Shown here: positions 1-64,000 of the stretch, piece after piece
Layout of the letters: each line of letters starts with the position of its first letter
Numbering within the stretch: the first letter of the stretch is position 1
From: Klebsormidium nitens
Lineage: Eukaryota; Plantae; Klebsormidiophyceae
Length of the DNA: 64,000 nucleotides
Reading direction: 5' to 3'
NCBI GenBank assembly: GCA_000708835.1
Contig: DF237090.1
Location: forward strand, 112,462 to 176,461
The notes under the pieces: model-generated
Told to the model about the DNA's origin: nothing
What the model saw: only the letters and a program-made list of their open reading frames with translations
Database searches by the model: none
Translations under genes and position numbers: made by a program

Positions 1-54
1 GTTGTTGGACGTAGAGTCGCCGTCGCCAGGCTGTCGGGGGCCAGGATCCACCAT
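1..54 (-). CDS. Possible first coding exon of a gene running off the left edge
   Basis: ATG at 54 (context gcaATGG) opens 18 stop-free codons to the window edge (MVDPGPRQPGDGDSTSNN). The orientation is divergent from the BEACH gene. No homology recognised. Confidence 0.3.
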   Translation of the reverse strand, partial: MVDPGPRQPGDGDSTSNN

Positions 55-347
55 TGCTAGAACAGCCCTGCTGGCTCCCTAGATGTCACCAATTGCACCA
101 ATTGCGTGGCAGGAGCAAGGCGGACCAATGCAATGGCGGCCACAGGGCGCGGGTTTGCACTCGTAGGTCAGCAAAATCTTGCAAGCAGCACTGAGGCGCT
201 CATCCGACTTTAACCCTCTAGGCATTGGTCAAGTGACGGCATAATGTATAACCCAGTTCTGATGTCATTGTCGCGCACTCCGGACCCAAGCTCTAGAGCA
301 GAGATACCGTAGTGTGCTGTGAGAATGGCGATGCCCCGCGCATCCTA

Positions 348-387
348 GAGGTAGTCACTACCTCACGGCACTACCGTAGTGCCGTGA
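348..387. repeat. Two abutting near-perfect palindromes
   Basis: gaggtagt-c-actacctc (348-364, 8-bp arms) and tcacggcactac-c-gtagtgccgtga (363-387, 12-bp arms). Each has a 1-nt centre. Confidence 0.9.
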
Positions 388-425
388 AAGGTTGGCTTAG
401 GAGCCCAAGGTTGGGTTAGGAGCCC
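388..425. repeat. 2 x 19-bp tandem repeat
   Basis: aaggttggcttaggagccc / aaggttgggttaggagccc, 1 mismatch. Confidence 0.9.
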
Positions 426-1284
426 AAACCATATATTTTAGGGTTCTTCTCTTTTGTGCTGCACGTGCAGCCAAACTCGCCAAAGGTGACGGCAGTGGGC
501 ATCCTTGCCTGCGCCATGGCAGGGTAGAACGTTCATCCTTCGCGGCAGCGATGGTTCTGATGGTTGGCCCATCAGCAATGGCATGGGGAGAGACGAAAGG
601 TGCTTGCCGTTGAGGCTGCACATCAGCATTTCAAAAAGACATCTGCGTTGTTGCGTAGCATTGATTGCCGATCGGTCCATTGGGTGGAATTGAGAGCTAA
701 ACTCCTAGTCGACGCCCAATCATTGTGGTATCAAGCAGGGGTGTCAAGCTGAGTTGCTGACATTGTTGTGAAGGCCCAATCGAGGTTCAGGAGGTGAGTG
801 ACACAGTGCTGTCTGCCCCTCCTCTGCTTGCTGTCTGAGTTTGTGTTGGGGCAGGTTGTGCGCAACAATCGAACACAAGCCCACCACCGGAAATAGTGAT
901 TGATTTCTTCTCAGTGGACCTGTCTCTCGTATTGACGTCTGCACAATAAACCCTCAATTAACCATGTGAACTGGTCCAATTGCGCAGAATGGGTTTGACA
1001 AGATATCCACTGAATACAGGAACCCTAAACAACTCCTCTCATAGCTTGCTTGCTCTACGCCAGGGCACTAGATAGTGTTAGCATGCCTTTTCAGTAGTTC
1101 TGCAATGCAGTTTGGATGTGTCCAGTTGGGCTCCAAAGTGGGCCAAGGGCACAAGAATGATCTTGCACGTTTGCAGCCCATTTTGTGCGGTCAAAGGTTT
1201 AGCTATCCAATTTGTGCAACTGTTGACCATGAGAGTTTAGTTCATGATGTGTCTTTGTTTGCAAAGCTCTTCACTTGACTCCAG

Positions 1285-1348
1285 GAGCTGACTCGACTGT
1301 GGCTTCAAGCAATCAAGAGCTGACTCGACCGTGGCTTCAAGCAATCAA
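1285..1348. repeat. 2 x 32-bp tandem repeat upstream of the BEACH gene
   Basis: gagctgactcgactgtggcttcaagcaatcaa / gagctgactcgaccgtggcttcaagcaatcaa, 1 mismatch. Confidence 0.95.
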
Positions 1349-1553
1349 CCAACCAAGTGGCAGCTCTGGAAGACAAAGTGAACTGTTCATTGAAAAAATG
1401 CAATCCTTTCTCACCCATTTAGACTACTCTATCCTGAGACCCTCAATTCTGGTTTTCAGTAGTCTGCGGCATAACGCTGGCCGCAAAAGTAGGCTGAAGA
1501 ATACCACTTTGATGCATCGATAGGTGCATGTCTCCTGTCTGAGAGCCGCAGAC

Positions 1554-18260
<16,707 letters not shown>

Positions 18261-19120
18261 CCGGAGGCGGGAGCCCTCAAACTTAACGGTTTAGAAGCCG
18301 GACTGCAGAACTAGGAGTGTACAGTACATAGATTAACGGTGGGACCTATAGTCTGCGTTATCGAATCAATGTTCGGACCTTTGTACCTGTTACGGAAGTT
18401 ACGATGTGTTTGGCGATGGCAAAGGGCGGAAATCTTACTAGTCATTAGCTTACGGCCGCACATGCACCTGCGCATGATCATCACACAACAGCTCTGGCAT
18501 TGAACTGGCTACAGGGCCAATAGTAACGGTGTACAACCGTTCTTGAAATGCCCTAGTTGTACACTAACCACAGACTCTAAACTGGTTGTACTCATCAACA
18601 TGCATGATTTTCCAAGAGTTTCAACGTTATATTCTATGCACGGGAGCAAAAAGCGTGATTGCAGCTTGGGCTTTCAAGTCTAGGATGAAACTTACTACGA
18701 CTACCTTCGTGGCCACCCAGTCCACCAGACTCCTCCAGGCAGCCTCCATCATCTCGCACCGCTTCCACTGCATCGGCTCCTCATCAGGCACCACCAATGC
18801 AGATTATCTTGGCGTAGTTTGGAAAGGGAGGCCAAGGAATAAGGTAGAGAGCATTGGGCACGACATGATCATTTTAAGGCTAGGCCAACAGAGGGTGTCT
18901 CGGCCACAATCCCATGTCTGCTGGCATTGCTTCCAAAATATTATGCATTTGGCCATTCTTGTGTTTTGCAGCTCCGTATAAAGGTAGAATTCTGACCACG
19001 CAAGGCGTAGGAAGCGAGTGACCGATTTATCTCATGTCAAAAAGCTGCGCTTTCATCAATATTTGTGTACCAAGGGACTGCATTATGTACAGGCAACCTT
19101 ACTCTGCTGCTCCGCGACTC

Positions 19121-19687
19121 CTATCCTTTTCTTAAGACTTCTTCCAAACGATCATGGTAATAGTCTATGGTCTCCTTCCGTCTCAATTCGTACATCTCTG
19201 GGATAGTGCAACTCCAGCGTGGGATAACACATTTGTCAACGAAGTAGAGCATGGACTCTAAGCTGAAACTATACCACCCACTATCTTGTGCAACTGGAAC
19301 CCCCCCGTGTTGCTCTCCGTCATCCTCAAGGCTGGTAGCTGCCGCATAGAGCGCCTGGTTTGTATGCCAAAATTCCATTGACCCATGTAACGGCACCGAT
19401 GCTCCCTCCATCATATCCCACAACTTCAGTGCGAGCCTGAGCCGGTCTTTCCTTTGAAGATCTCCTCTTGCCTTGGATACAAACAACTCCTGAATGTTGT
19501 CATATGATGTTGTCGATAGTATTAGAAGTCTAAGCATCTTACAAGACATCCCATTTGCCTTGCCATCCCACCCATGCCTCCTTGCCATCAGCCTACAGTG
19601 CAAGGACCCCGCCTCGGTCAACACCATTAATCCGGCCTGCTGACAGAGGTCAGCACTCATTCCTCCATAGTCGTTGTCTGAACACAA
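19121..19687 (-). other. Orphan 188-codon open frame, possibly a gene fragment or decayed element
   Basis: Long stop-free frame in sequence of roughly 50% GC, preceded by a pyrimidine tract and AG (tgtgttcag). No family recognised. Confidence 0.3.
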
Positions 19688-20669
19688 GCTGCAACAGCTT
19701 ACATTGGTAAATGCTGAAAAGAACTATGTTAAAAGAACTAGAAGGTGAAAACAATTGGAGTAGACATCTTGTAAGTGTTGCAAAGAGAGCAAATATTGGC
19801 CCGGCAGATGTGGACAGACACCCGGAAAACTCTATGGGCCTAAGGCTGCACCAAAGTACAACCCGATGCAAGATGTGGCTTTCAAAGGTTCAGGAAGGCA
19901 CTACAAGCCTACTCCATTTCAACCCTCTGAGATGAGAGCAGAATCTTAGACTCGAAGCTGGAGGGGTAAAGCTACTAAAGCACGTGCTTCCTCTGCTTCT
20001 TCTGTCACTCTTGTTAGGAGCGCCTGGAGAGTGTTAGAAACTTGAAGCACCGCATGGCTCAGCTTTAACGTCCGGTCGGCCTGTGCAGAGTGTATGCCTA
20101 AGGCTCTGTTCAGAGTGTACCGGTATGCCTAAAGGTTGACAACGTGTATGAACGTTTGCTTGATCGATGCTCGCGCGCCAAGAGCTGATCCATGATTGGG
20201 CCCCGCAGCACTGGCTTTTGCACAATTGTAATCATAGGCGCGCAGAAGTCCACGTGCCTGGCCGGCCGGCCGGCATCAGTCCAGCTTTCATGTGCGTGCT
20301 CGAGTCCGCTCTTCGTATCAGATTGATGCGTGTGTTCGAGATTTTTTGAGTACCCAACATTAGAATACCTTCACCTGAAGAGCAGCACAACATTGACAAT
20401 CTGCGGGTTCAGGAGACAGCTCTTTTCATCAACATCGATCTCGGACCGTCATTTGCTCATTGCCCTGTAGCAGAACGGAATGATCGGATGCGACAGCTTT
20501 CATAAAATGCGCAGATGCATATGCTGCGGTAATCCACTGCCGACTACACCTCCCGCTCTTCGCCAGCGCCAAACGAATTGTCCGTTCACGTTATCGGAAC
20601 AAGGTCTTCGCATCCATCACGAGCCCAATCTTCTACGTTTGCTGAATTCTTTCCAGGGCTTTAGCTACT

Positions 20670-22831
20670 TCAGGGCCCACAGCCCGCCTCCACTGTCACC
20701 ACTCCTAGCGGCAGCTGGTACGCCGCTTGGCGCACTGTGATGAACGGATAGTCGCGCATGTCCGCCTCCTTCTTGAGCAGCAAAAAGACCACCGCCTGGA
20801 ATCGAGCGGGGCAGTTGCGGTACCATTGGGTCCTGTCGACGTACTGGCGCGTGACTGCCAGATCGGTGCTGAAGTAGTCGCGCAGCGGGTCGGATTCGCG
20901 GCTGGTGGGCAGCAGACCGTGCGCCAGAATGCTCGGAATATTGCGCGGGGGAGTGCCATGGAATGCCACCACGAACGGGCCCAGGATGGGGGACAATCGG
21001 AGGTAACCACACAAACCTGCAAAGCAGGAGAGGGCATCTTGATTTTGCAAATCGGGCTTGCCTGGGTTTGTCTGGTCGAATTGAAATTGTGACGGGACTA
21101 ACAGCTGCTGTAAGCACAAGTCAAGGGAACTGGTGTTTAGAAGTCTGCAGGGACGTTGAGGCCCACTTGGTCTTTGATTAAGTGTAAGATTAGCATGCAT
21201 GCGGCTGTTAACTACTGTAGCTGCTATCAGTACAAATGCTCCTACACATCCCAGGAGACTCCGCGTCTAGCTTTGTAAGCAACACCTAGTAGGAGACACA
21301 AGCATGCTTCACGGGTCCGCTCATCACCTTTGTTAAAAGGATCTACGATGCTATGAAAAATGGATGACGAAGGTTCTGCCTAGGGGGCCGGTTGTCCCCT
21401 CGGCGGCTCCCACCCGGTAGTCTCACCCGGGATGGTGTCCTCGTGTTGCAGCAGCGTGTCCAGGAACCGGTTGAGCATGTAGCTGGTAACCCGCAGGTGC
21501 GCATTAAGGCGCACGTCCGTCACCCGGTACCCGCGTGCCAGCTGCGCCGCGCGCCTCCCGAGGAAGCTTTCGTCGCACAGTTTGAGCAGCTCCTTGCGCA
21601 GGGCCGCCTGCGCGAGATCAGCGCGATCAAGATACTAAGATAGAAAGACCGTTAATTTCCAGTCCTCAGGGCCCGCAGCACTTCTTACCGCTCCGCGTCG
21701 GCTACAGAGTACTGTTTGGAAACTCTAGGATGTGGTTGCGTTCCATCGACCTAAAAATTCCTGATCTTGAACGAATGTCATACTCCGAGGTGTTTGGAGC
21801 AATCTGATGACGAACTTTTCGTCAGCGGAGCGATGCAAGTGCAAAGAAAGGGTCCGTGCAGCCCTCACCCGTCTTCGCTGCACTCCGCCGTTTAAGTAGC
21901 CACGTGGTATCGCCCCCGAGACAATCTCCGCGATAGTATCTCTGCAGCCGTGAAGGAGACTCCTTCTTTTCTGCCAAGAGGCTCCTTTGAGCTTCAGCAA
22001 CCAATTGTTCATGCGGGAAGCGCACGGAAGACGACAAAGAATGACCTCAGGGCCGCACCGGTCGCTTTGATGCAGCCCACTTAGCCACTGCGGGGCGAAG
22101 AGCTTCGCACCGCCGTAACAAGCCATCTGCATTCTGAAATCCAAGGCTTTGCGACAAAAGTTTGTCCACGGGCAAATATGTACAAGCCTTGACAAGTTGG
22201 TTCAACTTACCCGGGAATGACCTCCGGAAACAGGCACCAGGCGAGGAAGAGCAGGGCGGGCAGCACCGGCAGAGCAATGGCCAGGTACAACGCCCCCAAA
22301 CCCAGGAGGTAAGCGAAGAGCGCGCATAGGGTGAAGCCCAGGAATGGCGGGCAGAAGAAGAAGCCCAGCAAGAAGACGGTCGGCCCCAGCTTCGCCTTCA
22401 GGATCTCTAGTTGGTCCCACAAATAGGAAACGACGTCGCAAACCTGACGATAAGGAATTGATTCTGGTTACAGAGACTTTGCAGAGCTCAACGGCGACAG
22501 GAGAAGTTGGGCGTTTGAGTTACGATAAGGTTTCAGGCGGAATCGAGTGCAGGTGGGGAGCAATGCATGCACTGTTTTGAAAGATGCAATTCCTTCTCCG
22601 GTCAATGCTCCAATTACTTCCAAATCATTGACTCATCTTCGGTACATCCTGTCTTCGGTGATGTCTTGGGTTCTCTCGAAAGTCTCCATGTTCATGCAGG
22701 CCCAACTTTCAGCATCTTCCAAGCGGAAGTCTTTGATTGCTGTGGGAAAATACAAACACCTATGCAGAATTTTCGGTCAGATTGGAACGCCTGTCTGTAG
22801 ACAGCGCACTTACATCTACTCCCCCTTCCAT
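20670..22831 (-). CDS. Transmembrane-anchored PARP-like ADP-ribosyltransferase, copy 1 (5 exons, 283 aa)
   Basis: Exons 22831-22814, 22443-22211, 21941-21869, 21607-21427, 21016-20670 are all GT-AG with phases 0,2,0,1 and an open frame. Exon 2 is a long hydrophobic segment. Exon 5 has AFHGTPPRNIPSILAHGL, YFSTD, TRQY, VVFLLL and FITV..AYQLPLGVV. Confidence 0.8.
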
Positions 22832-23688
22832 CTCGACGCCCTGCCCTCTTTTTGCTGGCCGTGGTTGTGGCTGGAAAAATGAGCTCCTGCTTCTGGCATA
22901 TGGGAGCTCGTGTTTCCGATCTTGGCCGGCGACCTTGCGGATCAGTCACGTTGCCTTCCTGATCAAATGAGTCGAAAGCGCCCAGTTGTTGCAATTCATT
23001 CTCCTTGCATGGGGCAATCTGCACGATCAAGTGCTTTCGCACCGAAATGTCGCGACCACTGCAACTCTCAGAACGTCACAAGCCCGACATTACAATCGTC
23101 ATACACATCGAGGACGCGACTCGACCTGCCAGTATGAAGTTGGAGGAGACATTCATGCTCATTAAGGTGCCATTGCTGGTCTCAAGTGTCACTCAAGGAT
23201 CGAGATGGGCGGGGAAAGTGGATACGAGTCGAATTCGACGGTTCGCAGATCAATCATATTCTTAACTCTTCGACCGCAGCAGCTACCGTGCGGTACTTTC
23301 AACGGAGAAGTGCTGCATGTCACCATTGCAAGTAGCCGCCGGGTGGGATCGCATTCTTTCAAGCTTTCAAGTCCTCTGGAGAGGAACCTACTGACTGGAA
23401 CTAAAGGTGAGGGTTGTATGCATCTTTTAACGCAGAGGGGTAGTCCATGGTTGCCCGTCGATTCGTCTCGTCTGGAGTGATTTGAGCAGTGGGGAAGTGA
23501 CGATAAGAAAACGGAAACCAGACCGCTTGACCCTCAATGCGCCATGCAAGGGGAAATGAAAAGTGTTATCTGGGTGCTGGCCTGAGCATTTGGACGCTCT
23601 CGACTTTTCGGCAGTCGCTCGAAGATACTAGCTTCCATGCGGAAGAAGTGAGAAGTCTTCTAGCTACAGCGAGGGGGCCAGAAAAGCG
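22832..23688. promoter_or_regulatory. 857-bp spacer between the divergent ART start codons, putative bidirectional promoter
   Basis: Inferred from the head-to-head geometry of the two gene models. No specific core element verified. Confidence 0.45.
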
Positions 23689-25976
23689 ATGGCAGGATAT
23701 CGAAGGGCGGGGATTGCAGATGTGAGTGCGCTAGTTCTACATGTGAACGATCGTGCTTGATGATTGTAGATTGCTGCATGGTCGCTGAATCTGCTCACGT
23801 TGAGAATATGCAGACCCTCGCCATGAAAAAGTAGATTCTGATGGGCCGCACAATGTGAACTCCGAGCAGATGTCAAAATGCACCGGGCTAATGAAGAAAG
23901 ATCTGACTCGTTGAAAGCGTAAAGCAGAATGACGGGAGAAGCTATTCCGCGATTTGGTGCATCCTTTGCTCACCGCCTGAATTTGAATTCTCCTGACTGG
24001 ACCTCATAAACATTTCTTGAAGATCCAGTTCACGTTAGTTTAGCTTGTTCACCTCTCAAGTATCAGTTGTTGAAGTCTGAAGTCTGGAAAGTTTCTCCCA
24101 CGTTGATTTCGCCCTTCCGTATCAGTTTCTGGACTCCTTGTGCGACCAAGCAGAGCTCCTGAGGGCGTTCTACCGGCCGCGGCTCGTCTTCCTGCTGTGC
24201 GTCTTCCTCTGCCCGTTCTTCCTGGGCTTCACCACGCTCGCGCTCTTTGGGCACATCCTGGCTCTCGCCTACTTCTGGGCGCTGTACCTGGCCTTCGTTC
24301 TGCCGCTGCCCATCGCGGTCTTCCTCGCCTGGTACCTCTTCGCGGAAATGATACCCGGGTAAGTCAGCGCAGGTAGCTAAAGCTAAAGATCAAGTGGCAC
24401 ATACGCGCTTTCCTCCGTAAATGTTTCGATGCTTGAGGGTGCAAAAAAGCATTGTACGGCGTTGAAGTGCTTTTCAGCTCGCAGGTGCCAACTTTGGGCG
24501 CTTTGGTTTTGGACGTACGGTGCGGCTGTAAGATCGTTCTTTGCTTGCGCTTCTCGCATCCGCAATTGCTTGCTGAAGCTAAGAGCACTCTTGCCCTGTA
24601 AGAACTTATGCTTTCATTTCGGCCGCAGTGAAATCATTGCTGACGTCACGTCGGAGGCAACACCGCGTGTCTATCCAACCTGGGAAGTGCAGCAGACTGC
24701 GGCTCCTCGTGGCCCATCACTGTGGGATCGAAGACAGGTTGGAGCCGCTCAAGGCTTTCTTTTTTGGCATCGCTTCGCCGACGACAAGCAAACTATCCAG
24801 ATACGTTGGAACATTTTGGCGCGACGCACAATGAGGCGAAGAAATTTGTCCATTATTCATGTCAGAAAGGTAACAAAACGCGACCGTTTTCCAGTGTTTC
24901 CATGTGACAGTCTGCAGCCAAAGTTCTGAAGATTATAGACGGGCTCCAGGGCCCCATAAGTTGGATTTCTATTCTTCCGTCTTGATTACGCTGATCTCGC
25001 GCAGGCCCTGCGCGAGCGGCTGCTCGAAATGTGCGACGAGAACTTCCTGGAGAGGCGGGTGGCGCAGTTGGCGCGCGGGTACCGGGTGACGGACGTGCGC
25101 CTGAACGCGCACCTGCAGAGGTCCAGCTACATGCTCGACCGGTTCCTGGACACGCTGCTGCAACACGAGGACACCCTCCCGGGTGAGCCAACCGGTCGGA
25201 GACGTGACAGGATGCTTAGAAGGCTCCTCAACCGGGGTTTTGTAGAGGGTTCTTCCATCTTTTCTCCCCCTGTTTTGTCCCCCCTCCCCCTGACACCAGC
25301 ATTGTAATCCCTTCGGACAGTGCGGAGAGCTGACCCCTGGTATATGGAAATCCGCGTGTATATCCTGCCAGCTGGTTCTCTTCTCAGGCTCGAAAGCGGG
25401 CCTTTCGCAGTTTTGGGAGGCGTTTAAGTCGGTGGCAGAAGCGCCTCCAATGCCCCTACGCTCAATCGAAGACCGATAACCGTCGGCCCTGCTTTATCAT
25501 TGCACCAGCCCTTATTCTCTCTCCTGGTATCAGGAACCAGTGTTTTCACACACAAGAACGACACAAGCCCACATGACGAACGATTGCCCTGCCCCTGTCC
25601 TCGGTTAACAGATCTGTGGGAGGAACTCCGGTCGTCCCCCGGCCTGGGCCCGTTCGTGGTGGCGTTCCACGGCACTCCCCCGGCCAACATCCCGAGCATC
25701 CTGGCCCATGGCCTGCTGCCCACCAGCCGCGTGTCCGACCCGCTGTGCGACTACTTCAGCACCGATCTAGCCGTCACCCGCCGGTACGTCGACAAGACCA
25801 ATCGACTATGGTACCGCAACTGGCCCGCCCAGTTCCAAGCAGTCGTCTTTCTGCTGCTCAAGAAGGAGCCGGCGGTCGTGGACCACTTTTCGTTCATCGT
25901 GATGCGCCACGCGGCGTACCAGCTGCCGCTGGGAGTCGTGACGGTAGAGGCGGACTATGGGCCCCAAGAATTTTAG
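23689..25976 (+). CDS. Transmembrane-anchored PARP-like ADP-ribosyltransferase, copy 2 (5 exons, 305 aa)
   Basis: Exons 23689-23721, 24126-24358, 24629-24737, 25005-25182, 25612-25976 have the same phases as copy 1, and exon 2 is the same length (233 nt). Exon 5 has AFHGTPPANIPSILAHGL, YFSTD, TRRY, VVFLLL and FIVM..AYQLPLGVV. Confidence 0.82.
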
Positions 25977-26989
25977 CAGGTCGTTTTCAAGCTTCGGCTT
26001 CAAATCGGCGCGAAACTCTTAAAATACGTCCTGGACATCTACTGTGGCCTTGTTAAGGTACATGCCATAATACTATAAGACTTGCCACACAAGCAGCAAA
26101 TAGGTGCTCAGCCGCCCGAGCGTCCCATCGCCAAGTTACTTGCATACGCTGCCAGTGGGTCGAGTCGAAGGCAGCTTGCTAGGTTTTTGATTACGTCCAG
26201 GTGGAAACGTTAGCGCCTCGCAATACGTTTACAGAGGCTTGCCACTAACGGAGGCACACTTCGAGGCCGCATTCTTCTTGACACTGCGGTGAGCGCTTTC
26301 TGTTCCATGCAGCGACGTAGCCTCGACTATACATCCGAGCAGGATGGTGGTTTTACAGGATTGCTTGGCTGATACCTGCAGCGCCTAGCAAACATGTGCC
26401 AACCTGCCGTGACCGTACCGGTTCCACAGTGCATTTACTGGACGTACCTGCATGCTTGTTCATTTTCGTGCGCTGTGACATTGTTGAGTCCGGCCGCGGG
26501 CAGAGATATACAAAAATTGCCGCGAACGGCGATTGCATGGAGTATACGTCACTTGCACCGCATGCATGAACCATGTGCACCATGCAGCCTGATGCTCAGT
26601 TGGAGTGGAACCCATGCTTACGTTCATATGCGCGTTTTTGTACTACACGTAGTACGTGGCATGTTTGCACCGTGGACAGCAAGACTCGTGCACTTTTGCC
26701 CTACGAACTGATGCACTTCACATACATATGAGCATCATCAAATTGATTTTCCAAATGTAAAGCTAGCTAGAACCCCCCGCAGCGCAAGTGCTTGCCCACT
26801 ATATGTACGTCCATCCGATTGCATAGCATGTCAAGTACGGCAATACGGACGCCTTGCCAGCTTGAGGAATTTCAATCACATGCATAGTCACTGATAGAAT
26901 CACTCAACGGCGTTCACCGGCACGTACAGACAGTTGTACGTGCGGGTGGAATAGGTCGTGCAATTGCCTGTGCATCCTCGTTGCACTTA

Positions 26990-27037
26990 TTGTAGATAAT
27001 ACTCGATCCGTGGTTGTAGATAATACGCAATCCGTGC
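26990..27037. repeat. 2 x 24-bp imperfect tandem repeat
   Basis: ttgtagataatactcgatccgtgg / ttgtagataatacgcaatccgtgc. Confidence 0.85.
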
Positions 27038-27309
27038 ACACGAATACGCAACCGGACAATTGAGTCACAGACCAGCATGAGAAAGCCATCGTATAGCCGC
27101 TTAGTCCTAGCAAGATTTTGGGCCAGGACGGTTTTACAATAGAACGCGTGTCAGCAAGCCTACGTATCAAGAGCTTGAATGCAAGGCATTGGAAACGAGA
27201 CACCCGTGTTCTTGAAAAGGATGTGTGTGTCCCGTCTCTTGAAACAACATGAAAGTCCTGAAACTTGGACAAATGAGTCCAACCATGGAGGGTTGCCGTC
27301 GGCAGTAAG

Positions 27310-30300
27310 TTACAGTTCGATCTTATCGATGCAGATTCGCACTAATGTGGAGTAATTCTCCGGATCCGACATTCGAATTGCCGGATGGAGAGCTTTATCT
27401 TTCTTACATTTCCCTATTTGAATTGACTGAAGAGGACCCTGCACGGACGTTGCCATCGGCTGCGCCAAGAAAAGAGCAGAATTTAGGGAAGTGCGACGCA
27501 GCCGACTGGATGCATCGGTAGCCATGAAGCACAATGGTAGGTCAACCCACTCACGAAGTGGCAGCTTGCTGGCCCCTTTGACGAAGCGTGTGAAAATACA
27601 GTCGGCTTTGTAGGAACGAGCGATAGAAACTAACCTTGCCGGGATGCAGGAGGAAACCGAAAGCTGCAAGGTGGTAAAAAGTTCGTCAACAGGACTGCAA
27701 GTACGAGGACTCACCTCGATCAACGCGAACTTGCCGTCGGCGGCATCGCAGCCATCCAGGAAGAGTGACGTGAGCATGGGCATCCGGTCGTGGGCTGCTC
27801 TGATGAAGTCGACGGGCAGCCCCCGGCCGCTGTGCACCAGCTTCAGGGACGCGAGCGCGAAGCAGGAGGTGAAGAGGACGTCGGCACCGTCGGCTGTGAC
27901 TCGGCCACAGTTCTGCACGGAACGTCGACACGCAGTTGATCCGCCGTCAGAGGAAGTCGCACAGACTTGGTCGGCAGCACGCAGTATTCCATTGCCCCTG
28001 ATCCTCGCTTCCAAGACGTGCCACATCTCGAGAGAACCGGCAGGTGTGAACAAGGTCGATGGGGAGGGCACACGTGTCTGTGTGAGCGAAGCTAGCAATC
28101 AGTCCACTCACCAATCCAGCAGAACTTTCGCCTGGGATGCCCTAGCGTTCTCGAACAATCTCAACGGATCGTCAGGCCATAGAATTTCACGCTTACCTCG
28201 AGTGCCAGGTGGCGCAGTGCGGGCCAGCCCTCGGCGATGAGTTTCAGAGCGGCCGGGGTCAGTCGGCGAGCGCCCGCCAGGGCGAGCTTTTCGAGCGTGG
28301 GCAGTCCGTTGGCCAACCGGGCGATGCAGGCATCATCGAGGGTCGAGATGCCCCCGATCTGCAGAAATTGTGAGAGCGCTAATGAGGCCGGCACAGCAGT
28401 GCCTGGATCAGGATTAGGCCTTAGCTTCTAGTTGAATGCGACTGTGGCTTTCCAAAACTTGGGTAAGGATCGAGCAGCATAGCCAAAACAAAGTGCAGAC
28501 TGTTGAGCAAAGCACGCAGACAGTAAGATCTCTGTGTCCTTTCTTCAGGCACTCAGAGAAGGCTGCGCACAGTCGTAAAAGTCCTGTCGGCTTCCGAGCA
28601 AGAGCGTCACGGGAAGACAATAACGTATTCGCGGGAAGCTAGCAACAGATATCGTCAAAGTGCCGAAAGGCTTACTGCTTGGCATACGAAGTAATGCATC
28701 AATCAATCACTTAAAAGATCTACGCACGCTAACCGCTTACCAGCTTCAATGTTCGCAGGCTGGCCCCTGCCGCCGAGCCACAGAGGGTGTCCAGCAGCCT
28801 GGGCGTAAACGGCCCCGCACAGTGGTGCAGGCTCAGGGTCGAGAGGTGCTGGGCCTGACGAACAACCGGGAGGATGCCCTCCCCGGAGATCATCTGTTAA
28901 AAGGAAGAAACAGGCTGGGGGCCAGATGTTGCAAAAGACACAGGAGGTGAAAGTTTGAGCGAAGCAGCGACGGCGTCGCCCACTGGCTTGCAAACGAGAC
29001 TGTAGATGCGTCATACAAAGTGGCGTCCAAATCTGGATAAAATCATACATGCGACCAGTAGCGTAAGTTCAGACACTGACCGTGCACGCGCACCGGATCC
29101 GGACAAGCGGGCCGCCTTTGAAACAGAGCCCTTGATTCTGGGCTTCAAAGGCGCACTTCCACAAAGAGATAACTCGTCTATAGCGTGTCAGCATTGAACC
29201 GGACAAGTCAAAAGGCACGATCAGTCAAGCAATCATCTGACGAAGCAGGATAAGGACCTGTTCTTGTGTCCACTAGCCTCACCAGCATGCGCAGCCTGAG
29301 ATGCTCCAGCCGCGGGCACGCTCCTGCAAGCTCCGCCAAATCCGCGTCACTGACCGCTGCCCCCAGGCCCAATGTCAGCGACCGCAGCTGGCCAAGGGCG
29401 GAACCCAGGCGCCGAAAACTCCCGTGGCCGAAACCCCAGCTCACTTTCAGCGTCTCCAGCTTGGACCCCTCTCCCCACACCGCCGGCTGCTCCGAAGGTC
29501 CGACCGAAAAAGGTTCTTCGGCTTGTCGATGCCCGTCTGCTGATCGCTCTGCTGCTGACTTACTACCAACCCTGTGCCCATCAGTCTTCCCGCTCGACGT
29601 CGATTCGGCACGAGAGCAGCCGTCTTTCATTCCGAGCCTACTACAGTCTCCCCCGTCGTCTAGAGAGCACTCACGTGAACCGACCTGGTTGCAACCCCTG
29701 ACGTCCAGCCGCTGGAGCCGCGGGTTCTTGCGCAGGAGCATTGCCAGCTCGTCGCCTGGTATCCGGAGCCCGTTCACGTCGAGTCTCCGGATGCTCGAAC
29801 TGGCGAACGAGAAGCTGCCCGAGGCTACAATGCCGGACAGAGAAATTTCTTCCAGCCGGTCAAGCCCGGCGGTCAGGGCCGCAGCATGCTGCCCGCCCAG
29901 CTCTCTGCAGTGGCTGACGTCCAGAACCCGCAACCAGGACACGTCTGCTCCCAAAACCCCGCTCGTGGGCGCCTCGAAGCCGCCCTGCTCCGCCCGTGCT
30001 CCCAGCAACGGGCCACTGTTCGCATTCTCACCACATGGCTTCCCAGACGGAAAAGTAGAGGCAGGCTGTTCAGTGCCTTCGCGCACGCTGGCGGCTGCGT
30101 CTGCTGCTTCTATGGAACCTCTCGACGGTTCATCGGTGCCCTGGGTCCACCCATCTCTCGCCAGCAGCGCTGCCGCGGACTCCCTTCCGAACTTCGTCCC
30201 CGCCGCTCGCAGTTCCGTGAGGCGGGGCAGCTTGAGCAGAAGCGCTGCGAGGCTGTCGTCCGCCACGTCGGGGCACCACGAGACGTCCAGGCTGGTCAGG

Positions 30301-33300
30301 TTGGGACACGTGGAGGCCAGCAGATGCAGCAGCGGGGCACCCACGTCGGAGCGCTTGCGCAGCGCGATGTCCACCAGCCGGGGGTAAGCGCACCGGGGCT
30401 GCACGAGGCCTCGCTGACTAAGAACCGCGGGATCCGAGTAGCCCCCCGGACCGAGGATCTTATTTGCTGGGGCCCTGCGCACTGGCCGCGGGGTCCAAAT
30501 GTCGTCGAACTGAGTGGGGGCTTCGTCGGGAGCCCACCCGGGCAGCATCCAATCAGGCGACGGCTCGTACGGCCGGCGCTTCGGCTGTCCCGACGAGACA
30601 GAGAGGTCGAGAGACTGGAGGTTGGGGTGGCCTTCCCCCAGAAGGAACGCGGAGGGCAGGTGCGGGCAGTTGACGGCGGTGAGGTGGGCTAGACTGGGGA
30701 GCAGGTCGGCGAGACCGAACAGGAGTGCGTGGTGGCGCAGGCGCCAGCAGTCGGAGAGGTCTAGGCGGGTCAGGCGCGGGCAGGGGCGGCGGAAGAGGGA
30801 GAAGAAGGACGCCTCGTTGAATTGCTGGCAGCCGCGCAGGTCCAGGCCCTGCACAAAAGGGACCGACGGGTTCAGTCGATGCCAGGGGGAGCCTCAAACC
30901 TAGGGGGATGGGGTAGCGGGGCTTTGACCAAGACTGAAGGCGATGGTGACGCATCTTCGTTCCCTGAAGAAGCACGGAAGAGTCAGGCACGGTAGGTGCG
31001 GATGATAGATTCAAGGAACGGGCGACATCAGAAGAGGATGACTCGGCATCGTTGTCCGAGCTGCAAGCAATCTGGGGCATGTTTTTTACTGCACAAGGAG
31101 GCAGCTCTTTTTCTAGGACCTATGAGCTTACTCTCGGTCGCATCCACGAGACAAGCAACACACGAAAGTAGAAACAAGGCTCTACATGGTCAAAATCTGA
31201 AGTAATCAGGACACTGGTGGCGCGACTCCAAAAAGCTGTCCCCGGAGAGAGGCGAGTTTCATCCCCCTAGTATGGACAGGCGTACCCTGACGACCGACGT
31301 GACCTGTACCGTAGAACGCTATGAATAGCACATCAAAATCATTCCTACCTCGAGGAACTCCGATACCCGGGGCAGGAAGTCTTTGGAAAGGGTGGGCTGC
31401 CGTTTCGAGGATGCGGAGGCGCGGGGCTGGCTGGCCGCAAGCAAGGCCGCGTCAAGAACACTGCCCAGGGGTGGGCTCCGGCGACGTAGCCCTGCATCCG
31501 CATGAATGCTGTCATCACGAGTTGCACGATTGTCACCAATTTCTCTGAAAAATTCCTCGAAGTAACGAAGCTGGTTAAAAGATTGGCTGTATGTGCACCG
31601 CAACCTCCACACAAGAACATCACTAATGTGCGAGGTGTCTCGAAGAGAGAGATCAAAGTCATCTAGGCCATGGAAAAGGGAAATGTGAGTTTTCATGAGC
31701 ACGTACCTAGGCGGAAGGGGAGGGGTAGCATGGCCCACCGGATCTCCTGCATTAGAATCACAAATCGGTCTGAGATTGCAGATGCATTAAGTCCAGTATG
31801 CTAACGACATGGCGGGCATGTGACAGGCACTTCAGCAGAACCACCAAGAAAAACCAGCCAAGCATAACGATGAATCCAGCCTTTAGTAGTCTCTTTTGAT
31901 GGACAGTTGCATACTTGTGGACCATGAATCATCTCTTCTAGGAAGCATCGGACCTGCTGGTGACTGAGCTGGAGTGCTAGTTCTGGCTCGTCCCACCTGC
32001 AAAAAGTACAAAGACTCAGGCCCAATCGTAAAAGGGACTCTGCTACAAGCCACAGGGCGAAGTCTGCAAGTCAATCAACCTAGCTTTCGGATTTTCGGGT
32101 CCAATCAAACGAAACAAGATCAGGCAAACGTTGAGTGGAAAAAGGCGGCAACAAGCTCATTATCTGCGGCGCGTCGCCTTACCTTGGCTGCCAAGCTCCA
32201 CACATCTGCACATTTGTCCGTTGCCCAGTCCAGAAGCGCCTCGCAAACTACCTTTTCGCTGCACAGAGGGGCAGATAGTCAGATTCTGGCAACCAAATTC
32301 CTTTCTGACATGTGCATCACGTATAGCAGATCCTTCCGAGGGGCAGACCTTCTGGTGATCAATCCAAGACATATAGGACTACCTTAAGCTGCGCAGACGT
32401 TGAGGACTGGACAGTTGGACGATTTCTACTTGCACATCGGCCTCCACATCTTCGACCTATTCCTTGATCTTGGAGACCGGGGTTTCCCTCACAGCAAAGA
32501 GGCCGAGGAAGTACTGCTCCTCACCTGGGAACTGTGAGGTGCTCGCTGTTGACGACCGCCATGAGCAGCTCGAGCGGCGCCTCTCGGAGGGCCTGCTGGG
32601 CCACGGCGTCCTCCTGCCACCGCATAGCACACCGTCAGGGAACCCTCCAGTCAGATCACACCAGACCCAAAGCTGGGCAGGAAGAGAAGGCCATGCTTTC
32701 GAGGTGAAAGGATCTTCTCAGGCAGCTCGGACGTATTCAGAGACACAATCTGCGAAAAGCTCAATGCTTGGCAGGCTGTGGCCTTTCTTACTTGCTCGAA
32801 GATCAAGTCCACATGATGGACCAGATTAGTGGACAAGATGAAGGGCATGTGATGAACAACGGAGGTCTCACAAAGAAGACTGCCAGGGTCACCACGCAGA
32901 GCTCAGCCACGGCGTCCGCCGCTGCAGCATCTCTTGCCACGTCCTTGGCGGCTGTCCAGAGGCCGCACGCTGATTCGAGGTCCACCACTGGCCCGCTTTC
33001 CTGACCGGGCCGAGGGGTGCAGCTGGAGATCCAGTTGCGACACTGACCCAGGAGGCTCTCGATGCCAAACATGTAAGCAGACTGCAAAGAGATCGACATG
33101 ACTTTTCAGTCAAAAGATGGTTGCCGCTGTCAGGGGCTGTCAGGAATGCATGGAAGTTCGTTGCAGTACCCAGACAGAGACTACAGAGAACATCACGTTT
33201 TATCGAGTAGTCAGCTGATATGCAAAAGCTGAAGGCAGTTCTCATCCAGTAGTTGCGGGCCAAGAGAGAGCAGGTACATTGAAGCGGTGGAAGTGTGGTA

Positions 33301-33716
33301 AGATTCACCCCAGACGTGCTCACCTGTATCAGGGGCAGGATGTCATTGGGCTCGATGTTCAGTTCCTTGCCATAAAGGAAGCCCAGGACCTTGGCAAAGA
33401 TGGTCGCATCCCAATGCACTGTGACAGTCTCTTGGGTCGCCTCCTTGAAATTTGAGAACAAGGACTTGAAATAGTCAGAAGATGAAAGCAAAACGCTCTT
33501 ATGTGCCAGGAATTTTGTTGCATGTCCTCCGGCCCCCTTTGGCGATTCTCCAAAGCCACCGTCACTGGCCTGTTCTCTGATTGACCCCTGTGCGTTTTCC
33601 CCCTCTGTTCCCAGCAGCTTCTCCGGGAAACCATCGGGACCCTCACAAACAACTAAGGTCACATCACCTTGATCCAGCGGTGGTAGTGCTTCTGCGAGGG
33701 CGCTGAGATCCATCAT
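27310..33716 (-). CDS. FBL11: BTB/POZ-BACK-LRR protein, FBL11-like (multi-exon)
   Basis: Exon 1 (33716-33324) encodes a BTB (FLAHKSVLLSSSDYFKSLF...VLGFLYG). Exon 2 (33081-32872) has SAYMFGIESLLGQC. A BACK-like EAPLELLMAVVNSEHLTVPSEKVVCEALLDW follows, then AMN1/RNI-type LRR exons (LDLRGCQQF, LTRLDLSDC, LTSLDVSWC, LQRLDVRGC). Middle exons and the last exon are less certain. Confidence 0.8.
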
Positions 33717-33884
33717 GTATGACCGCTGGAACAGCTACCGATGTGCACCCAAAACCGGAATGATTCACAAAACTATGGCCATCAATGCTTGATGCGCTGC
33801 TCTTTGATATGTAAAGCCCCTATTACTTAATGAAAGCTGACGGGCTTCAAAAGTACTGCCCCTCTGCTTTCTCAACTGTGCTGG

Positions 33885-34591
33885 CTACTTTGTTTTGTCC
33901 TTGGTAGTGACAGTGGTGCCAGCTTGGGGCGAATCAGCGTAGTACTCCTGCTTGCTGATGTTGACTCCGTACTCTTTCAGAGCCGCGGCAAGATCTTCGG
34001 TGGTCAAGACGAGCTGCTTTGATCCCCTCTCTTTCTTGTCTTTGCTGGCAGCCTGCAACAAAATAAACCCGAATATGCACCACTGTTTCTTGTTTGGAGA
34101 GTGGCACTATGATACAACACTCACGCTGCCAAGCCAAGACAAAACACCTTGCTCGCAAAATGTCCTATCTGGAAACCGTCTACATTTGTACCGAGAGGGA
34201 GATTATGCAGTGAAAGCGCGCACAATAGCTTGCAGCATGTTCAGCATTGTGTATTGCGTTCCCCATTCTTTTACTGCAAAATAGTGATGCTCATAAAGAT
34301 TCGAAACTAGGCCCACTGTTGAAATGGATCAAGATTGTATTCATGTGTGAAGGATGTTTTTAGAACATAGCTTACCTGCATACGAATCTTGCAGTACTGC
34401 AGCGCATCATTGACAATGTCCCCAATGAACTTTTGAGCAGCAACCGACACCAGGCGGGTCATTCTCTCATCTGGACACTGGAAGCCACTCCGCTGCAAAT
34501 AGTGCCCGGTGAGCTCGTCAGGAATGGTTGGCACGTAATCCGCTAAGGATGCAAGGAATTCCTCCACTTCATCGGACGCAGGACCCGCCAT
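33885..34591 (-). CDS. TAF10: TFIID subunit TAF10 (2 exons, 127 aa)
   Basis: Exons 34591-34376 and 34052-33885 give FLASLADYVPTIPDELTGHYLQRSGFQCPDERMTRLVSVAAQKFIGDIVNDALQYCK...LVLTTEDLAAALKEYGVNISKQEYYAD. Confidence 0.96.
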
Positions 34592-34997
34592 TGGTGCTCA
34601 ATGCTTAAAATCAGTATTATGAGTATACAGAAATATGATCAGCTGAGGTACGCCCCAGGGCCTAGCTTTAACATGGGCCATGCCATCATGATGATCATCA
34701 GCCATGCCACTTTTTGCCCCCATGATTTGCCATGTCCAGCTTGTTCTCGATTAGGCCCCCATACCGGGGTCGACGCCCTTCAAGGCTTTCCTTACTGCTC
34801 GATGCAAGACGATCCGTTCGATCCAGGAAATCTGCCGATCGGACGATCGAAAAAGCGTAAAGAAGGTTCACAAATGAGCTCACCTAATCAATCTTGTGAA
34901 GTCTTTGTCCTTATCAGTGCAGCACACACTGCAGTGCAGTGGCAGTGGTGAAGACCAATTGTCGGAAACAGGCGCATGATCAGCAAGGAGGAGCATC

Positions 34998-37055
34998 ATG
35001 GCCTTCCTCTCCTTCGTGGGAAGAACGTTGTTTGTGGCTATTTTCCTAGTGGCTGCTGTCCAAAAGTAAGGAATTCTTCTTCTCCTTATGAAACGTGCCA
35101 AAGAGTCGTTGCATCCCCTGATGGAAGAGCAATATGCAAGTACCAAACAACGAAAGATCAATCTTTAGGCCTTTGACTTTTAAGCATTCAGTATGGTCTG
35201 GCATGACCTCAATATGGGCCGGTCCTGATCGTGTGTGCGCTGATAGCTTCTGTCAGGTGGCATCAGAAATAGCAGAAAGCTGATTCGTGTACCATCATAC
35301 ATCATTGCAAACTGTTGCATTTTGTGTTGGTCAGATTGTGTGCTGGTTGTTACGCTTTAGTCGTACAATTTCAGTGAATTCATAATTTTGCAGGCTTGCA
35401 TATATAGGTGTCCAGCATGCCACTCTGTGCCCATCTATTGCCTTGATGCGAGTCGCAAATTGCATTGGAAGCGGTTTGTTATGCATTTGTCACCCGTGTA
35501 AGCTTGGCAACAAGCAAATTGTCTGGCAATCTTCATGACAGATTTATAAGGAGCTCACATCGCAACAGGTGCCGGAGCAACAGTGCTTTCTGGGACTGAA
35601 CAAATGCTGTTTCCTTTCTTGTCTTCTATCAGGGCATCAGAATATGGCGCCGACGGTGGGAAAGCTGCAGAGTTGATGAGGCCGAAGCTTGATGCTTTCT
35701 ATGCACATGTGCAGTCAAATCTGCATGTTGCGCTCCCTGTGATTGAGGTATGGTGACTGCAACAAATGAAATGTGCTCAAATGGGTGCCAATTCAGAGAT
35801 CCTTTAAGTTGTAATGATCTGTGACGGGGATGTTTGTGCACCAAGTCTGAAAGAAGGAGATGCAATCTATAAGTACCTTTTGCTGATGCACTTACCTTTC
35901 TAGCCACTCAGCCTGGAGCAGCCTTCTTGTCAAAGTGAGCTTCATACCTGAGATCCATATTCAAAGTGTTTCATTTACCCTGGAATGCAGGCGAAGTATC
36001 TGCTGGCGATTGCAATAGGTCTGGAGTTCTTTGGGGGCCTTCTTTTCTGGTTTGGTAGCAGCCTCGGCGCATGGCTTCTGGTGAGTTGGCCAAGGGCGAA
36101 ACAATGGCTCCAATGCTTCCTGTCCATCACTTATTAGCTGCGGAAACTTTGCAGCAAAGGTGACAAGGTAGAGGCACTTTACTTGCTGATGCAATTCAAC
36201 AGGCTCTGGGCTGAACGTCATTGACCAGCTAAAGGGGCACCGAGTAACATAACAACTGGGAAAAGCTGGGATTGGTCTTGTGCCCACATGCTCAAGAAAG
36301 TGATGGAGGCGCTACAGAAAGTGATTACAGGAGCCCCAGTACTATCAGTCTATTAGCTGAGCTGTACATCAGCATGAGGCTGTTGAACGGGTTTTGAAAG
36401 GAAACCAGCACGCATGCCCGCCTGAATATCTATGTGGTCGACAGTCAAGGCTTCCGCTCCGAATAGCTACCTTGGTGGAGCTTTTAAAATGTTATTGCAA
36501 CGAGCCCCAAACGTCTGACTAAGCAATTGACTATCTGCTCGCCACTAGGTCAAACAATTCCTTTGTGACCAGCAATGTCGGATTGAGTGTGCTGATAAGA
36601 GCCAGATTGCTGCTAACCTGCGTGTCAAGCTATTGCAGCTGCTCTTCCTCGTTTCGGTGACACCCATCATGCACGACTTCTACAATCAAGATGTTGGGAG
36701 CACTGAACAGACAATCGAACTGATTCAGTTCATGAAGGTTGGTTGTTCGCAACATCAGTTTCCTCTTCGAGCTGGGACTCCTTGTAAGGATGCTTTGAGC
36801 TCACGAAGCATTAATCTTCAGTCTATTCGGCTCGTGCCAAAATAACCTCCCTGTTGCATTCAAACCCTTGTTTTCAAAACGCTTTTCATTGTGAGCATGC
36901 CTATCTTTCACATCGTTCAATGTTGTCTCCGCTCTTTGCAGAATCTTTCCTTGACGGGGGCTCTGTTGTTCTTCCTGGGATTGAAAAGCTCGGTTGGGAG
37001 GGCATCGCGGAGGAATAGGTCGAAAGTCGTCGCCAATAAACCAAAGGTTTCTTAG
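34998..37055 (+). CDS. HR-like lesion-inducing family membrane protein (DoxX/SURF4-related; 5 exons, 161 aa)
   Basis: Exons 34998-35065, 35633-35747, 35991-36080, 36639-36737, 36942-37055 splice in frame to MAFLSFVGRTLFVAIFLVAAVQK..GADGGKAAELMRPK..GGLLFWFGSSLGAWLLLLFLVSVTPIMHDFYN..IQFMKNLSLTGALLFFLGLK plus a basic tail. Confidence 0.9.
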
Positions 37056-38029
37056 GCTCAAATATCCTTGTAAGTTCTATAGCCATATAGGACGGAAGGA
37101 ATAGCACTTTCGACACCGTAAAGACCTCACAGGTATGGAGAGGCCGTCAGGTAATGACAATCAAGTAAGAGTCGGCGGTGCACTAGCCATAAGGCCCAGA
37201 AAACACTTAATGCACATCTTAAAAAGTTAACGGTCAGCGAAGGCTGATCATTGGGCTTTTGCTCACTCTCAACCAGGCTCGCACAGAGTCTGTTGCTTAT
37301 ACTACATCCTAGTTCTTGAATTTTCGAAGAGTGTACTGTCAAGAAGATACCAAGACGTTCTGTTCATTGTTGCCCTGAGCCACACTACTATACTTCAAGT
37401 AGTAACTGTGTATTAGATGTTCTTGGATCACATGAGCCAGGCATCTTGGATTGATGTAACAAATTGGCGCCATGACGCATCGGATGCACTTGTTTGGCTT
37501 AGTGTCTTGCGCGCACCTTGCATGCAACTAGAACATGTCGTCTAGATGACAGACTTACAGCATCACGTTCGCATTGGGTGACAGTGCATATGCATGCCGC
37601 TGACCACCATATATGTTTTATGTTACCGTGCCGCCATGGCCGTTGTTTCGATTGTTGAAAGGTCTCCAGGTCATGCATATCTATTGCTCATGCCTGAAGT
37701 ATGGAAGCGACTGTGGGCTGCAGAGACTCGGAAGGATTTTCGGACTCGAGTGCACGGGGTCGGAGTGCACCACATACTGTCCACCGCCGCTGGATTGGAC
37801 AACTACAGAGCTACCTATACGATAGTTTGAGAGACGATTAGGTACTACATTAGGTAGGTACCTTGGCCTCAGTAGCTAGGACAGTCTTTGGTGATTGAAC
37901 GGAATCGTCTGTTGGCCGAAATTGATCTCACAATTTTGATTCAAAACACCCAGCATGGCGGTTGTTTCGGTAGAATCACGTCGGAAGCCAATAAGAACGC
38001 TGCAGATTGGAAAAGCGTATGAACCTGCT

Positions 38030-38037
38030 CCACGTGG
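38030..38037. promoter_or_regulatory. Palindromic G-box (CCACGTGG) about 340 bp upstream of the GAPB ATG
   Basis: Exact motif, with CCAAT (37988) and ATTGG (38006) nearby. The position suits a light-regulated gene, but function is inferred. Confidence 0.45.
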
Positions 38038-38380
38038 ACAAATTGGTGGGTCAGAAGCTCCAAAGATGAAGGGCCAAGATCGCATGCGGGTTTGGACGGC
38101 CACAAGCTGTTAGAAAAGTGATCCAAAAATCTTAATCGACGGTCACGTCAAGTTGCCGGACTTGATATCTGTCAGACTCCAGTCGAGCACACTGCGACTT
38201 CTTCCTCTGAACGTCAGGATGACTCGTGCCGATTGCTTCTCCAAGCGCTCCAGCACCAAGCTCCTTGCTGCAGCGAAGCGTTTGCGCTGCATTGCAGGCG
38301 TTGCATTCAATCGAGAGGGTTGAACAGGACATCCTTGAAAAGACGGCTAGGGCAGCTGTAGATCCATACTCGAAGCTACC

Positions 38381-43179
<4,799 letters not shown>

Positions 43180-44709
43180 GCTTAGAAACCTTGTACAGAG
43201 GTAGCCCGCCAGCATTCCACGTACTGTAAACTGACGTCATACTGCTTCAACCGAGGCCTGCTTTTGATGAATTGAAACGGAACAAGGCCCAAAATAACTC
43301 AACGTGCAAGGTTATTCAACGGGAGGGGTCGAAAGAGTTCCCTTGTGCTCTAGTATACGTGGTGCGGTCGGATGCATACCTCGTAAGCATACCGAGCCTG
43401 GTATCTTTTGCATCCTCATAAGGTGGTGGCCAAGCATTTAACCTTCGTGTTGATGAATTATGGTCGGTTGCATGCTTGGGGATATTAGCCATCGTATGGC
43501 TGGTTTGCGCCCCCTGTTTCAGAGCTAAAATCCACTCATCAGGTTCAGCACTTTAAGATCATCGGTGATGAGTGAAGGCTATCCTTGTCATTCGCATGTG
43601 AACACGACTGAAATATCAATAGTGGACTAGGAAAATGATAAAAGAAGCATGACTAATACGAAGAGGATTGTATGAGTATGAGCACGAGGACTCAAGGCTC
43701 TGACCACCGACTCTTCAAAATGTGTCACAGACGCACTGCAGACACTTAAGGAGGACATCGTGAGAAAGTGATCATACGCCCGGATTCAACCTTTGACTCA
43801 CGGTCGCTTATACAAAAGCCACATGGGGTGGCAGATTGCTCAGCTTGACGGGCAGTCAATGCCCGCGTTACGTAGATGTTGCTGCGAACCACATGGGGTA
43901 GACGCCCCCACCAAATGCGACGCGAAAGGATTGAGCTTAAGACTTAGTCGGCTTGCAAGGTCGCCTTGAATTCAGATCTCAGTGTTCATTGGCAGTAGAC
44001 TAATCTCATACTAATAAGGTGCGTTCAGAATGCCGTAAATCAGTAAATCCATTCATATCATGATATATCATCGTCATTCAAGGATTCAAGTCGAAGGTAG
44101 TCACGACTCACTGGACAGATGGCTGACGTCAACCCGGCAAAGAAGGTTCATGCCGGTCATGAACCTGGGTCTGCCAATCGTAGCCGTCCAAGTGAGCACG
44201 ATCCGATCGCGAGAGGCACAATCGGGCTAGGGGATTGGAGCCCCGGGGCGAGCCTCCGAGCCATACCGTAGTCCAAGTCCTCGGCCTCCCAGATTTTCCA
44301 GGCTAGCCGGTAGGCAGCTAGGTACGGTGTACGACCGTGTACCTACTTTACCTTGTCCTATACACTAAGGTATTTAGGTCGCCACTACAGGGCTCTGGAG
44401 TCTAGACAACGGCTCCAGTCTAACGGTCCCAGCAAATTGCACGTGCATGGTCTCGTCAAATCGGACGGCTTTGTAAGCGTTTTGATCAAGGATCGACGGT
44501 AGATGATAGCACCAGATGAGTCCGTTCTGAAGAAGTGGTCGGTAGAACCTACCAGGCCGCAGCTTGAGATCTGCTGCTGCGGAATCCGAACCTGTCGTCT
44601 TGCACTTGCGCAGGCTCATTTGGCACCAACTTCGGAAGCAGATTCTACAAATTGCAGCATTGAACAGGCGCAGCTCAGCATTGCGCTCAGGCAACCCGTA
44701 GCCACCATC

Positions 44710-47700
44710 ATGGCGGAGTCGGGTACTAACTGGGCCCGAGCGTCCGGTTCCCTCGTCATCGTCTTGTTGCTTGTGGGCCTCGTTGGCTCCCAACTGCTGG
44801 CGTCCGAGGAGCAGCCGCAGCTCCTAGGTCGCAGAAGCCTACAAGAAAGTGTCCGCCGGTTCCTAGCAGTAAACGACATCTACGTGTTGAACAGCACCTA
44901 CGATGTGAACACCACCAGTGTGACTGTGGTTGGGACCGCGATTGGGCCCAACGCCAGTGTCACAGGTTACTGGAGCACAAGAGGCAGGCAGATCTTGGAC
45001 TTCTATGGAAAGGAGGTGAGGGCCTTGTTTTGTCCTTGAACTTCACATTTTTGATGGTGAGCCTTTGTTGGACATACCAGGTGCGACCTCGGAAAGCAGA
45101 GAAGTTCGACGTTTACGAGGTTGCAAGGGAAGTACAGTGACCCACAGAGCCACCCACAGAGCAAGTCTGAACTGGGGAATCTCTTGTGGAACTTTAAATT
45201 GGCCACTTGAGGCTACCAGACTTCTCATTTTACCTTTGAAGTGTATGTCTGATGTCCTTGTGTCTTGGCTGTTGCACTTATGGGTGTGGGTATGAAGGGT
45301 GTAGATCTTGGGTTCCTAGTCATCTCAGAGCAAGATTTCTACACCACCTTTTGTGGTGGCAACTTGTCTGCAAGTGGCAACTTGCTTTGCAAGGAAATCT
45401 GAAAACACTCTGGGCATACTGCAAGTGTGCGCTTGGTATGCCTTGCATTTCTGACAAGATATGCCGTCCTTCGCGACACTACTGTAAGGGTCTTGTGAAA
45501 AGTCTGGAGTCTGGAGAAAGTACGACACTGTCAGCCGCTTTTCTCTGACTTTTTTTGGAAGGTCCGCGTGGTTCCTTTTCTGAGATGAGGGGTTTTACCG
45601 CCGTCCCTATAAGTGACGTGGACCCACATTCCCCCTTCTTTGACGAGGAGGAGGAGAAAGTTCATGGCCATCGTAGTAGGCCTGGGCGCCTCATCAAGCT
45701 TCTGTGTTTTCTCGCCTTCTGCTGGCCGCTCCTGCTTTTGTCTCTCTGCTCGAACTGCGCGATCCATGAAAAGGCAGACTGGCTGGCCCATGTTGTTCTA
45801 GGAAGAAAGTTTACCCGGCTGCCTGCCAGAGGTGACGGCTGGTGGACTGCGCACGGCAGGGCGCTGGTCGACCAGTACGGAGACGAGGTGTGGCGCCGCT
45901 GCACCAGGGGCACAGCCCCAACTTAAATTAACAGCCTAATCTTAACCGCTTGCCAAACTTAAACACAGGCATTTCCTGCGGTGGTGGTTTGAGAGATGCT
46001 CATGTTGTCATCAGGGGCAGTGCTCCGCTGACATAGTCAAAAAAGTCCTCTGGTTCTTTGCACAAAAGCGGCAGGCTGGGTGGTCACTTTGTCAAATGCA
46101 AAGGTCTCTTTTGCTTTACGGTCCGCTGCAGGGCTTTCAGTGAGGAAGCTCGGAGAGTCCAATTTCACACGTTCACACTTTTTGGGGGACAGAGTTTTCA
46201 CGGTTGTGTGCCAGCATAGTTGAGTCACACCTCGGTCCCTTCCACAAAGTCTAGTAGAGCCCCTTGAACGAAATGGCTGCTCACTCCAAAAGCGGTTTCT
46301 CAAACAGAGTATTTTCGGAGATCTCCTTTTTAAGAACTATTTTGCACCGCTACACCAAAGCGCAGTCCCCTTTTTGGCGATGGGGCGGTGCCCAGTGGTG
46401 GCGGGCAGGGTCAACAGGATGGCGCTCGGAGCGCTTCGCAACGTATGATGGCCCTCGTAAGCAACGCCTAAGTGTCCTGCCTGCAGGTGTTTTTCTCCGG
46501 CGTGAGCTGGAACGGGCTGGAGAACATCGACGGCGCCCCCCACGGGCTGTGGGCGCGCTCGTGGCAGTCCATGCTCGACCAGATGATTGGCCTCGGCCTC
46601 AACGTACTGCGGCTGCCCTTCTCTGGGAGCATCCTGGCGGGGGGGTACATGCCCCAGAACATCAACTACTACGCCAACCCAGATCTCAGGGTGAGCGCCT
46701 TTGGGGGAAGGATGGAGATCGTCGACGAAGTTCGAATCTCCTTCTCATGGACCTAAGCAATGTTGAGGACGCGGCGTTTTCACACTGCTCGGTCTCGCCT
46801 GACGTTATCGTCTGGGCTGCTTGTCTCAAGCTGGCAGGAAACATGTGGTAGGGCTTGCACATTTTAGGAAAGCTGTTGCTGCAGAAAGGTGTATTTGGGG
46901 GCTGTCTTGGCATGGAGGTCATTAATATTGTTCCCTTGTAAAAGTCCACCGTGACAGGAAGGGCTCAGGAAACTGGCGGTCGCCGCGCATTTTCTTCGTG
47001 CATCAAAACCATAGCTAAACAAAGCTTTTTGTTGGAACTATTTTTCCGGTATCTTGAGTGGAAGCCATGGAGTCCCCAGAATCAAGAGTCTCGTTCCTAT
47101 AAGGACAGTGCGTTCTCAAGGTGAAAAAAGTAGGCCACATAATTGCGATGAGCTGCAAAAGGAATAAGAAAGTGCCTTTTCGCCCTGACTTTAGCCAACG
47201 TTTTTGAGCGAATCATCTGGTGGAAGACTCGTTAACTCTTGCTGTAGCAATGCTGTGTCGGATCTGCTTTAGGTTGGAAGGATTAACCTCCAATTGCGCG
47301 TTGCTGGTTGGCTAACCAGGGTCGACTTCATTCTCTATAAATCAGCCACATCCCTTCCCCTCTTCATCCGTGCTCCGAGCTGCCCACTGAACCTGTCGTC
47401 GATGTTGCAGAACCTGACTTCCCTCCAAATCATGGACGTGATCGTGCGGGGCGCGGGTGCCCGCGGCATGAAGGTGTTCCTGGACTACCACCGCCTGAAC
47501 GCAGGCTATGAGCACGAGTGGGGCCTCTGGTACGACGCCAACACGTCCGAGACGCAGTGGATCAACAACTGGCTCTTCCTGGTTGACCGCTACAACAACG
47601 ACTCCACTGTTGTGGGGGTGAGCCGGCAACACGGATTTGGTGCGCTAGGTTGTTCATGGCCCTCACGCCTGTTCATGGCCGCCTGCCGGCACACAGTTGC

Positions 47701-49578
47701 CCGGCGCATGATGGTTCCGTCGCATGTGGTGTGTTTGACGTCGATAACATCGGTGCTCGACAAAATCGGTGCCAAGCGTTTCGGCCGGCTTGCGGCCATG
47801 TTATGTAACGGAAGTATCTGGTGTTTCGATTGCACGCCTGTGTCGATATCAGCTTCCAAGGTCAGCCAGCTTGGAGCCCTAGTCAGCGGTCGATGTTTTA
47901 GGGGCCGGAGTCTGCTTCGACCTGATCTGATCCTACCGCCTTCTAGTTGTTGACATGTGCTGGCTTGCTGCAGGTGGACCTGTTCAACGAGCCCCATCAC
48001 GACGAGGCCAAGCCGCCCGGCCACCTGGGGCCCGAGTGGGCGCCGGACGGCGTCAACGCGACCATCAACTGGAGGACGTCCGCAATCAGGTGAGACACGG
48101 CAGGATGCGCCGAGATGTGCTTGCTTGTTCTGGGGGACACGGTCCAAAAGAGTCGAAGGAGACAGGGGACATATGGTCGATTGTCATGAGGTCAGAGCCG
48201 TGCTGTTCAGTTCGTACCAGTTGCATGGTACCTTGTGCCTCCAATGCAGGAACCATGGGTTCGAGAACAACATTTGCTCAATGTCGACAACGCTCGATGA
48301 AAGAACACGGAGCGTCGGAGGTCGTGGTGTTGACCAGCGAGCCAAAACATCCATTGCCGTGTGTCCGCAGGTGCGCCAACGCGATCCACAAGGTGAACCC
48401 CAACCTGCTGATCGCGGTGCAAGGCCTGGACTTATACCGCGGCCAGTACGGCCTGTGGGGCGGTGTCTTTTTGGGCCAGCTGGACGCGCCGCTCAACCTG
48501 ACCGTCCCCAACAAGCTCATCTTCCAGACGCACGACCTGGGGCCATCCACCTTCAACCAGGTGCGCCGCTGCGCTGCTGTCTCGGCATTCAAAGATGGCA
48601 AAGCGATGCCAGCTGGCAGTCCAGGATTGACCTCTTTTTGCGTCGGCTTGACAATGCGTCTGCCTGGAACAGTCGTTTTTGGCTGTCAACATTGTCCCAG
48701 GATTTGGAACCACGATGCACCACCTTCTCTGCGCTTGCGTGCCTTTTTCCAGGTGTGCCGTCTGCATTGGGCCGCAAACGCTCTCTTTGTTGTGACCGGC
48801 CATGTTCGACATTGCATGCGCCTCTTGCTGACCGTGCTCGTTTGGCTTGTGCCCGCAGTCGTACTACAACGCGCCCGACTTCCCGTCCAACCTGCCGGCG
48901 CAGTGGGATCGCATGTGGGGCTTCCTTTGGGACCGTAACATCACTCCCGTCTGGGTCGGCGAGTTCGGGGCCAAGTTCGACCCATACTGCACCAGCGACC
49001 GGTGCGCGGTCGTCTTCAGGCAAGAGGTGGGTTTCCGTGCGCTGCGCAATCGCGTTCGCCCCTCCCGTTCTCAGATTGTCCCAAAAGTGCCTGCATCAGG
49101 GAGTTCGTATGGTTCCTGCTCCTTGCTCTTGCGCCCCAGTGCCAAGCGCCCCAGTGCCACGCGCCAGGCTGTGCAGGCCGCGTTTGGCGCATGATGAAAG
49201 TGACGCGGAACCAAAGTGAGTACTACGAGAAGGCACCGGTATACTTCGTATAAGTCATTCCGTCCCGCGGGCTCTGGCTGATACACAAGCGTCGGTGCTT
49301 CTCCTGTCTGGGCTGTGCGTAATGAGGGTTCTCGGTGCGGCGCTGTGCAGCAACTGTGGCTGGGCGAGCTGGTGCGGTACATCCAGAACAAGAGCCTGCC
49401 CTGGACGTGGTGGTCGTGGGACCCGACGTCCGAGGACACGGGCGGCCTCCTCGCGGACGACATGCAGACGCTGCGCGCCGACAAGTACGCCTACATCCAG
49501 AACCTGACATACCCGGGGTTCAGCATCCGGAACGCCTCCACCAGCCTGCCCACCGGCATCCGCACAACCGGGGCGTAA
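44710..49578 (+). CDS. GH5 endo-beta-1,4-glucanase (GH5_1-like), secreted isoform using exon 1A (472 aa)
   Basis: Exons 44710-45015, 46487-46690, 47411-47617, 47974-48089, 48371-48560, 48859-49026, 49351-49578 give HGLWARSWQSMLDQM..NVLRLPFS, DYH, acid/base DLFNEPH, nucleophile VWVGEFG and WTWWSWDPTSEDTGGLL. An N-terminal hydrophobic signal is present. Confidence 0.92.
45585..45887 (+). CDS. Alternative first exon 1B of the GH5 gene (cytosolic tail, TM segment and first beta-strand)
   Basis: ATG at 45585 opens 101 codons ending GWWTAHGRALVDQYGDE|gt at phase 0. This is homologous to the exon 1A end GYWSTRGRQILDFYGKE|gt and in frame with exon 2. Confidence 0.68.
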
Positions 49579-50803
49579 CGGGGAAGATGCAGTGCCGGGT
49601 TACAGTAGACAAGATAGCGCGCCGACATATCGCCGTTGAGTAATTACGTGCTCGTTAGAGGACCGTCTAACCGGGCCGCAAAAGTGGACCCTTCGCTCTT
49701 ATAGGTTTCCAATTTTGTAGAGTTGACTAGGACTACTGTAGTGTCTCGTAATAAATTATTCTGCGACTTGCAACCTATCCTTGCACAGTCGAGCAAGGTG
49801 GCGAGCTTTGCCACTTGACTCCATCCAAATACCTTTAGCAAGTTAGGGTCGCCTGGGTTCATGCCCTAGTTCGTTTAGTCCAGACTAATGGATTTGAGAC
49901 AAAAGAAGACCAATAGACAATTTGCATGCAATAAGAATATGGAACCTTTAGCTAGCAGTTTTTGGTGATACACAAGCCTGGCCGGCCCAAAAACGCATTC
50001 TGACGGTCATCGAGATGCAAGTCCGGCTGCAATTCGACCACAGCAAACGCAAGGATTGCATTCGTGCATAAAGCACCAACTTTTAATCATTTTGATTGCC
50101 TTTCATGATAGTAGCGATAAACGTAGGCGCTGTGGCAACCGTCCACGCCATGCTACGCATGAGTGAGCTGCGGCGGCGGGAGGCGCATATGCGTCAAAGA
50201 GTCCTAGCCCCGGCCCGCGGGTCCTGCCCCCGTCGGCCTGCCCCGGTCCGAGCCTGCCTTGGATTTTCGACTTGAATTCTCGTCCGGTCGCTACCGGTAC
50301 ACGCGATAGTACTATGCGCGCGCCTATCTATATCGGACGGCACAAAATAGAACTTGAGGCACTCTGGACGGCTCGATCCGCTTTCAACCGCGCAAGTTTC
50401 AGGGGAGTCTGAAGAATCAAGATGGATGCAGTAGGACCTAGAGCTAGCAGCTATGGCCTAGACTTGGCAAATGGGACGGGAAGCTTTGGAAATTGGCACT
50501 GGCAGCCCTGGCATTTTCTCGGTAGCCTTGGGCAAGATTCAAAGTTAGCAGCGACCTACGATAGTGCGCTTTCTTGTTGGTTTGAGCGGTCCGACTGTCT
50601 GAATAGGCGCTGCTCAGAAACCACATCAGAAAGCTGTCAGGCGATCTTTGAGCAGGGTGTCTCCAGCTGCGTGCGGCTAGGATTTTACTTCAGAGATTAT
50701 TTCCTTCTATAAGGCTTGTAAAACCGCCTTTTCACACATCAAGAAATAGGAGTTGTTTTCTGCGGGCGCTCAAGTTTGGAGAAAACTCCTGCATGCTGCA
50801 ACG

Positions 50804-53089
50804 ATGCCGAAGACGCCTAGGACTCGATCACGGGCCTCTCACAGTTCTCTCAGCACGCCATATGCCAAGAGGTCAAAGTCAGATGTTGAGGATACGGCAG
50901 GAAGCGTGGGCGGAAAGGCTGACGCAATAGGCCTGGATGAGACAGAGCTGTGGGAAGTAACTCGCTGCTGCATCTGCCTGGAAAGCCCTCACAACGGGGT
51001 GCTCTTGCTCTGTGCCTCATCAGATCGTGGCTGTAGGCCCTATGTTTGTGACACGTCAGCGAGGCACTCCAACTGCCTGGATACTTACAAGAGGACAATG
51101 ACCGAGTGCGTCGAGGTGGAAGGGAAGGAGAGGGAGTTTCGTCTGCCATGCCCGCTCTGTAGGGGAACAGTGACTGGGCAGAAGATCAACAAGGGTAGGT
51201 TCTTCTTCGTAAGGTTCTTGATATGACAGATAGCCGCTGCCTGCTGACCTTGCTCCGCGTTGCAAAGATGACAAGAAGGGTTCACAAAGCCAGCTCGTAG
51301 GCCTCCTTCAGATCTATCATTTTAGGAACCCTAATTTTACGAAGAGCCGCTATAGATTTCTCGGATGCAGAGTTTGCTGCTTCTTGCAACTGCTGATTGG
51401 CACTCGCCAAGCATGCGCAGGTCCTATGTGTGTTGCGGTGGTTGAAGAGGCCTTATGAAAAGCACATGCTGAGTCTATTCAGCTCATGAGGAGCTCCTCA
51501 GAAGTTTTTGTGAACTCTCAAAGACAGATTGGCGATCCATTCACAACAGTCAGAGCACCCTACTATGCAACATCTCTGCTGCACCTTCTTCATTTGGTCC
51601 ATAAGACACGTCCGCTAATGAGCGTTGCCTCTTTCAGCCAAGTTTCGCAGCCTCTTGAGTCAATGAGTCAGTCCCTTGTTTTCACTGGTCTGTATCCTCT
51701 GGCTATCTCAACATTGGAAGAAGCAAAGAACCAAGCTGTACATGGCCAAATCATGTCTTCTTAATTGCGCTTACGTTGTGTGCGTTAGGCAGACAAGTAA
51801 CCAGAATCAACGTTTTGAAACCCTTTATTTGAGTGGCTTCCGATCTACTCTTCTCTTCCTCCCAGGTGCACGTCACTACTGGAACCAGAAAGAGAGACCA
51901 TGCGCAAAGGAGTCATGTAGTTTCAAGGCCAAGTACACCGCTCTTCGCAGGCATGCTCGGAAGGACCATCCCAATGATCGCCCCACAGAAGTAAAGCCGG
52001 AGCAAGCTCAAAGTTGGCAGCGGGCCGAGAGGGAGCGCGAGATGCAGGATGTGCTCAGTGCTGCTTTCAGCGGGCCAAATGGGGAGCCCCAAAACGCGGA
52101 GCCGGAGTCAAGAGGGTGGACGGTGTACTTTTTATTTCACATGCTGGACGGCGAGATTGGGGGGTTCAGTGTCGCGAGGCGGTTCGTGATGGGGCCAGGC
52201 CCAGCTAGGAGAGCATCACGGCAGCAATTGTTGTGAGTATTCTTATTGCAGGGCTGTCCTGATGATGAACTGGAAGACGAGTAGTGGTGTTTCGAACCCT
52301 GATCTCGTCATTTGCATAGTTTGGATACTGTTGCACTTTTCACAAAGCAAGCAGCTAAGTTCAATTTCATAGTTATCTCCTCTGTAGATTTCAATAGCTG
52401 TTTCGCAGATAATCTGCTTCTGGCACCGACGATTTGCTGTCTGTGGCATACATCGGTCCATCTCTTTGTTTGCTTGCTGCTAGGATGGGGATGTAGTATT
52501 CTGCTTCGGAACCGTGGTGCTTCACTTGGTTAGCTGAGATCACAAGAAAGTCGTTGCTAATGCAAACAGAACGACTCGCTCATCAGAACTTGTTGTCATG
52601 TGTAGGGAGATGACGGCAAGTCCCGACAGCGAATCAGAGGATTACTCAGAGGACGAGGCTGAGCAACAGCCCGTTGCTCCGCCAACCCACCACTACTACA
52701 CACGCAGCCGGCAAGAGGCCCCGCAGGAGACTCAGCCAACGGACAACTCTGGCGCAGGCACTGCTACAGTGCGTCAGCAGGGAGAGGCAACCGGATCTGC
52801 AGGGCACCAGCCGGCATACAGGACTCGGAGTGTCGGTCTTGGGGAGACCAGCCACCAAAACGGACTCGACGGCGCGGAGGAGACGGGTCTGCCTTTGTCA
52901 TGGAGAGGGGTTTCGGGTGCAGGGGGTGTTGGTGGCCGTCGGCTGCGACGCTTGGGGAGGTTCCGACTAGTTGAGGAGGTCAATGCAGAAGCCGAAGAAT
53001 CTGAAGCTGCAGGGACGAGATTGGGGTTAAGAAGCGACCAAGGAGGTGCAGGAAGTACAGGGGATGAAATGGAGGAGACGGCAGATTAA
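50804..53089 (+). CDS. DUF1644 plant RING-like zinc-finger protein (3 exons)
   Basis: Exons 50804-51194, 51866-52232, 52606-53089 give CCICLESPHNGVLLLCASSDRGCRPYVCDTSARHSNCL..CPLCRGTV..ARHYWNQKERPCAKESCSF..LRRHARKDHP..RP..W.R.ERERE.QDVLS. Confidence 0.9.
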
Positions 53090-54282
53090 TTCGATGTTTT
53101 AGAAGGTGCTGGCGGTGCTCCTGGTCAAACATATTGTAACGGACATATGTTTCAGGAATGTACAGAGTCTCCAAGGCATGGTGAATGATAGGTAGTCCAC
53201 TCCCCAGCTCTCAGAGCTTGTAGCATCAGTGTATCCTGTATAGGTGAATTGGTGATGGCGAGAACGTGCAGCATCCGTGCAGGTATGCTCTCAAGCTATT
53301 GTGCAAGGTCATTGTAAGGCAAGGGTAGTGAAGTTCCATACATTGACATTGGCTATTTGAATGTGTATCAAACCGAGAATATTTGAGACGAATGTGTTTG
53401 GCTCAGCAATCAGGACTAGGTCGTCAATATTGACGTTCAAGATTGTTTTGTTGGTGTCAGCTCAGCGTTTGTTATGATTTCAGACACGTGGAGACCCGCA
53501 TCTCTGTCATAATCATGAAGTCCGATCATGCCGGAGGAACTCTGGCGCCTTGCGTGGAATGCATTTCACGACGATCGAGGTTGCATGTTGACAATCAACC
53601 ATTCTTGCAAATCAACCACCGTGTACATGTGTATGTGTATTTCATGCAGGTTGAAAGTTGGTCGATCCATCGGTAGTTGCATCAGTGGCTGGTCGCGACT
53701 CATGTTGAGTTGCATGCTAGTGGGCCCGCTGAAACCATCAAAGTTGCGTACGAATTGCACGGTGAATTGTACATTGTATCGAGATACACTTGATATCATT
53801 GGATCAACGTGCACTGCAGCCATGGTGGCATGCTCCTTCGTGGTCCCAAAAACCTGACGCAATGAATTGGATTATGAATATCACTTAACCAGACACACCA
53901 CAACGAAAATCCTCTTTGATCGAGCATGGTCGGAAAGTGTAATAAACTGATAGTTAGCACTTTTTCGATTGAGTCTCAAGCAGCATGAAGAAGGGGAGTG
54001 GAAGGGAATCAGTGAGGTCATGGTGGGGCATGGTGTTTTCATTGTAATTCCTGCAAGAACCGTTTGAAGGATATGTTTACACTCCCGTCGTGGGTGGGTC
54101 AAAACGACTGAGGGAGAGCGCGGCTCCTTCCCAAGCTCAGAACTTAGTAATGGATCAAATATGATATCCTATCGTGCAACGTTGCAATGCACCATTCATT
54201 CACCACGTCACAATGCTCACTGTCGAACTCAACTGCCCTCGCTGCTGCAGAGGCAAGCAGTCCGCTCCAAAACCGACGTACG

Positions 54283-57200
54283 TTACACAGGAAGTCTTCG
54301 CAAAACTCTCATGGCCAGCTTCCAATCTTCACTTTCGCCTCTTGCTATCCGTACGAGAACCTCTTCGGCTCCGGCCTCCAGCATGACCAGGTGATTGTCC
54401 TCATCTAGCGTCAGCATGTCTAAAAGGGTCAGCGCCGCGCGCACGCTCTTGTCCCCCCCCTCCTTGGCCAGGTCCACCAGCGAGAAGATGCCCCCCCCGC
54501 TGGCGACCGCCGCCAGGTGCGCCTCCTGCTCGCCGCCCGCCTTGACCACGTACAGCAGCTCCTGCACTGCGGCCTCACGCTGCGCCAGCGGGGCGCCCGC
54601 TTCCAGCATCGCCAGCAGCCGTGGGATCTCCACGTGCTGCACGATCTCGCGCTCCGTGTCTCGCGACGGCCCCACCGTCGGCGCGTCGTCCCGCTGCTCC
54701 AGCGCCAGCAGCGCTTCTGAGACGGCCTCCTTTTCCTCGGGCGGCGCATCCAGCAGCAACAGCCCAGACAGCAAGCTGTGCACGTCGGCGGCCTGCAGCG
54801 CTCCCCTCGTCGAGTCGTGGCTCGCCAGGCTGGCCGCCAGGCGGGCCCCGGCCACCTGGGCGGCCCATAGTCGGTTACGCGCCACAACGTCGTCGCCGGA
54901 CAACTCCTCAAGTCCAAGCGACGGACCCTCGTTGATCCCGTCATCTGCATCGACCACTCGTCGACTCAAAAGCCGCTCCAAGGCTGGGACTACTTGGGCT
55001 TCGACGGCAGCCGCAGCCCCTTTCTCTTCCGCTGAGACCCTGCTGAGGATGCTGGCGGCGACCTCGCTCTCTTCGGGGGTGCCCTCGCCGAGTATCTCTA
55101 CCAGGCTGGGCAAGCCCCCCGCTGCCACCAGTTTTTCCCTCCGCCCCAAACGCGCCGCTTTTCCGGCTTCCCCTTGCCCTTCCGCGTTTGCTGTGCTCTC
55201 CGCTTCCTTCCCCGCCACTATCAAATCGATGAGGCCCTCTATGCTGCCCGGCCGCCCCGCTTCCTCTGCCGCGCTGCTCTCGTCCTCGTCCTGCATGAGC
55301 CAGAACAGGGCCTTGGCCGCAGCGCTCCGCTGCGCGCGTCCCCCCGTTTTGAGCAGCCACGCCAGGCCCTCCACCCCCGCGGATTTCTCCACCTTCCGCC
55401 GCACCTCCGTGCTGGCGCATAACACGCTCAGCGCCTCTGCGGCCGCGCGCGCCACCTCCGGATAGCCCCGCTCGCCGCCTGCGCTCTGCCCCGCCCCGTC
55501 CTGACCCTGCCCTCGGTCCCCGCTTTGCTCCGATCCCTCACTCTGCCCGCTTGGTTCCCCCGACGCCAGCAGCCGCACCAGCATGGGCACCGCGCCCGCC
55601 TTGCTCAGCTCGTTCCGGTTCTCGTCGCTGTCCGCCCAGTCGCGCATCGCCTCCGCGGCGGCCGACACTGCCTCGGGGTCCGCCAGCCCCAGCATCAGCA
55701 CCAGCCGCGCCACGCCCTCCCCGCGCGGCATCACCTTGTACTGCCGCGCTATGCCCGCCGGCGCACTCGCGCTCTTGGTCAGGCCTTGTGCAACGGTCGA
55801 GAAGTAGCGCGCCTTGATCAGCGGCACGGGGACCAGCCCCGCGGCGGTGAACTGGTCCTTGAGCACGGGCTGCTTGGCCAGCTCCGCCAATACCGCCTTG
55901 GCCTTGCCGCGCAGCACAGCCGGTACGCCGTCGCTCGCAAGCAGCTGCGCAAGGCATGCAATCGCACCCGCTGACGCGATGGGCCCCCGCGCGGCGTCGT
56001 TGGCTGCCAGGTTGGACAGCACGCCCAGGACTGTGCCAATCTCGTCGTCGGTGATGGGCCGCCGCCAGTCGGTGGACGTGAGCGCGAACGGGTTGGCCGG
56101 GTCGAACGCGAGCTCGTCTGGCGGGAAGCAGAGGCGGAGCAGCGCGGTACAGAGCTCGGCGCCCTGGCTTGCTATGATTTGGAGGCCCTCGCGGCGGCCG
56201 GCCGACAGGTTGTGCAGCAGGCCTAGTGCTTGGCGGCGGACCTCGGGAGCCTCGTGGCTCCACTGCTGCAGCACGCCGAGGGCAGCTTCCACTGCGCCCG
56301 CCTCAAACACCCTAGATGACAGAGGGGTAGCAGTCACGGGGAAGCATAAGGCACAGAGGAGGACCTAGGCGGAGCGGTTTAGTTTGTAAAGAGAATGGTA
56401 AATCCATTCGCACAACGTCCGTACGAGCGCTTCATGTGACAGAGCAGACCCCTTGGCCCCTACAAGCGAAGCAATACTCGCCACGTTGTCGTATTTTGAC
56501 CGCCTCAAGGATGCTATGGACCATCTCAAGCGAACAAACGTCTGACCATTTGTATAGTCTTCTGAGCGAGCTCTGTTCGGCTCACTGGCGTCAATCATGG
56601 GAGCCACACCGAATGTCGCGAAGGACGAAGGGAATATGCAAAATAAGTCGAGCTCTTCTTGTCCCCGCCTTCTACGACCTGTCCAAGAAGGGCTCGCATT
56701 CCGTACCTGAACCGATATTCGTCTACTGTCGACAGGGCCCGCAGCACCCCCGCTGCCGCCTCTGCCGCTGCTGGGCGGTCCCTCTCGCGCATGAGCTGGC
56801 CCAGCAGCGGCAGCGCCCCCGGCAGCTGGCCCACCTCCTCCAGGTTCTCGCGGCTCTGCACCACGTGGTGCCACAGCGCCACAGCCGCCTCCTCGCGCTC
56901 CGCCATAGGTCTGAGCCACAGTACAGAAGGGATTCGGGGTCCAATCGTTGGAGACAGATTTGAAGAACATGGGCAGCCCTTGTGCGTTGTGTGCAAGAGG
57001 CCGACAACTTTCAGTCCAGGTCGTTTCAAGTTGTAACGTTCGAAGCATGGAAGCCCACACACAGAGTCTTGGAGAGATTGATGCGGAACAAGGCAACTCG
57101 GACTCTATGTACGAGACTGGTTCGACCAACAGGTCAAGAAGCCACTTTTCGACTGAGCATGAAGTCACCTTCGAAGCTCAACGAACACAATCCTGCCATC

Positions 57201-58888
57201 GCTGCTGCTAAGGCTGGCTGCTTTGCGTCAAGACACGAAGTTTGCCAGCCCCAGTCTGGCAAGTATACCACTACGTTGGTATAACAACGCCTTGACATTT
57301 TGGACTCGCTTGACTCCAGTAGCCGCCCACCGCGCCCTCACCTGTCCAGCCCCAGCATGCGCACAAACAGGCCCACGTAGCCCTCCTCGATGTTCCGCGG
57401 CCGCGCCGGCTGTTCCGCCGCCAGCAGCCTCAGCTCGTCCACCACCTGCCGCGCCGCGTCCCGCATCTCGTCGTCCTCCGCGCTCTCCTCTTCCATCAGT
57501 ACTGCGAGCACCTTATCCACCGCTCCCGCTGCCACGAGGGCGCCCTTCTGGTGCCTGTCCCGCGCCATGTCCGCCAGCACCGCGGCGGCCGCCACGCGCT
57601 CCCCGCCCTGCGCAGTGTCGAGCAAGTTCACTAGCGGGCCCACCAGCTGGTTCAGCGCCGCGCCCGCCTCCTGCCGCACCGCCTGCGAGTACTCCGTCTC
57701 TGCGTTCGTCAGCAGCTTCACCAGCTTCGGCACCGCCCCCGCCTCCTCGATCTTCTCGCGCACTGCCGCAACGCTGGCCAGGTTGGCCACCAGGCGCGCC
57801 GCAGCGAGCCTCTCCTCCTCCATTGCACTGTCCAGCGACGCCAGGCTGGGGCCCAGGCCCCCGACCGCCACAATTGTCTCCGCTTCGTGCCGCCCCCGTG
57901 AGAGCCTCTCCAACGCCCCCACAGCCTGCTCGCGCACCAGCGCCGGGGTGCCCCTGCGCTCCAGCAGGCCCACCAAGCCCTCCACGCCGCCTGCCCATGC
58001 AATCTCTTCCCGAAGTGTGTCAATCTGAGCCAAGTTGCGCAGAAGCCCTGCCGCAGAGGCTGCCCCCCGTGCAGTGTCAGCCTTAAGCAGGCTGATCAGA
58101 AGTGAAATGCAACCTGGAAGCCAAAAGGGTGCAAACGAACATGTCAGATTCAAGGCCAGTGGGCAAAGCTCTTACTGGTCTCTGCTTCTAGGACGAAGTA
58201 GGAGGTGGGCTGCACTCACCGCTTGTACATTGAGAGTGTCTACGAAGTGACCAATTCCTCCTGGGAATCCCTTTAATCTCTGAAGGTCTGAATATACAAC
58301 GTGATTTACTAACTTTTCAACATTGTTTATCAGCGACTGCTTATCCGCAGCTGCAACTCTTTGGTGTCATTGGTCACCACCAGCTTGAACACCCACGTAC
58401 GACTGGCCATCATCTCAAACAGGATAGCTTTCGATCCCCTTACCTGGAATCTCTCCAATGCGTTCCAGCTTCTCCGTGCTCTCGAAAGACTGCTGCCACA
58501 GCGCCGAGGCAGCATCCTCTCTATCTTGGGCACTGTTGTTGGTCCCCAGCATGGACGCAAAGTATGCCGTGTACCCATCTTCGAGGTCTGCAGGCTGCGA
58601 GGGGGCTGCCTGGCCCTGCGATTGAGCGCTCCTAGAAGACGCTGACGCCCTCAGCAAGCTGCAGGGCTTGCGATGTACATCATAGGGAAGTGCGCCTAGA
58701 GCTTTTGTGGGCCCAAGCGGGCAGAACCTGCGGAGACCGCGTGCCCAAAATGGCTCCTTCCGAGCAACAACAGTTGGATAATGTGCAGAAAGCCTCTGCT
58801 TTGAACACGCATGAGTTTGATCACCCTGCAAAAGCTGGCACGGCCACCCCAACACACCCACCAACTTTATTGTGCACAGAGAACCCAT
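54283..58888 (-). CDS. ARM-repeat protein with transit-peptide-like N-terminus (4 exons)
   Basis: Exons 58888-58444, 58113-57342, 56910-56707, 56311-54283 splice in frame. Multiple ARM repeats (AAGLLRNLA, GAVPKLVKLL, GGIFSLVDL) are present. GYVGLFVRMLGLD and the terminal LRRLPV match my recollection of the Arabidopsis At1g23180-type family (unverified). Confidence 0.88.
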
Positions 58889-59312
58889 TGCTTCAGGTTT
58901 TCAATGAACTCACATCAGCGCATCTAGACAAGTTGAAAACGGATGCTGACACGGGCAAACCATGCAGAGTTCAGGGCTGTGCTCTCTTCTCATATACATA
59001 GGCTCGCAATCAGCAAAGGCTATCCGCAATTCTCTTGAACTTAAGAAGAGTGAAGCTGTGTGGGAGGACTTGATCTTGGAACATGCGCAATGCCGGACCA
59101 GCATCTTGATGGGAGTGGTGGTGCAGGCAGCAGCCGACAAGACTCCTCCGTACGACTCGTGCAGCTAGAGTCGCGGACTTCAACAAAAGCAAGCTGCAAC
59201 TTCCTAATTTCTAGAGCAGAATGTATCGGCCATTCTATGTACGGAGCCCACAATACCCTCATGGCTTCTGTTCACCTCGGGAGAGCTCCCATGCCCAAAA
59301 ACCAGAAAGCCA

Positions 59313-61397
59313 ATGGCGACCGCTGAGGCCCAGGGCCAGGGCCCTCTTGTTCTCCGCAAGTTCTTGTTGAGTTCTTGTCTCTTTCTGGATGCGCTGGCGG
59401 CGGGTGCGATTCCAGCGCTTCTGCCGTTTGTAGTTACAGCTCGCCATGTCGCTTCAGACGCCCGCGAAGTGGCACAGCTTCTGGCGATCAACTATGGCTG
59501 CACCCTCGGTGCAATGATCCCTTCTGGCCTGCTGCTCTTGTACAGCTGGCACGTGCCTCTGCTGGCCGCGGGCCTCTTCTCGCTCCTCGGGGTGTGCCTG
59601 TTGCTCGGGGTGAGCGCCCATTCCGAGTGGCAGCTGCAGCTGGCCATGGTGCTGGCAGGCTGCAGCGCGGAGTTCACTTTCGCTGGAGCGCTTGCGATAG
59701 TGAGCAAGCTGCAGGCAAGCGAGCATGCTCCAAAAGGGACGCAGAATGGAAGGTCTTTGGGGAAGAGCAGTGAGGTTCATAGTGGACAGCGCCGGTCCTT
59801 CGATGGTCACTCCCTCCAATTCACAGATGAGAACAGAGGCCTGGTCGCTGGCGGGAAGCATCGGAAGCAGCGGTCTGGGGTGAACTGTGTGGAGCCAGGT
59901 GGAGGGGCTGGTACGCTGGAAGAATGCGAGCTGCGAACTGGCACCTCAGATGCGGGCCACGATGCATTAGGTTCTCTGGTGCAACGATGCCTGAGTCCAA
60001 CCTGTAAGAGTCCTGAGGTGCGGAGTCCTCGGAGCACAGCCAGTCTTGCTTTTAGTGAAGAGCGCAGCTTGACACCAGTGAATCTGGAGGCTCCTGCCAT
60101 CGCAACGGATCTGGTCCAGGACGTGGGTCTCCTTTTTGGCGCCCAGTCACTGGGTTATGCCTTGGGGCCTTCTCTGGTTCCTCTAATATATGGGTTCATA
60201 CAAGCCTGGGTGCCCTTTCTGGTGATAGGCGCTTTGACTGCTGTCCTACTTCCACCCCTTCTCTTCTTGCTCCTTCCTGGCCGGACAAAGCCGCGCAGGC
60301 ACCAAACGGGTCACGGTTCAGCTTGGGGTGGTCACAGAGAAAGAGGTGAAGCTGATGAAGACACCTCAAGCAAGGACGACGTCCCTCTCCTTGAGGCTGC
60401 CACCGACCTTAGAAAGCCTGCCAAAGAGAAAAGGAGCAGCGGCAATTCAGTTCCGTCCTTATCGGACCCAGAGCTGAAAGCCAAGCAGCAGGGCACCTCT
60501 GCATTACGAGCTTTCAGGGAACTGATGACCAGCCCGCATGCGCTCCCTGCCATCGTTGCGCTTCTTGTAGAGGGAGTTGTCGTTGGCTCCATTGACACAG
60601 TCGTGCCAAGCTTTCTGAAGGACACGTGTCACACTTCGCTCAGCGCAAGTGGCTTCGTCCTCGGAGGGTACGCGCTCGCGTACGCTGTGGTTGTTTACAA
60701 AGGCACGTCATGGGTACTCCAACGGGTCGGAGATCTCCACACAATGGCCGGGGGGATGGCACTCATGGCGGCCGCTCTCCCCGTGCTCTCCCTGCAGACG
60801 CTCTGCGGAAAGTTGTGGGGACAACCGCTGGTGATGGTAGTCATTGGTAAGAACCCGACTGGTCAGACGGCATGGGCCTGCAAGACCATTTAGTGTCTCG
60901 GGCGGCATCCCTCCTCTCCTCTCGACTTGTAAGGACGCTTTTTTTCTGGCTGCTTTGAGCTCGTTCACCAGCTCACATGAGCCAAGTCGTACTCAAAAAA
61001 ACGAGAACGACTTTTTGCAGATCTCTTCTTGCTTTGAATATCGAGCTGCTTTTGACTCCGATCCTCGTTGCAATGTGCAGGCTCGGGGATGGCGCTGATG
61101 AGCGGACCCATCTTTCCTCGTTTGCTTCGTGCATTGGAGAAGAGAGGAATCGAGAGCGAAGGGCTTGCGGTGATTGTGTATAACGTCCTCTATGCGGGAG
61201 GGATGGTCGTGGGGCCGTTAATTACTTCGTTGATTACAAAGGGAAACTTGAGTAGCCACTTTCTTTCCTTACTGAGTATTGTTTTGATGTTGACAGTCCT
61301 TGCCATCTACTTTCTGGATTGCATAATGGCACGTGATGTTAAGGTGAAGGCTCAAGAAGTGGCTTTGACACGAACTACTAGCAATCATGAGGTCTAG
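59313..61397 (+). CDS. Major facilitator superfamily transporter (SLC18/VMAT-like features; 2 exons)
   Basis: Exons 59313-60846 and 61081-61397 encode about 12 hydrophobic segments in two halves (GAQSLGYALGP; VYNVLYAGGMVVGP) with long hydrophilic loops. Confidence 0.72.
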
Positions 61398-62780
61398 TTC
61401 GCTTTACACTTTTCAATGTCATTGTAATGGCTGCATTCTTTGTAAACGAAGCTGGTGTGAGCGCTAATTTGACTCATCTACGGCGACCACCAGTCGGAGG
61501 CAGGACCCTTGAAGACGCTATCAAGGCACTTTATGCTGCACGTACAAAGTCCTCATTGGTAGGGAGACTGGTGCCAGATAGAGTCGAATTCAAAGTCTTA
61601 AATAAGAGTTGACAGCGCACAATCAAGGCAGTCAGCCACAAAGGATATTTCGCTGAGTTTGAGATTCTAAGCGGGTAATCCATTCAAGGGCAAAACTGCG
61701 CGCCCCAATCGCGCCATCGCTTGAGAGTTCGTTGGGCTGGAGGGGTCATCAACATTCCAGTCCAATGCTTGGGTGCTTCAAAATGTTTCTCTAAATCAGC
61801 CCGGCCAAGATGTTCTGTCTTCGATGCCGCACTGTACAGCGCTGAAGGGCCATTGGTTTCTTATGGCATATACATGAATGTTTGTTGTTGGACGCGATAA
61901 CGGATGCACCAGAGTACAGACGGACTTGGGAATTTATCTACAGCACAAACCTCTACACGACTTTTATCGAAGCCTAAGTACATGATGGAGCACATCACAT
62001 CTATATATATCAATCCGTTTCAAGTTGTTATTCTCAACGGAGGTGCACTTTGGCGCGTAATGGAACCTTTCCAATCCACATAGGCAGACCGTTTCGATCA
62101 TTCTTTCGATTTTAATTCGAGGATCCAAACGGTCTTCTAGCATGTGCGCGCCACTGACCCGCCACTGATCCACTGATTCGTTAGGAATCTGGAGTTAAAG
62201 GCATAAAGATACCTACGTCAATATGCGCATACGGTCACGAAAGCACTGCTGGCACAAAGTAATGAGATTAGCAATGGCGACAGCTTACGCATGCTTGCGA
62301 TCGGTGCTTGCTATCGGTGCCTGCTTCTTCGACCTGTGTATATGAGGTGTATGTCCATCGTTTCAACCACAGGATGACGGCCTCTTTTTCTCTAATTTTC
62401 GTACTCGCCATGGCATAGCCAAATACCTAATAGTATGCCCGTTCTCTGTATGACTCCGTGTGGGACGGGACAAACGCATTTCTTCAACCACGTGAGCCGC
62501 TCGCCCTTACGTACGTACCTTAGGTGACTAGTCCGGACCCTTCGGGCACACAGAGCGGGTATTTTGAGCGACTATAAAGCAGGGGTCGCGGCGCTGCCGT
62601 CGCCAACAAAACACCACAGTTCCTTTCGCCAATAATCCGCCGACTCGTACGGTCATACGTCTCCAAAAACACCGCGCCGCGCGCTCTTTCAAAGTGCTAT
62701 ACCCCAAGAAAAGCCGGGTGCATGACGGTGGTGCAATCCGTGATCGGACTTTTCGGACCGCGTCGCCCAGGACTACCGTC

Positions 62781-63050
62781 TACCCGTAGAGACATTCCTA
62801 ATTCGCACCACCTTGGTGCGAATATTTATTTTTGAAAGATTTTCCATTTCGCGGCAGCTTCGACGAATTTATTTGAAATTTTGTTTTCGCGTATTTCTGG
62901 CGTTTTTACCCTTGTTTTGCCACTTTTGGGGCTGCCAGGGAATTTAATCTTCTTTCGCATTTTCGCACCTGAGTCGAAACTTAGTTTTTTATTTTTCGTT
63001 AGGCCTAAAAATAAACAATTTAGTGCGAATTAGGAATGTCTCTACGGGTA
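62781..63050. mobile_element. MITE with 28-bp perfect terminal inverted repeats including a putative TA target-site duplication (Tc1/mariner-like)
   Basis: tacccgtagagacattcctaattcgcac (62781-62808) is the exact reverse complement of 63023-63050. The interior is AT-rich and non-coding, and both ends are TA. Confidence 0.85.
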
Positions 63051-63105
63051 TTGCGTGAGGCCAAGGTACCCCCCGAACTTCGAAGTCGCCGACAACCCGC
63101 GTACC

Positions 63106-63304
63106 AATTGTCCGGTTGGGCAACAATTAGATATTCTTTGACTTGCCCAAAAATCTGAATTGAGAATATATTCCAAACAAAGATTTGCACTGTGCAGATC
63201 TTTTTGCCCCATGAAAAAACAAAATAAATGGACAAATGATGCTGCCCAGAACGCATGAGATACGAAATAAATTGTTGGGCAAAAATCTGTTCAACCGGAC
63301 AGTT
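63106..63304. mobile_element. Possible second, degenerate MITE-like element
   Basis: A 10-bp perfect inverted pair tgtccggttg (63109-63118) / caaccggaca (63292-63301) plus imperfect subterminal ttgggcaacaatt / aattgttgggcaa around an AT-rich core. No clear TSD. Confidence 0.35.
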
Positions 63305-63457
63305 GGTTCGTTCAACTTCGGCGCAAGAGGCAAAACAACACCTTCAAGTTGACTCGGAGTTCTCGGCGAGGTACCCAGTTGCGGAAAACAACACCCGCTG
63401 GGTGTGTAAACACCCCAAGTTGGAGTCCGGACTCCGATCTGGTGAACACATTCCTGT

Positions 63458-63493
63458 TGTTCACATTGATGTTCACATTGATGTTCACATTTA
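63458..63493. repeat. 3 x 12-bp tandem repeat (tgttcacattga)
   Basis: Two exact copies and a third with 1 mismatch. Confidence 0.9.
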
Positions 63494-64000
63494 TATTGTT
63501 ACCTGTGAGGAACGGTAATGGCAACGGAAGTGTCATTAAGCAGAGTGTTCACTAAGGTTCAGAAGCCTCGGGCACACAAACTTAAAACCCTGACCAAAAA
63601 TACATATACTACGCTCTCCGCACGCCAAGCCATGTGCCACCCTAACCACCACACCAACTATATCCGGTCCCCGGGTACCTACGGTATGTTAGTGAACACC
63701 CCATGTCAATCAATCAATCAATTTATTTTATAGTCCCGTAGGAGCCATGGGTGGCTCATGAGACAAGGTCTGAATGTAGTCTCGAGTCCTAAACGCCTCT
63801 TTAACAAAGCTAGCAACCCTCTGTTGGTTCTGCTGACCTATAAAATGACGCAGACTAAATGAGTAAGTACCAATGGGCTTGTAATATTTACAAGATTACT
63901 AGTATTCAGTATTATTCTCCTCATTGAATATAATGAGTATCTATAGAATATACGCCTTCCTCACCCTCCCCCCGGGACCGCCTCTAACCCCCCCTTCACC

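Follow-up and report, generated by a model that had tools for sequence, protein, structure and literature searches.

In the plant lineage, ADP-ribosylation is known mainly from the nuclear PARP1-3 and from the inactive RCD1/SRO proteins, the SROs being soluble nuclear proteins. The pseudo-PARPs known so far have lost the His and/or the Tyr. To our knowledge, the tail-anchored animal PARP16 is the one membrane-bound PARP that is well known. Its anchoring relies on one C-terminal helix (PMC3372510). In the classification of the PARP family, for which no streptophyte alga had been sampled at that time (PMC2964712), RCD1 was described as having lost its catalytic residues (Citarelli 2010, PMC2964712) and no plant members were reported for clade 3 (PMC2964712).

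The window studied here, that is, the whole 64-kb stretch of Klebsormidium nitens DNA that was analysed, contains two adjacent genes in head-to-head orientation (Table 1). Gene A (KFL_001410230, minus strand) and gene B (KFL_001410240, plus strand) encode proteins of 283 and 305 residues that are 69% identical and are both annotated as hypothetical protein (P0001 and P0002, respectively). A first-pass annotation had proposed two five-exon inverted paralogs with the same intron phases. Indeed, the translations of both five-exon models reproduced P0001 and P0002 residue for residue, and all introns are of the GT..AG type with phases 0, 2, 0, 1 common to both genes. The identity claimed for the splice flanks was also retrieved: the first donor of A (Table 1) corresponds to GAT/gtgagtgcgct in B, and the string gctgatctcgcgcag, which contains the branch-site-like motif CTGAT, precedes exon 4 in identical form in A and B. 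When the two genes were compared using blastn (word size 7), only the exons and one 51-nt intron block aligned, in agreement with the proposed divergence of the intron interiors. Exon 2 had been described as identical in the two genes. This holds for its length (233 nt) and phase, but not for its sequence, with about 73% identity at the nucleotide level and about 57% at the protein level. No additional copy or pseudogene of A or B was found elsewhere in the 64-kb window. The dN/dS ratio, weakly informative for this pair of paralogs, was 0.49 overall, 0.34 for the ART exon and about 0.95 for the hydrophobic core. In exon 4, the low dS (0.19) suggests that gene conversion may have occurred between the two copies.

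Table 1. Features of the A/B locus (positions in the 64-kb window)
Feature	Positions	Strand	Content
A exon 1	22831-22814	-	ATG plus 5 codons (MEGGVD); donor GAT/gtaagtgcgct
A exon 2	22443-22211	-	233 nt; amphipathic lead-in and about 55 hydrophobic residues (predicted two-helix anchor, hydropathy)
A exon 3	21941-21869	-	73-nt linker; 12 codons fewer than in B
A exon 4	21607-21427	-	N-terminal helices and first strand of the PARP domain (YRVTDVRLNAHL)
A exon 5	21016-20670	-	ART core including stop; H188-G-T, R208, Y216-F, T224, Y227; third triad residue P259
Between start codons	22832-23688		Divergent region; holds B non-coding exon 23283-23406 and the 5' ATG exon from 23615
B upstream non-coding exon	23283-23406	+	From RNA contigs; joined to 23615 or 24126
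B ATG exon	23615-23721	+	Coding 23689-23721 (MAGYRRAGIAD); acceptor 23615 used in X13
B exon 2	24126-24358	+	233 nt; predicted hydrophobic two-helix anchor
B exon 3	24629-24737	+	Linker; low-confidence, probably disordered
B exon 4	25005-25182	+	N-terminal helices and strand 1 of the PARP domain
B exon 5	25612-25976	+	ART core including stop; H204 25668-25670, Y232 25752-25754, third triad residue S278 25890-25892
Antisense RNA exon	21452-22552	+	Spans A exons 2-4; flanked by GT..AG introns 21003-21451 and 22553-23282

The AF2 model of the C-terminal domain had a pLDDT of 88.8 and a pTM of 0.86. Its best Foldseek matches were PARP10, PARP15 and PARP12 (E about 2e-6). The VIA comparison gave a Z-score of 14.0 with PARP12 (143 residues, rmsd 3.2, domain residues 15-179) and scores of 13 or more with PARP14 and tankyrase. 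In an unbiased structure scan, PARP13 (12.8), TNKS, PARP15 and PARP10 were found at Z 12.5-12.8, followed by TASOR (12.0), RCD1 (11.2), SRO1 (10.9), PARP1 (10.6) and PARP16 (9.9); all 17 chains with Z of at least 8 were PARP or pseudo-PARP domains. Tpt1 was found at Z 5.5, and a bacterial-toxin-like ART of the diphtheria/exotoxin type was rejected on the value of 5.0 obtained for diphtheria toxin and exotoxin A. An independent ESM Atlas model gave TM-scores of 0.6-0.71 with PARP clusters. With Pfam, A and B scored 14.2 bits against the PARP profile PF00644, below the cut-off of 26.7. Taken one by one, the exons gave PARP and DUF7002 matches below threshold at the HGT motif and nothing else, the anchor exon and exon 4 remaining without any match. 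The C-termini of A and B lie 5-10 residues past the last ART strand of the AF2 model. Every protein motif quoted in the first-pass annotation is present in the translations, and the PARP-like ART fold that it had deduced from them agrees with AF2, Foldseek and structure comparison. The C-terminal domain of A and B, as modelled, is a PARP-type ART fold.

The spacing of the NAD+ pocket is that of PARPs, in that strand 2 carries His-Gly and strand 3 a Tyr, which is followed by Ser/Thr at +8 and by Tyr at +11 (H204-G205, Y232, T240 and Y243 in B; H188-G189, Y216, T224 and Y227 in A). In the family alignment, F-H-G-T, R and F reach a conservation of 90% or more, and Trp or Phe replaces the first pocket Tyr in some relatives. 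The family profile could be aligned with PARP16 across its FHGS and TYL..S..Y motifs. The catalytic Glu is absent. The third triad residue, a site assigned by strand pattern (two residues before I/V-V) rather than by residue-level superposition, corresponds to S278 in B, to P259 in A and to various residues across the family; catalysis by A and B is therefore not assured. In addition, both the alignment and the AF2 model leave only a few residues between strand 4 and the triad strand, so that the usual acceptor site is missing. Because His and Tyr are present whereas Glu is absent, the sequences point to a mono-ART or an NAD+ binder rather than to a polymerase, as initially proposed.

A and B could also be pseudo-enzymes, in which a PARP fold maybe binding NAD+ or ADP-ribose would perform no transfer and would serve as a membrane-tethered reader or scaffold, like RCD1/SRO, PARP13 and TASOR. 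This would account for the variability of the third triad residue (S, P and many others in the family), for the almost complete deletion of the acceptor loop, for the overall relaxed dN/dS and for the presence of the inactive PARP13, TASOR, RCD1 and SRO1 among the structural matches. However, a family extending from algae to gymnosperms has retained H-G-T, the aromatic residue and S/T..Y, and we consider the loss of activity rather unlikely.

At the sequence level, the top PDB match of the family profile was the NAD lobe of Tpt1 (E 4e-7), with the local motif HGTPxxNxxSILxxGLxPxxR in common. PARP16 was the best PARP match after Tpt1 (E 2.4e-4, His and Tyr motifs aligned), and neither RCD1 nor SRO1 appeared among the profile-to-PDB matches at E ≤1. 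The Arg located 20 residues past the His is at least 90% conserved, some relatives give weak Pfam PTS_2-RNA matches (PF01885, below threshold), and the C-terminal half of the domain is compact, as in Tpt1/KptA. These likenesses could argue for a non-protein target, in which case A and B would catalyse a Tpt1-like ADP-ribosylation of phosphorylated nucleic-acid ends, or of a phospho-metabolite or lipid head group at the membrane, or would act as NAD+ glycohydrolases. Such an activity nevertheless appears very unlikely. The structural match to Tpt1 is restricted to the C-lobe (85 residues), with Z 5.5 as compared to 13-14 for the PARPs. Moreover, A and B lack the N-terminal RNA-binding lobe of Tpt1, which bears Arg-His-Arg, whereas their own N-terminal helices and strand 1 are PARP-specific, and they carry Tyr-Phe (Tyr/Trp-Phe in the family) in place of His-Leu. 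Membership of the Tpt1/KptA family, in which the Arg-His-Arg lobe is combined with a His-His-hydrophobic NAD lobe, was rejected on the same grounds, the match around HGT..R being outweighed by fold and architecture.

Upstream of the ART domain, the KD hydropathy mean over 19 residues exceeds 1.6 at residues 25-85 approximately, with a hydrophobic segment at about 28-83. In this region of B, AF2 placed helices at residues 9-39, 41-55, 59-69 and 71-83 (pLDDT 66-80), and linker residues 94-104 had a pLDDT below 50. Hydropathy and AF2 agree on a predicted two-helix hydrophobic hairpin, either transmembrane or monotopic. The anchor exon is kept in L001, a genomic contig of a related alga, and in L003, with the motifs (C/S)PxFxG and LP(x)LP; exon 2 of A and its L001 counterpart are 60% identical at the amino acid level. 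L001 also contains a matching 18-nt exon 1 with the donor context of A, as well as the motif TTCCATGCGGAAGAAG found in the 5'UTR of B (23633-23648). In the genomic contigs of related algae, the gene copies are arranged in tandem in direct orientation, showing that the head-to-head layout is not conserved.

Spliced RNA contigs from four studies, including runs X1, X13 and X15, were then considered. B exons 2-3-4-5 are joined in one 1177-nt contig and the three corresponding junctions recur in three to four studies, that between exons 2 and 3 being present in contigs of all four runs. In gene B, the hydrophobic exon is therefore spliced to the ART exons; together with its presence in relatives, this agrees with the N-terminal anchor put forward in the first-pass annotation. 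The junction 23721>24126, linking the ATG exon to the anchor exon, was not seen in the four runs. B contigs either skip the ATG exon or retain intron 1, and exon 23283-23406 is spliced to 23615 in X13, or straight to 24126 in X1 and, as a loose end, in X15. For gene A, sense splicing was sighted once (junction 21016>21427, X13, depth 2). A plus-strand spliced RNA runs antisense across A, with the joint 21002>21452 in 4/4 runs and the joint 22552>23283 in X1 (contigs X1 record 1 and X13 record 7).

These transcripts could mean that the anchor lies outside the main product, B being mostly a soluble protein of 220 residues starting at Met86 and A being weakly expressed or decaying, and silenced by the antisense RNA. 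Both the contigs in which 23406>24126 bypasses the ATG exon and those retaining intron 1 have this 220-residue frame as their first long ORF, and the introns of A are almost unseen whereas antisense splicing is recurrent. However, exon 1, its donor context and the Pro/Gly motifs of the anchor exon are conserved in L001 and L003, Met86 is absent from A and from L001, and the reading frames of A and B are intact. Because contigs lose rare isoforms, the missing junction is weak evidence. Overall, we regard a predominantly soluble product as very improbable.

A word-indexed protein search retrieved the two window proteins only, and relatives came from an exhaustive HMMER library, in which the profile search yielded 30 of them at E <1e-3. 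Those above the Pfam PARP threshold are P0010 (53.2), P0022 (39.7), P0004 (27.5) and P0027 (27.3). Four relatives have a WWE domain, and P0010 a UBA domain. Using the Cryptomeria relative as a query, only gymnosperm "hypothetical" proteins were obtained, three of which are in tandem in Cryptomeria; no SRO-type name and no angiosperm protein was found among these matches. Rather than an isolated invention, A and B form a single branch within a broader streptophyte family of compact PARPs, so far without a name and usually fused to WWE. In line with the first-pass annotation, the two proteins are listed as hypothetical only, and literature searches on the gene identifiers, on Klebsormidium PARP/WWE/RCD1 and on transmembrane PARPs in streptophyte algae returned nothing on A or B.

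In an extended scenario, A and B would be the membrane-tethered offshoot of an unnamed, streptophyte-wide and catalytically competent clade combining WWE with a compact PARP, present in Klebsormidium, Zygnematophyceae and gymnosperms and not found in angiosperms, which would be the algal precursor or counterpart of the RCD1/SRO line. In K. nitens, skipping of the ATG exon would toggle between the anchored 305-residue and the soluble 220-residue forms of B, and the antisense RNA, having exons in common with that transcript, would control the sister gene. We find this whole scenario unlikely.

With slightly better than even confidence, we favour the view that A and B are membrane-tethered, compact PARP-type ARTs that bind NAD+ and are probable mono-ARTs, produced by a local duplication in the Klebsormidium-lineage branch of the wider streptophyte family. 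Each protein would begin with a short amphipathic stretch, followed by a helical hydrophobic hairpin of some 55 residues and, after a flexible linker, by the compact ART domain; other family members have WWE domains where A and B have the anchor. Such a hairpin would have its two ends on one side of the membrane. Because basic residues precede helix 1, we infer that this side is cytosolic, so that the ART domain would face the cytosol from an endomembrane or from the plasma membrane. NAD+ would be held by the conserved His-Gly / Tyr / Ser-Thr / Tyr pocket, and a single ADP-ribose would most likely be moved onto membrane-proximal targets or onto the protein itself. Polymer synthesis is not expected, since neither the catalytic Glu nor the bulk of the acceptor loop is present. 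The further suggestions of the first-pass annotation, namely a heterodimer, a role in immunity or membrane stress and a dedicated system, are not supported by these results.

These results indicate that algae related to land plants possess extra PARP-type domains overlooked by domain databases, with an intact NAD+ pocket and fused either to WWE or, in A and B, to a predicted N-terminal membrane hairpin. In practical terms, about 30 clusters of "hypothetical" proteins now gain a domain annotation. If active, A and B would serve as a simple model for PARP domains reduced to a minimum and devoid of acceptor loop and would reflect membrane-localised mono-ADP-ribosylation in early streptophytes.

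Like A and B as modelled here, PARP16/ARTD15 has a single PARP-type catalytic domain, tethered to the membrane and facing the cytosol, with an H-Y-non-Glu triad. In contrast to PARP16, the predicted anchor of A and B is an N-terminal two-helix hairpin and their C-terminus ends within the ART domain. Moreover, Pfam gave no match in A or B to ARTD15_N (PF18084), the helical domain of PARP16, the structural Z-score is 9.9 and the acceptor-loop region of A and B is much shorter. PARP12/13/14/10/15 (Citarelli clade 3) and tankyrase are the best structural matches, with Z 12.5-14 over 135-151 residues. The triad of clade 3 is likewise H-Y-x without Glu, and WWE occurs in relatives of A and B as it does in PARP11-14. 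However, sequence identity with these proteins is 13-19%, A and B are devoid of WWE, macro and zinc-finger domains, little is left of the stretch from strand 4 to the triad strand, and the third triad position is not occupied by the usual Ile/Leu/Tyr. RCD1/SRO proteins (Z 10.9-11.2) are restricted to streptophytes and carry WWE before PARP, as do relatives of A and B, but A and B themselves have neither RST nor WWE according to Pfam and keep the His and Tyr, whereas RCD1 lost its catalytic residues. Finally, the Glu of the H-Y-E triad of the poly(ADP-ribose)-forming PARP1/2 and tankyrase is not found in A and B. Overall, A and B depart from a well-known enzyme family in an unusual but not radically new way.

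Two genes with divergent transcription, A and B, make up the locus. In both, every intron is of the GT..AG type and the intron phases are the same (0, 2, 0, 1). The exon models proposed in the first-pass annotation matched the public annotation, and a protein search showed that the translations are exactly those of KFL_001410230 (A, 283 aa) and KFL_001410240 (B, 305 aa), both named as hypothetical proteins of Klebsormidium nitens, a streptophyte (charophyte) alga. The two proteins are 69% identical overall and 78% identical in their C-terminal domains. At the nucleotide level, exons 2, 4 and 5 and one 51-nt intron block could be aligned using blastn. Inspection of the exon-intron boundaries confirmed that the splice-flank identities quoted in the same annotation are genuine; the string common to both genes before exon 4 includes CTGAT, a branch-site-like motif. 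Exon 2 had been described as identical in A and B. This holds for its length (233 nt in both) and phase but not for its sequence, which is just ~73% identical. No third copy of the gene was found within the window.

Positions of the A/B genes, of associated transcript features and of neighbouring features
Feature	Position	Strand
BEACH-WD40-FYVE-like gene, ending near 18260	~15400-18260	plus
Assembly gap (run of N) breaking the BEACH gene	about 17240-17330	
188-aa ORF	19121-19687	minus
Stretch with antisense RNA	20600-23406	plus
A/B pair	20670-25976	
Gene A, exons 1 to 5	22831-22814, 22443-22211, 21941-21869, 21607-21427, 21016-20670	minus
First intron of antisense RNA	21003-21451	plus
Exon of antisense RNA	21452-22552	plus
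Second intron of antisense RNA	22553-23282	
Exon upstream of gene B	23283-23406	
ATG-bearing exon of gene B, with its 5′ non-coding part	23615-23721	plus
16-nt 5′UTR string of gene B	23633-23648	
Gene B, exons 1 to 5	23689-23721, 24126-24358, 24629-24737, 25005-25182, 25612-25976	plus

The gene upstream of the pair appears to code for a large BEACH-WD40-FYVE protein, with WD repeats, a BEACH motif and, at the C-terminus, a FYVE-like zinc finger (RRHHCCNCG). The AT-richer spacer between this gene and A contains an ORF devoid of ATG (TTG start), which may be a mobile-element remnant or intergenic noise.

Both reading frames of the pair are intact. Using the Nei-Gojobori method, dN/dS between A and B was 0.49 for the whole coding sequence and 0.34 for exon 5, which encodes part of the PARP-type ADP-ribosyltransferase (ART) domain. 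A ratio of 0.64 was obtained for exon 4, where dS is just 0.19; so low a value suggests gene conversion. The ratio of 0.95 in the hydrophobic core fits with an anchor constrained chiefly in composition.

The Pfam PARP profile matched A and B at the HGT motif with 14 bits, below the cut-off of 26.7. An exhaustive profile search with both C-terminal domains as queries gave a family of 30 cluster representatives at E < 1e-3, including KFL_001610050 and KFL_000060290 of K. nitens and proteins of Closterium, Mesotaenium, Cryptomeria and Taxus. These named relatives are annotated as hypothetical throughout. Four relatives, P0010 (53 bits), P0022, P0004 and P0027, exceed the Pfam PARP threshold; WWE domains are present in several relatives, and UBA domains in P0010. 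Therefore, these proteins form a sequence bridge from A and B to the PARP family. No angiosperm member was returned by the profile search with the A and B domains or by a search from a Cryptomeria relative. The two further K. nitens paralogues of the compact PARP domain, P0004 (KFL_001610050) and P0005 (KFL_000060290), both hypothetical, differ in layout: one has 1042 aa, in which the ART domain occurs twice alongside repeated WWE-like modules; the second has 417 aa arranged as WWE-WWE-ART. In Cryptomeria japonica, three 289-aa genes, 73-75% identical, form a tight tandem cluster (P0008, P0032 and P0033; SUGI_1030200, SUGI_1030210 and SUGI_1030180).

The C-terminal domain of B (residues 122-305) was modelled with AlphaFold2 from a 32-row family alignment (pLDDT 88.8, pTM 0.86). 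Foldseek against the PDB ranked PARP10, PARP15 and PARP12 first (E ~2e-6). Re-examination of the Foldseek matches with VIA-align gave Z = 14.0 for PARP12 (143 residues, rmsd 3.2) and Z > 13 for PARP14 and tankyrases. When VIA-align was run without reference to the Foldseek matches, 17 chains reached a Z of at least 8, every one of them a domain of PARP or pseudo-PARP type; they include PARP13 (12.8), tankyrase (12.7), PARP15 (12.6), PARP10 (12.5), TASOR (12.0), RCD1 (11.2), SRO1 (10.9), PARP1 (10.6) and PARP16 (9.9). Other ART folds scored 5.5 (Tpt1) and 5.0 (diphtheria toxin and exotoxin A). The ESM Atlas's own model of the protein had a TM of 0.6-0.71 to PARP clusters. Since PARP domains led these searches, the ART fold claimed in the first-pass annotation stands.

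The family profile could be aligned with human PARP16 across FHGS and TYL..S..Y. From this alignment, the pocket residues are H204, G205, Y232, T240 and Y243 in B and H188, G189, Y216, T224 and Y227 in A, which are the counterparts of His862, Gly863, Tyr896, Ser904 and Tyr907 of the PARP1 nicotinamide pocket. Conservation across the family is at least 90% for the F-H-G-T motif, for an Arg 20 residues past the His and for a Phe right after the aromatic residue of the triad. The third triad position was assigned using the family alignment and the order of strands in the model (domain strand 158-161); B has Ser278 here, A has Pro259, and the position is unconstrained across relatives. In PARPs, the segment between strand 4 and the triad strand is long and bears the acceptor site; in A and B it is shrunk to a few residues. 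We infer that the domain binds NAD+ and transfers single ADP-ribose units at most, the alternative being a reader-type pseudo-enzyme. The HGTPxxNxxSILxxGLxPxxR motif of the family is near-identical in archaeal Tpt1 (E 4e-7), which leaves a phosphate-directed, non-protein target as a minority possibility.

On its N-terminal side, this predicted NAD+-binding domain is preceded by a segment, residues ~28-83, that is hydrophobic without interruption. The full-length model shows helices 9-39/41-55 and 59-69/71-83 (pLDDT 66-80), then a low-confidence linker (below 50 at residues 94-104) and the confident ART domain. There are basic residues before helix 1 and acidic ones after helix 2; on the positive-inside rule, this would put the ART domain and both termini on the cytosolic side.

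Genomic contigs of three other public runs contain close relatives whose exons are laid out in the same way. In L001, a contig from a related alga, an 18-nt exon 1 with the donor gtaagtgcgct, as in gene A, is followed by a 236-nt anchor exon of unchanged phase (60% protein identity to A), by exons 3 and 4 and by the beginning of exon 5. A second such contig, L003, carries two copies, in both of which the anchor exon is shorter and keeps the (C/S)PxFxG and LP(x)LP motifs. Neighbouring copies in both contigs are in direct orientation, not inverted. A maximum-likelihood tree places A and B as sisters (support 100/95), joined by the L003 copy (98/90) and by the metagenomic protein P0006 (95/88). 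This group stands apart from the groups of K. nitens, zygnematophyte and gymnosperm proteins that bear WWE domains. As judged from these sequences, the anchored form is a lineage-specific branch within the wider family, and the head-to-head arrangement is a K. nitens rearrangement rather than a conserved design.

Transcripts were surveyed over 20600-26050 in Logan contigs from four runs, each belonging to a different study; the RNA label of these runs is a guess, and their contigs do contain spliced joints. For gene B, every run shows introns 2 and 3 spliced out as modelled, and three runs show this for intron 4. A single contig of 1177 nt covers exons 2, 3 and 4, enters exon 5 and extends further, showing that RNA links the anchor exon to the ART exons. 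The second condition that would have refuted the first-pass annotation, transcripts leaving these exons unjoined, is therefore not what the RNA shows. The original observation is confirmed, and the initial view of the proteins as PARP-like and N-terminally anchored is supported.

The intron 1 junction of B (23721>24126) was unseen in contigs of the four runs. In run X13, the upstream exon was spliced to 23615, the start of the ATG-bearing exon; in X1, and at a loose end in X15, it was spliced straight to 24126 in exon 2, skipping the ATG exon. Other contigs retained intron 1. The ATG-bearing exon acts like a cassette exon. In the skipped or retained forms, a stop 15 nt upstream shuts the exon 2 frame, and the first long ORF starts at Met86 (220 aa, no anchor), predicting a soluble product. 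Since Met86 is not a conserved residue in A and L001, and since rare isoforms are lost in contigs, the missing junction was not counted as evidence that the anchored product is absent. The annotated start is supported by exon 1 and a 5′UTR motif, both of which are conserved between species. This motif, the 16-nt string TTCCATGCGGAAGAAG, is identical in B and L001 (about 1493-1508) and includes an upstream ATG opening a short uORF of 4 codons in B and 16 in L001.

For gene A, sense splicing was seen at a single junction, 21016>21427 (X13, depth 2). All four runs showed a plus-strand GT..AG intron in this region; two contigs mark the following plus-strand exon, antisense over A exons 2-4, which in X1 is connected onward to 23283. 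Therefore, a spliced antisense RNA crosses gene A over its whole length and may feed the 5′ exons of B. Its second intron is also GT..AG. The exon upstream of B, tied to the antisense RNA in one run, is also spliced onto gene B. A contig of X8 covers about 20330-23709 with the first antisense intron alone removed.

A literature search on KFL_001410230 and KFL_001410240 found no publication, and proposals of a heterodimer, an immunity role or a "system" for the pair are unsupported speculation. The 2010 classification of eukaryotic PARPs did not sample streptophyte algae and mentions no such architecture (PMC2964712). RCD1/SRO proteins resemble the A/B relatives in their streptophyte range and WWE partnership; they have however lost the catalytic residues and contain an RST domain, which A and B do not. 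In function, the closest analogy is with PARP16, a mono-ART that is tethered to a membrane and faces the cytosol; it is held, however, by a tail anchor at its C-terminus (PMC3372510), has an additional N-terminal domain and is more distant in structure. Structurally, A and B are closest to the WWE-associated mono-ART PARPs and to tankyrase.

Follow-up and report, generated by a model that had tools for sequence, protein, structure and literature searches.

In the account of PMC5977491, plant endoglucanases of family GH9 are split into classes by the presence of a transmembrane segment or of a signal peptide (PMC5977491). The class A enzyme KORRIGAN is anchored in the membrane while class B enzymes are secreted, and the Klebsormidium nitens gene described in this study is similar in that it is predicted to produce both a type II form with a cytosolic tail and a signal-peptide form. 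However, the family here is GH5, and the GH9 forms are encoded by separate genes and not by alternative first exons of one gene. The role of KORRIGAN in cellulose synthesis has also been established experimentally, while any such role of the Klebsormidium gene is hypothetical. Among published GH5 enzymes, those nearest to the proposed membrane form, which would be made from first exon 1B, are the Arabidopsis TM-type mannanases AtMAN2 and AtMAN5 as compared with the secreted MANs. In these GH5_7 enzymes an N-terminal transmembrane domain replaces the signal peptide, the proteins are retained in the endomembrane system, and they are needed for synthesis of the very polymer that they cut (PMC13181414). 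They differ from the algal enzyme in that they are GH5_7 mannanases rather than an E1-like GH5_1 glucanase, and in that the plant forms are again products of separate genes. Furthermore, localization and a mutant phenotype have been shown for AtMAN2 and AtMAN5 only, with membrane anchoring of the algal 1B form being predicted. Membrane-held hydrolases are emerging as a requirement for polysaccharide synthesis.

Tandem duplicated first exons occur in the UGT1A and clustered protocadherin loci, where each first exon encodes an N-terminus composed of a signal or anchor plus part of a folded domain and is spliced exclusively to common downstream exons. These loci contain many first exons that vary a substrate or recognition domain while topology stays constant, whereas the algal gene contains two, swaps the targeting region and duplicates only a 17-residue hairpin. 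In yeast, the SUC2 invertase gene produces two transcripts that give rise to a secreted and a cytosolic enzyme. The algal gene is comparable to SUC2 as a single glycoside hydrolase gene that uses alternative 5' ends to reach two locations, which are here predicted. However, SUC2 simply omits the signal peptide while the algal 1B exon adds another targeting module together with a duplicated structural element. For exons 2, 3 and 6, the closest proteins of solved structure, which are E1 from Acidothermus cellulolyticus (1ECE) and EGPh (2ZUN), are prokaryotic and, unlike the algal gene, are intronless with a single N-terminus. A search of the literature returned no account of this gene, nor of any GH5 gene with alternative first exons.

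The gene was analyzed within a window of 64,000 nucleotides, which is the whole stretch of K. nitens contig DF237090.1 under study and to which all positions refer (Table 1). Our results indicate that this one gene probably gives rise to a secreted (1A) and a membrane-anchored (1B) cellulase through exclusive first exons. Both 1A and 1B enter exon 2 in phase 0, and the coordinates and reading frames given for 1A, 1B and exon 2 in a preliminary description of this DNA were exact on re-reading. Spliced 1A contigs start at 44612 (X2), 44643 (X11) and 44713 (X6), all of which are downstream of an in-frame ATG at 44503.

Table 1. Features of the GH5 endoglucanase gene, numbered by position in the window.
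Feature	Position	Strand	Support
GH5 endoglucanase gene, seven exons	44710-49578	+	
5' leader of the major (1A) transcript	44612..44709	+	RNA contig starts
Coding part of exon 1A (102 codons; first ATG, last GAG), with GTGAGG next	44710..45015	+	
Copy A of the hairpin (final 17 codons of 1A)	44965..45015	+	
Intron stretch, probable site of the 1B start and leader	45016..45584	+	
Coding part of exon 1B (101 codons; first ATG, last GAG), with GTGTGG next	45585..45887	+	
Copy B of the hairpin (final 17 codons of 1B)	45837..45887	+	
Exon 2, common to both forms, barrel strand 1 onward, preceded by CAG	46487..46690	+	
Exon 3	47411..47617	+	PF00150 and RNA joints
Exon 4; contains the acid/base glutamate of the NEP motif	47974..48089	+	RNA joints
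Exon 5	48371..48560	+	PF00150 and RNA joints
Exon 6; contains the nucleophile glutamate of the GEFG motif	48859..49026	+	E1 alignment
Exon 7 and TAA stop	49351..49578	+	RNA joint; 88% identity to L001

Judged by Pfam and solved-structure comparisons, which were made exon by exon with each exon alone, the gene product is a GH5 endoglucanase whose nearest counterparts are GH5_1 enzymes of bacteria, among them endocellulase E1 (1ECE). In the comparison with PF00150, exon 3 reaches 28.9 bits (cut-off 23.5), and exons 2, 5 and 6, each of which is singly under the cut-off, match the collinear PF00150 positions 10-56, 151-202 and 208-250, respectively. Exon 2 aligns to E1 residues 23-88 with an E value of 5.8e-16, exon 3 finishes opposite E1 residue 156, and exon 6 aligns to residues 249-288 with its GEFG glutamate at E1 position 282. 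A search of solved chains with exon 4 alone gave no match, but extending the collinear alignment past exon 3 puts its FNEPH glutamate on E1 position 162. Positions 162 and 282 are the catalytic residues of E1, and both catalytic glutamates of GH5 are present in the algal gene, with the acid/base in the NEP motif and the nucleophile in the GEF motif. The top solved matches for exons 2, 3 and 6 are 1ECE, 8FC0, 2ZUM/2ZUN and 4TUF, which makes GH5_1 a candidate placement by best hits rather than by a subfamily tree. The structure 2ZUN (Pyrococcus horikoshii EGPh) is the representative of GH5_1, a subfamily that in 2012 was described as confined to archaea, bacteria and symbiotic protists (PMC3526467). 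Since the catalytic domain is GH5, the product lies outside the GH9 family that defines KORRIGAN-type class A enzymes, and any resemblance to them would be confined to the mode of action. Direct reading of the catalytic exons also locates sequons within them.

Transcription of the locus was assessed with RNA contigs that were assembled from four public runs and placed on the window. The joint of 1A to exon 2 (45015-46487) is present in all four runs at depths of 975, 309, 489 and 123, while the joint of 1B to exon 2 (45887-46487) was assembled in run X1 only, at a depth of 12.2. The X1 contig that contains the latter is 605 nt long, combines 45310-45885 with the first 29 nt from exon 2, and is unbroken from 45310 across the 1B ATG to the 45887 donor. 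In X1, which is the sole run that assembled 1B, the depth of 1B is ~1.2% of that of the 1A form. The absence of 1B from the other three runs says little because a form at ~1.2% would be near or under the assembly thresholds in those runs. The 1A contig of X1, and of this run alone, also ends 29 nt into exon 2, which is expected of two assembly-graph paths that converge on exon 2. Farther downstream, the joints 46690-47411, 47617-47974 and 49026-49351 are each present in four of four runs. A 1A-1B joint (45015-45585) is absent from the four runs, the contigs of which can drop rare forms. 1A and 1B thus behave as mutually exclusive first exons, each being spliced to exon 2 (1B in X1) and, in these four runs, never to the other. 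The two junctions that the preliminary description had proposed for verification, 45015-46487 and 45887-46487, were thus both recovered from RNA contigs; 1B is transcribed, its 45887 donor is used, and the two first exons are unjoined, so that none of the three observations that were set out as counting against the proposal was made.

A different arrangement would make 1B an internal cassette of 303 nt that is included in frame after 1A and before exon 2, with entry through an AG immediately ahead of its ATG. Such an AG exists both in the window (ctgag/ATG) and in contigs L001 and L002 of the related alga discussed below (ttaag/ATG), the length of 303 nt is divisible by three, and from 45549 onward the frame contains no stop. 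We nevertheless consider a cassette very unlikely, for besides the missing 45015-45585 joint, the X1 contig is unspliced across 45585 from 45310, all six real acceptors of the gene are CAG as opposed to GAG or AAG at this site, and coding conservation begins at the ATG. A cassette product would additionally hold two hairpins, and a span with a positive N-flank located after a cleaved signal peptide would direct the sequon-rich catalytic domain to the cytosol.

In a related alga, which is represented by metagenome contigs L001-L003, the gene is complete and includes both first exons. The pair is conserved in this relative, with the ATG, frame and GAG/GT donor kept in both exons. Exons alone align between the window and the relative, as introns fail to align at all, and for 1B the DNA similarity forms an island at 45637-45890 that ends at the donor. 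The amino acid identity of 1A to L001/L002 is 66%, with pN of 0.22 and pS of 0.65, and that of 1B to P0001/P0002 is 65-68%, with pN of 0.18-0.19 as compared with pS of 0.75. Differences in 1B are distributed 25/14/52 by codon position, which is a third-position excess (chi-square p 3e-6), and its indels are whole codons (2 and 1 codons). As pN is far below pS, differences are biased to third positions and indels remove or add whole codons, these comparisons show that 1B is a coding exon under selection; 1A and 1B both exhibit purifying selection in two lineages. We also considered 1B as a separate small gene, which was rejected as the tails after the donor are wholly different in three sequences and DNA conservation ends at 45890. 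Selection caused by an antisense ORF was likewise rejected as the third-position bias sits in the + frame. Within the relative, L001 and L002 are 93-99% identical in exons and 80-91% identical in introns. A word search with exon 3 matched only the relative's own exon (P0003) and returned no third lineage.

Values for GC3 are 0.65 in 1B, 0.72 in 1A and 0.88-0.96 in exons 2-7. The value for 1B, which is far under that of exons 2-7, would fit a decaying duplicate, or pseudo-exon, in which case the 45887-46487 joint would reflect noisy splicing of pre-mRNA at a cryptic donor. The joint is indeed rare and confined to a single run, and other introns likewise leave low-depth contigs, with intron-retention contigs of comparable depth occurring elsewhere in the gene (18.4 in X1 for the last intron). 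However, the major exon 1A has a GC3 that is likewise intermediate, and the frame, ATG and donor of 1B have been kept at a divergence where introns no longer align. Taken together with pN well below pS, the third-position bias, whole-codon indels and conservation that ends at the donor, this makes decay of 1B a highly improbable explanation.

The likeness between 1A and 1B is confined to their last 17 residues, where 8/17 are identical and 12/17 are similar; when 1A of the window is compared with the 1B end of the relative, 10/17 are identical (E 2.8e-4). As a reference for this element we used a metagenome scan with exon 2, which identified 13 loci that are all bacterial-type ORFs with an intronless reading and hence uninformative on the pair of first exons. 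A position matrix was built with the equivalent 17-mer of the 12 distinct homologue sequences from these 13 loci, and among the 78,423 stop-free 17-mers of the window this matrix ranks the end of 1A 1st and the end of 1B 4th. Copy A corresponds to strands E56-59 and E62-65 in a model of bacterial homologue L012. The preliminary description had interpreted both exons as ending in the first strand of the GH5 barrel. The homology of the two ends stands, but the duplicated element is a two-stranded N-terminal hairpin that precedes beta-1. The beta-1 strand itself is encoded in exon 2, as indicated by the bacterial homologue model and by alignment of exon 2 residue 3 to E1 residue 23. Orthologous hairpin copies are identical at 15/17 and 12/17 positions while the two copies within one gene are identical at 8-9/17, so the duplication is older than the species split. 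DNA repeats between 1A and 1B amount to chance-level short matches, and thus the duplication is visible at the protein level only.

Pfam and solved-structure searches with 1A alone and with 1B alone returned nothing significant, so the targeting parts of both exons are without known relatives in these collections. The N-terminus of 1A looks like a signal peptide, having an N-flank of 8-10 residues, a hydrophobic core of 12-15 residues and then small residues (G, S, A). As previously noted, 1A also carries LLGRRSLQE and three sequons (NST 61, NTT 67 and NAS 81), with GRRSL being invariant in the window, L001 and L002. Usual S1P/subtilase sites have a hydrophobic residue where this RRxL site has serine at P2, and RRSL is a putative cleavage site for such proteases. 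The 1B exon carries the FFDEEEEK sequence and basic patch (HGHRSRPGR) that were reported for it, which are followed by a hydrophobic span. Its tail before the span has 35-38 residues, and the span is an 18-residue run in the window (18-22 across sequences) that is free of charged or strongly polar residues. Net charge is +4 over the 15 residues that precede the span and between -1 and 0 over the 15 that follow, and the acidic motif (DEEEK) and arginine motif (HRSRP) in the tail are, like the hydrophobic span, invariant in three sequences. These features suggest that 1B may be a type II anchor with a cytosolic N-tail, one span and the catalytic domain outside.

An alternative view of the two N-termini is that both isoforms are anchored, with 1A being an uncleaved signal anchor that is nearly tailless, and that the switch alters the tail and span and hence sorting (e.g., plasma membrane versus Golgi/ER). 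In 1A, uncharged residues extend over 17 positions in the window and over 22 in L001/L002, and with a 19-residue window of hydropathy 1A peaks at 2.3, as does 1B (2.3). Acidic and arginine motifs of the kind present in the 1B tail serve as sorting signals, and both their invariance and the short 18-22 residue span would suit a sorting switch. Yet 1A has a classic signal-peptide layout with small residues suited to signal peptidase, and the glycosylated linker that follows, which is conserved and includes GRRSL, is suggestive of a protein that is processed and secreted. We therefore regard anchoring of both isoforms as unlikely and favor a secreted 1A product.

In the scheme that we favor, each first exon would bring its own start codon, targeting region and hairpin copy to exons 2-7 in phase 0. 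The major 1A form, with its short N-region, core and glycosylated linker, would enter the secretory pathway and probably be released into the wall. The minor 1B form would start at a site inside intron 1 and supply a cytosolic tail, positive flank and hydrophobic span, such that its product would be N-in and C-out (type II) with the same catalytic domain held outside the cytosol. The promoter inside intron 1, the topology of either product and the biological role are inferences. Regarding the latter, membrane-held endoglucanases act beside cellulose synthase in plants (KORRIGAN) and in bacteria (BcsZ), and 1B could conceivably be an active membrane-held endoglucanase with such a role while 1A remodels the wall, although we view this assignment as rather doubtful. 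If true, one locus would direct its catalytic domain either to the synthesis of the wall or to its loosening, and this switch would sit in a streptophyte alga near the origin of land plants. In plants, anchored and secreted wall hydrolases are encoded by separate genes, as with KORRIGAN and secreted GH9 enzymes or TM-type and secreted GH5 mannanases; a single algal gene, the GH5 domain of which is of bacterial type, appears to cover the two functions by a conserved exon swap, which provides a compact testable system.

An exhaustive profile search with the 1B alignment against 1.84 billion representatives of annotated proteins matched the P0001 cluster only. None of the annotated full-length proteins in that library thus has the 1B end, which does not prove lineage restriction since unannotated intronic exons of other algae lie outside it. 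Gene models for K. nitens likewise miss the selected 1B isoform. A transcription start of its own for 1B in intron 1 is suggested by two considerations: the 1B ATG would otherwise be untranslatable, and selection on the 1B frame begins at this ATG. The 45887-46487 joint could instead derive from transcripts of the 1A promoter that retain 45016-45887. The possible 1B leader contains upstream ATGs at 45292, 45438 and 45461.

The gene encoding the GH5 endoglucanase has seven exons on the + strand, and its 5' end, the stretch studied here, carries two first exons, 1A and 1B. Both are spliced to exon 2 and evolve under purifying selection, and each provides a separate start codon and a separate copy of an N-terminal hairpin. 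Every intron is bounded by GT..AG and is excised exactly in spliced RNA contigs from four public runs. The exon limits, the codon counts of 102 and 101 and the phase 0 joining to exon 2 that had been noted in a preliminary description are exact to the base, and all of the motifs it listed are found, namely LLGRRSLQE and three sequons in 1A, and FFDEEEEK, a basic patch and a hydrophobic span in 1B. GC3 in the first exons (1A 0.72, 1B 0.65) is much below that of exons 2-7 (0.88-0.96).

Exons of the GH5 endoglucanase gene, in window positions
Exon	Position	Strand	Remarks
1A	44710-45015	+	102 codons, ATG to GAG, then GT
1B	45585-45887	+	101 codons, ATG to GAG, then GT; alternative to 1A
2	46487-46690	+	phase 0 joining with both first exons
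3	47411-47617	+	
4	47974-48089	+	
5	48371-48560	+	
6	48859-49026	+	
7	49351-49578	+	TAA at end

All four runs (X1, X2, X6 and X11) are clearly RNA, since the introns are all spliced out at high depth. They were compared as assembled contigs, which cannot reveal transcription starts. Both predicted junctions, 45015-46487 and 45887-46487, are present in these contigs. The 1A joint occurs in all four runs (depths 975, 309, 489 and 123), while the 1B joint occurs in X1 only, at a depth of 12.2 or about 1.2% of the 1A form. The X1 contig with the 1B joint is 605 nt long; it covers the sequence from 45310 to the donor without a break, the 1B ATG included, and then 29 nt of exon 2. X1 is also the only run in which the 1A contig stops 29 nt into exon 2, as opposed to extending 205 nt; such a stop is expected of an assembly graph in which two paths meet at exon 2, which argues that the 1B junction reads are real. 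At the same ratio the expected depth of 1B in the other three runs is about 1.5-6, near or below that at which contigs are retained, so its absence there says little. No 1A-1B joint was seen in contigs of the four runs, in agreement with the proposal that the two exons are mutually exclusive. Low-depth unspliced contigs (depth 2-5) are likewise present over the remainder of intron 1, and the last intron (49027-49350) is retained at about 1-2% of the spliced form (X1 18.4, X2 6.7, X6 6.1). The X6 run is labelled with a second organism name, and its contigs match the window exactly apart from one extra T in a T-run at 45549, 36 nt 5' of the 1B ATG. Thus, both names probably refer to a single species or strain group.

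The strongest evidence for the exon pair is its conservation in a related alga, the single further lineage that was compared. Two metagenome ORFs of 65-68% identity were retrieved by a word search with 1B, and the contigs concerned (L001 and L002/L003) contain the complete orthologous gene with the same exon order. Its 1A-like exon is 66% identical, a 1B-like exon lies about 580 nt further on, exons 2-7 are 88-94% identical, and start codon, reading frame and GAG|GT donor are retained in both first exons. At the DNA level alignment is confined to the exons, with none in the introns; the island of similarity over 1B (45637-45890) ends three bases beyond the donor. Differences in 1B fall 25/14/52 by codon position (chi-square p 3e-6), with pN 0.18-0.19 and pS 0.75, and its only indels are one of two codons and one of a single codon. 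Values for 1A are 29/16/54, pN 0.22 and pS 0.65, and those for exons 2-7 are pN 0.04-0.09 and pS 0.31-0.53; silent-site divergence in the first exons is thus about 1.5-2 times that in the remainder. Amino acids read beyond the 1B donor are wholly different among the three sequences, and selection thus acts on 1B as a spliced exon rather than as a free-standing ORF. The relative's own two versions differ by about 8% at silent sites, with exons 93-99% identical versus 80-91% for introns.

Likeness between 1A and 1B is confined to their final 17 residues (8 identical, 12 similar). The preliminary description had considered these to be homologous copies of the first GH5 strand. Homology holds for both exon ends; the element is more exactly the N-terminal hairpin that precedes strand 1. 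In a structure model of L012, a bacterial-type metagenome locus (mean pLDDT 80; 77-90 over the hairpin region), it consists of a short strand at residues 56-59 and another at 62-65, with barrel strand 1, the counterpart of exon 2, following at residues 74-77. An equivalent element immediately precedes the G-V-N-W-F-G strand in every bacterial homologue. When a matrix built from 12 distinct bacterial sequences (13 loci) was scored on the 78,423 stop-free 17-mers of the window, the ends of 1A and 1B ranked first and fourth, respectively. Residue 3 of exon 2 aligns with residue 23 of the Acidothermus endocellulase E1, so the element lies inside the crystallised catalytic domain, and a transcript including both 1A and 1B would duplicate the hairpin. 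Orthologous copies are identical at 15/17 (1A) and 12/17 (1B) positions versus 8-9/17 for the two copies within one gene, which places the duplication before the divergence of the two algae.

The two N-termini differ in what they encode. In 1A, 8-10 residues precede an uncharged run of 17-22 residues, the 11-residue core of which is very hydrophobic. Small residues come next, then an acidic stretch, an invariant GRRSL and two or three sequons. This looks like the layout of a cleaved signal peptide; an uncleaved anchor is a possible alternative. In 1B, a flank of 35-38 residues with the invariant motifs D-E-E-E-K and H-G-H-R-S-R-P precedes a hydrophobic core that is invariant in all three sequences, and the exon contains no sequons. 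The 15 residues preceding the span carry a net charge of +4, versus -1 to 0 for the 15 that follow. The positive-inside rule governs membrane-protein orientation, and by this rule we infer an N-in, C-out topology. The many sequons in the catalytic exons fit a lumenal or extracellular domain. We propose that 1A would yield an enzyme released into the wall and that 1B would yield a membrane enzyme of type II, which could reside in the plasma membrane or the Golgi/ER given its short span and the arginine and acidic motifs of its tail. Translation of 1B would require its ATG to be the first usable one. A transcript from the 1A promoter that reads through the 1A donor stops at 45039, and a second transcription start is therefore expected within 45016-45584. 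An unlikely alternative is that 1B is an in-frame cassette exon, as an AG directly abuts its ATG in both species (window 45583-45584; 9999-10000 in L001/L002). However, this AG is possibly plain start-codon context, the acceptor would be GAG or AAG whereas the six real acceptors of the gene are all CAG, the corresponding joint is absent from the RNA contigs of the four runs, and the topology of the product would make no sense.

Regarding the enzyme itself, exons 2, 3, 5 and 6 give collinear matches to the GH5 profile PF00150, with exon 3 alone above the cut-off. The top solved relatives of exons 2, 3 and 6 are E1 (1ECE), CelE2 (8FC0), the Pyrococcus horikoshii endoglucanase (2ZUM/2ZUN) and the Xanthomonas major endoglucanase (4TUF). 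The glutamate of GEFG in exon 6 aligns with E1 position 282 and that of NEP corresponds by collinearity to position 162, so the enzyme looks active. Subfamily GH5_1, for which 2ZUN serves as the representative structure, was described in 2012 as comprising archaeal, bacterial and protist-symbiont enzymes, nearly all of them endo-beta-1,4-glucanases, with none from plants or algae (PMC3526467). Among metagenome sequences, exon 2 is closest to bacterial-type ORFs (L004-L016), which are read without introns and are 45-60% identical. The algal gene may have been acquired from bacteria in an old transfer and have gained its six introns later.

The architecture of this gene is like that of variable-first-exon loci, for example UGT1A. 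In function, the nearest parallels are the plant GH9 classes, which are partitioned by a transmembrane segment or a signal peptide (PMC5977491). More recent parallels are the TM-type GH5_7 mannanases AtMAN2 and AtMAN5 of Arabidopsis, in which a transmembrane domain replaces the signal peptide and which are located in the endomembrane system and required for glucomannan synthesis (PMC13181414). In contrast to these GH9 and GH5_7 forms, which are separate genes, the two proposed GH5 forms described here belong to one gene. Eight endoglucanase genes have been counted in K. nitens with no detail given (PMC7027972), and we found no description in the literature of this gene or of a GH5 with alternative first exons. 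In an exhaustive profile search of annotated proteins (1.84 billion representatives), the relative's ORF was the sole match to a 1B-type end.

Upstream of the GH5 gene lies a GAPDH gene of GapB type (42516-43179, +; PF02800 E 7e-13), the last exon of which encodes a CP12-like C-terminal extension (PF02672 E 2.9e-5). This exon is 81% identical to L001 291-442, the sole non-GH5 stretch aligning to L001, and the GapB-GH5 gene order is thus kept in the relative. The downstream neighbour (first exon 50804-51193, +) belongs to the plant family DUF1644 (PF07800 E 2e-25). The two neighbours place the window in the green lineage, probably in a streptophyte alga. The GapB exon and the GH5 gene of the relative are separated by reverse transcriptase, integrase and Helitron-like ORFs (L002/L003 1-4568; L001 2697-5857), and these mobile-element-like ORFs lengthen the spacer to about 8.7 kb versus about 1.5 kb in the window.
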